A stretch of DNA of 61,891 bases. It comes from Aplysia californica. Its lineage: Eukaryota. This document shows, one piece after another, positions 1 to 61,891 of the stretch. Below the pieces are notes generated by a model, which made no database searches, was not told where the DNA came from, and worked only from the letters and a program-made list of their open reading frames with translations. The stretch covers positions 67,508 through 129,398 of the forward strand of contig NW_004797723.1 in assembly GCF_000002075.1 (NCBI RefSeq), written 5' to 3'. The first letter of the stretch is position 1; every line of letters begins with the position of its first letter. Both the position numbers and the translations under genes were made by a program.

Positions 1-23
1 GGAGCGATATCAGTGGCACGTCT

Positions 24-75
24 TTTGGCGGGTTTATCAAAACACTGCAACCTTTTGAAACACAACTCATTTGAA
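24..75 (+). promoter_or_regulatory. Possible E2F site and CHR-like elements upstream of the small ORF/CYB5RL
   Basis: TTTGGCGGG at 24-32 and TTTGAA at 54-59 and 70-75, in a CpG-containing stretch ahead of the first splice donor. These are short motifs and could be chance. Confidence 0.25.
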
Positions 76-155
76 AAAAAATCTGGGATGATAATAAAGA
101 AAACGAAAGTAGACTAGAGCGAACAGGACATGCTAGCTAGCATAGAGATCAGTGA

Positions 156-1400
156 ATGTCCTTCAATTCGGTCCCAGAATTAGATGCTCACAGCAATGGT
201 ATAATGGGTGACTGGCATTCGGAAAAAGGTAAGTAGGCCTACATGTATAATCATTTCAGTATTGACTTGTGAAATAAACCAAAGGGAAAATTATGTGAAC
301 CATTCTTCGTGGCTCGTGCACTCACTCTCGGACGTCTGTCTCCTCAGTCCGTTGTTAGTGGCGGAGTGGAATAGAAATCTTTATAAATTATAACATCTTT
401 TGTTTTTAAGACTAAGAATAATCCTTTGCAGCAGAGATGCCAGTTTTTGCCTAATATACCAACACTCTTATGACTGAATCCATTTACTAATTGTACTCAT
501 TCCTCTCACTTTAGGTAGGTGACTAACTAGACTCATATTTAGTTCAGCGAGATAGAAACAACTGAGGGGAAAAGAGAAAGTTGTAGGAGCTGCAAAAGGC
601 TTCTAATCACGTTCCAAGATTGATGGAAGTGTCAAATCAACAGGAAACAAATAAAATTGAATAGTCTAGATGTAGATTCTAGTGATCTGGGCAATAGTTT
701 AGGCCTTCTATCATAAATAATTGTGACCATATTTCCACCTTGCTGAATTAACCATACATGATACATACATGAAAATAACCAGTTACCCGTAGGTTTACTC
801 TAAAACCATATCATGAACTAATATGGCAGCCCCATAACTTCAGCCTCAGCAGAATTATTCATCATTGGTGGCCCCCGCAAATTGTGGCTGTTTTTTTTTT
901 CTTTTAAATCCTTTCGATTTATTTGTTTTTTGTGCTCCTTTAATAATTTTCTAACATTCTGGTTCCATATGTGTACTGTTTTTTATTATGGAGAAAGTAC
1001 AAAATGGGGAAGATCGGTGTACTTTTTCTTCTCTGTCAGCTCAGTGAAACTGCAAACTTATTCTGCTTTTAATGAGCCAAAATAGTGTCTGTTTTTAATT
1101 TATGCTTATGATATGGTACGTCAGTTATTAAAAATATTGTTTTATTGAATTTTATAGTTTTATTGTCTTTTTATTTCAGGCAATAAAAGAAAAAGAGATG
1201 ACTGTGAGGAGTCTTGTCTGTCTCTCAAGTCTGAGAGTAATTTGCAGAACGGTCATCACATCATAGGCAAAACCGTTCCAGCACCGTCGTCATCAAACAA
1301 GAGACAAGCACAAGAGGGGTTTTCTTGGTGGACTTGTTTACAACTTGGTCTTCCTTTGACACAATCTAAGCCTCAACCTCTCAAACCTGATCAGGGATGA
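156..1400 (+). CDS. Hypothetical two-exon small protein (97 aa) immediately upstream of CYB5RL
   Basis: ATG at 156 follows an in-frame TGA. Exon 156-228 ends at a consensus donor AAG|GTAAGT. Exon 1180-1400 follows TTTTATTTCAG|. Phases match (G|GC) and the frame is open to TGA 1398-1400: MSFNSVPELDAHSNGIMGDWHSEKGNKRKRDDCEESCLSLKSESNLQNGHHIIGKTVPAPSSSNKRQAQEGFSWWTCLQLGLPLTQSKPQPLKPDQG. No family recognised. Confidence 0.55.
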
Positions 1401-1673
1401 CTAAGCTGTTTACTGACTGTGAAGTGAAACTACAAATACTTATATAATATATAAATTTATGTGAATGAGTCTATAAGATTTTTATCATCTGTTGTTTAAA
1501 TGGATATTCTTGTTAAAAAAAAACAACCCTATTTACTGAAAGGACTTTCTAACCATACGGTACAGGAGTTTTGAAAAATTTCTTTTTGTGCTTTCTTTTG
1601 CTGTGATCTTATTTTATCGGAAAGTTTGTGTGGAACTTGTCTTTATAATGTTTGAGAAGACTTTTAAAGGGAT

Positions 1674-4600
1674 ATGACTAGCACAACAGAGGATTTTGAC
1701 ACAGACTCTGAAGCGGTGATGCTCCCTGAACCTCCCGAACGACCTTTGGACTCTGACTGCTGTGGGAATGGTTGCGTGCCTTGTGTGTTTGACATCTATG
1801 AAGAGGAAGTTGCTCTCTGGGAAGCTGAGTGCAAAAGATTGAGAACTGGCGGAAAAATATATGTTGAGAATAAGGAGGAACCACAGGTTGGTTGCTTTGT
1901 AGATTGATGAAAAGTATGGTCAAGTTTTTATGTTGTCAATGTATCATTTATAAAGAGGTGAGGGAGGGGAGTGGGGATATAGACATACTTCCCTCTCACC
2001 TTGGGTTCTTAAAAAACTTTAGGATAGTCACCCACTTTGTTGTAAATGTAATTTATAAACTTGTAAGACATATATGTGTATACAAAGCAGCAGCCTGTTC
2101 TTTTTGCTTTGTATAATCTGATATATATGATATGATTCGTTTTTTACATTACATTTTACAATTATAAGGTATCACTAGCATTTTGTCATTGAGAGTGGGA
2201 GAATTTGTATGATTTTCTGTTCATGATATTGTAAAAGTTCTTTCACTGTATTCTTTATGCTCTGTGTGTATCCTCTGTGTTCTAATATCTGGTATCTCAG
2301 TGTAAAACATTTAAATAGAAAAGAATCCTTCTGCTTACCGTTTGTATTGGATTAATACTGCACTCCTTGAAATACTGTAGTTCTTTTTTAGTATACTACA
2401 TGTGGCTGTCTGCATAATGAGAAATACAATGAGTGTCAGTTTCATGGTGGCTTGAATAATACTAACAATGTCATTGATTATGCTTCAAAGGTTTCAGCCT
2501 TGCAACAGAAATTCCTTTATTGGAAAATGTTCTGTTTGTATATTGACATCGTTTTTCTATTATGACACAATGTAGATGTTTCACAATAACAACTTCTTCC
2601 TCTCAGCCTCAATCTAGAAAGTGCCATTGTAACAAGGAACTTAAACAAGACTTCAGTTTTCTGCTAAATGAAAACGGACTGAAGGACCAGAGCCCAAGAC
2701 TGTGGAATTAAGGAATTTATAATGGCAATGACTGAAAGATAGCATTGTTATAATGATGCTAGATTTTGACATTTGAGGAGGCTTCTCACTCAAGCGAAAA
2801 AGTGCAATCCCTGTGCTGCATGTGTATCATTGGAAAGATGAAAATTTGTCTGGGGTTTGTTTTGTTTTCTTGTTATACAGGCATCACCACTCATGCCGGA
2901 CCAGTACAATCATTATGGTATTGAGAGTATCTCTCAAGAGACATGTGATGCTGTCAGGATAAGATGTACCCTGTCACCTCAACAAAAACTTGGTTTGAGC
3001 ATGGGTCAGCACATTATTATCAGGTAAAGGTCACAGTAGTAACTATTTTTGTGTGGGTGGTTGATGGGTGCTCTGGTATGGTTTGCTTCTTCTTTCCTGT
3101 CAAATATATGTCGTCCTTATAGAGATCTCCCCTCCTTCTTTTTTATGTTTGTTACTCTCTTGTAACACCTCTGATCTTCTGGCACTCATATGACCTTATG
3201 CAGTTGCGAGCGCCATAAAACCTCTACTAAAACAAAACAAAAACTATTTTTGTACGGTCATGGCAGTTTTCTTGTTTTTGGCTTGTTGGAATATAATGAC
3301 CTGCTTGGCCACCTTTGGAGGGGGCTGTGCCTCTTGCTCCTGTTCTTTTGCTGTGAGTCTATTGTATACTCACCCTTAAGACGACTGATTCTTTTTTAAT
3401 GAGGTCCCCAAGTATACCCCCCATAATATATGCCGTGCGCAATATACAGCCAAGATCGGGCCCAGCAATGGAGAAGTAATGTCAAATAGGATTTTTCATT
3501 GAACAATTACTGATATTTTGCACTTTTGACTGCTTTTGGGTAGTTTTCCCTTTACTACAACTACCAGCTTTTCAAGTTTTGTAAGTCAGTCTAAAGAGGA
3601 AGAGAGAAGGGCACAAGGCCGGCTTTAAGCCAGTGTATACTTGATTTTATCCATGTTGAGCCTACTCCAACATGGCAGAAATTCACCACCTATTTAATGC
3701 GCGACCAACAGAAAAAAGCAGTTTTTTTAGTCAAAGTATATCCCGTATTATAAGGTTGTGTTATAGGCGAATATATGGCAATTTTGGCCTCTGAGGGAAG
3801 GGGTGAGTGAGATAACTGCTTATACTTATATATTTTCTTTTATTTTTTTTCATATGACGTACTGTGTTAAATCACATTAAGTGCATTGATGTAAAATGGT
3901 TCAAATGGTCAAAGAGAGACAGTTTTTGGCGGGGTGACCACTGTACTTTGATTTTATCTTTGAGCAAGATGTCTTAACACCTCTAGGATATATTGTATTT
4001 TGATGTTAGGATTTGGCCTTGTGATGTCCTACCTCTAGTAAATATAAATGTTGCTCTTCCCTTTGGGTGAGTGGCATCGGTGGCCTAGTGGTTAGGTTGC
4101 CAGACCTGTAATCGTCAGATTGCAGGTTCAGGGGTCCGAGCGTCAGCTCAGTAAGGTTGTTGTGTCTTTGGAGAAACACTTTACATGAATTTCCCATTTT
4201 GTTCGGTCCTTTCGGAGAAGGACATTTGACTCAGAGGTCTCGCCTCTTAAATAATCTAATAGTTTTGATAGGGGCATTAAAACTTTAGATAGATACATGT
4301 ACCATTTTCACCTTTTGGTGAGAAATCATGGTTGTCTGCTACTCTTTACTATTTATTAATTAATATTTATAATAAAATAATAATAGCATTTGTATAGCGC
4401 ATATCCCGGCTCGACAGCAAGCTCTATGTGCTTTACACACTAGCAATACATAACACCTGTTGACTGGTGCTGGGGAAGATGGGGAGTGTGCCCTCCTCTC
4501 ATCATTGTCAATATTTCTCACTCCATGCTGGCATAGGCCACCAACAAGAGCTCTCCTTATATTTATGTCCTGTGCTGTTGTCCCATTTCTGTCCCATCTC

Positions 4601-7600
4601 TTTTGCTTTTTTGATAGTTTATAGTTTTCTTACTATGTGCAGATGTCAAAAGCCTGATGGACCTATGATCACAAGACAGTACACACCAATCTCTCCCGTT
4701 GACACAAAAGGATTTTTTGAGCTAGCCATCAAGGTGAGAAATAAAACTGACTTTAATCAGGCTTGGTACTTCGGAGAAAATATAATATGGACTGTGCTTT
4801 GTGGACTTTGTGGCTTATACTATAGGAGTCTTTGTAAATTTTTGTATGTTTTGTGTGGTACAATTGTTCAAAAATTCTTGAAAAAGTTGTATGAGGACAA
4901 ATTCTCATTTCAAAATTGACAGAACTTTCAACTGCATCTCATGAAAACTCTTTGTGGGCTTGTGTATCAAATAAAATGTTTATGCCCCTAGCAACCATAT
5001 CTGTTATCTATGGCAAAAACTATTGAACAAATCGTTTCATTGACTGTCATTGTATGAGGGAATTTGGCTAAAAATAACTGTTTTTGTGAGAATAGTTTCC
5101 TTCAAATGCCACTACTGTAATGCTTTTTCTCCAAGATTTGATTCCAGCCAATATGCAGTTACGTCACTCTGCCTTTTGAGAGCAAAACAGTTCCCACCTG
5201 TGTCACACCAAGGCCAAAGGTCAATCAAAGTGTATCAAGGCCGAAGGTCAATCAAAGTGTGTTAAAAAAGAATTTTGTCATTTTTACAGATTTACACAGA
5301 AGGTCAAATGTCTCAGCTTGTGAAAAACTGGAAGGTTGGGGAAAGGCTGGAGGCAAGAGGACCTATTGGACACTTGTCATATTCTCGGAACAAAGTAAGC
5401 TATGTTTTCTTTTCCATACTGAGTAGGCTACTTCTTTACTTTCTTGCTGTTTTTGTCCTCAAATACCTTGAGGTGTCAAGGGGAGATGCAATTGTTGGAC
5501 ATGGGCCAGGTGTGTTGCTGTTTGGATGGTCATGTTGTCCGTTTTCGTACAGAGTAAAGAAAGTTTTCAGGCTTATGGAAGAAACATCCTGATTTTGGAG
5601 AGAAAAAAATGGTTTCATAATAATCATAGACCATAATCACAGAATGAAGAGAGTTTGAATTTTGATAGTTGAGGGCACTTTCCAAATCTACCATCTCAAA
5701 CCTCTCAGTGTTTTGGATAGTATTCTTATTTAAACTATTTGTACTGACTAGAGTTTCTTCACTTTTGTGTAGTGGTTGTTTAAAATTTTTTCAGGTTGGC
5801 AGTGAGAACAGGCCAGCATTTTTAATTAGATTTTTCAACTGTGAATGTGTCATGTTAATACTCGCAGCTTGTACATTGTCCCTTTGAAATTTTATTAAAC
5901 TCTTGTCACTCAGAGAGAATTTTCCTTGACAGTGGGTGTTTGGCGGGGGCTGTGCTGTGATTTGCTTGCTCCTTCTTTCCTATCAAACGTCTATCGTTTT
6001 TACCTCTCTCTTTTTTGTGTTTGTTACTCTCTTGATACACTTCTACTAATCTTCTGCACTTATATGACCGAAGTGTGTTGCAAGTGTTGTAAACTCAGAC
6101 AAACAAAAACAAAACTTCCTTGCCTTTGTGTTGGGGATGTGGAAACACCTAAGTGAAGTTACCCTACATTGCTGGCTTACTATGCGCACATAAACCAGTA
6201 ATCAGTCTTGGAGACAAGCAGCCTACAGCATCATCATGTATCCTTTCAGTATAACCTGTTTAGGTGATGTCTGCTCCTTCTATTATTTTTAGTGTTACCA
6301 GTGTATTTTTTTGCTTTGTGGCAAAATGTGGTTATCTGGCAGACTTTCAATAGATAGTCTTTTAGTATATTTGTAATGAAGGTGTTGAAGGGGGACCACC
6401 TGTATTTGGTCAGCCCTACTTCTTTATTCTCCTTCTGTAATTTCTGCCTTGCTCATTCCCAGCTCTGAATGGTCGTTTACTCATGTGCTTCTCCGTCCTC
6501 AAAAAACTCCAACTCAGTGTTTGTACTAGTGGTGGGCGGTACCGGCGAAATCCAGTGTCGGTACTTTCTCGATTAAACTTTGCAAGCAGAATTTTAAAAA
6601 TAGTTACGGCCGCTAAAAAATGATTTCATTTTCAGAATCAGCGTATCAAAATAAGCAAAGTGGCTCACGTGGAACCTGATTTGAAGCCATATTATAAATT
6701 TAAGCAAACTTCGTTTTTGATTGTCAATTTTGAATCTGAAGTCCTGTATAAAGGTCACTCGCTGCGTTGTGTGCATCTGACATCACAGCTGCTAGGCCCA
6801 GGCCTACACACTGCACACTTCCCGTGGCCCGTTAAGAAAAAATCCCCTCTCGTAGGCTCCTTCTCAGAGCCAGTATTAACCGTTGGTGTCGGCTCCTTCC
6901 CGGAGCCGGTACTGGAGGCCAGATGTCGGTACTGACACCTCCTTCGGTAGAACCGGGAGTTCCGGTACTGGGTACCGGTACCTGCCCATCCCTAGTTTGT
7001 ACGACTCAACTGATCTCCTCTTTCACCATAAGATTGTTAGAAAAAAAAACACGTCCTTATTACCATGCTCTATTTCTTTATCCTCAGTTTAGTCGGATCC
7101 TCATGCTGTGTGCCGGAACAGGAGTAGCCCCCATGTGTCAGGTGATCAGCTCTGTGCTCTCGGACGAATTGGAAGACACCTACCTCAGACTGGTATACGC
7201 ATGCCGCTCGTATAAACAACTCCTTGCGAAGATGGAAATTGACGAGTGGCGAAGGTTCTGGAATTTCTCTACCATCTTTGTATTGAGTCAGGTTGGTAAC
7301 GCTAAATATTTTTGCAAGCCCCCATTGACACCATTTTTGATCACCTAGGAGGCAGGCTTTCGACATTGTCTGTCATGGCCAACTCGGGCTGAGAGGAATA
7401 CAATATCCAAACAGAAAGACCAAAATGCTCATCAACAAATTTATTCTCTCTCAGGAATCGAACTCGTGTGTCCTGCGTATGAAAAGGAAGTGCTGAACCA
7501 TCACACCTGATGCCAGTTCGTCCTTACCTTGTGTTTCGATTTTGTTTGTGATGGGGATGGGGTAGTGGATGAATCATGGTTCTCCAGCTCTTTTTGCTTC

Positions 7601-9659
7601 TGGCTTTTTTTTACTCTCTTCCAGGATTTTCATTGTGCAGTCTTACCTCACCCCACCTGTCTGTAATTCATTTCACCTGTGGCAGCCCTTCAGATCTCCT
7701 CCCCAACATATTTGTCTCTCATTTGGACCATGTATTAGTATTACTACATTACTACTTAGTAGTCATACAATTCTTTTCTTATCACCTGTTTACTATTATT
7801 TGCTGCTTTGCCTTTCTTCTGTATTCCATAGTATTATTTAAAAGGNNNNNNNNNNNNNNNNNNNNNNNNNNNNNNNNNNNNNNNNNNNNNNNNNNNNNNN
7901 NNNNNNNNNNNNNNNNNNNNNNNNNNNNNNNNNNNNNNNNNNNNNTGGAAATGGTCCGTGAAATTGAAAAAAAACAACCCAACCCAAACGAACAGACGCA
8001 ACTAGTGGGTAAGTGATGTTATGAATAGAACTTATTTGAGCAAGACAATGTGATCAAATGTAAGTTAGTCCAAGAGGTCGAAAGTTCTACAGAAAAAGTA
8101 TCCAAATAGGAAAATTTAGATACAAAGTTGCTCTTAAGAAAACATAAAATTGATGAAAATGGCCAGCATAGAAATGGAAAAATGTATTGAATTCTTCATT
8201 AATAAATCCTCAAGGAACCAATGTAGCCTTAAGCAAAAACTACCCCCAAAAAAAGTTTGAAAGAAATTTAGGCAGCCTAAAAAATTGTTAGATACACATT
8301 GAGAACACAGCTTCAGTTTCAATTGATTATAGTGGTAAGACAGATTTTGGTCACACTGTGTAGTCCACGGCGCCCAAGGCAAACCAAAATACAATAGTTT
8401 CCTAGAGTCTAGTAAGTGTAGTGTAACCAAAGATTCTCTACTGCAGTAGTCTTCGCCTAAGATCCCAGTGCTCAGAAGCAAGGAAAATATGGGATCTTAG
8501 CCGACGAAGCCAAGGAAGAATCTACAGTGACCCATGAACTGACGTGACCCCTGGGTCGATTTATGACATATGGCAAGCAAAGAGTGGTCAACCTTGATGA
8601 CCACAATCACAGTGGCATGAGGCATGCCATAAATAATATATACATGTATATAACACACTCATTAGCCTATCGTGAGTCTTGAGATCTTTATCTACGTTTA
8701 TCCAGTTGCCCCTCCCTTTCACCTGTCCAACAATTTTAGCTTTCCATCTCTGATTGATTCCCCCCCACCCCCAACCTCCTTTGTCGTTACGCACCAGTAC
8801 GTTGTGACCACACCAATTAAAATTCAGGCTGTCTCACAATTTCGGGAATAGAGAAAAACTGCTTTCAATGGTCAGGGAAGAGTTCACAGTTTGATGTGAT
8901 CCCGCCTGGAGCGAACTTGTAGGCCCGACCCACCCAGTGAGTGATGTAAGTTTAGGTGGTGAGGTCAGATGCGAGTGTGATGTTTGGGGAAAAGAAAGGC
9001 ATCGGTCAGTTCATACCTTGGTGTGATCCCGTCTGGAGCAAACACTGTACCGTTTCAAGGAGTTTTACAATGCTTGTGATCACATTCACAATAGTGACTG
9101 ATCTTTGACGCGACGGGCCGTTCTTTGATCTCAACTTTTAACTCTTGGTTGATCGGCTGTGCCCGCCCGGNNNNNNNNNNNNNNNNNNNNNNNNNNNNNN
9201 NNNNNNNNNNNNNNNNNNNNNNNNNNNNNNNNNNNNNNNNNNNNNNNNNNNNNNNNNNNNNNNNNNNNNNTTAGTATTACTACATTACTACTTAGTAGTC
9301 ATACAATTCTTTTCTTATCACCTGTTTACTATTATTTGCTGCTTTGCCTTTCTTCTGTATTCCATAGTATTATTTAAAAGGGATTTTTGTCCTTTCTACT
9401 TGCATAAATTATCATTTTATTCTTCTTTTTATTTCTGTGTCATTCTTCTCCGCAGGAACCTGACCCTCCCTCCCAAAGTTATAAATATGGTGAAGAAGTT
9501 CTGAGAGGCCATGTGGACAAGGACTTGATTTTGTCAGAGCTGGGAAATAACATGTGCTCCACATTTATCTTGGTGTGTGGTACACGCTCGTTTGAGATGG
9601 ACACATTGAAAGCTTTGAAAGAAATAGGGGTTCCAAATGACAATGTTCATAAATTTTGA
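1674..9659 (+). CDS. CYB5RL: NADH-cytochrome b5 reductase-like protein (319 aa)
   Basis: Exons 1674-1886, 2881-3023, 4643-4733, 5290-5394, 7088-7291, 9456-9659; all GT-AG and phase-consistent. N-terminal oxidoreductase-like motif PERPLDSDCCGNGCVPCVFDIY, FAD-binding GQHIIIR and RQYTPIS, GQMS, NADH-binding AGTGVAPM, C-terminal VCGTRSF...HKF*. Confidence 0.93.
3060..3243 (+). mobile_element. Dispersed short retroelement with I/Nimb-type LINE 3' tail (representative copy)
   Basis: Ends in stem-loop GGC(G/A)CTC-ATATGACCTTATGCAGTTGC-GAGCGCC followed by TAAAACCTCTACT(AAAAC)n. Related copies near 5935-6112, 13945-14085, 16300-16470(-), 20700-20750(-), 29590-29785, 29895-30060, 38745-38790(-), 52465-52550, 59840-60470 and 61440-61655. 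Clade assignment is from recalled tail similarity. Confidence 0.7.
4074..4285 (+). mobile_element. tRNA-derived SINE
   Basis: A-box TGGCCTAGTGG and degenerate B-box, then GTTGTGTCTTTGGAGAAACACTTTACATGAATTTCC shared with the copy at 51480-51640(-). Confidence 0.65.
6527..6994. mobile_element. hAT-type MITE
   Basis: TIRs TAGTGGTGGGC / GCCCATCCCTA, perfect 8-bp TSD GTTTGTAC (6519-6526, 6995-7002), subterminal GGTACCGG repeats. Confidence 0.85.
7320..7515 (-). mobile_element. tRNA-derived SINE (same family as 50577-50800)
   Basis: Reverse strand reads GGCATCAGGTGTGATGGTTCAG...GAGTTCGATTCC; the body is similar to the 50577 and 60508 copies. Confidence 0.6.
8444..9170. mobile_element. Partial copy of the non-autonomous TIR element at 31229-33010
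   Basis: Starts CAGTAGTCTTCGCCTAAGATCCC and shows extensive inverted similarity to 31600-31930 and 32630-33010. Confidence 0.75.
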
Positions 9660-9669
9660 TACCTGTGTG

Positions 9670-11378
9670 TGTTTGTCACCTAAGGGTTCTCTTTATTCCA
9701 GAACATAGACTAATAGACACGAGCATAGAATAACTGAGCTCACAACAGGGATCTCGGACAAGAATTGATTTATTCATCTCGCCACTGTGCACGTCTCCAA
9801 TTGACGGGAGGTAACTCCCTTAAACAGGGATAGGACAATAGGCTGGTTATGTCCCCTACAAAACACCTTCTCGTTTTAGTATAATGTAATACCTAAACAT
9901 CATAATTAAACAGAGGTGCTTAGCACATCAAATATGTCAATCTTTCATCAGTGACATCAAATTTTTTTCAACAATTTCACTGTGGTAATTATACTTTGTA
10001 ATGATAATAATAATTGAGGAAGTGTGCATTTTTGGCTATCTCTATTTCTTGTCTGGCTGACCTTTGTTCTTCGAGTTCCTGCTTGACCTGTTCGTGTTGC
10101 CTTGCTCTTTCAACGGCCTTTTTCAAGGTTAAATCACCCTCAAGTTGAAGCTTTTCTGACAACTCCTTATTGTTGAGACCTAAGACGAGTCTGTCCCTGA
10201 TGGTCTCCTCTTTTTCCCTAAACTCTGCATGCTCATACAAACTACATATATATATACTGTTCTACACTTTCACCTTCCTTCTGATTTCTTCTGTAAAATG
10301 TAGCACGGATGTGAATAACATTTCTTTTGGGAACGAAATATTCTTTCAGCTTTATCAACACTGTGTCAAAATTCTTCTGCTGTTGTAGACAGTTTGTGGA
10401 ATGCGAACAGTTCAAGTGGTTTGAACGACATTGTCTCACGTACATGCCAAAACTTTTCTGCTTCCCTGGTTAAGCCGACTTTCTCAAACGGAGCCTCCTT
10501 TGACCAGTCAATCAAGAACACTTTTCTGTATTGTTCCTCTATTTGCTCAAGGTTTTCCCCCATCAGATGCATGAATGGTAACTCTTGGAATGCTGGTCTG
10601 TTCATCTGGTTGAGGACTTTCTGTTGGCTAAGATTACTCAGACGCTGGAAAAGTTGCATCGACTGGGGAGTCGTTTTTCCACTTGCTCCGTTGCCTCCTC
10701 TTACATGGATTGGCTGCAAATTTTTATGCTGAGAATACGATATTCTTGTGTCTCTTTACGTTCTTCGGACACTCCAGACAAAAATGCTTTGCATTCAGTT
10801 TCAAATTTGAATCCCAGGTCACAGTCCTTGACATCTTTCTTTGAACCATTAGAACAGTCTTTTCCTCAGACTGAAATGGAGCAGACGTAATTCCCTGGAC
10901 AGTTCATTTGGGTTTGCCTTAGCAGACTGAAAGAGACTATTCACTCTTTCAAACTCTTGTATGATTGGAACAACGAAATGGAATAACAGTCTATTGATTG
11001 GGTCTTGAAGCATTTCTTTCAAAAGTCTTGCCTTGTACTTTGAATCAGGCTGTGCATGTAGCTCAGCAATTGTGAAGTAGGCCACAAGTGTGTCCCAGTT
11101 GATCAGAATGTTAAACAGCACCTTTCCACGAACTAGCCACCAAGTTTCTGAAGCTCCTAAGAATGGCGTTGGATGTGACTGGTCGCCATCATTGTCGGAG
11201 TCTGTGTTCATGACTTTGAACAGCTGCTTAAAACCTTCTCTTCGGAGATTACTATGAGAAAACCAACTCGGAATTTCCTTCAGGAGAATTCCAGGACATA
11301 ACCAGCCTACTGTCCTGTCCCTGTTTTAAGGAGAAAACAGGGATAGGACAATAAGGTGGCTATGTCCCTTACACAACA
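9670..11378 (-). mobile_element. Internally deleted Ty3/Gypsy-type LTR element (gag remnant) containing a hAT transposase fragment
   Basis: Minus-strand TG...CA ends with GTGTG on both flanks (9665-9669, 11379-11383). 3' LTR about 9670-9865 with AATAAA and a purine tract before it. Gag motifs YFVPKRNV..R..FYRRNQKEGESVEQYI and IRDRLVLGL...LTLKKA (9989-10385). hAT-like TWWLVRGKVL...NWDTLVAYF and EFERVNSLFQ (about 10390-11285). Confidence 0.72.
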
Positions 11379-11503
11379 GTGTGTGAAGTTGATATAATAA
11401 GTCATAATTTATATTACAGATATATTAGACTCATACACCCAGACGTTGTGCCTTCTTGTTCCTCATTTTTTTCCACCCTTTTCAACTCAGGGTGCATTTA
11501 GCG

Positions 11504-11686
11504 CCACTGATTTTGGTAAAGTACTCAAAATGTACTTTAAAAGTACTCAAAAGTACTTTTATAAAAAGTATCGGAGTACAGGAAAAGTACTGGTTTAAAA
11601 AATGTACCGGAGTACAGTAAAAGTACCGAAAATTGTAACGTAAGTACAAGTACCGGAGTACTTGTACTCCGTTACAACCAGCTCTG
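11504..11686. mobile_element. hAT-like MITE remnant
   Basis: Dense AAGTAC/GAGTAC subterminal repeats ending in GTACTCCGTTACAACCAGCTCTG. Confidence 0.55.
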
Positions 11687-12959
11687 ATTACTACATTACT
11701 ACTTATTAGTCATACAATTCTTTTCTTATCACCTGTTTACTATTATTTGCTGCTTTGCCTTTCTTCTGTATTTCATTATATTATTTAAAAGGGATTTTTG
11801 TCCTTTCTACTTGCATAAATTNNNNNNNNNNNNNNNNNNNNNNNNNNNNNNNNNNNNNNNNNNNNNNNNNNNNNNNNNNNNNNNNNNNNNNNNNNNNNNN
11901 NNNNNNNNNNNNNNNNNNNNNCAACACGCAATGAAATTTGGTACACATTTTAATCAACATGTGTATAGCAAGTACCAAAAAGGAAAATGAAGTTATTTCA
12001 TTTTAACTTGTAGAGTAACATTTCACCAATATCTAGTTTTACGAGTAAAAGTAAAACCTCGAAAGAATGCATACAAATATATCACTCTTTTTACTGTACG
12101 TTCCTTAACTTTTGTTGACTAGTTTATATATATTATCATTCACCTTTGAGGCTGCCATATATGTAATTTTGAGGGCACTCTTTATCATTTATGCTGACCA
12201 GAGTTTCTTTTGCTTTGAGATGGGGTTTCCTTTTTTTTTTTGCTTTGGTAGCTAACCTTAACAGGTCTTTTTGTCTTTAACTTTTATCTTATATCAAGGT
12301 CTTTTAAAGGAACAATGCTTATATGATATCTCAGTTGTTGTTTATTTTACCTTACAAATAAAAAAAACCCAACCTAGGCAATAGATCCTGTGTACCCAGT
12401 CATCCAAAGAGCATGTGTGCATCATACACCCATTTCAAACCATCTCTTGCAGGAGAGACAAGTAATGAACTCTTGCCCATCAGCCAAACACATTCAGACT
12501 TGGGACTTGAGATCTGTTAAAAACTTTTGCCTTCCAAATATTTATATATGTTCGAGGGAACTTGGACAATTATGATAACTCATTTAGAAAAAGAGACTGA
12601 TGTGCAAAATCTGATGTGACAGACTGCTTTTACTTTCTCTGCCCCCTGATATCCTATGGATTGTTTTGGTCTATAGGGAATTAAATCAAGTAGACTACAA
12701 TCAGAACCAGGACGAAATGCCACTATTTAATTAAGTCACTAACTGCTGTGCTCCTCCTAAAGATATGTGACAACTGGCTGTGAAAGTACTAAGGATGTTT
12801 TGAAAATATCTTACTCATTACTAAGAAAGAAAACTTCACACCAGTCTGAGACTTAGTACCTAGAGAGTCAAGTTCTGAAATTAGCAATTTTAGATTTGTA
12901 AGAAGCTTATCATTATCATCATTGCCTTTCTCACCCTGCACCAGGGTATAGGCAACAGA

Positions 12960-13440
12960 CAAACACTTTCCTCCTTTCTCTATCATGGGCTAGCCTTTTG
13001 ATGTTTTTCCATGTCTTCCCACTTTTCTGTTCATCAATTTCTTTGATTTTTCTCCAGGTTCCACGCGGTCTTCCCCTTGATCTTTTGCCCTGTGAATTCC
13101 AATCGAACACTCTCTTTGATATGCAGCTGCCTGACTTCCTGAGACTATGTCTAATCCATCACCACTGCTTTCTTCGTACTTCATCTCTGACTGTGATCTG
13201 TCTTGTTCTCCTTAAAACTACCTCGTTGGTGACCCTGTCTGTCCATCTGATCCTCAGTAACTTCCTTAGGCACTTGTTAAAGAAAACCTGGATCCTCTTT
13301 ACTTTATGCAAGTTTGTGATGCGTTCCATGTCTCACATCCATACAACAGGACCGACTTCACATTTGAATTGAAAAATCCTCAGCTTTGTTTGAAGTGATA
13401 TATCTCTGGTCTTCCTGTTCAAAGATATGAAAGAGTGGTG
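12960..13440 (-). mobile_element. RTE-type LINE 3' remnant
   Basis: The decayed C-terminus reads approximately LEFTGQKIKG / GRPRGTWRK, similar to the + strand remnant at 42170-42410 (WNPQGKRSRGRPRGTWRR). Confidence 0.65.
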
Positions 13441-16400
13441 TGCCTTATAATAAGTGTTTGTATTTTTTTTGCTCAGTTACATGACAACCATTCCAGAAAT
13501 AACACGACCATAAGCAGAATTTTCCATACTATGTAATAAATGTATGGATTTACAGAAGTATCTGGTGTTTTCTTTATATTTATCTCTTCTCTAAAAATTA
13601 TTTCTAATACAGTGATGTCTGCCCAACAGCAAACCTCCTTGGGAAGCAAACCTTGGTTGCTGTTAGTTAGGCAGACGTTGCTGCGCAACTTAAATATGTC
13701 ATCCAGTTTTTTTGCACCTCAGCAGCTTACTGCCAATACTAATACTGTTATGTTCCACTGCTAAGATTGAGGTAGAAAATTAACTTAATAAAAATACACT
13801 TTGGTAAATATTGCCCACAATCATCCCTGATCCTAGCTTTATAAATGTATAGTTATCATTGAGTCAATCGCCAGGTGGTTGGAGGGCGCTCAAGAGAGGT
13901 CGATTCCTACTTCTTTTCATTTTCAGAGTTCAAGGAACGGGCGGTTGGCAGGTTGCTCCTTTCCTATTCAAAAGATCTATCGTCCTTATTTCTGTCTTCC
14001 TTCTTTACTTCGTATGTTACTCTCTAGTAACACCCCTTTGGCACTTATATGACCTATTTGTGTTGTGAGCGTTGTAAAACTTCTAATGTATAAATACTAA
14101 AGAATTATAGGAAAGTTCTTAATTATACATGTACTAAATTGCAATACCTGGTATATAAATAAACAACTCAATTACAACATTATATTTAACTCACATTCAG
14201 AGCCTATTGTGGGGGCTCTCTTGGTCTAGAGGTACGGTGTTCACCTCTCATTCAATATGCCCTGGGTTCGAAACCTGACAACGACGGAAAATGTTCTTCT
14301 CTAAAATGTTCTCCTTTCATCTCAGTCTAACCATGTTCTGTCATCTGCTTTCGTCTCCACTTTATGCCCCCCCNNNNNNNNNNNNNNNNNNNNNNNNNNN
14401 NNNNNNNNNNNNNNNNNNNNNNNNNNNNNNNNNNNNNNNNNNNNNNNNNNNNNNNNNNNNNNNNNNNNNNNNNNNNNNNNNNNNNNNNNNNNNNNNNNNN
14501 NNNNNNNNNNNNNNNNNNNNNNNNNNNNNNNNNNNNNNNNNNNNNNNNNNNNNNNNNNNNNNNNNNNNNNNNNNNNNNNNNNNNNNNNNNNNNNNNNNNN
14601 NNNNNNNNNNNNNNNNNNNNNNNNNNNNNNNNNNNNNNNNNNNNNNNNNNNNNNNNNNNNNNNNNNNNNNNNNNNNNNNNNNNNNNNNNNNNNNNNNNNN
14701 NNNNNNNNNNNNNNNNNNNNNNNNNNNNNNNNNNNNNNNNNNNNNNNNNNNNNNNNNNNNNNNNNNNNNNNNNNNNNNNNNNNNNNNNNNNNNNNNNNNN
14801 NNNNNNNNNNNNNNNNNNNNNNNNNNNNNNNNNNNNNNNNNNNNNNNNNNNNNNNNNNNNNNNNNNNNNNNNNNNNNNNNNNNNNNNNNNNNNNNNNNNN
14901 NNNNNNNNNNNNNNNNNNNNNNNNNNNNNNNNNNNNNNNNNNNNNNNNNNNNNNNNNNNNNNNNNNNNNNNNNNNNNNNNNNNNNNNNNNNNNNNNNNNN
15001 NNNNNNNNNNNNNNNNNNNNNNNNNNNNNNNNNNNNNNNNNNNNNNNNNNNNNNNNNNNNNNNNNNNNNNNNNNNNNNNNNNNNNNNNNNNNNNNNNNNN
15101 NNNNNNNNNNNNNNNNNNNNNNNNNNNNNNNNNNNNNNNNNNNNNNNNNNNNNNNNNNNNNNNNNNNNNNNNNNNNNNNNNNNNNNNNNNNNNNNNNNNN
15201 NNNNNNNNNNNNNNNNNNNNNNNNNNNNNNNNNNNNNNNNNNNNNNNNNNNNNNNNNNNNNNNNNNNNNNNNNNNNNNNNNNNNNNNNNNNNNNNNNNNN
15301 NNNNNNNNNNNNNNNNCAGGTGTCTAAATAACAGTGCACACTTTTGCGGGACCGCTATAGGCCTACTTACAAAGGGAAATAGCACGCGAAATTTTCCACA
15401 TGAAAATCTCTGGATTATGTCTACTTCGCACTCAAGCACGCTTCGGCTTTATGCACGCTTAAGCTGGCATGGACTGTAATACAGCTCCTTTGTGATAATT
15501 TTAAAAAACCCACTCTGAACCACCAAATTACAGTCAAACTCGGATATAACAGGACAGACAGGAGCGGCAGTTTTTCCCTGTTATAATAAGCAAGTCCTGT
15601 TATAACCGTTATCTAGGGAAACTACCTGTACCATTGCACCTTCAGCTTATATACATTCAATTATCGCAGATCCTTTTCCAGTGGGCTGTTTTGCTGATAC
15701 TGAGGCGGAATCGATCAGTGACCCACGATGGGGGATGATACCTGTATGTGTTTGAAAGTTTGTGTTTAGGCAAACAATCATACAAACAGGCAAAAGGTCT
15801 TGTCTGAGACAAATTTTAATAATTTGACAGATCAAAGGCAAGTTTATGCGATACAACTACAAGATCACTGTTATATCCGAGTCTGCACAAATTGAACCCT
15901 TTTATAGCCTATAGAGGAAAAAAAACGGGGATTTGATTTATCAATGTTACATCCAAGTTTCTGTAATAACAGGCTGTTATACATGGACTGGACAGTATAA
16001 TTATTATAAATATTTATTCCTCCCACAAAAAGCTAGCTCCTCAAATACAAAACCATTAATTTTTTTACCCTTCACTAAGTTAAATGAGAAACACATCAAC
16101 ACAAATGTCTACAAGTGGTTAGAGGGCACTTTCAGTTGGTCCATCTTCTTTACTTTCCTTCACTTGTTTGAGTCTTTCTCTCAACACTAAGTGACCATTA
16201 TTGTAGCGATGTGCTTCTCTTTACTCAAACAAACAAACAAATAAATAAATACTCAAGTACAGCACCAGGAAAGACCACAAACAAATAACTGAGCCTTTTA
16301 GTTTAAGTAGAGGTTTTACGGCGCTCGCTACTGCATAAGGTCATATGAGCGCCAGATTAGAGGTGTTACAAGGAGAGCAACAAACATAAAAAAGAAGAAG

Positions 16401-16639
16401 GGGAGATAAGGACGATAGATGTTTGATAGGAAAGAAGAAGCAAACCACACCAGAGCACCCGCCACCCACCCACTAACAGAGTCTGGAAGTAAGTGACACC
16501 CTTCAGAGCTTACAAAGGAAGACATAAAAAATAAACAGAACAGAGTAGGTCAACATTCACTTGTTTCTAATGCATTGCTGAATTGTGAACAGGTTACAAG
16601 TTGAGACTGCACACAAAAAGTAGGGTAAAAATATCTTCT

Positions 16640-17870
16640 TTATTTCTCGCACTGTGGCTGCAAAACATTGAGGAACTGGTCCACATTTGCCGTTGTACGA
16701 ATGGCGCAAGGATCAAAGTGTGTGCGGCAGGCGAAGTAACCGCGGTGCTGTATGATGGTCACTAGTTGATCCAACCTGGAACAGAAACAAGGAAACAAAA
16801 CACTGCCAGTACAAGTTTGCCATGAAGTGTATCAGAATTGGTCGCTTTTAAGCACAAGGGGTCTATCCCAAAAACTGCTGTTTTGAGAAAATCTAAGGTA
16901 AAGTTTTGTACCCTTGTTCAATTTCTTTAAAAGACAAGGAGAGTTTTCTCTACAACAAAACAAATATACACACCACTGAAACCAAACTTCTCCTATAGGT
17001 AGAGCAAGGCCCATTTTTGGTGTAGGTCAAAATTTCTGGAAACCCCCGAAATCTGGGTTAGCTCTCTTGTCCTAAAAATAAAAAGCGACCAATTATCAAC
17101 ATTTCTTACAGCAGTAACTGCTTGCTGGATAACCCTTTCAAACCGCTCCCTGCACACTACGCCACCAGTCTATATATAATATACATACATATGTGTCACA
17201 ACGTGGTGAAATCAGGTGCTCGTCAATTTTTGGGCATGTAGAGTTATTGGTATCATCTGAAAGCTGATTTATTTGCCTTGCTTTCAATTAAATAAATATC
17301 CATCTATCTTGAATAGAACTCTAGATATTTGCGATTTGAGGAAGTGGGATCGCCTTGTTTCAGTGGTGAAATTTGTAATAAAATGGCCACCAAGGTTTGG
17401 TAACTCCTATAGCGAAAGAGTTCTAGAAAATAGAAAAAAATGACATATTTTGTGTCTTTATTAATCAATGTTTACAGTAAAATTCACGTAAAAATGTGTT
17501 TATGGACATAAAAGAGGTTGAATCAACCAAACATAAAGATTGGATAATCATTTCCAAACTGGCGGAAAAATGCCTGTTTCTCCAATTTCTCTATTTTGAC
17601 GAGCGCTTGATTTCACCAAGCTACCTCACATATTATATATATTGAATTGAGTTAAAATACAGTAACTGCGTGTAGAAAGAGTTCAACATATTTAGGAGAA
17701 GTGTATCATCACAAGGAAGTAGACCAAAGGAAGAAAAGGAAAGTGTTGAAGGGAACAGTGAAAGTATGATCGAATTTTCTTGTGTTTACTGCATTGCCCC
17801 TGTCCAGGAAATTTGACAGTACCTTGTTTTGGGTATTCAAAAGCTAATTGACACAGTAAAGGTTAAGCAG

Positions 17871-17902
<32 letters not shown>

Positions 17903-20900
17903 CTGTGAAAGTAAAATGTATGGCCTTGAGATAAAATAGAGAAAGAGGAGAAGGAAGAGAAACAAAAATAAACCACTAAAACTGCCTTACACCCACTATT
18001 GTTCACTCAAAAAGAAACTTAACAAAAATCTCTCTTTTTTTTATCGGCAACATTGCTCAAACTCAAAAGAATTTTCTTTTTCTCTTATAGTTTAAAGAGC
18101 ATGCAGTAAGACCTTAGTCTCAGAATGCAATTTTCAAACACAAATGCAGTACATTTATTTGAATGAATTCTTTGGTCGATCATTGGTTGAAAACAAAAGC
18201 CTCATTAACATATTATAGCTGCACTTCTCCTTGATTTGATGAGAATACTCTTTTTAACATGTGAATGATGGACTCGTAAAGACAGATGAGCGGTGAAATG
18301 GAACAGAGAAATTACTCACTTTGGGATTTTCATTTTCTTGAGTTTATTCACATGTTGGTAAAATGGCACATTCCTCGCTGGTGTGAGCTGGGGGTCATCT
18401 TTGGAATCCTCAAACCTTAGTTTCTTTACAGGTGTAGGAGCATTCTCAGGTACGCTATCACGGGTACCTTTTCTTTTAGAGCCATCTGGTTTACCATCAG
18501 AAGTGACATTAGAAAAAACTGAACATTTTCCATCAGCTCCAGCATTTCCTTCCTCTACAATCTGGGCTGTTTCAGATTTGTCACCCATAGCCTTTTCAGC
18601 TCCACAATCTCTGTCTTTGCTTTGTACAGTTTTGTCATTTTGACCATTCGATGGACTAATACCAGACAACGCGCCTCCTTCCCTGCGGTTGTTATTTCCA
18701 CCCCCATCGCCTGATGAGAAGGAGAGAGTAGCGCATACTGATTCACACTGCAGAAGAGAGACCAGTGTTGAGAATTTTGCACTGAGTCCTAGCGACTTCC
18801 CCTCTTGCTGCATCACATTCAGGAAAGTGGGGCAGTAAATTGGACCTTTCCTGAAACAAACAAATCGTATAAAGAGGGCATTAATTAAAGTAAAATGGCA
18901 ACTCTTGGTGGAGATTTAAAAATGACCACTCACAACACAAAATAAGCCTCAATGACAGAGCATCATGTTTCAGTATACAAAACTGACAAAAATTTTGGAT
19001 TTTCTAAATTTAGCAATCAAGAGCACATATAAAAGAGAAATCTTTGAGCCAGGAATTTTAGATTGCACTTTAGACACTAAAAGAGGGCCTGAACAACTCT
19101 CGTCCCAGCACCATGAGGGATGGAGAACATTTCAAATTGACCATCTGTCTTAGATTAAACTAAAAAGGGAGCTATTCAACATCAAAGTTCTCCCTGCAAA
19201 GTAATCCATTTTATAGCATAGCTGATTTGGCTGCATGCCAAGTAAACAATGTGAGAAGAATAGTCTCTTGTGGTTACAAAATTTTGCCAATGTCAACAAT
19301 ATTGAATGAATCAATTTCAACAAAGAAGACCTATATGATTGATCACATTTTTCGTAACTTTTGAGCAATTATGCAATGCTTTTTACAGAGAATGGTACCG
19401 GTATTCTTCAATTTCAGTTATCTGTTCAAAGAAGTCACTGTGTAATGAGCCTGAAACTATACAAATTTTAATTTCCTAATGCAGCTCGCTCATGCGCTTG
19501 AGTATAATACTTGGTTACTCAGAGAAATCTCAGCTCTCAGTCTATTATTACTACATAACAATTTTTTAAAACCCTATCCGTACGCCCTGGGGTCATTTTG
19601 TACCCCCGAGGTTGTATTCTTAACATTTTAGAATACTTTAAGTATGAAGATCTCTTTGATACTTTCAGTATTTCTCAAAAAATAATTTTGACAGACTGCT
19701 ATGCAAAGCATACGAATCGGATTAACGAGTAAATTTCCTCTTTGGAAAGTGGTGGCACAGAGTTCCCCACGTCATATGGATACGATACTAATACACAACG
19801 TACTGATAGCGTTAAACAGAGAGAAAAAGAAAAGTGCATTGTTGATGTCAACCTTTTTTAAACTTATCAGTTATACTCGCAATTCCTCACCACATGGGTC
19901 CCAGCAGGACAGCAGTCTTGCCTGGATTCTTCTCTTTGCACTGGCAGGGCAGCATGCTGTAGGGATTCTCTGTCAAACAGACAATTGTGGTACAATCACT
20001 CAAAGCACAGTTTATTGTTGGCCTACAGGATGATGTTGGGGTACCAACAAACCACTAAACTAAAGTTTTACCTCACAATTCCTAATCAAGCTTTTCAGAG
20101 CAAAAGTGACTAGTAGAAATATATTTTTCGACAAAGAAGTTGAGGCTGCTTCAGTCGGGAAAGGGGCAAGGATATAAAAAAAGTAGCAACAAATATGAGA
20201 AAGCAACAAGTGGAAATATTCCACATTAAGGCACCTCTGATGTTTTAAGTCAAGAGCGTTATCATAATATGGATAACTCAAACATGTCAGGGATTGACAA
20301 ATGAGTTTGACATATCCATACTTCGGGTAAACCATAATAGCAAAAAATTAAAGAGATATCAGTCCAGGAAAGGCAAATTGTAAAAGCTCTTTGTGATTTC
20401 GAGTTTTCTGTGTTTATGATGTGATCTGTGCCCAACTCTATAATGAAACTTATGAACAATAATTGAACAGTAATATTAATATTGTCCACAAGAATGGCGT
20501 TCTATTGTAGAAAAAGACGGGTCTCTATAATTTGAGAACATGTCCCCTCCTGCAGTGAAGGGCAAAGTCTGAGTCCATGGTTGGGGAGGGTAAGTAAGCA
20601 CATAAAGTTTTAAATCCGTTGTGCAGACAGATGCTCATAAAAACAAAGCTGAGAAATGCGTCTCAAAACAACACACTCTTTTTTCTTCTTTTTTTTTTAG
20701 TAGAGGTTTTACGGCGCTCGCAACTGCATAAGGTCATATGAGCGTCAAGGGGTAGATGTCAACAGAGAAGTCCTTACAGGGAATCGGGGAATGGCCTAAA
20801 GACACTTTAGTCAGTTTTTTAGGTTTTACTCGACGTCTCGGCAAGACAGACTTTAGAAATGATCCCTAAAAGTATGATCTTACTTCAGTCAGTAGCACAG

Positions 20901-23900
20901 CCCCGAGGTGTTACACACTCTTTGACAGTAACAAAGACACACCAGTCAGCACATACCAACAGGTGCCAGTTGTTGCGGCATGAACACTCTCTCCTCACAG
21001 AACCGACAGTGCATCAGTTTACAAATCTCGTTGACTGACGATTCTGTAGCGGTGTGACCTCTGGTGACTTTGACACACACAAGAAGGAAGTCCTCCACTG
21101 CCAGCACATACTGAGGTACCAGCGCTTTGTTGTATCTGCCAGCTGATCTGTATGTTGTCAGGAGAAAAATACAACAGTCTGTTAACATTATCTCGATGTA
21201 TTATGCCATTCTTGGAATCTACATGTATTGGAAGGTGGGTGAATTCCACACCCTCATGAACAGCCCCTAAAGCCAACAGAATTTGACATTCAGCTTTAAT
21301 CATTTGTTTCTGTCTGTCTCGTTTTAATTTTCAATTCAGCTTTAATTTCTTGTGTTGTATGTCTATTTCTTTAATTTCATTATGGCATGTGTACTCATGC
21401 GGGTGTGGATTTGCCCTGCAATGTTGAAATTTTAATAAAGGTGAAAAAAAAAATGGAATGAAAATAATGGTGAAAAAAGGGAGTATCAGACCCAAAGTGA
21501 AACCGTGTCCTCTTTTTACATAAAAGTAGCCTTTATAAAACTTGTCTCAAAATCCAACAGCAAAAGTATGGTGTGGAATTCCCCCATCTTACTCAAAACC
21601 TACTCATCCAACCCCCAACTTGACCACACAGATCTGGGTCTAGCAAAGGCAGTACATGCCATTCATGTGGAAACTACTGATGGCCACTGCGGCATAGTGC
21701 ACTCCTTTCACCTATTTTCACCTCTGCTTTGTCATAATCCGCATCCTGGAGAAATGTGACCATCATCAAGCTGAACCACAGTTATGTAAACTGAACCACA
21801 GTTATGTAAATTAAACACAGAAATAAATCTTGTAAAAAAGAAGAAACCAGTCCAAGTCCAAGATGCAACCATTAAGGGAATGGTTAGAACAAGACAAATC
21901 TAACACTACATAGCATGAAACAAAACTATAGGGGGAATGGTTAGGACAAGAAAAATAAATCCAATACTGAAAGACAATAAACAAAATTACAGTATAACAC
22001 GGATAGCTCGAATTCATTGGGACCGGCCTCGGCAGTTCAAGGGATACACAGTTAGAGGGATATCTTACAAAGATAAAGAAGAAGAAGAACAAAAAAGGGG
22101 GGACTGTAGGCACAGTTCGACAGATGCGTGATTTCGAGTCTTCTGTGTTCGACCTATCTATGTTTTACTGTATAAGGGTAGATCAGAACAAAAGAATTCC
22201 AACACTACATGACAAGTCACCCATCTAAGACTAACCTGTCGAAAGGAATCCTCCATTCCCCCCCTCACCCCACCCCTCACAACCAGCCAGCCCAGTAAAT
22301 AATGCAAGATGCCTTTGCCGTGGAGTCAGACTGAAACTAAGATGATGAAATAGATATATAATATATACTGGTAGATCTACAGTCAAACCTGTGTAAGACG
22401 GCCACCCATTGTCAAATAGAAAAGTGGCCGTATAAGACAGGTGGCCGTATAAGACAGGTGGCCGTCTTAGGCAGGACTGATCAAGATGAAGAAAACAAAC
22501 CATTCCCATCTGAGGTCCCAATCGAAAGTAGCCGCGTTGTTGCTGTTTTTGTTGTTGGTGGTGGTGGTGGTTTGTATTTTGTTTGTAATTTTTATTTTGT
22601 TGCTGATTTTGCACAAGGGTGACAATATAACGAAATGTATCAGACGAGGAAGAGCGAGTGCCATGTTAAAACAAACACACGGAGAACGAGCGTCGCTTCT
22701 GTCACAAGTTCATGTTGACGTTCATTGTTACTTTGTTACAGACTGGGTAAACAGTGACCACTCATCTCACGTACGATTTGTGTTTGAGTTCTGGGCGGGG
22801 CTTATGGGTTATGAGGGATAACACGCTTACCTCACCAGCAGCTGAAAATTAGTAGCTATTGGTCAACAGTGGGAGGGGCCTACGCAACAAGATCGGTTGG
22901 AAGGACTACCTAATAACAACGACAGGGGATTGAATTATGACGGCTCACCCACAACGCCAGGGGCCAATGCACAATTTTTGACTAAACGTAATGGAGTCAC
23001 TAAGGTGGTCGTCTAAGACAGGTGTTATTGCTTTGTGTGATAGGGGTTGTGTGTTAAAATCAAGTGTCCGCGGCCCCGTTGGACAGGTGCCCGTTTTACA
23101 CAGTTCAATTATATAGAAAAAACGCAAGGGGGGAAATGGAAGGTGGCCATTTGTACAGATGGCCGTCTTATAGAGGTGGCCGTCAGTGCAGGTTCGACTG
23201 TACTTGAAACTCCAAATACAGTCAAAACTGTCAAAGATGGCCATCCACTCTTGGTGGACGTTTCACACAATGTCATTATAATGTAAAAAATACACAAGAG
23301 AGCAAATGGGAAGTGGCTGTTTGTACAGGTAATTTCTTATACAGGTGGCCGTTAGAGCAGGTTTGACTGCATTTTGATTCCCCAAACCATCTGAAAAGTT
23401 TCAGACAGATGCCTATGCCTCCTACCAACATCCCCATCATCCTTCAAAATGTCAACACAACCTGACTCCATTGTAGTGTTGTAGTGTAATGTACTTACGC
23501 AGCAAGGTCAGCAAGTACAACCCGAGCAGCCATTTCTTTCAAATATTCCGTCTTCATGACGTCCACTGCGTACCAGCGCTTCACAACATGCGGTGAACGG
23601 GCAAACATGGAGGAGTCGGAGACCACAACACACAGCATTCCTCCAGGAGCAATACTATGACAAGCTGACTCCAAGTATGTAACACAGTTTTTCCAAGCAT
23701 TGATGTATCTGGGGGAGTCAGAAACAGAAAATGTGAAAAGCTGAGATTTTTCATCTGAATTATTTCAATGCTGTAAGACTTCAATTTCAGCAGATCGTAT
23801 TACCTCAGTTGACAGTTCCACAACTCTTGGTTGAAAAAGGTTGGCAAAACAGTAAAGCCGCAATTGCTGCCAAATGATTTACTGTAAAGGTATAACATTC

Positions 23901-26900
23901 CTCAAATATTCTTTCTACTATTATATTTTGCATATACCCTATTACATCATTACTGCATACTGTTTCACATTCAAAAAATCTATAACTGTTCACTCATACT
24001 GTGGGTTAAAAAGATAACTACAATTGGGGGAGAGACTGTTCTTTAAGTGGTGAAATGCCAAACACCTATCAACACAAGTTCAAACAAAGACAAAAACTGC
24101 AGACCAAACTGAATATAACTCGTTCAGCATAGGAAACCTCAAAAATTATTATTCTCTGCACAGAAAAGATTTAACTCACATGTACTGAAAAGTCTCCATC
24201 ATCATGACAGCTTTCGCATCTGCTTGACACACATGGACCTCACTTGTCCCTTGCTTATCGGTGGGGTCACCAGGAACTCTGCACCCATCAAGACAAAATT
24301 TTCTGGTGGTGAGCGAGTTTTCTTCAGCATTGGCAGTCAGCAGTGATACATCAGAGTGATCAGAGAGGGTCACACGGACTTCATCTCCAAGTTTTTTCTT
24401 CCACTGTAAACCAGTCACCCCTTCATGTGATGAAACAATCTTTTTTTAAAGTTTACATACACATGAAATCTTTCCCAATTAGGAAAGTTATTCTGAAGAC
24501 AAAACAGAATCTACTAAAATCTAAAGTTACTCTTTATCCCGAACAAATGCAAAAGTTCTGAGCAGCTTTTTTTACTATAAAAATAACCGTTAATGCTGAA
24601 AATTAGCTTCCAAATTAACAGTTAACATCTATATTATAGTCTGAGAGACTTGATGAAAAGAAAGAAGTATGGATTAGTTTGGAACAATAATTCAATGAAA
24701 CATCAATTGCAGATCCTCACCAGTGTTTGCAAGAGCATCAAGAGCTGAAACTAGAGAATCACATTTTTGCGTAGTTGAGTCTCCTTCAGCATTCTCAGTT
24801 TGCTGTTTGCGCTGGCTTTGTGCAGTCTTTGTCTTCAGCAGGGCTGACAGTGTGGCAAGAGAAAACTCTCTGTGATTTAAACATGTGAAAGCAAATTCTG
24901 TTAATGGCATTAACTTTCAAAGAAGGTAGATGGTCATGAGAGATAAAGTGTCACAAGTCACCCGATGCAATTTACAGCCACCTGTCCAAGAAAATCACTT
25001 GTACAAATGACCACTTCCCACCCCTTTGCTTTCTGTTCTCCCAAAAGTCCGAGAGCAAATATGTGTTTTTGTATGTGTGTGGAATACAGTGTTGCTATGA
25101 TATGGGGTACTCTGGGATGACTTTGCCGAGGAAATAGGGTCTGAATGCGGCCATGTAATTGGTGATTGGTAAGAGGATTTCTGGAAGTGAAAATTGTTTG
25201 ACTGGTTTGAGATGTGATATTGCAGTGTGAACAAGGTTAAAATAAATCTTTCATTGAGACGATTGAATATTGCTTCCACTCTACTTGCTTCTTCAATTAT
25301 TGCAGTGTCACGGGTGTATTTTCTTGTTTCTGTAAAAACTGTGTTTGTTAATTCCTTGTATACCTGGGGATGGAGGTACTAGTGACAGTGATTGCCCACG
25401 AATGATCTGCTGTGGTATGCTTTGGGTGGGATGCGACGTTTGAATTACACTTTGCTTTAAAACCCTCATCCTGCGGGAGCCGGATTTATGTCGCCCGATA
25501 AGCCTATTTCAGCACCTCGCCTACGTTCTAGTCCCAAATCAGTGTAGCTCCTGGCTCAGCGCACGTGCAGCACGCATCCTCTTGGGTCCCAAGTCGGATC
25601 CCCATTCACGCAGGTCAAGTGTTTGTGCGTCAGTCTACTTGAGTTTGTGTGCGTTATTGGCCTTCTTCTAGAACCGCCTGCGTTGGTTCGTAATCGAGGA
25701 ATACGTCTCATTCAAAACATGCCAAGTTGGCAGCTCTAGATGTTCGTCCAATGAAATTATAGAAGAAATTGACCCACTTAGACATGAGGAGCTCGAAAGG
25801 ATAGTCAGGAAACAAGACTTCCATATAAATGTTCGCGGAATACGACTGTTCATCTTCGTCCTTCACATCAATCCCATAAATCAAGAGAGTATCTCCTGCC
25901 ATATATATATATATATAGATCTAGATATACAGAAAAGAGTTTGGTAAGATTGTACTTTACCGGACCACCGGTCGGAATTACTTTCGCTATGGCGCCCTTG
26001 GTGCCTAGTGGCCCGCTATTCTTCGTTTCCGAGCTCCCCTACTCAGTTTTCTACGTCCTCACCCTTCGACTGCCAACAATCGACTGGCGTCTCTTACCGG
26101 GTTTTTCAGTCATCACGACCGTGCCACAGTGCCGTGCCCTTTGACCCACGACCCTGACACCTTGAGGCTAATTGGTCAATCTAATCATGTGGTCCACTAT
26201 TCTTATTAATTTGCTCGCGACTCTGCTGGCTTGGCCTACTCCTGGTCCGGCAAAGTACAATGGAGGGCTAGAGATGCGCACGAGAGCTCATTTGCATAAT
26301 TGCAACCCCCCTCAGTCTCAGCCCTGCTCGCCACTTGGCGAATATCTACCCCGATGGTCCGCTCATGTTATTGTTTTTATTATGTGTGTGTGTCTTTGAA
26401 TTATTGTTGCCAGGGGGGCTAGCCCCCTGAAACCCCCCCTCCCCCCACTGTTGTTACATTGATATGTAAACACGACTGTCCGCTCATGTTATTGTTTCGC
26501 ATTTGTGTGTTATCTTTAATATTTCCAGAGTTTTTCAGAAACGTTTTCCTCTTACTCTCTCACCTCACATGTTACTAATATAACCGGTTTTATCAGTTTC
26601 GAGTGAAAGACAAGACAGAGCGGAAAGTAGATCTTGGTTACGACAACGAAAGTGGCTATTCTCACCCGCCCGGAAGTTCACGCAAGATCAACTCCTCCCC
26701 TCTTCTCTCTCTCTGTCTCTTTCTGAATACTGTCTATCGGTGTGGACGATCAAATTGACCAAAACAAAGTTAAAAAGTGATGTTAAATTTTAAAACACAA
26801 AAGTAAATTAATTTGGTTGTCTACAAAGATGCTACAGCTATTTAACTTTTCGAATCGAGCCGAACTACGCGGGTCGCCATTTTGTTTTGCCCAGAAATTC

Positions 26901-27352
26901 TCGCGCTACTCCTCTCTCTCTTTCTCTCTCTCTCTCCACTGCCCACAGACAAAATTGTACGCTTTTAGTTTTTAGTAAGCTACAGTTGTAATGGAACGTT
27001 TGTTCACGGCACAGAATTCTACAATTTTTCTGTTATCACAGTGTAGAATTCTGTGGTTTAGGGTGAACGCAAAATTTGGTGAACGCGCACCGGGTTAGAA
27101 TAGCCACAAGACTCGCCTGCACTATTCTCACTCCGGGTGAGAATAGAGGTGGCCTACGACAACGTCGATTTCAAGGATCATCGTCCTTCACTATTCGATA
27201 GGTGGCAAGTCATAAAAATAGTGTTATAACTACCTGAATATTTTGAGTTTGGGGTTGAAGGACTTTGCTTTCGACTTCTGTTTGCCTTCTGCAAATTTTT
27301 TAAATTTTACCCCAAGCTCTTCTTGCACAGCAGATCCCGTTTTATCTTCCAT
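16640..27352 (-). CDS. TRMT1L: TRMT1-like tRNA (guanine-N2,N2)-dimethyltransferase family protein (551 aa), divergent active-site motif
   Basis: Exons (-): 27352-27234, 24869-24721, 24420-24180, 23708-23499, 21147-20957, 19969-19891, 18850-18320, 16775-16640; total 1656 nt, phase-consistent. Motifs matching TRMT1L: [86 protein letters not shown]. Orthologue versus paralogue status is not determined. Confidence 0.88.
16836..17094. mobile_element. MITE with AATTGGTCGCTTT termini
   Basis: TIR AATTGGTCGCTTTT / AAAAGCGACCAATT; an inverted homologous copy lies at 27672-27940. Confidence 0.75.
17190..17632. mobile_element. MITE with TATGTG...CACATA termini
   Basis: About 38-bp imperfect TIR (CGTGGTGAAATCAGGTGCTCGTCAA / TTGACGAGCGCTTGATTTCACCA); related to 59987-60427. 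Confidence 0.7.
22380..23369. mobile_element. Two adjacent Tc1/mariner (pogo/Tigger-like) MITEs
   Basis: TA-CAGTCAAACCTG...CAGGTTCGACTG-TA (22380-23200) and CAGTCAAAACTG...CAGGTTTGACTG (23218-23369), with repeated AGGTGGCCG subterminal motifs. Confidence 0.75.
26639..27164. mobile_element. Possible Helentron-associated (HINE/DINE-1-like) element
   Basis: Subterminal inverted repeat GTGGCTATTCTCACCCG / CGGGTTAGAATAGCCAC, internal (CT)n tracts, 3' hairpin CTATTCTCAC-TCCGG-GTGAGAATAG, and a TACGACAACG direct repeat at both ends. Confidence 0.45.
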
Positions 27353-27501
27353 GTTGATTTATTCAGCAATTTTGTTGTGGTGATATAGGATAGTTTACAG
27401 CAGTTCAAAAATAAACATCTATTATTTACTATGGAAACGTGTTCACACATAATTCAAAATTACGCGTATTCGCTTGATTTAAAAGCCACCCACCCAACCA
27501 T

Positions 27502-27502
<1 letters not shown>

Positions 27503-27586
<84 letters not shown>
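27503..27586. repeat. (CA)n microsatellite
   Basis: Uninterrupted CA repeat of about 84 bp. Confidence 0.95.
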
Positions 27587-27590
<4 letters not shown>

Positions 27591-27671
27591 GGTGGGGAAT
27601 AGGGCAGAAACCAAAGGTCTCTCAAGTCTCTGTTCTGAAGCACATTAGGCCTTAGGAGTCTAATAATTGGC

Positions 27672-27940
27672 AATTGGTCGCTTTAAGGACAAACGGGCGA
27701 ACCCAGATTTCGGAGGTTTCCAGAAATCTTGACCTACGGTACACCAAAAGTGGGCATTGCCCTAGGCCTTCCTATAGAATAAGTTTGGTTTCATTAGTGT
27801 GTATATTTGTTTGGTTATAGAGAGAAAACTCTCCTTGTCTTTTAAAGAAACTGAATAAGAAGGGTCCAACAACTTTACCTTCGATTTTCTCAAAACAGAA
27901 CTTTTCGGGATAGCCCCATTGTGCTTAAAAGCGACCAATT
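27672..27940. mobile_element. MITE, same family as 16836-17094
   Basis: Same TIRs and inverted internal homology. Confidence 0.75.
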
Positions 27941-30900
27941 ATAGCAAGTGTATTCTAATGCTTTGAATATCTGCACAAAACAAACGTTCTATTAGCTCTA
28001 AAAATAGGGCAGAAATAATACTAAGTGACCATAGCCACCCACTGACATTAGAATTTCAATTATCGACCCGCAATAAACGATATAATCTAGGCATACAGCC
28101 TACATTTATTTCCAAAAAAGCAANNNNNNNNNNNNNNNNNNNNNNNNNNNNNNNNNNNNNNNNNNNNNNNNNNNNNNNNNNNNNNNNNNNNNNNNNNNNN
28201 NNNNNNNNNNNNNNNNNNNNNNNNNNNNNNNNNNNNNNNNNNNNNNNNNNNNNNNNNNNNNNNNNNNNNNNNNNNNNNNNNNNNNNNNNNNNNNNNNNNN
28301 NNNNNNNNNNNNNNNNNNCTGCAGTGGGGTTACTGAACACACNNNNNNNNNNNNNNNNNNNNNNNNNNNNNNNNNNNNNNNNNNNNNNNNNNNNNNNNNN
28401 NNNNNNNNNNNNNNNNNNNNNNNNNNNNNNNNNNNNNNNNNNNNNNNNNNNNNNNNNNNNNNNNNNNNNNNNNNNCAGCACGTGAAACATGCATTTACTA
28501 CATGATATCCTGTCTTGTGCGTATGCGTGAGTGCACCTAACCGTTGTAACACCCACTTCCATTGTAAACGCCCAAGACAAATTTCTCCCTGCGATATGAA
28601 TAAAGATTGTCATTGTCGTTCTTTATTGTCATTTCCAGTTTCCTTTAAAATAATTGTTCTTGCATTCTGTTAGGTAAAGGGCTACCTCGAACTTCCTGGT
28701 ATTCTCTTGATTTCCAAACCCGTGTTTCAGAAAGAAGAGCGTGTCTGCATATTTGTAGACTTAGGACCTACTTGGTATGCATTTCAGATAAGAGTTAAAA
28801 TGGGGGGGGGGGGGTCATTCGCTAATAATGTGTTGCCTGCTATTATTAACATTGCACTACACTAGACAAGAACAAACCACCCTCGCGCCAAACAGCCCAC
28901 ACGTGTTCTCGGTGAAATTATGCACAAGTGACAATTAGAGCTTCGGGTGACAAGCCCAGGTTGGTCTTTTTTCCTAAGGTAACAACATGTCGGCAGCCAA
29001 GCGCAAGAAGTGACTAGATCTAGATCTATATATATATCCACTTTTCACAGTTTCGAGAAAAACGAGTTTGAAATTTGGACGATTTTGAAATCTCTATAAA
29101 TAGATCTAGTATACAATTTAAAAAAAAAAAAGAAACGGTAATAACTGGATACCGTTAAGCTACGGCTTGACCTAGATATTTAAACTACAGAGCCAAAAGA
29201 GCGGTTTAAAATCTCACTACATGTACCAATATTACAAATATCGATTTCTACATTTGACTAAAAGTGGATATTATACTTATAGTCACTCCTTGCGCTGAGC
29301 CATCGATGTGTTCCAACAAAAGAAAAAACTTGTTGTCTAGAGCAGTAAGATATTTCTTTTTAGCAAAATAAACAATTTAAGAGAAAAAAATCCCGCGGTA
29401 CAGCTGAAGATACCCTTGCATTGCATGCTCTTCTTGTTTCTCGTTTAAACACGGCTAACAACATTACATGTATACTGGGTTAAAACAAATCTTGAGTCCC
29501 CCAAGGGAGTTCGGAGTATGTACTGTTGTAGGCTTACTTCATTCAAGGTGTACATACATCTTATGAAGGTTATGTTGTGGACAATAGCACGGGTGGCTGG
29601 TGAGCGTTGTGATGTGGTTTGCTTCTTCTTCTATCACTTATTACATGTACTTTCGTCCTTTTCAACCCTCCTTTTTCACGTTTGTTACTCTCTTATAATA
29701 CATGTATAAACTCTTAGTCTTTTACATCCGGCATATCACCTGAAGTGTTGCACGTGCAGTAAAACCTCTATCAAACCAAACCAACTAACTGGGGTCTCAG
29801 CATCATACTGAAAGAAGTGAAAGGGTTACTTATGTTACAGAATGTTCCCATCCCTATCATTCATATACCGAGTTTGAGATGAGCCAGAGAATAGATGGGT
29901 GGTTGGCTGCAGGTGTTCTGGTGCAGTCTGCTCCCTCTTTCCTTTAACTTAAAAAAATATATCGTCCTTTTTTGTGTTTGTAGCTCTCTTGCAGCACCTC
30001 TAATCTTCGGCAGTAATGACTTAATTGTGTTGCAAGTGCCCTGAAAAGCTTACTAAGACTAAAGGATGGAGCTAATTCTGTTAATTCTCCCAAGTCTATG
30101 AGAAAAGGGATGAGCACATGGGTTACCACAACCATATGAAAAGAAGTCGGTCCGGTAGGTGGAATGGAAGAAGGGGAGTAGAAGATAGTTTCTGGGAACA
30201 TGCTTTAGTATATATTGAAGTAGGGCTATGACACTGACGGGTGAACATCAACGTAAGCAGAATCCAAAATCTTATCTTTAAAATAAAAAGGGGGGGGGGT
30301 CTTATACCTATAGATTAGTTAAGAAGAAAAAATGGCTGATTTAAAAAACAAAACCAACGAATGCATTATACTATACAGTATGCCACATGACAAAGGCCTG
30401 CTTCAGGTTCAGTGATTTAACATGTTTTCAAGTCCATGAAAATCAGCAGGCCTGCAATTTTACAGAGCTTCAAGTTCAAGAATCAGAGGTAATACTAATG
30501 GCAATGGGCAAGGTCACATTTGGTCTGTGGCCATGCTGTTTTTTTCACTTCTATTGCAGCCACCTTACATCCTTTTCTGGCGATGATATATTTGAATTGA
30601 ATATTTCGGAACAGGGGGGATTCAATCATTAGTTATTATTATTAAATAAGCCTAGCAATTATCACAGTTTGAGTTTGTTAGAATAAAAAAGAAGCACATC
30701 AAAACAATAACGGTTACTTACAGCAAGACAAAAAGACAGAAAGAACAGGTGGAAAGAAAAGTAGAACCTACACTGTACCAGTATGGCACCCTCCAACCAC
30801 CCACACAATCATTAGAAAGAAACCTAAACGGGTAAGCAGTAAAGATTGTATACAATGAAGGCCATTCATATCGAGATACCTTGAAAAGTTTTCACTTTCA

Positions 30901-31228
30901 GATGGCATATTTTTGTAATTTAAGTTTAAGTTCACAGAAACACAGTTGCATTTCGAATTCAATTGACACCAAACATGATTTTCGAGGTACCAAAAACCAT
31001 CAAGTCAGTGGTTTTTCCCTATTAATAATGTTTCCATTGTCTGAGACGGGGGTGCTCATAAAGTCTTCAATACAAATATACAATAGACACCCCTAAAATG
31101 GGACCCAACTTCAAATTGGGCACACATTATGTCAATACTCGCAAAGTTCTTGAATCTAAATTTTTTGGCGGGCTTTCTCTTATGACCTCAAAAAACTACT
31201 TCTGAGAACCCCCTAATATTGCAGAAAC

Positions 31229-33010
31229 AAGTAGTCGTTTCCACCTAAGATCCCACCGCTTACGAAACAAAAATGACTGTCACGTCGCCGGCTATGGAAG
31301 ACTTGCCCAGCCGGTGAAGCCGGAGGGTGGCCCACGGACGAGTTCAAGTAGTCGGAAATTTCGGCAGGAGCCGGAAAACTTTCACCCCTGGATCCCAGTT
31401 CGCTTACGTTCCCAGCTCGCTTAAGATCCCGCTGTTTTAAGAAAACTTAATTTTTACTATACAAAAGTCACCCCTAAGATCCCGCTCTGATTCACTCTAA
31501 ACTCTAAGATCCCGCATTTCACATCACAATTTGCGGAACAAAAACGCGTGTGGGCACAGCCAATCAACCAAGAGTGAAAGGTTGAGATCAATAAACTGTC
31601 CGTCACGTCAAAGATCAGCCACTATCGCGAATGCGATCACATACACATTGTAAAACTAGATGAAGCGATATAATGTTTGCCCCAGACGGGATCACACTGG
31701 GATGTGAACTGACCGACACTTTTGTTTTCCCCGTGCATCACACTCACACCTGAGCTCTCCCCCTAAACTTACATCACTCGCTGGGTGGGTAGGGCCTACA
31801 CGTTCGCCCCAGGCCGGATCACATCGAATCGTGAACTCTTCAGTTGTCTCTACTCCCGAATTAGCGAGACAGACTGAATTTTCATTGGTGTGTTCACAAT
31901 GTAATGGTGTGTAACGGCAAAGGTGGTTGNNNNNNNNNNNNNNNNNNNNNNNNNNNNNNNNNNNNNNNNNNNNNNNNNNNNNNNNNNNNNNNNNNNNNNN
32001 NNNNNNNNNNNNNNNNNNNNNNNNNNNNNGAGAGAGAGAGAGAGAGAAAGAGAGTCTACGAATAATATAATAATGTTACCCCCCCTTCTTAATGTGGATT
32101 GAATGAGATTATAACAGTGGGGCGGTCGCCTGTGGTTTTACCGTTGTGAGACTTTCAGAATGTCCAGTGGCCCGAGTAATAGAAACCACACACGTATCAC
32201 AAAGGGAGCTGTACTTTCGCAGATTCTGAAGAGAAAAGCGGATATTTTCACGTTTGACCTACCAACATATCTTTGAAAAGAGTTGAAAAGCCAGTGCGTT
32301 GTACCACAAGGAAAGGGGAAATGCTCAGATTGATTGAAAGTAAATGAAAGGGGTCGTGTCCTGTTTAGCATGTTTACAAGAGGTCAAATCATTTACGGTT
32401 TTTGGGAACGGGGAGAAGAAGGAGACAGAAGATTAATGTGGCTTTCTTTCTGAGGAGTCTGTGTCACTTTCCTTCGCTTGTTGACATCTGATTCAAGACG
32501 CCTGCGATTGTGTGGAGTGTAGTGGCACTTGACGCTGATAGAATACCGCACTCGTATAATGTTATGATGAAGGACGATCTGTAACAACGTTCTGACTGTA
32601 AACAGCGTGTATGTAGGTCATGGGTTCTTGGTTGTTTGGGGGGGGGAGATCTCGGTCAGAGATGGAAAGCTATACATTTTCGACAGGTAAAGGGGAGGAG
32701 CAACTGGATAAGCGTTGATCTTGAGACTCATGGATAGGATCATAAGTGAAAATGGCACGCCTCATGCCACAATGCACTGTGATAGGTCATCAAGGTTAAC
32801 CACTCCTTGCTGGCCATATGCCATAAACCCACCAAGGGGTCACATCAGTTCATTTTAGTTTTTGAGTGGAGGGAGACCATTTTACCGATTGTGAGCCTTA
32901 ACATGGGTCACCATAGATTCTTCCCTGGGTTCGTCGGTTAAGATCCCGGTTCGCCCAAGATCCTGCATTTCCTTGTTCCTGAGCACCGGGATCTTAGGCG
33001 GAGACTACTG
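31229..33010. mobile_element. About 1.8 kb non-autonomous Tc1/mariner-like TIR element
   Basis: Ends AGTAGTCGTTTCCACCTAAGATCCC / GGGATCTTAGGCGGAGACTACTG with repeated TAAGATCCC subterminal motifs; no transposase ORF. Confidence 0.7.
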
Positions 33011-34093
33011 CACAACAAAGATTATTAAGTCACTTCAGAAACCATCAAATCAACTTGCAAAAGCCTAAAACGAGAACAAGTCAGATCAAACTCCGAGATC
33101 CAGTTTAACTGTTATATTTGATTTTGCAAGATCATGCCACAGACAAATCTATGTCAAATGTACCGGGAAGCAAAAATAATTTATTCCAAAAAAACTTTTG
33201 GGGAAATGTTTCTCTTACTCTTACAACAGTAGAACAAATCTGCACCTCCAGCGCGTTTGGTTCAAAGACATGTTCAGCTTTAACTTAAACAGTCACCACA
33301 ATGTTACCTCATGTCAAAGTATCGAGGTACTTGTCAGAAAAAAACTATATCAGTCAACTATCCGATTCGTTTACCAAATCATCACACAGAAACCTACTCA
33401 AAAGGAAATCCTGGAACAGTTGCACTTGCTTTTGCCTACATTGTAAAAGTTTCTAAGGCAATTCTGACATAATCTTAAACAGGTAGTACATGCCTCCAAA
33501 ATAACCATTATTGTGTTGAAATAGGGGCATAAATAAGACTCAATTCAGGTTGAATACAGAAAGCATTGGTATGGGTGCCGCTACTCACAAAGTGAACTTG
33601 GCTGCCACTGAATTGATCAAAACAACAACCATGAACAAAATTAAAAAAGAAGGAGAAATTGTAGTTGTGAACAATTTATTATTAAAAGCAACAACAGAAT
33701 CCTCAATCAAGAGGACTTCGTCACAAGAAGTCACATTCAAAGTTAAAAAAAATAAAATCAAGCACCAAATTAGGACGTGTCAGGTTTACAACTTTACTTT
33801 TAATAAACAAAATAAAACATGCAAGTACCTCCCTCACTCTTGGGTGCCTCCCACTTAAAATATATCTGTCTGCAAGAAATGATGATGAAAACCTGTGAGT
33901 CCGATTTCTTAAAAGTAAAAGGGTACCATGCTAAAAAAAAACATGTTTTCAATAAATCTAAAAGAGAGGTAGGCCTACTACTATTTGTCCAGGGAGAAAT
34001 TTTCCTTTAGATGAGCAGTAAACCCTGAATTCACACAACCTAATTTGGCACTTTACAATGAAACACATTCACTCCCTTCCTAATTGACACACC

Positions 34094-34610
34094 ATCTGCT
34101 TCTCGTGAACATACATAGAAAATGTATTTACAACAATTGATTTTTTCCCCCAGTTTTGTGCCATTAAAATGGTAACAAAATGACACTGAATGTTTCAACA
34201 GAAAAAATTTTGGTGACTGTATCTGTTCTTACAGCCAAACCAAAAAAATCGCTTCTTTTCCGTGGACCAAAAGTGTAGTATCGGGCCCTAAACCAGAACA
34301 TGACTAAAGACCAAATGTGCAGTACCCTCATTCTTGTGTGTAGTATCCGAGCTTATGAAAAGCATTATTCAAAATGCTAGGCAAAATTTATGCCTTACAG
34401 TGTAGCATCTGAACCTTCGAATGAAGTACCTGAACTTATCAGCACAAATAAACAAACTGATACATGGCCTCAATAGCAAAGTTGAGAGGTCTCGCATTAG
34501 AGCCGATTACTGCAGTCCCACACTGAAAAACAAAATAAGATTGTCTGTGACTTAAGTGTAAAATCAGAACGACAGTGCGTCGCTTATGTCTACAGTCTTG
34601 AATACTTACC
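34094..34610 (-). promoter_or_regulatory. Putative SNRPA1 3'-UTR element: U1 snRNA-complementary site plus array of U2 snRNA-complementary sites
   Basis: The + strand matches U2 snRNA, so the mRNA is antisense to it. Matches: GTATCTGTTCTTA 34219-34231, ATCGCTTCT 34248-34256, AAGTGTAGTATC 34271-34282, GTGTAGTATC 34338-34347, AGTGTAGcATCTG 34399-34411, AGTAcCTGaaCTTATCAG 34425-34442, GCTTCTCG 34098-34105. ATACTTACC (U1 nt 1-9) is at 34602-34610. The function is inferred. Confidence 0.7.
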
Positions 34611-34841
34611 AAGTCAAAGTCAGACTGTTCGATAAATTGTATAAAATGAAACCATGAAGATATTGCATTAATCTTAACCATGAACTTAAAAGCCATCAGA
34701 TTCAGTGAGAGCACTATTAATTGAAATGGGAAAACCAAAATCACTTTAAAAAACAATCATTTGTTCTCAAGACACGAATGAAATTTTTTACGTTTCATTT
34801 CTAAGAGATGACACTTTTTTTTTTACTCATTACAAAAATTA

Positions 34842-37800
34842 CTAGTCCTCTTCCATATCATCATTGTCATCATTGTCATCATCATCATCATTATCTTCTT
34901 CCTGATAACCAGATGCCTGATTGCCTTCATCTTCATCTTCGTCCCCTCCTTCTGGCTCCATTTCTTCTTCCTCTTCGGCCTGATTTCCTTCTTCTTCTTC
35001 TTCTTCTTCCTCCTCCTCCTCTTCTTCCTCTGCACTCTCTTTTGGCTCTGAAAAGACAAACAGCAAAGAGAAAACAATACATAAAACATGTTTCTCCTTT
35101 GAAGAAAAGTGGAATTGACACATCTCCCTATCACAACCGCTTGCAAAGACAAATTCTGCAGCGCACAATACACAGAGGAAGACATTAATGGTCATTTAGT
35201 GCAGGAAAAGAGTAAGACAAGACAGCAGACAGACAGAAACAAAAGATGGAACAAAACAAATAGGAATGCAGGAAGGGAGAAGCAAAGACAAGCAAAGAAG
35301 AGGTGGGAGGACAACATACCAGAGGGGGCAGGCCTGTATTTCAAATATATGGCCTTAAACTCCTTTTCATTTAAAAGTTAACATAACAAGACCTTTAAAA
35401 TCTGGAATGTCAGACAAACGTAATCATATAAAATATTTCAAACGCTGTGACTTTAAAAAAAACCCAAAACCAAGAGAATATCTGCTTTGAGTTGAGCTTA
35501 ATCAAGCCAGCACAATGAAAAAACCATTCTTGTTATGCTCTTACTAACGCTCTGCCAATTTGCATACATACTAAATCCTCAGTGATAGACAAAGTTAGGC
35601 AGAAANNNNNNNNNNNNNNNNNNNNNNNNNNNNNNNNNNNNNNNNNNNNNNNNNNNNNNNNNNNNNNNNNNNNNNNNNNNNNNNNNNNNNNNNNNNNNNN
35701 NNNNNACAACAACAACAACAAACAAACCTTGCCATGGGTGAAAAATACTACTTTCATAAGAGACGAATACAGTTCATTGTGTGTCATACAGTCATGTACT
35801 TACTTGACCCTCAGAGTCCTTGCAGATACCATAAGATCACCTACCGGTAATCCCAAGTCTTACAGAAGAGAATTGTGTTGCTTATGTTGCTCCCCGCATG
35901 AGAAACACCTCGTTTCAAATGCATTGAGAGTGGGCTCAAAATAAGCAGAAGTTTAGTGACACAAAACTCACCCACAGATACACAAACACACGCACATACA
36001 ACCAAACAAATAGAACTGGTTGGGTGATCACAGCACAAATATATTTCAGTATTTGGTTTTTCTCTTTGTTAACAATCCGTATGAAGATAAAAACAAAACA
36101 AAGCTGCCATTCCAGAGGGCAGTGAAGGAAGTTGTTTTCTCATAAAAGCCTAATGTGACTCAAGAGATAATGAGATTATTTCTCCTTTCGATAGTCTTAT
36201 CACAGGTGCACAGAATAAGTTTTATATTTTGCTTTGTACTTGTATACGCTCTTCCTTTTGTTTGTTCACTTTTAAGAAATGAAAAGTTGTGTAAATAGTA
36301 GCTCTATCATTGCCAGGGTCCAATGCCACAAAAGTACACATTCCAATTCAAATGAAACCTAGTGGGTAGGCCAACAATCATTATTCATGTTTGTATTAGG
36401 AAATAATTTGATCACAGAGGAGTCAACTACCATTACATAAAACAGAATTGCACGAGAAAAAGAAAGACAATCCATGAAAATGCTGGATAAAATTGAATCC
36501 AATGAAAAAGCGTCTGAAGTAAGTCACAAATATTAGACAATTGATTTTTAGGACCTGTCTTTTGAAGGACAAGAACTGCACACAACACTAAATACTGACA
36601 GACACAATTGATTTTGCTAATTTAGTAGTTCCCTGGCAAGTAGACTAATGCATACAAAACTAATCTTAATTCTTATTTCACTCTTAGAATTATTCATGTT
36701 GCCAACACAGAAATGCGGTTAACCTTTATAATGAAAATAAATGTAATAATAACACATTACCTGAACATAGTAAAGACAATGTGAAAGACGTACATCATCA
36801 ATTTTTTTAAAGTCGTGTACTGTATGCCAGAGTGTCCAATATTTGAAACACATGAACATATATGTGAATCTCATCTACAATTTCATACCATACCCAAAAA
36901 TCAATATACCACAAGTAAAGCAAACATCTAATAATAATTAAATAATAATAATAATAATAAAATAAAATAAAATGATACATTTTTCTCCTCAACCTACATA
37001 TATGCCAGTAAAACTTATAAGACCATTCAGTTTTGTTAAAAAGCATCATCAATGATACACTTAGTATGTATTCCTCACCTTTTGCCCCCGTTGATTTACT
37101 TGGAGCATCACCCTGCCCTGGAATCTGTCCTGACTGCAGCATTTGATGAATTTTCTCATACTCCTCCAAAGATTTTGCACCCAAAATAGCTTTCTGTAAC
37201 AACAACATTGCAAAAACGGTTTAGAAAAAGCATTTATTTTTCCATTCTCGAACAAAAGGCACAAATAAACACTTTCACAGAAGAACACCACAGTCTTTAC
37301 CACCTACGCAATTCTACTACGGAAAAACAAAGTATTCATTTCCTTGTACAGCGAAAACAAGATGAACAAAATTTTTGAAAATTGAGAATTTCAGCAAGAG
37401 CAGAAGAGCCCATATCTCTCAGTCGGCTCTCAAAATTGAATTTGTCCCCACACACTCCAGTGCGCGAAGAGGAAGCTCATCCATGCTTAATATATTCTGT
37501 TCACCTTTGGTCATACTGGAAACTGACTACTTTTGCGAAAATATGATTAAGAAAAATACCTTTTTAAAATTTTAAAAACAAAAAAGATGGTGCAGACGTT
37601 AGCTGTCTAAGATCCTTTTAAAAGTCTTTTTCTCATTCTTACATTTATGTCACAACCAGAACCAGACTTGTTCATCAACAATGGCTATATATTTATATAC
37701 ACATATGAGAATTACCCTGATTGCAGCTGCTTCCTGCTTCGTTGGACCAGTGGTTGCAACTCGTTGTGTCTGTAGATTTTCTCCTGGAGTGAAAGTTTTG

Positions 37801-40800
37801 GCCCCTTCATCACCGTTCTGAACATGTGCTGCTTGTGGTTGCTGCTGCGGCTGCTGCTGGACTTTCTTCTTCTTGTAAATTTTGGCTGCTGCTTCTCTTT
37901 CCTAGATTTTTTAAAAATTAAAAAAATTAAAGGGCAAAAAACTGCTTTGTCTTTCTAAAGTCATTAATCAGAGACTGGCAGAATTCTATACTTCATAATT
38001 ATGTGCATCTGGTATTGACTCACTATTCTCACAACCACAACTTTTCCAACAATACTGCTTTGTCAGCTGGCTAGTGACCTCACATTCTCTAAGCTTCATC
38101 ATATATTCTACTGACACAAGATAAAAGAAAAAAGACTTTTTTTTCCCCAACAGAAAAGAACAACCTTTGACTCCTTTGGGCAAGACTCCGTCATACCCAA
38201 CTTTTCAAAATGGCATATGGCAGAGTCTTACACTATCACTAAGCAGTCACGTTGATTTCAGTTATAAGCAACTATAAATAACTAACAAGATGCTCGTTCT
38301 ACTTGCAATAAAAAACATCTATTGTAGAGGGCAAGCTAAATAATTTTTTTTTCAAAACTGATATGCCAGACCATATTTTTGGTCAGTCCAGCAGCCCGTG
38401 AGTCTACACCATTTGGCCTCCATGTTATGCTTTAAAATGTGGAGAACCATCCACAGAAATATATACCTTTGGTCACATGCCTGGGTGGCCAATATCAGGT
38501 TTGAACATTTATTTAATTGTGTAGTTGGCATAAAAACTTCCTCTTATCATGTCAAACCCTTGGGATGAGCATGAAGTTGGCAGTGTAGCACGGTTCTAAT
38601 GACGTCCTCTGTTAAATCGTCCTGACAGCCCAATTTTAATGGAAATTATTCTACAGTATGATAGCGTTTTGAAAGTATCTTTTTGTTGGTGAAAAACATG
38701 CACCGGTATTTTCGGCTCAGAGTCTTTTTACTTTGTTTCAGTAAAGGTTTTACAGTGCTCGCAACTGCATAAGGTCATATGAGCGCCAAAAAGTGGGATG
38801 TCAACAAAGAAGTCCTTACGGGGAATCAGGCTTACTCTAGCTTCAACAGCACAAAATCTGCTTCGACTATCAAGGCACCCCGGAAATAGCGGGTCACAAG
38901 AGTGTGACAAACATACAAAAGACGTAGAAGTCAAATGATGATAGTAAGGATAAGGAAAGAAAAAGCAGCAGTTCCCTGTTGCAGTTTAGGCAAATGGATC
39001 AGCCCATTTACAATTACAATTCTACTGTGTATAAGAACATGGTTAATGTCCTCCCTTTGGGAATGGCCTAAAGACACTTCAGACAGTAGCACCGCCCCAG
39101 GGGTGCTGAGAGTCTTTCTTTATCATGTCTTTCTCTCTCTTTCATTCACTCTTCATGTTGATTGTGAGCTTTTGCGTATTTGAACGTAAATGCGTGTTCA
39201 TTATCTTTTTCAAAATGGATCAAAGTATTCAAATACTTTTTAAACTAGTATTTGTCTTAGCCAAAAATGCATTTAAGCAAACCATTCAAAACAGTGTAAA
39301 GATAAAATCAGAAACAGACTAGACATATATACAGTACTCAATGTTAATTCAAACAGACAGGAACCTCTTGGCAGATCATCGATAGTTCATCCTAATAGCA
39401 GTATTATAGGAGGTAGTAGAAGAACTAAAAACATAAAAGAAGATATACCTTTAACTTCACCCTGGTGAAGTCTAACACTCTTAAGGTTGGGACCTTGTGA
39501 ATGACGTACAATCTGTAATTCTTTCGTGTAGTGACTGGGTTCCCCATTAAACTGAAAAGAAAGTAGCACTGATGAGATAAGCGACATAACTATGATATGA
39601 AACTACAACAATCAAAGCATCATAAAAGTGAAACTTATTTTGCATCTAAAAGGTCACAAAAGTCTGCAAGTGTTTGCACACCAATAATGTGCTCCAGGTT
39701 CCTATTACCTTTGCCCTTTAATTCTCATATCCAGCAAGTACACACTTGTTTTCAAAATTCTATTACACAGAGGTTTTCTTTCACAAAAGTTTTAAACTTT
39801 TAAATGTCCATTTTAGTGGATATTGTATCTATCTATACCAGCAAAGTAACTGCACCATACTGGCATAATTTTTTAAAGTATAGTATATGCAACTTTTTTA
39901 TTTTACAGAAGGGCCAAAAAATTGAATATTGATATCAAGAAAACAACAAACTCTTTGCAAATACCCCAAGTCAGTATTTTTAAGAATACAGTTTTGATAA
40001 TAACTTCCTTATTATTTTTAAAGCAAATGTTTTACTGGTAACAACATTCAGGTTTTTGGCTCACCCAATGAGGTTACAAATAGTAATAATTATAACCTCT
40101 TTGGGCTCTTCTGTAAATTTGTAAAAACTGCATGTATACTGTATTTTTTTTACATGACGGCAGCATAGGAGACCGGTGTTGCCAGACACAGGAGCCGATG
40201 TGGCAAGCATTGCATTCTGCATGCAGGGGTGAATGGACAATGCAGTACATAAATGTTTACTTATCCACAACATTATTGGTAAATATACATTAATTAACCC
40301 TGCCTTTACTCATGGAAAATGCTACCTAACCATGTTAGGAAAAGATCCCTGGTTCTATGAAGCCTGATTCGATGGCAGCCCAGTATGGGCCAGTTTCTGT
40401 TTTCCTTCAACTTATCTATAAGTTCCTTCTGGTATTTCCAGTTAGCAAATGGTAGAGGCACTCCAGGTAGATCGAGACAGTAAGTGGTCAATATTTCTTA
40501 TTACTTCAGGGACCCACCTCAAATACTTGAGCGTTGTTATTGTGCTGAGAGGATCTAAATCTGCCAATTCCTTCAGACCATTATTCGTCAAAATTAAGGT
40601 CTCCAGGCTGGGCAGATTTTCTTGAAGATCTTCCGAGATTCGACTACACAACAAAAAAGGTGGGATGAGAAAGGATAAAAACATATGCAATATTGAAACT
40701 GATATAAATTGATGAATTAAATATTCATGACATTATTTGAACATAAAGCATTTAACTGTAGACTGGAATGCATGCCAGTTACAAAAGAGTCTAGTAATTT

Positions 40801-43800
40801 TAAGAGCAGGTAATTTGTTTACACATACATACATCTGAACTTGCAACTCGACAACAAATGTATTTTAATGTTTCATTTCATAAAAACATTCTGGAGCTCT
40901 AAATACAATAAACTGAAAATCCTTTCAGCTAAAGTCAGTTGCATGTGACAACATTAATAATTAAGTATCTAAATCCAAGCATATTTTACTTCAAAAACTT
41001 GCAGTACAAAAAAGACAAAACATGGATAACAAACCAAGTTTCTAATTAATGACAAGCAAAAGAAATTCAGCCGCAACAGTTTTGCAATGTAGCTAAAGCA
41101 GCATCTTATTAAAAAACTACACAGTGTTACATTAAAATACAGGACTTACACAATTCTGTTGTTGCTAAGTAAGATGTGTTTCAAACGTTTCAGCAATGGA
41201 AATTTGTCTAGCTTTCTGACATCGTTGTCTGTGAAATCAATGGTGTCAAACTGGTCCTAGAAAACAAAAAGCAAAAAAATCCAATTCATAAAGTATCACT
41301 GTACAACTGCAGTGACAGGATGGTGGGTACATCTATGCAAATCAAGACCCCTCCCCCCCCCCTCAAAGAAAAAACAGCAAATGTTTTCAGGACAAATTCT
41401 GATCTCATTCATACGGACTTTTAACCACTTTTTGTCACCATGGGGAGTGTGTTCCTGTCCCTGTCAGAACTGATCTTCAGTTAAGCTAGTTGACTAGGAC
41501 GGTAGTCTAATCAGTCTCAGTGTCAGCGGACTCCCTTTCAGGTTCTGGCCCATTCATGACAAAAATTCAGACCCCAGAGTCCTCAATAGTGTCACCTTCC
41601 TCATCTTCTTCATCCTCATAATTTTTAACAACTTGCAAATCTGGGTCAAATCAAAAAGTGACATTTGCTGCCTTTTTTCCAGTCATTTCGGAGTTAACAT
41701 TTTGTGGTTATCTGCTTTCATCTGCAATACTAGATCTGTGTTTATCAATAGCTTGTAAACCTAGCAGTAGAGTAATACTAAGAAATTAAGTACCCATAAT
41801 ATGCACATTTTTCATTGTCAAATACAAATCCATGCTGTGCTTAGCTCAATCTCCGTACAGTACAGTATAGAAGAATAAGAGCCAGATAAGCCTATGTAAT
41901 ATTTTGTAGATGATTAGAAACATCCAATTTTGTTAACTTCCATGACGTCCATGGTTCATTGCATCTTTGTGATGTACCATTAAAACCTTAAAGCAAAGGA
42001 GTTAACTGTAATTTTAGTTTCAACCAATACTAAAAATTCAACTTGGCTTTATAAACTATGTATCAAAATAGATCACAATTGAACCCTTCAAGTGAAATAA
42101 AACCTTTTAATCTATTACCACAGTAGCTGAAATGCCTTTCTCACTGCAATTCAAACTAACATCCAAAGAGAAAGGAATTAATACAAGTACAAAAGAGGAA
42201 AAAGAACAACCAAAGGAGCACGTGCATAACAAGGAAAGTATTAGATTGGAACCCACAGGGTAAAAGATCAAGGGGAAGACCACGTGGAACCTGGAGAAGA
42301 GCCCCGGAAATGGATGTACAGAAAAGTGGGAAGACATGGAGTGACATCAAGCGACTAGCCCAGGATAGGGAAAGGTGGAATATATTTGTTCCAGGCCTCT
42401 ATCCTGATCCAGATTGAACCACTGAAACTAAGAATGTAGTAAGCTACATTTTATTGTTAAAAAACATCTCTCACAGATTAGTTCTTGATGCTGATACTAG
42501 TTCTTCAAACATTTTACAGTGTAACATGATTAACATAATATGAACACTACCATTCTACAATTAAGTATTCAGAGTATAAATCCCAGCTAAAATAAATACA
42601 CACAAGGTTACAAATTTACAGTCCTAAATTTTCTCACCAGAGTAGCGCCCAAGTTTTCAATCACTGGTATCCTGTACCCTGAAAGAAGATGAGGAAAGAG
42701 AATTAGACTAACTGATAAAGCTACAAAGTTTGTAAAACTGGCATCGTAGCATACATCATCAACACATAAAGAATATAGGCCTACATTACTAGACATAATA
42801 TAACATAAATTTGGAAACAGGTCTTGGTAAACGAATCATTTTGGTAATTGAAAAGAAGACAATACAGCACCAGTGAAAGTCAACATTTTACACCTTATAG
42901 GGGGTACCCATTAGCGCGATCGGGTCGGGTCCTTTTCTGGTGGTTTCAGTGCACACTACAACCCCGCCACGATTGTACCCTACGACTTGGAAGTTAAAGA
43001 AGAGAACCCTTTAACCTCAATGGCTTCCAGGGCTCCTTTTTGCAGTTCCCTGTTGCAGTGCTGTGACAGCTTGCAATCCCATAAACATGGGTTACACCGA
43101 TAACTTTTTATTATCTTCTCTAAGTAGATGGACTCCATTATTGTCAATTGTGGATAGTATTTTGCGTGGAAATGCCCCACCTTGACATTCGTAGTGTCAC
43201 CATGGACACAGGACTCAGCCTTGCTGTGATTGGCTGCGAACCACCCAATCATGCGACTCGCAGGCATGAAAACAAACGTGTTTGTTTTTAAAGGTCACCG
43301 ACCAAGCCGATCGGTTTGTGCCGCAGGCTAGCCCCGACTACTAAATCGACCTGACAAAACCTGATCGTGCTAGTGGGCACCCCCTAATAGACAATAGACC
43401 AGAGGTCATCAGACGATAGCCTGCTGGCCCAGATCCTGCCTGTGAGGTCGGTTATCTGACCCGCTGTCATGCCATCATGTAGGGAAAAAAAATTGCATAA
43501 AAATGGAGCAATGGATGCTACTACAGAATTAAACAGACATTACATTGCATGGATTTCCTTTTTGGAATTGCTGAGGCTGATTGTGGGATGGTGAATAGTG
43601 TAAAAACAGGAAGTAAATCGACACCAACTGGGGTGTGGGTTTGGCATTTCTCGTATGTCTATGCCTACAAACGCAGCATCGATAACAGCAGTCAGTGAGT
43701 TAATCATTCCATTGAACCCAGCGAATTGAATAAGATTTTACAGACTTCATTAGTTTTAGCTGATGTACCACACTCTTGCTGCTTTGTTAGAGAAAGATTT

Positions 43801-46800
43801 GTCCTCGTCAACTAGAGGTGATATGAAACTATTTTTATAAGTGTACTTCAACACCCTCGCTTTCCAACGGGTCCCATATGTACGTTCAGCGTAACGTGAG
43901 CCATGATCTCCAAGTCCCGTATTTCTGCCACTGAAGTATGTGTTCGTGTCAGTCTGCTTAAGTGTTTGTGTTCATGTGTGGCCTACTTCTAGAACCGTCT
44001 GTGTTGGTTCAAAACCGAAGTGTACTTCTCGTTTAAAACACATCAAGTTGGTAGCTCTAGATGTACTTCCAATGAAATTTGAACAAGTTGACCCATATAA
44101 ACATAAGGAATTCAAAAGGATAACCACGTAACAGCTTGATTTTTAACAAAATGACATTACCTGATAAAAAATAATCTGATAGTTTTGAAAACTATTGTAC
44201 AAGTAAAAGGAAAAAAAGAGAGCAAAACATTCGGAAATTGATGTTCCTTTCAAACCCCAGATCGTTGGTTACAACAATAGCATCTAAAAAAAGCTTTTAA
44301 ATTCGAATGGACATAATCACTCATAATGACTTTAATCGAGAGGTTATTCATGTATTGGCAAAACTTATAATTATAGAAAGTATAGGAAACTGTTGGAGAT
44401 AGTCATAATAACAGAGACGACGGCCTAGCCACGTGGCTTTCCAAGTTTCCAAGGATCACCCCCGACCGTAAATTCATGGACAACATCAGAATCATAGATC
44501 TCTACATTCAGAAAAACATTTCTTTTGTGATTCCTTGAAAAAGTACGTCATAAGTTCTTAGAGGGCAGCTGATTAGGCTTACTTGGCTAATCTTTCATTA
44601 TATAGAGGCCTGTCTAGTGTTTTACGGTACTTACGCGTGTCGCGCATCAGGCCTAGGTCTAACTAAACATTAAATGCAGTCACCCAAATACCAGTCAGAA
44701 ACCTCTCAAAGATACATTTCCAGTGACCAATAAAAAAACCCGTCAGATGACAAAAGTGTGCCTTTGAGCTGAGCATGCTTTTGTACAGCGTGCGTTTAGG
44801 CGAAGACTAATGTATATATCTGGCAACTTGGTAACACATGTGTCACTTTTACGACAGCTACAGAGTTGAAAGTTGGCAAGTATTTGCAAAAAGATAGGTA
44901 GATCCCCACTACGGAGCCCGATTTTTTAATTTATTCATTTCCTGAATTTAGAAAAATATATTGGACAGAAAGTTCCCATCTTTCTTTGGCCTTTGTGATT
45001 ATTCCACTGAGAAACGAAACAAATGTGCTTAGCTGTCCTTCACAGCATAAGTGCCAGAAGTGATATTCCGCTGGAAGTAGTGTCTCTCCGCCTAGGCTTT
45101 ACAACACAAAAAAAAAACACCTTCTTATACCACCTACCCCCCTTTTTCAAAAGAAAACAAAAACCCTTTTGAATAAGCCCTATTTTTCTCCTTGACAATG
45201 GCAATGCGAGGCCGTTTTACACAGGTTTGACTGTGTATACAATTGCGTACGTATAGCAAAATTTTCAAAATTTGAATTTCTGTGTACGCAATTGCGTGCG
45301 TAAGAGACTCAGCCACATGGAGCTTACGAGAGCACACTACACTGGCTTCTGATTGGCTAAAATATCAATGAAACGACATCACGAGGACGATAGCCTACAT
45401 TGGCTTCTGATTGTGATTGGCTAAAATGGACTACTAGGCCGCGAGTCATTTAGACTACATGTATCTATTTTAAAATGACTTGATTAACAAGGCACTAGAA
45501 CAATATATGTATGTCCTATAGTTGACACAGGGGGTAGAAACTAGTGAACTGCTGCAGTTTTTATCTGTACCGATCTTTGCCTGGCCTCTGCTCTAAAATA
45601 GAGATCACCAGAAGACACTCGCTCGCTCAATGGTGACCTAGATTTCCGACTACATTCCACTAGGCCTAAGGTCAAAGTAATATTTCACCAAATTTGGTAT
45701 GTGTACATACGTCACTATATACATTATACAGCCAATCAGAAGCCGGTGTAGTGTGCTCTCGTTAGATCCATGTGGCACAGCCAGGCTTTACAGTTAGACA
45801 CTGCCTCTGTGATTTTGAAGACGTCGGTGTGTTCCTTTTACAGTGTAGAAGCCTTTTCATGGGTTATTATTTTCTTATAGTGCTTTTTTGTGATGGTGCA
45901 AGGCGAAACCCAGATCTAGATCGTCTGTTTATGCGTTGTACTTGTTCCAGATCAAATGTAGGGGATAATCCGGTTTTGGCCCAAGCGATTACTATGGAGT
46001 ATTGGTTTTGGCTCCACCGAGCGTCTAAACGATTACTTTTCGAGTCTTTGCGCGGCGAGCGAGAGGGATGGCGCACAGCGAGAGAGAGAGGGGGAACACC
46101 GCGCTGTGTTGGGTGCTGGGTGCGTAGGGTCGACGATATGATAATTTACGTAATATAATATACTCCGGTTTTGGCCCCAGTTAGTAATGCCGAAGAAACA
46201 ATAATAACAAAGGCGAAGAGAGAACTTGGCCAAAACCGGAGTATAGTATATATGGGCCGCTCTTTACAATTCTCTGGGCCTAACCCCAATAAGTAATAAT
46301 TTTTAAAGCCCTTACTCGCTGCCAGACGACATGAGCAGCGACCACAACTTCCAATAGAGGTAAGTTTGTTAGATTTTTATGTATCAGCGAGCGAAGGTCT
46401 TTTTTACTTTTACATAAAATAATCTAGAAAACAATTATTATCAGGGGGCAAGCCCCCTGAAACCCCCTCAATTCTGACATTCTTAAATCATTATTTCGGG
46501 TACAGCCCCAATTCAATTGCTATTGTTTGTATTAGGCTATTAGTTCGTTGTTCATGCTTGCCCCCTTGCTCCTCTACTCTGGGTTTAGCCCCAATTCAAA
46601 TTCAATTGCCATCAGTTCATGATGTTTCACACTCAGCTGTTAGTAGATCTTTCTAGGCCCCACTGAAACTGAAAAATAGCAGACAGCGCCGCATTCGCCT
46701 CTCTCTTCCACTTCCAGTTCCCCAGTCCGGGTTTGGTCCCACTACTAAGCCCACTTGTGGACAGCGCAGCGTCGCATTCGTAAGATCTATCGATCGCCTT

Positions 46801-47502
46801 GAGCAGGCTGCAGGCGAAAGAACTGCAGACAGTCACCTCTCTCCCGAATAAGACATCGATACCGAGTATAAAAGTCAGTATCGATATTGGAGTACTCTTG
46901 GGCTCTTGGGGCCAAAACCGGATAAATCAAAATGTAGACCAGCTTCCGTTCACATACAGTGCGTGCCGTAGGCCTACTGATCCCACAATGACTTGCCGAT
47001 CGATGCTTTTGAGTCCCATCATCGAACGGGGTACCCAGCTAGAATAATAGTCTAGCATATAGATTTAGGTTAGGCCTAGATACGTGTCAAGATTGAAACA
47101 ACAAAAAAGGGAGAAGGAGTTTCGAAGAGGGCTGGCCGACAAACAACACAGAAAAGAGGGGATTTTTTTCATGCGGCATATGCACCCTAACCCTACTAAT
47201 TTTAACCCAAGGCACCCTATCCATAACCCTAACCCTAGTATAGTATAATCAATAAACCTTATCACGGTAAGTACCGGCCCTCTGCGGAACTCCTGCTAAA
47301 CAAAGTACAGCAGAAGCCGCCCAAAACTGAAAAACTAAAAGTTCAAGTCGCTGGTTATCGGTAATAGGTAATATAGAGTCAAGTACACATTTTACTGTCT
47401 GAACTGGGTCAAGTTCTCACCTCTCAGATCTAACTCCCAATCCCTAACAGGATTGTGCTTCTGGGCAGACATGTTGATCAGTTGCGCTGTAAGCCGCACC
47501 AT
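34842..47502 (-). CDS. SNRPA1: U2 small nuclear ribonucleoprotein A' (321 aa)
   Basis: Exons (-): 47502-47421, 42678-42638, 41256-41150, 40643-40518, 39551-39449, 37901-37716, 37193-37079, 35047-34842; total 966 nt, phase-consistent. MVRLTAQLI...NPVRDWELDLRGYRIPVIENLGATLDQFDTIDFTDNDVRKL, LRR-cap NYRLYVIHKVPTLRVLDF, AKTFTPG, SLEEYEKIHQMLQSGQIPG. Confidence 0.96.
42170..42410 (+). mobile_element. RTE-type LINE 3' remnant
   Basis: Encodes ..LDWNPQGKRSRGRPRGTWRR.. and KWEDME*HQATSPG*GKVE-like decayed C-terminal motifs. Confidence 0.7.
42898..43386. mobile_element. hAT-like MITE
   Basis: TIR TAGGGGGTACCCATTAGCGCGATC / GATCGTGCTAGTGGGCACCCCCTA; no clear TSD. Confidence 0.65.
45312..45776. mobile_element. 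MITE with about 48-bp TIRs
   Basis: GCCACATGGAGCTTACGAGAGCACACTACACTGGCTTCTGATTGGCT is mirrored by AGCCAATCAGAAGCCGGTGTAGTGTGCTCTCGTTAGATCCATGTGGC. Confidence 0.75.
45969..46922. mobile_element. Nested or compound TIR element with TCCGGTTTTGGCC termini
   Basis: TCCGGTTTTGGCC at about 45969 and 46164; GGCCAAAACCGGA at about 46227 and 46910. Confidence 0.55.
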
Positions 47503-48549
47503 TTTTCCTTTTGTGTAAAGAGAACACCATACAAAAGTAATTTTATTTGTTACTGTTTTGGCATTGGACACCGCCGTTCTTACTCGAGTTTCGTTTTCTC
47601 GGCGTTCTAAAAGTCTGACTTCCTGTCCTGTTTGTCTTAAAGATAAAAGAAACGGAATAAAACCTAATGAGCTAGCCTAGGCTATTATTTTTGCCAAATT
47701 ACCAAACAGCTAGGGGCTAGGTTTATTGAGAATGTTTTATGTTCTCCAAAAAAGAACATTCCTCATAAGAACCAGGTCCACGAAAGAACACGCTTTTACT
47801 AGCTATAGAAATCTACTCTGAAACTCGGTTTGGGCTTAGTTAACGGCATTAAACTTCTGTACCATATTTAGCGCAGGTTGGGATGATGAAAGGTAATGTA
47901 TGTGGCGCTTGCATATTGAGCTTACATAAATCTAGGCCTACTATAGGCCTACTGCAAATGCACAGTTACTAGAACGTTTACCTAAAACCGCACGTAGGCG
48001 TAACTCAGCTGAGCAGGTCAATCGGTATGTGCCTTTCGATTTGTACAATCCTAGGCTTTCTGGGTTCAGAAAGCCAAAGTACAATCACTTAATGCTCCTC
48101 TGAAATGGTCAGAGACAGAGTGCCAGGTAAGCTATAATTATACTGATGTGTATAAAGGCACCTACATAATGACAAGATAACATTGTAAAGATTCGTTTTG
48201 CAGCTTCTGATTCTCATTTGTACCCAAAGCAGCTTATAATAATATAGGCACCCCTCAGACGTNNNNNNNNNNNNNNNNNNNNNNNNNNNNNNNNNNNNNN
48301 NNNNNNNNNNNNNNNNNNNNNNNNNNNNNNNNNNNNNNNNNNNNNNNNNNNNNNNNNNNNNNNNNNNNNNNNNNNNNNNNNNNNNNNNNNNNNNNNNNNN
48401 NNNNNNNNNNNNNNNNNNCAGCAATACAGCGAACCTCTTTGCCGTCCCTAGGCGTCTGTCTGGATGACCTGCAGGTCTTAATTCCAAAATCAACGAGGAG
48501 CTGATCTAGCCTCTGCCCCTACCTAAGTTTTTTGCCCACTTTTTTGCTT

Positions 48550-49461
48550 TCAAAGGTGAAAAAACCCAAAGAACTTGTTGTTGACTTTAGAAAAAAGAAA
48601 CTGCCCTTGCAGCCACTCGAAATTAAAAGTGAAAACGTCGAGCAAGTGTCAGATTATAAGTATTTATATAGGTGTTACAATAGACAACAAACTCAACTGG
48701 CGTGTCCACACATCTCTCCTGCATAAAAAGGAGAACAAAAGATTACTTTTTTCTAAGGAAGCTCGTGTATTTTAAAGTTGATAAAACATTGAGATATCCA
48801 TATTCTATCATTCAATCATAGAAAGTATGATCATTTTTTTATAAACAACAGCATGGGCCGGGAACACAAGACAACAAAAGAAAAATCAAATCGATTAATA
48901 CGGAAAGCATGTAAAATTTCAACATCTACATTCCCCTATTTGGATGAATTGTACTTAACAGATTGCACTAAAAAATTAATTCATCTTTTTAGACAACATC
49001 CATTGTTCCCTCAAATAAAAACATCTGTCAGAATGAAAAGACCTATAGGCTTCTGATCTGTAACTAAGAAAGATACAGAAGGTCATTTTTAACCACCAAC
49101 CATCAACATTCTTCCGTCTTAACCATCTTGTTACAAGTATTCATATAATGACCTTAGAGCAGGCCTCAGAATAGCATTTAGTATGTATCTAGTTTAAGAT
49201 TATTATTGTTTATTTTGCTGTTCGTTTATATTATGCATGTGACTGTAAGNNNNNNNNNNNNNNNNNNNNNNNNNNNNNNNNNNNNNNNNNNNNNNNNNNN
49301 NNNNNNNNNNNNNNNNNNNNNNNNNNNNNNNNNNNNNNNNNNNNNNNNNNNNNNNNNNNNNNNNNNNNNNNNNNNNNNNNNNNNNNNNNNACCAAACCAA
49401 TAATTTGCCAGGATCTGAACAATAAAGATGTATCTTATCTTATCTTATCTTATCTTATCTT
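48550..49461 (+). mobile_element. L2/Rex-like LINE 3' remnant
   Basis: Frameshifted KPKELVVDFRKK...VEQVSDYKYL/GVTIDNKLNW; ends in AATAAA (49421) followed by (TCTTA)n. Confidence 0.8.
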
Positions 49462-50203
49462 AAAATACATGTATACCGAAGAGCGCACCTTTGTTGTTAG
49501 CTTTCAACTTGCGCTGTAACATCCTGAGTCTGCTATTATATGCTGCCACTTATGCAATACATATAAACTTCTAAAGTGTGTAAACGAGAAAGATCCTAGC
49601 TCTTATCATTCGCTATCGGAGCACAGAAGTCAAATACAAGAGGGCGGGGGTGTCATTAGGCTTTTTATTGTTGTTGTCGTTGCTGTTGTTGTTGTTGGGT
49701 AGGGTGTTACTGGCAATTACTTCATCTGTTCTTTGTCTCTTATGTTTTTGCGTGCCTGTCTAATCTAACACTTCGTCCGTCATTCATTCGATGTTNNNNN
49801 NNNNNNNNNNNNNNNNNNNNNNNNNNNNNNNNNNNNNNNNNNNNNNNNNNNNNNNNNNNNNNNNNNNNNNNNNNNNNNNNNNNNNNNNNNNNNNNNNNNN
49901 NNNNNNNNNNNNNNNNNNNNNNNNNNNNNNNNNNNNNNNNNNNNNNNNNNNNNNNNNNNNNNNNNNNNNNNNNNNNNNNNNNNNNNNNNNNNNNNNNNNN
50001 NNNNNNNNTGGTTAGAGTGCGCCACTGGTAAGCCCCGCTTATTTACTTTCCGTCTGTTTTTTGTTGTTTTTTTTGTCTGTTTTACTTTTTCTCAGCACTA
50101 AACGGCCACTATTCTGTCGACGTTCTTCTCTTTGCTCAACAAAACAAAGAAATGGGGATGACACCCTGCCTGTGTCTACCTTTGCCCTACCCCCCCCCCC
50201 TCT

Positions 50204-50256
<53 letters not shown>

Positions 50257-50576
50257 ATCCTCGGTGATGACACCCTACCTGTGCCTACTGTGTACCATTA
50301 CCCCACCTTACTACTGTTGCTTCGATTATTCTCTAACTTCTCTGCAATGATGTTGAATCGCTGACTGTTGACCTCTCTGGTTGTTGACCTTTTCTGACTC
50401 CTGATCTGACCTCCCACACTGTCGACTGCCCGAGACTGCTGTTGGCTTGCTCGATCACTGACCGCCCGGCCGCCTTTATCCGTTTGTTGACGCTTTGACT
50501 GTTCACTCCTCTTTCATGTTGACCTCACTGACCTGTTACCCCTCAAACTAATGACCCCTCTCACTTTGACATCATC

Positions 50577-50802
50577 GGCATCTGAGGTGCAGCGGTTAGG
50601 CGCTTCGCTGTCGCACGCAGGAAACCCGAGTTCGATTCCCGAGTGGGAAGAAATTTTTTTTCGAGTATCTCGGTTTGTCTGCTCGGATGTTGTATCCCTC
50701 TCTGCCATGGTTGGTCCAGGCAGGCAAGGTCAGACGCCTGCTTCCAGAATGATATCAATTGTATTGATCGGGGCGTAAAAACACGTACGTTTAAAAAAAA
50801 AA
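50577..50802 (+). mobile_element. tRNA-derived SINE
   Basis: tRNA-like head GGCATCTGAGGTGCAGCGGTTAGG...GAGTTCGATTCCC, a non-tRNA body and an A-rich tail; homologous to 60508-60750 and 7320-7515. Confidence 0.75.
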
Positions 50803-51479
50803 AGATACATGTATACTTAATCATTTTCATTGTTGACCGCACGTCTAATCGTGTCACCCTCTTGTTGACAACTTTACCCCTCCCCTTTCTCTCTTTCTCC
50901 TCCTCAACTGTTACCAGTTCAGTTATGCCAATTCAACCTTATAACCATTGATTGGAGGGCATTGCATGTAGTTCTTCATCCATTTGGCTTAGAACACTTT
51001 GATCGGATTTGACAGTTCGGAGGTTCCATGACTTAAATAACTTCGCAATGCTCATTAAGAAGCTATACCTATGATATGATACGCATTGCTATTCACAAAG
51101 TATATTCTCGCATCGTTGTCCACCAAGTGGAAAAGTGGTGTTCATTTTGTTACACGGCATAACTTATTTTGCCATATACTTATTATAGGCATGTAGATGA
51201 TTTTAACACTTTGCTGTCACTTGGCACAATAATGCTACGGTGAAAAGTATCCGTTCCGGTCACCTGCGCCATGCAGCAGGCCCGAGAAGTCTGTTGCAGT
51301 CACTCTCCTGACTGGGTGATCATATTATGGGGCATTTTGTTTTGCTGGCTGTGTTTTTTACCATCGTATCCTTACGACGTGGATAACTCAGTGCCACCAC
51401 TTTCCAAAGAGGAAATTTACTTGTTAATCCGATCCGTACGCTTTGCATCGTAGTCTGTCAAAAAGATGTATCGCTGTCT

Positions 51480-51640
51480 ATAGCTGGGTGCTCATTCCAA
51501 CCTGGGTGAAGTGAGGAAAATTCGTGTAAAGTGCCTTTCTCAGGGACACAACGTCCATTGGGCCACTGACGGGATTCGAACCCATGACCTTACGGGTGCG
51601 AGTCCGAGAGCCTATATATATATACTAGGCCACCGACGCC
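51480..51640 (-). mobile_element. tRNA-derived SINE
   Basis: Reverse strand: GGCGTCGGTGGCCTAGT...GGGTTCGAATCCC, then GTTGTGTCCCTGAGAAAGGCACTTTACACG. Confidence 0.75.

Positions 51641-61891: not shown

What the first reader, a model, noticed from the sequence alone, without database searches (positions are those of the whole stretch)
33608..34610. Perfect U1 site upstream of the anti-U2 array: possible NMD-coupled 3'-UTR intron or U1-dependent polyadenylation control
Seen: the mRNA reads UUG|GUAAGUAU (+ strand ATACTTACC at 34602-34610, equal to U1 nt1-9), about 230 nt after the stop and directly 5' of the U2 array. Candidate acceptors lie downstream at about 33959 (CCTCTCTTTTAG) and about 33609 (long U-rich tract ending TTCAG). 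Minus-strand AATAAA signals are at 33675-33680 and 33180-33185. Established: an exon junction more than 50-55 nt downstream of a stop triggers NMD, and U1 bound in a terminal exon inhibits polyadenylation. Inference: this provides the effector arm. U2 occupancy would switch splicing of a 3'-UTR intron or poly(A) choice and so set U2A' levels.
Basis: partly seen in the sequence, partly recalled or inferred. Interest (0 to 1): 0.8.

Follow-up and report, generated by a model that had tools for sequence, protein, structure and literature searches.

The report
U1-binding site in U2A' 3' UTR
The mRNA for the spliceosome protein U2A' keeps a perfect nine-base docking site for U1 snRNA in its 3' untranslated region, beside several sites that match U2 snRNA. 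It may help tune the gene's output, but no splicing or regulation at this site could be shown here.

Summary
GGTAAGTAT lies at 34610-34602 on the minus strand and pairs with nt 1-9 of this genome's own U1 snRNA. It sits 231 nt after the stop codon of a confirmed U2A' (SNRPA1) gene and about 200 nt upstream of several sites complementary to U2.

One such 9-mer per 62-kb window is ordinary (0.45 expected). On the sense strand of this 1.18-kb 3' UTR it is rare: 84 of 20,000 simulations contained it. It is also the best U1 match in the 14-kb gene.

RNA data place the poly(A) site at about 33661, using the AATAAA at 33680-33675. An RNA-like contig runs unspliced from 34860 to 33661, so the main mRNA retains the U1 site. 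No junction from 34609 was found.

My best reading (0.4) is an unspliced U1 landing site that works together with the U2-complementary sites. Chance (0.37) and a rare NMD intron (0.15) remain open. Cross-species conservation could not be tested. Earlier scan notes cover only this same window, not other DNA.

The parts
34602..34610 (-). GGUAAGUAU, a 9-nt perfect complement of U1 snRNA nt 1-9 (positions -1 to +8 of a 5' splice site)
   Evidence: Duplex energy is -11.0 kcal/mol, against -3.0 to -10.0 for the seven mapped donors of the gene. It is the best U1 match on the sense strand between 47600 and 33661.
34842..35046 (-). Terminal coding exon of U2A' (acidic tail), with stop codon TAG at 34844-34842
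   Evidence: The acceptor is ...gtcttttcag|AGCC.
33661..34841 (-). 3' UTR of the main mRNA (1,181 nt), unspliced
   Evidence: An X3 contig of 1,374 nt lies collinear on 33661-34860; its gaps are only small indels with a net +15 letters. No joints were listed inside this span.
33675..33680 (-). AAUAAA poly(A) signal in use; cleavage occurs at about 33661-33660
   Evidence: In X21, 14 reads carry non-templated A tails starting at 33661. 3'-tag depth peaks at 33710-33823, and RNA depth is zero at 33026-33595.
34523..34609 (-). Candidate 87-nt mini-intron (prediction only): GUAAGUAU ... CUGAU branch-like motif 41 nt from the 3' end ... ucuuauuuuguuuuucag
   Evidence: It is not seen spliced.
34219..34519 (-). 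Block of U2 snRNA-complementary segments. + strand matches to U2: nt 37-49 (34219-31), 1-9 (34248-56), 29-41 (34270-82), 32-41 (34338-47), 32-41 with one mismatch (34400-09), 46-54 (34435-43), 163-171 (34511-19)
   Evidence: There are six exact matches of 9 nt or more antisense to the mRNA and none in the same sense. Simulated mean is 0.55, and 0 of 1,000 simulations reached six.
33958..33973 (-).
   Evidence: No joint was found.
33608..33630 (-).
33180..33185 (-). Second AAUAAA, with no evidence of use
   Evidence: RNA depth is zero at 33026-33595 in X21, X22 and X3.

Best explanation
GGUAAGUAU at 34610-34602 is a maximal-strength docking site for the 5' end of U1 snRNA. It lies in the terminal exon (3' UTR) of the U2A' gene and stays in the predominant polyadenylated mRNA.

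It sits at the 5' edge of a single-copy block with very few polymorphisms. That block also carries a non-random set of complements to U2 snRNA: the branch-point-recognition region several times, the 5' end, and the stem-loop IV loop.

I read the whole as a pseudo-intron: a 5' splice site followed by U2-binding sites that lack a bulged branch adenosine. U1 and U2 snRNPs would assemble on it without productive splicing. This would lower U2A' output through nuclear retention and decay of mRNAs with an intact 5' splice-site motif, through weakened terminal-exon definition and 3'-end formation, or through both.

Shown here: the sequence, its strength, its retention in the mRNA, the poly(A) site, and the U2 complementarity. 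Inferred: U1 and U2 binding in vivo, any effect on expression, and any feedback from U2A' or U2 levels.
For: - Exact 9-nt complement of the genome's own U1 nt 1-9.
- It has the most matches to the U1 5'-end consensus, and the longest contiguous run, of any GT site on the sense strand of the 14-kb gene. It is stronger than all seven mapped donors. One non-GT window (45140) ties it in duplex energy.
- Only 0.4% of simulated UTRs of this composition contain it.
- It is retained in the RNA: an X3 contig is collinear over 33661-34860 and ends at the poly(A) site defined by tailed reads.
- The neighbouring U2 complementarity is highly non-random and strand-specific. It is unique in the 927-Mb genome.
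- U1 antisense matches of 9 nt or more number 2 against 0.35 expected, P=0.034.
- A second individual (X1) shows 1 difference in 737 nt of proximal UTR, against 25 in 984 nt and 8 in 365 nt in the flanks.
- Published precedent: a consensus 5' splice-site motif in a 3' terminal exon causes nuclear retention and decay (PMC4380460, PMC9074902). U1 can inhibit cleavage and polyadenylation over more than 1000 nt, and a U1 site cooperates with snRNA-complementary elements in the U11/U12-65K 3' UTR (PMC5473595).
Against: - There is no functional or binding data.
- Conservation in other species could not be examined.
- The significance tests for the 9-mer were chosen after the site was noticed. Genome-wide, about 1% of UTRs of this size would carry such a site by chance.
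- The polymorphism contrast rests on one other haplotype. It falls to P about 0.10 if the block has a single genealogy, and it does not single out the U1 site.
- The site is about 950 nt from the poly(A) signal, whereas the classical U1-70K/poly(A) polymerase cases act within about 100 nt.
- The mRNA is clearly made, polyadenylated and detected, so any repression is partial.
- No special local RNA structure presents the site (z = 0.45).
Confidence: 0.4

Rival explanations
1. Chance. In a U/A-rich 1.18-kb UTR a 9-mer matching the U1 5' end arose without selection and has no regulatory role. The cell tolerates it or ignores it.
For: - One match per window is what shuffles give (0.45 expected; 37 of 100 shuffles had at least one).
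- With thousands of UTRs per genome, about 0.4-1% should hold such a 9-mer.
- No junction reads were found and the mRNA is abundant enough to assemble.
- There is no significant local structure.
Against: - It is the strongest U1 complement in the whole gene.
- It lies in the low-polymorphism block.
- It sits upstream of a clearly non-random set of U2 complements, in intron-like order.
Confidence: 0.37
2. It is a real 5' splice site of a minor 3'-UTR intron. The acceptor could be 34523 (87 nt) or a farther one (34186, 33958, 33870). The junction would lie more than 55 nt past the stop codon, so the spliced mRNA would be degraded by NMD and rarely seen.
For: - The donor is maximal.
- Good pyrimidine-tract acceptors follow. 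34523 has ucuuauuuuguuuuucag and a CUGAU motif 41 nt upstream. 33958 and 33870 also rank high.
- The geometry satisfies the 50-55-nt rule (231 nt after the stop).
- NMD substrates are expected to be scarce at steady state, and the raw reads have about zero depth at the site.
Against: - No joint at 34609 was found in any run.
- The X3 RNA-like contig crosses all candidate introns unspliced, with no assembly break.
- No retrocopy preserving a spliced form exists in the genome.
Confidence: 0.15
3. It is a relic. The + strand of this UTR derives from captured snRNA gene sequence (U2-like pieces followed by the start of a U1 gene, the same order and strand as in the genome's U2-U1 tandem units). 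The 9-mer would be what is left of a U1 copy.
For: - On the + strand the order is U2-like segments (34219-34519) and then U1 nt 1-9 (34602-34610). U2 is followed by U1 on the same strand in the 3.08-kb tandem units on G000:C516.
- Truncated tandem U2 5' copies occur next to U2 genes in other eukaryotic contigs.
Against: - There is no similarity to U1 beyond nt 9. Local alignments are no better than shuffles.
- Rfam lists no U1 match even at E up to 10.
- There is no similarity to the U2-U1 spacer.
- The U2 pieces are scrambled and repeated, not one collinear copy.
- The stretch is single-copy.
Confidence: 0.05

Closest known systems
U11/U12-65K (RNPC3) 3' UTR circuit: USSE plus a conserved U1 site (Verbeeren et al. 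2017, PMC5473595)
   Same: The mRNA encodes a protein specific to one snRNP. Its 3' UTR carries repeated complements to that snRNP's own snRNA, plus a U1-type 5' splice site in the shared 3' UTR. In 65K, U1 binding there suppresses cleavage and polyadenylation, and snRNP binding to the UTR causes nuclear retention.
   Different: - Here the snRNA is U2 (major spliceosome), not U11.
- The complements target the branch-point-recognition region, the 5' end and the stem-loop IV loop, and are not 5' splice-site mimics.
- The U1 site is a perfect consensus about 950 nt upstream of the poly(A) signal and upstream of the snRNA sites. In 65K it is suboptimal and about 100 nt from the signal.
- No isoform switch, conservation or function has been shown here.
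Consensus 5' splice-site motif in 3' terminal exons (Lee et al. 2015, PMC4380460; Lee et al. 2022, PMC9074902)
   Same: An intact consensus 5' splice-site motif is retained in the terminal exon of a polyadenylated mRNA. In the published cases this leads to U1-70K/ZFC3H1-dependent nuclear retention and decay.
   Different: Those cases were defined with reporters and misprocessed transcripts in human cells. Here the motif is natural, sits in a spliceosomal protein gene of another animal, is flanked by U2-binding sites, and is untested.
U1A autoregulation through the polyadenylation-inhibitory element
   Same: A snRNP protein gene limits its own expression through an element in its 3' UTR that imitates part of the snRNP's RNA and interferes with polyadenylation.
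   Different: The U1A element is a protein-binding mimic of a U1 hairpin loop placed next to the poly(A) signal. Here the element is complementary to snRNA and lies far from the signal.
NMD-coupled 3'-UTR introns and poison exons of splicing-factor genes (from my own knowledge)
   Same: There is a strong donor more than 55 nt after the stop codon with usable acceptors downstream.
   Different: No spliced isoform was detected here, and the dominant mRNA keeps the sequence.

Membership tests
Terminal-exon U1 site (5' splice-site motif causing retention or poly(A) inhibition) | Sequence complementary to the 5' end of U1 snRNA at consensus strength | tested here: met
   Nine contiguous pairs with the genome's own U1 nt 1-9, at -11.0 kcal/mol.
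Terminal-exon U1 site (5' splice-site motif causing retention or poly(A) inhibition) | Lies in the last exon and is retained in the polyadenylated RNA | tested here: met
   A contig is collinear over 33661-34860, and poly(A)-tailed reads start at 33661. Caveat: X3 is called RNA from its coverage pattern, not from its record.
Terminal-exon U1 site (5' splice-site motif causing retention or poly(A) inhibition) | U1 snRNP / U1-70K-dependent loss of export, stability or polyadenylation | not testable with these tools
   This needs reporters, U1 blocking or cell fractionation.
NMD-coupled 3'-UTR intron | Exon junction more than 50-55 nt downstream of the stop codon | tested here: met
   The donor is 231 nt after the TAG. 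This is geometry only.
NMD-coupled 3'-UTR intron | A spliced isoform exists | tested here: inconclusive
   No joint at 34609 in four runs. However, raw-read depth is about 0 at the site and contigs hide rare forms.
NMD-coupled 3'-UTR intron | The isoform rises when NMD is blocked | not testable with these tools
   No such data set could be reached.
USSE-type snRNP feedback element (U11-48K, U11/U12-65K) | Repeated snRNA-complementary sites in the mRNA of a protein of the same snRNP | tested here: met
   Six exact complements of 9 nt or more to U2, none in the same sense; 0 of 1,000 simulations reached six. The gene is U2A'.
USSE-type snRNP feedback element (U11-48K, U11/U12-65K) | The sites are tandem U12-type 5' splice sites bound by U11 | tested here: not met
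   The sites complement U2 (nt 1-9, 29-49, 163-171), not U11. This is an analogue, not a member.
USSE-type snRNP feedback element (U11-48K, U11/U12-65K) | Deep evolutionary conservation | not testable with these tools
   No orthologous 3' UTR could be fetched.
U1 pseudogene or snRNA-derived insertion | Similarity to U1 beyond the first nine bases | tested here: not met
   No U1 match in Rfam at E up to 10. Local alignment is no better than shuffles.

The most novel reading that the evidence does not exclude
The proximal 3' UTR of U2A' may be a sensor of U2 snRNP assembly built as a pseudo-intron.

- A consensus U1 site opens an 87-nt mini-intron.
- The sequence four bases past the candidate acceptor, GGGACUGCAGUAAUC at 34519-34505, pairs with the U2 stem-loop IV loop. 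That loop is the surface that U2A'/U2B'' cover in the mature particle.
- Further downstream lie perfect branch-site complements without a bulged adenosine.

U2 snRNA that lacks U2A' could then pair with the UTR and change whether the U1 site is spliced (leading to NMD), left unspliced (retention), or neutralised. This would set U2A' synthesis according to the amount of unassembled U2. It would be a major-spliceosome counterpart of the U11 USSE loop.
Probability: 0.1. Interest if true: 0.85.

Novelty: new member of a known kind. Interest (0 to 1): 0.5.

Why it matters
How cells balance the protein and RNA parts of the major spliceosome is poorly understood. Clear feedback circuits are known for U1A and for the minor-spliceosome proteins 48K and 65K.

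A natural, retained consensus U1 site next to a set of U2 complements, in the mRNA of a U2-specific protein, would offer a directly testable candidate for such a circuit in U2 snRNP. [quoted passage not shown]

If the 9-mer is only chance, the finding is ordinary. The interest then lies with the U2 complements alone.

Tried and rejected
A full-library protein search with exon 4 gave only a 758-bp ocean-metagenome contig as a near relative. Pseudo-ORFs across the UTR and the terminal-exon ORF found nothing. An alignment of single exons to a distant U2A' came out misaligned and was dropped.
- I did not build a joined coding sequence. Exons were searched one by one, by reference.
- A metagenome scan for two GATACTACAC sites 45-70 nt apart returned over 120 loci. 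None was an orthologue. The few carrying other U2 pieces are antisense views of U2 genes with tandem truncated 5' copies.
- The UTR has no retrocopies or second copies that could record a spliced form.
- Rfam found nothing at gathering thresholds. There is only a 14.9-bit U2 trace on the + strand and no U1 match.
- Extended U1 or U2 pseudogene alignment was not better than shuffles with gapped scoring. Exact-match statistics were used instead.
- No structure presents the site; z = 0.45.
- No paper on U2A'/SNRPA1 autoregulation through its UTR turned up among the papers listed.
- The two raw-read runs turned out to be 3'-tag libraries and are uninformative at the site.
- The run of N near 35600-35720 was left alone.

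Full report
**The gene and the site**

The minus strand of the window carries a U2A' (SNRPA1) gene.
- Exon-sized matches to U2A' proteins lie at 47502-47419, 42685-42638, 41256-41149, 40642-40520, 39556-39449, about 37802-37713 and 37208-about 37100.
- The last exon is 35046-34842. It encodes an acidic tail and ends in TAG at 34844-34842.
- Exon 3 alone matches the U2A' chains of spliceosome structures at E about 1e-12.
They were searched separately, by reference.

GGTAAGTAT sits at 34610-34602 on the minus strand, so the mRNA reads UUG|GUAAGUAU. The genome's own U1 genes start with ATACTTACC. The pairing is therefore nine contiguous base pairs, positions -1 to +8 of a 5' splice site. The site lies 231 nt past the stop codon.

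**Is it more than chance?**

- At the scale of the window it is not. There is one match against 0.45 expected, and 37 of 100 shuffles had at least one.
- On the sense strand of the 1,181-nt UTR the expectation is about 0.01. Only 84 of 20,000 first-order simulations contained it.
- It has the most matches to the U1 5'-end consensus, and the longest contiguous run, of any GT site on the sense strand between 47600 and 33661.
- Its duplex energy with U1 is -11.0 kcal/mol. The gene's seven mapped donors range from -3.0 to -10.0. One non-GT window at 45140 ties it in energy.
- These tests were chosen after the site was noticed, so they make chance less likely without excluding it.

**What the RNA data show**

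The two raw-read runs are 3'-tag poly(A) libraries.
- Their reads pile up at 33710-33823 on the gene's strand.
- In X21, 14 reads carry non-templated A tails beginning at 33661. That is 14-16 nt after the AAUAAA at 33680-33675.
- RNA depth is zero from 33026 to 33595 in X21, X22 and X3.

An X3 contig of 1,374 nt lies collinear on 33661-34860.
- I take X3 to be RNA because its coverage stops at the poly(A) site and is absent from the downstream intergenic DNA.
- The contig differs from the window only by small indels with a net +15 letters. It therefore crosses the U1 site and every candidate intron unspliced.
- No joint at 34609 was listed in any run.

There are limits to this evidence. Raw-read depth at 34508-34621 is zero, contigs hide rare isoforms, and only one call to lay reads was allowed. 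The firm statement is that the predominant mRNA retains the U1 site. A rare spliced form is not excluded.

**Splice potential**

It would give an 87-nt intron with a CUGAU branch-like motif 41 nt from its 3' end.
- A U-rich UTR offers many such sites, so this shows only that splicing is possible.

**Context: the U2 complements**

I compared the UTR with the genome's own U2 (sequence). The strand antisense to the mRNA carries exact U2 segments:
- nt 37-49 at 34219-31
- nt 1-9 at 34248-56
- nt 29-41 at 34270-82
- nt 32-41 at 34338-47
- nt 46-54 at 34435-43
- nt 163-171 at 34511-19
- nt 32-41 with one mismatch at 34400-09

That makes six exact matches of 9 nt or more antisense to the mRNA and none in the same sense. 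The simulated mean is 0.55, and 0 of 1,000 simulations reached six. U6, U5 and U4 show nothing comparable. U1 has two antisense matches, P=0.034.

The block is single-copy in the 927-Mb genome, and its two-part U2 motif occurs nowhere else. The segments are repeated and not collinear with U2. They fall mainly on the U2 5' end, the branch-point-recognition region and the stem-loop IV loop. This fits selection for pairing better than a single decayed pseudogene does, but it does not prove it.

The U1 site lies about 200 nt upstream of the first U2 site. That is the order found in an intron.

**Constraint within the species**

- A second individual (X1, DNA) differs from the window at 25 places in 33140-34123 and at 8 places in the intron stretch 35036-35400.
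- It differs at only one place in 34124-34860, the stretch that holds the U1 site and the U2 block.
- Against the flanking rate, P is 3e-7 if sites are independent, but about 0.10 if the block has a single genealogy.
- This is suggestive and not specific to the 9-mer.

**Origin**

- There is no similarity to U1 beyond nt 9 and none to the spacer of the genome's U2-U1 tandem units.
- On the + strand the order, U2-like pieces then the U1 start, does mimic those units.
- I give a relic origin 0.05.

**Mechanism**

Published work supplies the most likely route.
- A consensus 5' splice-site motif kept in a 3' terminal exon causes nuclear retention and decay through U1-70K and ZFC3H1 (PMC4380460, PMC9074902).
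- U1 bound in a last exon can suppress cleavage and polyadenylation, even over more than 1000 nt (PMC5473595, Discussion).
- In the U11/U12-65K gene a U1 site works together with snRNA-complementary elements in the 3' UTR to control 3'-end formation and nuclear retention (PMC5473595).

By analogy, I propose that the U2A' UTR is a pseudo-intron. U1 would dock at 34610-34602 and U2 at the downstream perfect complements, which lack a bulged branch adenosine. This would give non-productive complexes that dampen U2A' mRNA output. All steps after "the site is present and retained" are inference.

I weight the explanations as follows:
- Unspliced U1 landing site: 0.40
- Chance: 0.37
- Minor NMD-coupled intron: 0.15
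- Relic: 0.05

**Comparison and novelty**

The feature works like a terminal-exon U1 site and resembles the 65K circuit. It is not a member of the USSE family, because its snRNA sites complement U2 and are not U11-type splice sites. No paper describing U2A' autoregulation through its 3' UTR was found among the papers listed. If it is functional, it is a new member of the class of regulatory U1 sites in 3' UTRs. Together with the U2 sites it would be a new variant of snRNP feedback.

**What could not be done**

- Orthologous UTRs could not be reached.
- Deep or NMD-inhibited RNA-seq could not be examined.
- The run of N near 35600-35720 was not touched.
- The earlier scan notes found concern this same window only.

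Noticed in passing
window 34257-34266 (+): TTTCCGTGGA equals nt 52-61 of the genome's own U5 snRNA (a 10-mer). It fills most of the spacer between the U2 nt 1-9 and U2 nt 29-41 matches. The mRNA there reads as anti-U2, then anti-U5, then anti-U2. About 0.1 such matches would be expected anywhere in the UTR.
   Followed up: partly
window 34505-34519 (-) and 34318-34329 (-): The mRNA sequence GGGACUGCAGUAAUC pairs with the loop of U2 stem-loop IV (own U2 nt 158-174) at -22 kcal/mol. It starts four bases after the candidate acceptor at 34523. A weaker second site (GAGGGUACUGCA) lies inside the U2 block. That loop is where U2B''/U2A' bind.
   Followed up: partly
window 35047-35400 (-): RNA reads lie upstream of the last acceptor (35078-35191, carrying allele 35120 A>G). 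An X3 contig also runs from the terminal exon into the intron at about 0.4 times the UTR depth. The last intron therefore seems partly retained in poly(A)+ RNA.
   Followed up: no
window 34815-34824 (-): Reads carry extra A runs starting at the genomic A10 tract 27 nt after the stop codon. This is either internal oligo-dT priming or a minor proximal poly(A) site.
   Followed up: no
window 32570-33025: This is a very high-copy repeat, with contig depth 1e4-1e5 against about 40 for single-copy DNA. It has RNA reads on the + strand, just downstream of the U2A' gene.
   Followed up: no
G000:C516:518000-552000 (L004, L005): U1 and U2 snRNA genes alternate on the same strand in tandem units of about 3.08 kb.
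   Followed up: no
window 33843-33852 (-) and 34232-34241 (-): The mRNA contains two same-sense 10-mers of U1, nt 16-25 and nt 75-84. This is more than the 0.35 expected for matches of 9 nt or more. Their meaning is unknown.
   Followed up: no
L065:7050-7175, L131 (minus strand view 5340-5418): Metagenome contigs from other eukaryotes show U2 genes with tandem truncated copies of the U2 5' part. Partial U2 5' duplications therefore do arise as DNA.
   Followed up: partly
window 34636-34684 (-): A direct repeat of UUCAUGGUU-containing 23-mers lies between the stop codon and the U1 site (family D4). It is unexplained.
   Followed up: no

What the first reader, a model, noticed from the sequence alone, without database searches (positions are those of the whole stretch)
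34094..34565. Array of U2 snRNA-complementary elements downstream of the U2A' (SNRPA1) stop: candidate U2 snRNP-sensing autoregulatory system
Seen: within about 470 nt, starting about 280 nt after the stop codon, the + strand repeatedly reproduces U2 snRNA 5'-region sequence (human numbering, recalled), so the minus-strand mRNA is antisense to it. Exact matches: nt36-48 at 34219-34231 (13/13), nt1-9 at 34248-34256, nt29-40 at 34271-34282 (12/12), nt31-40 at 34338-34347, nt4-11 at 34098-34105. Near matches: nt30-42 at 34399-34411 (12/13), nt35-52 at 34425-34442 (15/18), nt20-40 at 34303-34326 (gapped), nt29-40 at 34554-34565 (10/12). Most substitutions are T>C or G>A on +, which preserve pairing as G-U wobbles only if the mRNA pairs with U2. 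The flanks differ between copies, so this is not a simple tandem duplication. At 34248-34282 the match covers U2 nt1-9 and about nt25-40 but skips the stem-loop I hairpin. Established: snRNP protein genes use snRNP-binding feedback elements (USSE in SNRNP48/RNPC3, U1-70K/U1C cross-regulation, the U1A PIE). Inference: U2 snRNP binds the mRNA of its own subunit to control its processing or stability. I know of no described equivalent for U2A'.
Basis: partly seen in the sequence, partly recalled or inferred. Interest (0 to 1): 0.95.

Follow-up and report, generated by a model that had tools for sequence, protein, structure and literature searches.

The report
U2-snRNA-sensing module in U2A' mRNA tail
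The mRNA of the splicing protein U2A' in sea hares and many other invertebrates carries, in its 3' tail, a conserved set of sites that can base-pair with U2 snRNA, including the very loop U2A' helps to cover, next to an unused intron; this looks like an undescribed feedback switch that matches U2A' supply to U2 snRNA, but no function has been tested.

Summary
The array is real and conserved. The gene is Aplysia SNRPA1 (U2A'). RNA data place the array in its single-copy 1.18-kb 3' UTR, poly(A) at 33659-33661. It has five strong sites antisense to the genome's own U2 nt 29-54 (0.09 expected), plus weaker and 5'-end sites. Orthologous UTRs show arrays in six other gastropods and an annelid-like transcript, and 1-2 sites in a brachiopod, oyster, Priapulus and two unassigned animals. 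None were found in Pomacea or amphioxus. Totals: 44 sites on the mRNA strand, 2 on the reverse; transitions keep G-U pairing 39:7. New here: 0-45 nt after a conserved UTR 3' splice site lies an element antisense to U2 stem-loop IV, the U2B''/U2A' binding site (8 of 10 lineages). A GTAAGT donor sits 87-198 nt upstream in 6 of 10. Best model (0.45): U2 pairing, strongest when stem-loop IV is uncovered, keeps this UTR intron unspliced and the mRNA safe from NMD; surplus U2A' frees splicing and decay. Shown: sequence, transcription, conservation. Not shown: binding, splicing (no junction in 4 runs), sign of regulation. The scan noted the donor and branchless sites before, on this same stretch only. 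No prior description found.

The parts
34842..47502 (-). SNRPA1 (U2A') coding region, 8 exons; last coding exon 35047-34842 (acidic tail, TAG at 34844-34842)
   Evidence: Exon 41152-41256 hits U2A' chain 1a9n_A, E 4.5e-12. Exons match the Aplysia californica U2A' cluster (P0239/XP_035827423) at 94-100%.
33661..34841 (-). 3' UTR, 1.18 kb, unspliced in steady-state contigs
   Evidence: Contigs span 33661-34860, 33908-34860 and 33790-34843 without joints in three runs
33659..33680 (-). AATAAA (33680-33675) and poly(A) site (33661-33659)
   Evidence: 30 raw reads with poly(A) tails; all reads there lie on the minus strand; signal seen
34604..34612 (-). Consensus U2-type 5' splice site TTG|GTAAGT, 232 nt after the stop; donor of a candidate 87-nt 3' UTR intron (34609-34523) or a U1 site
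   Evidence: GTAAGT 87-198 nt upstream of the acceptor in 6 of 10 lineages, P about 1e-7 against a background rate. Use not observed.
34554..34565 (-). Weak U2-complementary site at the branch position of the candidate UTR intron
   Evidence: 10/12 match, dG -14 kcal/mol; 32-43 nt upstream of the acceptor AG (sequence)
34523..34541 (-). Polypyrimidine tract plus CAG 3' splice site (exon resumes at 34522)
   Evidence: A similar acceptor precedes the array in 10 lineages (picked by eye). Database isoform P0239 joins into exactly this position.
34501..34519 (-). Element antisense to U2 stem-loop IV loop (nt 160-171, 12 bp, extendable to nt 153), the U2B''/U2A' binding site; starts at exon +4
   Evidence: dG -28.3. 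Longest stem with the whole U2 falls on SLIV loop nt 160-173 in 6 of 7 gastropods; oyster and Lingula pair with the SLIV 5' strand of the Rfam consensus.
34420..34443 (-). U2-antisense site, nt 31-54 (branch-recognition region plus stem IIa 5' strand)
   Evidence: dG -28.8
34399..34418 (-). U2-antisense site, nt 31-50
   Evidence: dG -23.9
34338..34356 (-). U2-antisense site, nt 32-50
   Evidence: dG -23.0
34301..34328 (-). U2-antisense site, nt 17-43, two bulges
   Evidence: dG -30.8
34265..34296 (-). U2-antisense site, core nt 29-41 perfect
   Evidence: 13/13; dG -30.0
34248..34256 (-). Site antisense to the U2 5' end, nt 1-9, followed by a U tract
   Evidence: Same element type in Candidula, Elysia, L026, L041, Priapulus, L077.
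34219..34239 (-). U2-antisense site, nt 37-49 perfect, extending into stem IIa
   Evidence: 13/13; dG -27.1
34094..34105 (-). Weak site antisense to U2 nt 4-11
   Evidence: 8/8; near chance level on its own
35048..37078 (-). Last coding intron, apparently retained in a sizeable minority of transcripts (possible regulated output)
   Evidence: Contig depth 312 versus 1393-2017 for exons and 8 for the previous intron (X8); 19 versus 44-54 (X1); 4 versus 13-26 (X5); silent control stretch 0. RefSeq isoform X1 (P0270) reads into this intron. Contig depth is a rough measure.

Best explanation
A conserved U2-snRNA-sensing feedback module in the SNRPA1 3' UTR. It has four parts in order: a GT-AG intron unit more than 180 nt past the stop, an anti-stem-loop-IV element just inside the next exon segment, several bulge-less sites complementary to U2 nt 29-54, and 5'-end sites. 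SHOWN: the parts, their transcription and conservation, the pairing signature, and that the steady-state mRNA keeps the UTR intron. INFERRED: U2 snRNA binds these sites multivalently. U2 whose stem-loop IV is not covered by U2B''/U2A' pairs over the exon start, and the bulge-less sites divert U2 into non-productive helices. The UTR intron then stays unspliced and the mRNA is translated. When U2A' saturates U2, the element is free, the intron is spliced, an exon-junction complex lands more than 55 nt past the stop, and NMD removes the mRNA. The mRNA would thus read how much U2 snRNA still lacks U2A'.
For: Strand asymmetry 44:2 and shuffled-decoy queries at most 0.35 sites per UTR on average. 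Wobble bias 39:7, P 0.0013. Positions opposite U2 A or C are almost invariant, 80 of 81. Coverage is focused on U2 nt 32-50. TACTAAC is absent from all arrays, so the sites lack the bulged branch A. The anti-SLIV element sits at a fixed position after the acceptor with two different sequence solutions: the loop in gastropods, the 5' stem in oyster and brachiopod. Oyster acceptor, anti-SLIV and core site are kept in two assemblies whose spacing from the stop differs by about 2.9 kb. Donor conserved in 6 of 10. Transcript contigs of Aplysia, L029 and L047 retain the UTR intron. Precedent for exonic U2 pairing repressing the upstream intron: IgM inhibitor (PMC3964906). [quoted passage not shown]
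Against: No read or contig shows the 34609-34523 junction in four runs; this fits NMD, but equally an intron that is never used. No consensus donor in Elysia, L026 or Haliotis; no anti-SLIV element in L026 or L047. L041 has an array with no intron ahead of it in its contig. Acceptors were chosen by eye. U2 sequences of the other species were not available, so pairing was computed with Aplysia U2 or the Rfam consensus, and true covariation was not tested. The module was not found in Pomacea or Branchiostoma. The sign of regulation is not tested.
Confidence: 0.45

Rival explanations
1. Nuclear detention. U2 on the array plus U1 on the GTAAGT site build a dead-end spliceosome-like complex on the terminal exon, holding the transcript in the nucleus or delaying removal of the last coding intron when U2 snRNP is plentiful. 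The UTR intron is rarely excised.
For: The last coding intron appears retained in roughly 15-35% of transcripts versus under 1% for the previous intron in X8. U11 binding to the 65K long UTR causes retention (PMC5473595). 5' splice site motifs promote retention (PMC9074902 abstract). Mouse Snrpa1 shows retention of introns 5 and 6 (PMC5062968).
Against: Terminal introns are often partly retained in poly(A) RNA, and contig depth is rough. It does not by itself explain why the anti-SLIV element hugs the acceptor.
Confidence: 0.2
2. USSE-like enhancer. Mature 17S U2 snRNP on the exonic sites activates the upstream UTR acceptor (or its use as an alternative last exon), giving unproductive isoforms when total U2 snRNP is high. 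The SLIV element is secondary.
For: Same layout as USSE: unused snRNA sites downstream of a regulated 3' splice site. 27 of 39 aligned sites match U2 32-43, the register of the extended branch helix that 17S U2 forms by strand invasion. P0239 joins into the acceptor.
Against: Known exonic U2 pairing represses rather than activates. Twelve sites target nt 37-53 and need stem IIa opened, and the SLIV element needs the loop free (inference from U2 structure).
Confidence: 0.15
3. Cytoplasmic coupling. Newly exported, protein-poor U2 snRNA binds the UTR during snRNP biogenesis and stabilises or activates the mRNA, or receives nascent U2A' at the ribosome.
For: The targets (5' end, nt 29-54, SLIV) are all open only in protein-poor U2 (inference). 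In Aplysia the SLIV, core and 5'-end sites run in the antiparallel order that one U2 molecule could span. All poly(A) ends seen lie beyond the array.
Against: Does not explain the conserved donor and acceptor upstream.
Confidence: 0.12
4. The UTR hosts guide RNAs (scaRNA/snoRNA-like) for modifying U2, whose modified region overlaps the targeted nucleotides.
For: The targeted U2 5' domain is heavily modified (own knowledge); many copies mismatch opposite U44/U45.
Against: No Rfam guide-RNA match over the array. No D box follows the sites and there is no bipartite H/ACA pocket layout (sequence inspection). The sites are exonic and vary in number and spacing.
Confidence: 0.04
5. Neutral relic of an antisense U2 retrocopy or minisatellite.
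For: The genome has dozens of U2 fragments, and paired-decamer patterns occur in minisatellites at control frequency.
Against: Present in orthologous UTRs of several phyla with unrelated flanks; wobble bias; U2 nt 60-145 not represented; Rfam U2 score only 14.9 bits, E 6.4; single copy; no variants in 34024-34860 in three runs while the distal UTR varies. A retrocopy could still be the remote origin.
Confidence: 0.02

Closest known systems
[quoted passage not shown]
   Same: Tandem snRNA-complementary sites not used for catalysis, in the pre-mRNA of a protein of that snRNP, downstream of a 3' splice site; 3' UTR location in 65K; deep conservation; feedback logic.
   Different: Here the ligand is U2 and the sites mimic the branch helix without the bulged A rather than 5' splice sites. 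There are 3-7 sites in several registers, plus a site against the protein-binding stem-loop IV. Effect and sign are untested.
U1-70K/U1C intra-U1 snRNP cross-regulation (PMC3798272)
   Same: Major-spliceosome snRNP reads cis sites in its own subunit's pre-mRNA and switches productive to unproductive splicing.
   Different: Uses cryptic 5' splice sites and U1C-dependent U1 binding. No equivalent described for U2A' in my searches.
IgM exon M2 splicing inhibitor (PMC3964906)
   Same: U2 snRNA pairs with a branch-point-like exonic sequence and the upstream intron is repressed.
   Different: Single PTB-dependent site in an unrelated gene; not a feedback sensor.
U1A PIE element (PMC9977717)
   Same: 3' UTR autoregulatory element of an snRNP protein tied to its snRNA binding site.
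   Different: PIE copies the snRNA loop in sense and binds the protein. Here the element is complementary to the loop and would bind the RNA.
Vertebrate Snrpa1 non-productive splicing: introns 5/6 retention, exon 6 skipping (PMC5062968)
   Same: The same gene is regulated by unproductive splicing.
   Different: Internal exon, no U2-antisense element reported. Vertebrate UTRs and introns were not tested here.

Membership tests
USSE | Tandem U12-type 5' splice sites binding U11 snRNA | tested here: not met
   Sites complement U2 nt 1-18, 29-56 and 148-173
USSE | Located in the gene of a protein of the sensed snRNP | tested here: met
   SNRPA1/U2A'
USSE | Sites not usable for catalysis, downstream of a 3' splice site | tested here: met
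   No bulged-A TACTAAC in the arrays; an acceptor precedes the array in 10 lineages, chosen by eye
USSE | Evolutionary conservation | tested here: met
   Mollusca, Brachiopoda, annelid-like transcripts, weakly Priapulida
USSE | snRNP binding activates the upstream 3' splice site and yields an unproductive isoform | not testable with these tools
   No junction in four runs; needs NMD-inhibited RNA and reporters
NMD-coupled 3' UTR intron | GT-AG intron more than 55 nt downstream of the stop | tested here: met
   34609-34523, 232 nt after the stop; donors 182-393 nt after the stop in Lingula, Physella, L047 and Candidula, further out in L029
NMD-coupled 3' UTR intron | Spliced junction detectable and rising on NMD inhibition | tested here: inconclusive
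   Not seen in untreated RNA; no NMD-inhibited data
U2 snRNA pseudogene | Single collinear copy with neutral substitutions, lineage-restricted | tested here: not met
   Repeated partial registers, wobble bias 39:7, cross-phylum conservation, Rfam 14.9 bits versus cut-off 46
U1A PIE-type protein-binding element | Sense copy of the AUUGCA(C/G) loop in a hairpin | tested here: inconclusive
   Gastropod motif reads ACUGCAR and fits the antisense better; oyster and Lingula are clearly antisense; L047 has a sense-like UUGCAGUC. The TGCA core is palindromic, so the readings partly overlap.
scaRNA/snoRNA guides for U2 | C/D or H/ACA boxes positioned on the antisense element | tested here: not met
   No Rfam match; boxes not seen beside the sites

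The most novel reading that the evidence does not exclude
An mRNA that measures the protein occupancy of an snRNA. The U2A' transcript base-pairs with U2 stem-loop IV only when U2B''/U2A' is missing from it, and this pairing, helped by an array of branchless U2 sites, gates a 3' UTR intron and so the mRNA's survival. It would be an ancient protostome stoichiometry sensor for U2 snRNP assembly, distinct from known loops that sense the protein itself or the mature snRNP.
Probability: 0.4. Interest if true: 0.93.

Novelty: new variant of a known kind. Interest (0 to 1): 0.86.

Why it matters
How cells balance core U2 snRNP proteins against U2 snRNA is largely open; snRNA-read feedback elements are described for U11 and U1, and I found none for U2. 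This module gives a concrete, mutable element with exact compensatory predictions in U2. It suggests that long snRNA-mRNA pairing outside splice sites can be regulatory, and that an mRNA can sense an unoccupied protein-binding site on a non-coding RNA. It also gives a simple recipe for finding similar modules: scan snRNP-protein mRNAs for wobble-biased antisense to their snRNA.

Tried and rejected
Rfam at gathering threshold found nothing in the window. Tandem Repeats Finder found nothing over the array. A G-U-permissive score was noisy in G/T-rich DNA and was replaced by stricter and transition-neutral scores. A second apparent array at G000:C1155 is minisatellite-like in repeat-rich DNA with no recognisable gene, and that pattern had fewer hits than its reversed control (8 versus 45), so it was rejected. 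Paired-decamer patterns do not single out SNRPA1 genome-wide (48 hits versus 107 control), so genome-wide uniqueness is not claimed. No exact 12-mer core site was listed on the contigs carrying SF3B1, SF3A3 or the two PSP-domain genes (3 of 103 hits unlisted; a weak negative). SNRPB2/SNF was not tested. Littorina look-up failed. Most of 80 metagenome loci had short UTRs or no sites. A coding explanation was judged unlikely: the 27-codon frame after the acceptor is seen only in the odd model P0239, its conservation was not tested, and most of the array lies past its stop. Operator limits kept: N stretches were not filled, the gap letters printed by the reads tool were not used, the gene was searched exon by exon with the joined step left out, and no human sequence was fetched, so vertebrates are untested.

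Full report
Gene and organism. The minus-strand gene is SNRPA1 (U2A'). Exon 41152-41256 hits solved U2A' chains (E 4.5e-12), and the exons match a protein cluster annotated as Aplysia californica at 94-100%. The stop is at 34844-34842. I searched exon by exon and built no joined model.

Observation. The genome holds ten identical full U2 genes. With a score that treats all transitions alike, five sites lie in 34094-34565 on the mRNA strand against 0.09 expected (P 5e-8). None of 3000 dinucleotide shuffles reached five, and 371 background 1.2-kb windows had at most two. Predicted duplex energies are -23 to -31 kcal/mol for six sites. The segment is single-copy, is not a tandem repeat and scores far below the U2 family cut-off (14.9 versus 46 bits).

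Transcription. Thirty raw reads carry poly(A) at 33659-33661, below an AATAAA at 33680-33675. Contigs from three runs cover the UTR without a joint. The array therefore lies in a 1.18-kb 3' UTR of the mature mRNA. No variant was seen in 34024-34860, while the distal UTR has several SNVs and indels; this is suggestive only. The last coding intron is covered at about 15-35% of exon depth, versus under 1% for the preceding intron in run X8, with zero depth on a silent control stretch. Contig depth is a rough measure.

Conservation. Orthologous 3' regions carry the same kind of sites with unrelated flanks. Three to six strong sites occur in Physella, Candidula, Elysia, Haliotis, two further gastropod transcripts (L026, L029; taxon inferred from protein) and an annelid-like transcript (L047). 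One or two strong sites, with weaker ones visible by eye, occur in Lingula, oyster, Priapulus, a second annelid-like transcript (L041) and a soil-animal transcript (L077). None passed in Pomacea or Branchiostoma. Over the 13 positive lineages there are 44 sites on the mRNA strand and 2 on the reverse. Transitions that keep a G-U pair with U2 outnumber those that break it 39 to 7 (63% expected, P 0.0013; lineages are not fully independent). Among 27 sites anchored on U2 32-43, positions opposite U2 A or C are conserved in 80 of 81 cells, while changes opposite U or G are mostly wobbles. There are three site classes: nt 32-43 (branch-helix register), nt 37-53 (reaching into stem IIa) and nt 1-18. 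The bulged-A form TACTAAC is absent from the arrays. Many heterobranch copies have U or C opposite U44/U45; these are pseudouridines in human U2 (own knowledge), which may explain the tolerance.

Architecture not in the finding. Upstream of the array lies a pyrimidine tract and AG in ten lineages (34523 in Aplysia; picked by eye). In six of them a GTAAGT donor lies 87-198 nt further upstream, against a 3% chance per lineage (P about 1e-7). These units lie at least 180 nt past the stop, so splicing them would be expected to trigger NMD (established rule). Within 45 nt after the acceptor is an element complementary to U2 stem-loop IV. In six of seven gastropods the longest perfect stem between those 50 nt and the whole 192-nt U2 falls on loop nt 160-173; in Aplysia it is 12 bp starting at exon +4. 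Oyster and Lingula instead complement the 5' strand of the same stem: 13 and 8 consecutive Watson-Crick pairs with the Rfam consensus, z -7.2 and -5.7. Stem-loop IV is where U2B''/U2A' binds (PMC9977717; own knowledge of 1A9N). Two different sequence solutions aimed at the same hairpin from the same position argue for selection on pairing. Species-matched U2 genes were not available, so covariation is untested; L026 and L047 lack the element.

Mechanism. Shown: parts, order, transcription, conservation, pairing signature, and retention of the UTR intron in steady-state contigs of three species. Inferred: U2 binds multivalently. U2 with an uncovered stem-loop IV masks the exon start, while bulge-less sites trap U2 in non-productive helices, as at the IgM inhibitor (PMC3964906). 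The intron stays in and the mRNA is translated. With U2A' in excess the mask is lost, the intron is spliced and the mRNA decays. I give this 0.45. I put pairing with U2 in vivo at about 0.93 and some form of feedback at about 0.8. The main gap is that no spliced junction was seen in four untreated runs. An old database isoform (P0239) joins into exactly the predicted acceptor, but from a non-GT position, so it is weak support. Rivals are nuclear detention (0.2), a USSE-like enhancer (0.15), cytoplasmic coupling to nascent U2 (0.12), modification guides (0.04) and a neutral relic (0.02).

Comparison and novelty. It works like the USSE of SNRNP48/RNPC3 (PMC5473595) and the U1-70K/U1C switch (PMC3798272), but it is not a USSE: the snRNA and site type differ. 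Mouse Snrpa1 is known to undergo non-productive splicing at internal introns (PMC5062968), with no U2-antisense element reported there. Six literature searches aimed at this question found no description; the library lacks most subscription journals. The scan's own notes mention the donor and the branchless sites on this same stretch only. I had found both before reading them, and they are not independent evidence.

Verdict. A real, deeply conserved, apparently undescribed cis-module with a testable mechanism. New variant of snRNP-sensing feedback; categorically new if the stem-loop IV occupancy sensing holds (0.4). Interest 0.86.

Noticed in passing
window 35048-37078: The last coding intron of SNRPA1 is covered at about 15-35% of exon depth in three RNA assemblies, and RefSeq isoform X1 reads into it; possibly a detained intron tied to the module.
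   Followed up: partly
window 34522-34442 and P0239: An older database isoform joins the acidic exon to the UTR acceptor at 34522 from a position with no GT; origin unexplained.
   Followed up: partly
window 47502-47419 and alignment A1: Heterobranch U2A' has lineage-specific N-terminal changes (QLINMSAQKH, RDWE) and mostly lacks the GKKGQQL motif, plus a long acidic tail; possible co-evolution with U2 or SNF.
   Followed up: no
window 35334-35316: A CAG followed 14 nt later by a GTATGT donor inside the last intron could be a frame-shifting microexon; no joint seen in the four runs.
   Followed up: partly
L035:12162 and L040:9278: In oyster and Lingula the UTR acceptor AG is followed directly by GT (AG|GTAAAT, AG|GTACGC), like a recursive splice site.
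   Followed up: no
L025:25900-25985: Candidula has a second pair of U2-antisense sites (nt 37-54 and nt 4-18) about 2.3 kb after the stop.
   Followed up: partly
L018:1420-2050 (G000:C1155): Degenerate roughly 30-nt minisatellite containing GATACTACAC beside a dispersed repeat also present in SNRPA1 intron 5 (window near 38790); no gene recognised.
   Followed up: partly
G000:C516:519402-551251: Tandem array of U2 genes with about 3.08-kb spacing; further copies on C396 and C2468.
   Followed up: no
window 1674-7348 and 56685-56942: Exon fragments suggest a cytochrome b5 reductase-like (CYB5RL-type) gene on + and a Nudix hydrolase (DIPP-type) exon; read from ORF translations only.
   Followed up: no

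What the first reader, a model, noticed from the sequence alone, without database searches (positions are those of the whole stretch)
34271..34411. The anti-U2 sites are 'branchless' super-branch-points
Seen: on the mRNA the three best copies read GAUACUACACUU, GAUACUACAC and CAGAUGCUACACU. Established: a true branch site (UACUAAC) pairs with U2 GUAGUA while bulging one adenosine. These copies pair contiguously for 10-13 nt with no extra A, and none has an obvious strong polypyrimidine tract plus AG right after it. Inference: they are high-affinity, catalytically non-productive U2 docking or decoy sites rather than real branch points. They could act as an enhancer, a retention signal or a sponge.
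Basis: partly seen in the sequence, partly recalled or inferred. Interest (0 to 1): 0.8.

Follow-up and report, generated by a model that had tools for sequence, protein, structure and literature searches.

The report
Conserved anti-U2 array in U2A' mRNA
The three words are the best-kept cores of a string of sequences complementary to U2 snRNA in the 3' untranslated region of the mRNA for the U2 snRNP protein U2A'; the string recurs in the same gene of many other invertebrates, so it looks like a selected docking site for U2 and not a set of branch points.

Summary
Observation confirmed. GTGTAGTATC (34273, 34338) and GTGTAGCATC (34400) lie on the + strand. The gene is on the minus strand, so its mRNA carries their complement, which pairs with U2 snRNA with no bulged A.

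The gene is U2A'/SNRPA1. RNA data place the region inside an unspliced, polyadenylated 3' UTR of about 1.18 kb (stop 34845-34843, poly(A) site about 33660).

The three words are part of 7-8 U2-antisense segments (34219-34565). Together they complement U2 nt 1-10 and 22-75, and perhaps the stem-loop IV loop. U2-derived DNA is rare in this genome.

Orthologous U2A' 3' UTRs or 3' flanks carry comparable antisense-U2 clusters on the gene strand. This holds for five other heterobranchs, Haliotis, Lingula and several arthropod-like or unidentified metatranscriptome contigs. Each of eleven loci beat all 200 shuffles. Pomacea, Crassostrea (first 1.5 kb) and one fish-like transcript had none.

Across 16 UTRs, AUACUACAC-like words occur 39 times against 2.4 expected, and canonical UACUAAC never occurs.

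Most likely these are selected, non-catalytic U2 docking modules that tie U2A' expression to U2 availability. U2 binding, the regulatory output and its sign are inferred. A neutral pseudogene relic is nearly excluded, a sponge is unlikely and real branch points are unlikely. I found no published description.

The parts
34843..34845 (-). Stop codon (TAG) of the U2A'/SNRPA1 coding sequence. The last coding exon encodes the acidic tail ending ...MEED.
   Evidence: ORF 34842-35195 minus; exon mapping by tblastn; LRR_9 family on the orthologues.
33660..34842 (-). 3' UTR of about 1.18 kb, present as one unspliced piece in the dominant RNA.
   Evidence: X1 contig record 8 spans 33661-34860 without a joint. 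Poly(T) loose ends lie at 33659-33662 in two poly(A)+ RNA-seq runs, with reads on the minus-strand side only.
34602..34609 (-). GTAAGTAT, a consensus 5' splice site (U1 site) 233 nt after the stop and upstream of most of the array.
   Evidence: The same GGTAAGTAT lies at +183 in Physella and +181 in Lingula.
34523..34541 (-). Polypyrimidine tract plus CAG, a 3' splice-site-like signal. With the site above it delimits a putative 87-nt 3'-UTR intron (34609-34523).
   Evidence: The last 27 residues of the predicted protein P0324 map from 34522. Similar Py-CAG signals stand before the arrays of Physella, Elysia, Haliotis, Lingula and L011. No spliced reads were seen.
34554..34565 (-). Copy h: GAUUUUACACUU, a weak anti-U2 word inside the putative small intron.
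   Evidence: The predicted duplex with U2 is no better than shuffles (-15.3 kcal/mol).
34508..34519 (-). Element g: GGGACUGCAGUA, complementary to the U2 stem-loop IV loop region (U2 nt about 159-170).
   Evidence: score 19; duplex -30.2 against shuffle mean -19.0. Similar words stand in the same position in Physella, Haliotis and Elysia. Statistically weak.
34422..34471 (-). Element f: antisense of U2 nt about 32-75 (branch-point-recognition sequence through stem IIa).
   Evidence: duplex -52.5 kcal/mol against shuffle mean -22.8 and minimum -37. A homologous first element occurs in L009, L010 and L011.
34399..34411 (-).
34338..34356 (-). Element d: ...GAUACUACAC, antisense of U2 nt about 31-49.
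34307..34324 (-). Element c: a degenerate antisense of U2 nt about 22-38. It shares with b the derived GACCAAA where U2 has GATCAAA.
   Evidence: (D4).
34249..34282 (-). Element b: GAUACUACACUUUUGGUC, a linker, then GAAGCGAU. It is antisense to U2 nt 1-8 and about 23-41, with the stem I part replaced.
   Evidence: The same 'BPRS complement + linker + GAAGCGAU' module occurs in L009, L011, L012 and L024; L013 carries a comparable element ending GAGAGCGAT.
34219..34235 (-). Element a: GCUGUAAGAACAGAUAC, antisense of U2 nt about 36-53.
   Evidence: score 29. The same core, GAUAAGAACAGAU, is the conserved unit in Lingula and Haliotis.
33675..33680 (-). AAUAAA poly(A) signal. Cleavage is at about 33660.

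Best explanation
The three words are the best-preserved cores of an evolutionarily conserved array of antisense-U2 modules in the 3' UTR of the U2A' (SNRPA1) mRNA.

Each module can pair, without a bulged adenosine, with the single-stranded 5' part of U2 snRNA. The targets are the branch-point-recognition sequence and its 3' flank up to stem IIa (nt about 26-68) and, in some modules, the 5' terminal nt 1-10.

Because no adenosine is bulged and no strong 3' splice site follows, the pairing is not productive for splicing. The modules stay in the mature message.

Most likely they dock U2 snRNA or U2 snRNP on the message that encodes a U2-specific protein. The fate of that message would then depend on how much pairing-competent U2 is present, giving homeostatic feedback on U2A' supply. 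The step affected could be nuclear release, 3'-end processing at the poly(A) signal that lies just downstream of the array in several of the species, or use of the small 3'-UTR intron just upstream, whose splicing would expose the mRNA to NMD.

Shown: sequence, strand, presence in mRNA, rarity of U2-like DNA in the genome, enrichment and conservation.
Inferred: physical U2 binding, the regulatory output and its sign.
For: (1) The words and a further 4-5 segments are U2-derived and concentrated here. One tile holds 7 matches, its overlapping neighbour 4, and no other tile more than 3.

(2) The region lies in the unspliced, polyadenylated U2A' 3' UTR.

(3) U2-like DNA is rare in this 927-Mb genome. 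There are 45 covariance-model hits, 20 matches to a 24-mer at up to 3 mismatches, and the 12-mer occurs 117 times against 96 for its control. With roughly 100 U2-like loci in the genome, a chance landing in this particular 1.2-kb UTR is of the order of 1e-4.

(4) Orthologous U2A' 3' UTRs or flanks carry antisense-U2 clusters on the gene strand: L009/L010, L011, L012, L013, Elysia, Physella, Haliotis and Lingula. Each beats all 200 dinucleotide shuffles, and sense-orientation scores sit at background.

(5) In 80 further U2A'-encoding metagenome contigs (201 kb), hits of score 27 or more to U2 nt 1-100 are 11 antisense against 0 sense. All 11 lie 3' of the coding match. Several of these contigs are arthropod-like.

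(6) All 16 positive loci cover U2 nt 33-39. Coverage peaks at nt 37-43 and extends over 26-68, with a second block at nt 1-10.

(7) Pooled word counts: AUACUACAC-like 39 against 2.4 expected, GAAGCGAU-like 18 against 4.8, AAGAACAGA-like 21 against 2.5, canonical UACUAAC 0.

(8) Predicted duplexes with U2 nt 1-80 range from -23 to -52 kcal/mol. For f, b, c, a, e and d they lie beyond every shuffle. A consensus branch site gives -4.9.

(9) Units within a species resemble each other more than units between species, yet all stay complementary to the invariant U2. This is the pattern expected for turnover under selection for pairing.
Against: No experiment or read-level datum shows U2 bound to this mRNA.

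The 5' region of U2 is partly sequestered in the mature 17S particle (established knowledge), so which form of U2 would pair is unknown.

The array is absent, or was not found, in Pomacea, in the first 1.5 kb after the stop in Crassostrea, and in a fish-like transcript. It is therefore not universal.

In this window the array ends 540 nt before the poly(A) signal, further than in several other species.

The sign of any regulation is open. The only hint of constraint within the species is that few differences fall in 33940-34860 while many fall in 33660-33940, in two or three haplotypes. That is weak.
Confidence: 0.6

Rival explanations
1. Assembly scaffold or sensor of immature U2. The array, together with the word complementary to the stem-loop IV loop, pairs with naked or incompletely assembled U2 snRNA, whose 5' end and stem-loop IV loop are not yet covered by proteins. 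This would bring the RNA partner to the site where U2A' is made, or raise U2A' output when unassembled U2 accumulates. The coupling is positive rather than repressive.
For: The complementarity includes U2 segments that are protein-covered or structured in the mature particle: nt 1-10, the stem IIa strand, in L011 the Sm-site region, and possibly the stem-loop IV loop that U2A'/U2B'' bind. The array sits in the mature, exported-type polyadenylated mRNA.
Against: The stem-loop IV word is short and statistically weak (shuffle minimum -31.8 against observed -30.2). There is no evidence on where the pairing would take place. To my knowledge no precedent exists for mRNA-templated snRNP assembly.
Confidence: 0.15
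2. They are real, if unusual, branch sites of alternative 3'-UTR introns, and their use gives NMD-sensitive isoforms.
For: A consensus 5' splice site (34609-34602) and a Py-tract-CAG (34541-34523) lie just upstream, and similar signals recur in Physella and Lingula. A predicted protein (P0324) uses the acceptor at 34523/34522. Short U-runs and AGs follow copies b, d and e.
Against: Perfect pairing leaves no bulged adenosine to act as nucleophile. The three best copies lie downstream of the only strong acceptor, not upstream of one. The RNA contig is unspliced across the whole region and no joint was reported. Arrays are retained in transcript contigs of four other species. Complementarity to U2 nt 1-10 and 40-68 has no role in branch-site recognition. 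No UACUAAC occurs in any of 16 UTRs.
Confidence: 0.1
3. Neutral relic. An antisense U2 retro-pseudogene landed in the UTR and was locally duplicated. It has no function.
For: The segments are colinear with one antisense U2 copy (g, then f, then the repeated 26-50 units, then b). Shared derived changes show local duplication. The Rfam U2 model gives a weak full-length match (14.9 bits).
Against: Neutral 3'-UTR sequence would not keep complementarity to U2 across heterobranchs, a vetigastropod, a brachiopod and arthropod-like taxa. U2-derived DNA is rare in the genome.
Confidence: 0.05
4. Sponge or decoy that lowers the amount of free U2 snRNP in the cell.
For: There are many high-affinity sites per molecule.
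Against: Stoichiometry (established knowledge, not measured here): U2 snRNA is present in hundreds of thousands of copies per cell, while an ordinary mRNA has tens to hundreds. Depth at this locus is ordinary.
Confidence: 0.03
5. The functional strand is the other one: a U2-like RNA gene or DNA element opposite the UTR.
For: The + strand reads as sense U2 fragments.
Against: There is no Sm site in order, no stem-loops III/IV and several partial copies. No + strand reads lie over the array. In other species the arrays are in contigs that also carry the U2A' coding sequence on the same strand.
Confidence: 0.03

Closest known systems
U1A autoregulation through the polyadenylation inhibition element (PIE) in the U1A 3' UTR
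   Same: An snRNP-specific protein gene carries, in its own 3' UTR, an element related in sequence to its cognate snRNA. The presumed purpose is homeostasis of an snRNP component.
   Different: The PIE is a sense mimic of the U1 stem-loop II loop and is bound by the U1A protein. Here the elements are antisense to U2, so the predicted partner is the snRNA itself. No protein binding or poly(A) polymerase inhibition has been tested.
U1 snRNA pairing to 5'-splice-site-like sequences in terminal exons (papillomavirus late 3' UTR, U1 interference, telescripting)
   Same: Non-splicing base pairing between the 5' end of a spliceosomal snRNA and an mRNA 3' UTR upstream of the poly(A) signal. In those systems perfect, extended complementarity is what makes the site non-productive and repressive.
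   Different: A different snRNA (U2), multiple copies, located in the gene of a U2 protein. The effect on 3'-end formation is unknown. A consensus U1 site also lies upstream of the array here (34609-34602).
Canonical branch point sequence (UACUAAC / yUnAy)
   Same: It pairs with the same GUAGUA of U2.
   Different: No bulged adenosine, 10-13 or more contiguous pairs, complementarity running on into U2 nt 40-68 and 1-10, no strong acceptor behind the best copies, and retention in mature mRNA.
U2 snRNA pseudogenes and snRNA-derived repeats (for example SINEU elements with snRNA-derived heads)
   Same: The sequence derives from U2, and its segments are colinear with one antisense copy.
   Different: It is not a dispersed repeat (unique in the genome). 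The internal 26-50 segment is amplified. It is conserved at one orthologous position across phyla.
Unproductive splicing (NMD-coupled) autoregulation of splicing factors, for example SR proteins and SmB/B'
   Same: A splicing-factor gene has conserved non-coding sequence and a putative intron downstream of its stop codon.
   Different: The conserved sequence is an snRNA complement, not a poison exon or a protein-binding enhancer. The spliced isoform was not observed here.
U2 snRNP binding to a 22-nt element of intronless histone mRNAs that stimulates 3'-end processing
   Same: U2 snRNP engages a non-intronic mRNA element and influences 3'-end formation.
   Different: As I recall the literature (not checked here), that contact is made through SF3b proteins and not through extended pairing with the U2 5' region. 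It is also not in a U2 protein gene.

Membership tests
Canonical U2-type branch point | Sequence of UACUAAC / yUnAy type that leaves one adenosine unpaired opposite U2 GUAGUA | tested here: not met
   The copies pair contiguously. There is no TACTAAC in 16 orthologous UTRs, against 39 ATACTACAC-like words.
Canonical U2-type branch point | Lies about 18-40 nt upstream of a polypyrimidine tract and AG acceptor | tested here: not met
   Only short U-runs follow copies b, d and e. The one strong Py-tract-CAG (34541-34523) follows weak copy h and lies upstream of the three best copies.
Canonical U2-type branch point | Removed from the mature RNA as part of a lariat | tested here: inconclusive
   The transcript contig is unspliced over 33661-34860 and no joints were reported. 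Arrays are retained in four other species' transcript contigs. Contigs drop rare isoforms, and lariats cannot be tested with these tools.
U2 snRNA gene or pseudogene (Rfam RF00004) | Covariance-model score at or above the gathering threshold (46 bits) | tested here: not met
   14.9 bits, E = 3.2, for 34248-34389 (+). There was no hit at gathering thresholds.
U2 snRNA gene or pseudogene (Rfam RF00004) | Sequence derived from U2 | tested here: met
   Seven local matches in one tile, an outlier among 396 tiles. The segments are colinear with one antisense copy, with internal amplification.
U2 snRNA gene or pseudogene (Rfam RF00004) | Single colinear copy with Sm site and stem-loops III/IV | tested here: not met
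   Only nt 1-75 are represented, several times over, plus a 12-nt stem-loop IV word.
PIE-type autoregulatory 3'-UTR element (U1A) | Located in the 3' UTR of the mRNA of an snRNP-specific protein | tested here: met
   U2A' exons, stop codon and poly(A) site.
PIE-type autoregulatory 3'-UTR element (U1A) | Sense mimic of the snRNA loop that the encoded protein binds | tested here: not met
   All elements are antisense to U2. Sense-orientation scores are at background.
PIE-type autoregulatory 3'-UTR element (U1A) | Bound by the encoded protein, with inhibition of poly(A) polymerase | not testable with these tools
   Needs binding and polyadenylation assays.
snRNA:3'-UTR pairing sites that control 3'-end formation (U1 type) | Extended contiguous complementarity to the single-stranded 5' region of a spliceosomal snRNA, in the terminal exon upstream of the poly(A) signal | tested here: met
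   The array lies 540 nt upstream of AAUAAA here, and within roughly 10-110 nt of a poly(A) signal or contig end in L009, L011, L012, Physella, Lingula, Elysia, Haliotis and L028.
snRNA:3'-UTR pairing sites that control 3'-end formation (U1 type) | Measured effect on cleavage, polyadenylation or mRNA level | not testable with these tools
   Needs reporters.
NMD-coupled 3'-UTR intron of splicing-factor genes | Donor and acceptor more than 50 nt downstream of the stop codon | tested here: met
   GTAAGTAT at 34609-34602 (+233) and CAG at 34525-34523. The same donor word occurs in Physella and Lingula.
NMD-coupled 3'-UTR intron of splicing-factor genes | Spliced isoform observed | tested here: not met
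   No joint in four runs. Raw-read coverage of this part was under 1x, so rare isoforms are not excluded.

The most novel reading that the evidence does not exclude
The mRNA of the U2-specific protein U2A' carries an ancient natural antisense to the 5' domain of U2 snRNA. It is shared at least by molluscs, a brachiopod and arthropod-like taxa. Through it the cell would read the amount or assembly state of U2 directly by RNA-RNA pairing and adjust U2A' synthesis. That would be an snRNA-sensing feedback loop, or an mRNA-templated assembly device, of a kind not described for any snRNP.
Probability: 0.5. Interest if true: 0.9.

Novelty: new variant of a known kind. Interest (0 to 1): 0.82.

Why it matters
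How cells match the supply of snRNP-specific proteins to their snRNAs is known in detail only for U1A. For U2 no such circuit is known.

A conserved, multi-copy complement to U2's branch-point-recognition region, in the message for a U2 protein, is a concrete cis-element that can be mutated to test for one. It would also be a natural example of perfect, bulge-less pairing that holds U2 without allowing catalysis. That bears on how branch-site geometry commits U2 to splicing, and on the design of U2-directed decoys.

Conservation from molluscs to a brachiopod and to arthropod-like sequences means it can be tested in laboratory invertebrates.

Tried and rejected
- Rfam at gathering thresholds found nothing in the window. 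At permissive thresholds it gave only a 14.9-bit U2 match and chance snoRNA-like hits in the GAT-repeat coding region.
- Dispersed repeat or SINE was rejected. The 351-nt region is unique in the genome and U2-like DNA is rare.
- Neutral pseudogene relic was my first reading. I rejected it after the cross-species comparison.
- A genome-wide pattern of two ATACTACAC words 30-60 nt apart returned only unrelated satellites, 64 hits against 173 for the control, and was uninformative.
- The fold of the UTR segment alone is only mildly more stable than shuffles (z = -2.2). I drew no conclusion from it.
- To find close orthologues I searched one exon alone by reference (window:40520-40642:-), then whole proteins returned by the tools.
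- The TARA fragment P0001 gave only a 758-nt contig.
- The look-up for a vertebrate (Latimeria) found nothing on record, so vertebrates remain untested.
- The N run at about 35606-35725 was left untouched and kept out of the read-laying stretch.
- Literature searches found no description of this element. The library lacks most subscription journals, so absence is not proof.
Full report
**1. The observation.**
On the + strand the window reads AAGTGTAGTATC at 34271-34282, GTGTAGTATC at 34338-34347 and AGTGTAGCATCTG at 34399-34411. Start-to-start spacing is 65 and 62 nt.

The genome's own U2 snRNA gene (L002) reads ...GATCAAAGTGTAGTATCTGTTCTTATCAG... The + strand words are therefore sense U2, and the minus strand carries their complement. 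The three sites give 12-13, 10 and 13 contiguous pairs with U2. The third includes one G-U. None has an extra adenosine.

As a bare count the 10-mer is not enriched in the window: 3 matches against 2.6 expected. I then slid this genome's U2 over the whole window in 550-nt tiles on both strands. The tile at 34101 (+) held 7 local matches of score 19 or more (sum 162). Its overlapping neighbour at 33826 held 4. No other of the 396 tiles held more than 3 (sum 66).

**2. What surrounds it.**
The minus strand carries the exons of U2A' (SNRPA1), shown by ORFs and tblastn of orthologues. The last coding exon ends with TAG at 34845-34843.

Two poly(A)+ RNA-seq runs show poly(A) tails starting at 33659-33662, just after AAUAAA at 33680-33675. 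A transcript contig from another run covers 33661-34860 in one piece without any joint. The region of the finding therefore lies in a 3' UTR of about 1.18 kb that the dominant mRNA keeps unspliced.

That is memory, not a test. The nearest named proteins are heterobranch gastropods.

**3. The three words are part of something larger.**
Local alignment to U2 finds these segments on the mRNA strand, listed 5' to 3':
- h, 34565-34554: weak.
- g, 34519-34508: complement of the stem-loop IV loop, U2 nt about 159-170.
- f, 34471-34422: U2 nt 32-75.
- e, 34411-34399: U2 nt 30-42.
- d, 34356-34338: U2 nt 31-49.
- c, 34324-34307: U2 nt 22-38.
- b, 34282-34249: U2 nt about 23-41, a short linker, then GAAGCGAU, the complement of U2 nt 1-8.
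- a, 34235-34219: U2 nt 36-53.

The order g, f, repeated units, b is colinear with one antisense U2 copy in which the nt 26-50 part has been multiplied. Shared derived changes show local duplication. Segments b and c both have GACCAAA where U2 has GATCAAA. Segments d, e, f and h have CCGAGC, CTGAAC or CAGAAC where U2 has CTGTTC.

Predicted duplex energies with U2 nt 1-80 are -52.5 (f), -39.0 (b), -30.8 (c), -29.0 (a), -27.2 (e) and -23.0 (d) kcal/mol. Each lies beyond every one of 300 shuffles. Copy h (-15.3) is no better than shuffles. A consensus branch site gives -4.9.

The absence of a bulged A is therefore not a separate design feature. It is what any reverse complement of U2 has. The complementarity also reaches well beyond the GUAGUA box.

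**4. Is it a chance pseudogene?**
My first reading was a decayed antisense U2 pseudogene. Two results speak against a neutral relic.

First, U2-like DNA is rare in this genome. There are 45 covariance-model hits, most in gene arrays. There are 20 matches to a 24-mer at up to 3 mismatches. The 12-mer occurs 117 times against 96 for its reversed control. The 351-nt region itself is unique. With roughly 100 U2-like loci in the genome, a chance landing in the 1.2-kb UTR of the one gene for a U2-specific protein is of the order of 1e-4.

Second, and decisively, the feature recurs in orthologues. I searched one exon alone by reference, then whole proteins returned by the tools. This gave orthologous U2A' loci.

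On the gene strand, downstream of the stop, antisense-U2 clusters are present in:
- two unnamed heterobranch transcripts (L009/L010 and L011, proteins about 74% identical to the window's exons), with 9-11 elements each;
- L012 and L013;
- the genomes of Elysia crispata, Physella acuta, Haliotis rubra and the brachiopod Lingula anatina.

In a shuffle test the summed antisense score beat all 200 dinucleotide shuffles in eleven loci: Aplysia, L009, L011, L012, L013, Elysia, Physella, Haliotis, Lingula, L024 and L047. The sense-orientation score stayed at background. Pomacea, Crassostrea (first 1.5 kb) and a fish-like transcript with a short UTR had none.

A scan of metagenome and metatranscriptome contigs gave 80 more U2A'-encoding loci totalling 201 kb. 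Hits of score 27 or more to U2 nt 1-100 were 11 in antisense and 0 in sense. All 11 lay 3' of the coding match. Some of these contigs are arthropod-like by best protein match (L028, L039, L044, L075). Others are unidentified metazoans (L024, L027, L047).

L011 shows a tandem array of about 30-nt units, each complementary to U2 nt 26-50. L024 shows about six modules, each combining complements of U2 nt 40-68, nt 26-41 and nt 1-10.

**5. What in U2 is targeted.**
Over 16 positive loci, every locus covers U2 nt 33-39. Coverage peaks at nt 37-43 and extends over 26-68. A second block covers nt 1-10 in 4-6 loci.

Pooled word counts in the 16 UTRs:

| Word | Observed | Shuffle mean |
|---|---|---|
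| AUACUACAC, up to 1 mismatch | 39 | 2.4 |
| AAGAACAGA, up to 1 mismatch | 21 | 2.5 |
| GAAGCGAU, up to 1 mismatch | 18 | 4.8 |
| UACUAAC, exact | 0 | 1.6 |

The same words reverse-complemented, that is in sense-U2 orientation, gave 2, 7, 2 and 1.

The conserved target is the branch-point-recognition sequence together with its 3' flank up to the 5' strand of stem IIa and, in some modules, the very 5' end of U2. The flank and the 5' end play no part in branch-site recognition.

**6. Branch points or docking sites?**
Against real branch points:
- No adenosine is bulged.
- The three best copies lie downstream of the only strong acceptor-like signal in the region (Py-tract-CAG, 34541-34523), not upstream of one.
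- The RNA is unspliced here, and the arrays are retained in transcript contigs of four other species.
- The complementarity includes parts of U2 irrelevant to branch recognition.

For some link with splicing: a consensus donor, GTAAGTAT, lies at 34609-34602, 233 nt after the stop. The same GGTAAGTAT stands at +183 in Physella and +181 in Lingula. In each case a Py-tract-CAG follows 86-180 nt later, and then the array. Elysia, Haliotis and L011 also have a Py-tract-CAG just before the array.

A predicted protein of this gene (P0324) ends in 27 residues read from 34522 onward, so it uses that acceptor. Its donor, however, falls in the GAA repeat and is not GT. I treat that model with caution.

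A small 3'-UTR intron more than 50 nt after the stop would make the spliced form an NMD target. I saw no spliced read, but raw-read depth there was below 1x.

**7. Mechanism.**
Shown: the elements exist, are transcribed in the U2A' mRNA, are antisense to U2, are strongly enriched, and are conserved at the orthologous position across distant invertebrates.

Inferred: they pair with U2 snRNA. The most economical reading is that they dock U2 snRNA or snRNP on the message for a U2-specific protein. The message's fate would then depend on pairing-competent U2, giving feedback on U2A' supply.

Possible outputs:
- Nuclear retention of a message decorated with non-productive U2.
- Modulation of cleavage and polyadenylation. 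In L009, L011, L012, Physella, Lingula, Elysia, Haliotis and L028 the array ends roughly 10-110 nt before a poly(A) signal or the contig end. Here the distance is 540 nt.
- Control of the small upstream intron, and hence of NMD.

The sign is unknown. A variant reading is that the partner is immature U2, whose 5' end, Sm site and stem-loop IV loop are still free. This would fit the g word and the Sm-region complement in L011, and would make the array an assembly scaffold or a sensor of unassembled U2.

A sponge is unlikely on stoichiometry. That rests on established knowledge and was not measured here.

**8. Comparison with known systems.**
It works most like the 5'-splice-site-like U1 sites in terminal exons that regulate 3'-end formation. 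In purpose it resembles the U1A PIE. It fails the PIE membership test because it is antisense and not a sense mimic. It fails the branch-point test and the U2 gene or pseudogene test (14.9 bits against the 46-bit threshold).

No Rfam family matches. Seven full-text searches and one paper look-up found no description of U2 complementarity in a U2A' or SNRPA1 UTR. The library is incomplete, so this is not proof of novelty.

**9. Limits.**
- There is no direct evidence of U2 binding or of any regulatory effect.
- The taxa of the metatranscriptome contigs are inferred only from best protein matches.
- Homology of the arrays between phyla, as opposed to repeated gain, is likely for Aplysia, Physella and Lingula, which share the layout donor, acceptor, array. 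It is not proven.
- Vertebrates and other U2 protein genes were not tested.
- The N run at about 35606-35725 was left alone and kept out of the stretch given to the reads tool.

**10. Verdict.**
It is sharpened to this: conserved antisense-U2 modules in the U2A' 3' UTR, probably a U2-sensing regulatory device.

Noticed in passing
window 34523-34609 (minus strand): Putative 87-nt intron inside the 3' UTR: donor TTG|GTAAGTAT, and acceptor with a long pyrimidine tract plus CAG. The same GGTAAGTAT lies at a similar distance after the stop in Physella (L016, about 9118) and Lingula (L020, about 8171). It is unspliced in the dominant RNA contig. If spliced it would place a junction more than 50 nt after the stop, which is NMD-prone.
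   Followed up: partly
window 34442-34525 and about 35010 (minus strand); protein P0324: A predicted protein of this gene in public collections replaces most of the acidic tail by 27 residues read from the 3' UTR (CGTAVIG...VYLC). It uses the acceptor at 34523/34522 but a non-GT donor inside the GAA repeat. This looks like a doubtful gene model, or a rare isoform.
   Followed up: partly
window 34508-34519 (minus strand); L016 about 9325-9345; L018 22980-22995; L015 about 25481-25497: A short word complementary to the loop of U2 stem-loop IV, which is the U2A'/U2B'' binding site, stands as the first element after the acceptor-like signal in Aplysia, Physella, Haliotis and Elysia. Statistically weak, but its position is conserved.
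   Followed up: partly
window 33660-33940 versus 33940-34860: Differences between the assembly and RNA/DNA contigs of other samples cluster in the last 280 nt of the UTR: about 10 substitutions and 8 indels. The 920 nt that hold the array show 0-3 substitutions and no indel.
   Followed up: no
window 32859-33010: A stretch of about 150 nt just beyond the poly(A) site has very high word depth in all runs and + strand RNA reads with many variants. It is probably a high-copy repeat or mobile-element fragment.
   Followed up: no
L016 10421-14081 and window about 23660-24200: A TRM1-family methyltransferase gene lies next to U2A' in both Physella and this window. Gene order is conserved across heterobranchs.
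   Followed up: no
L019 17191-17256 (Crassostrea): A single strong antisense-U2 stretch (U2 nt 7-65, score 49) lies 4.1 kb downstream of the oyster U2A' stop. Nothing is found in the first 1.5 kb. It could be a long UTR or an unrelated pseudogene.
   Followed up: no
G000 contig C516 519-551 kb and C396 129-133 kb: Intact U2 genes (178.8 bits) sit in tandem arrays, with a period of about 3.08 kb on C516 and about 3.9 kb on C396.
   Followed up: no
window 34806-34872 (minus strand): Weak C/D-box snoRNA-like Rfam hits (SNORD11B, snoR66; E 3.7-6). They fall on the GAT/GAA-repeat end of the coding sequence and look like chance matches to UGAUGA.
   Followed up: partly
window about 35606-35725: A run of N inside the intron before the last coding exon.
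   Followed up: no
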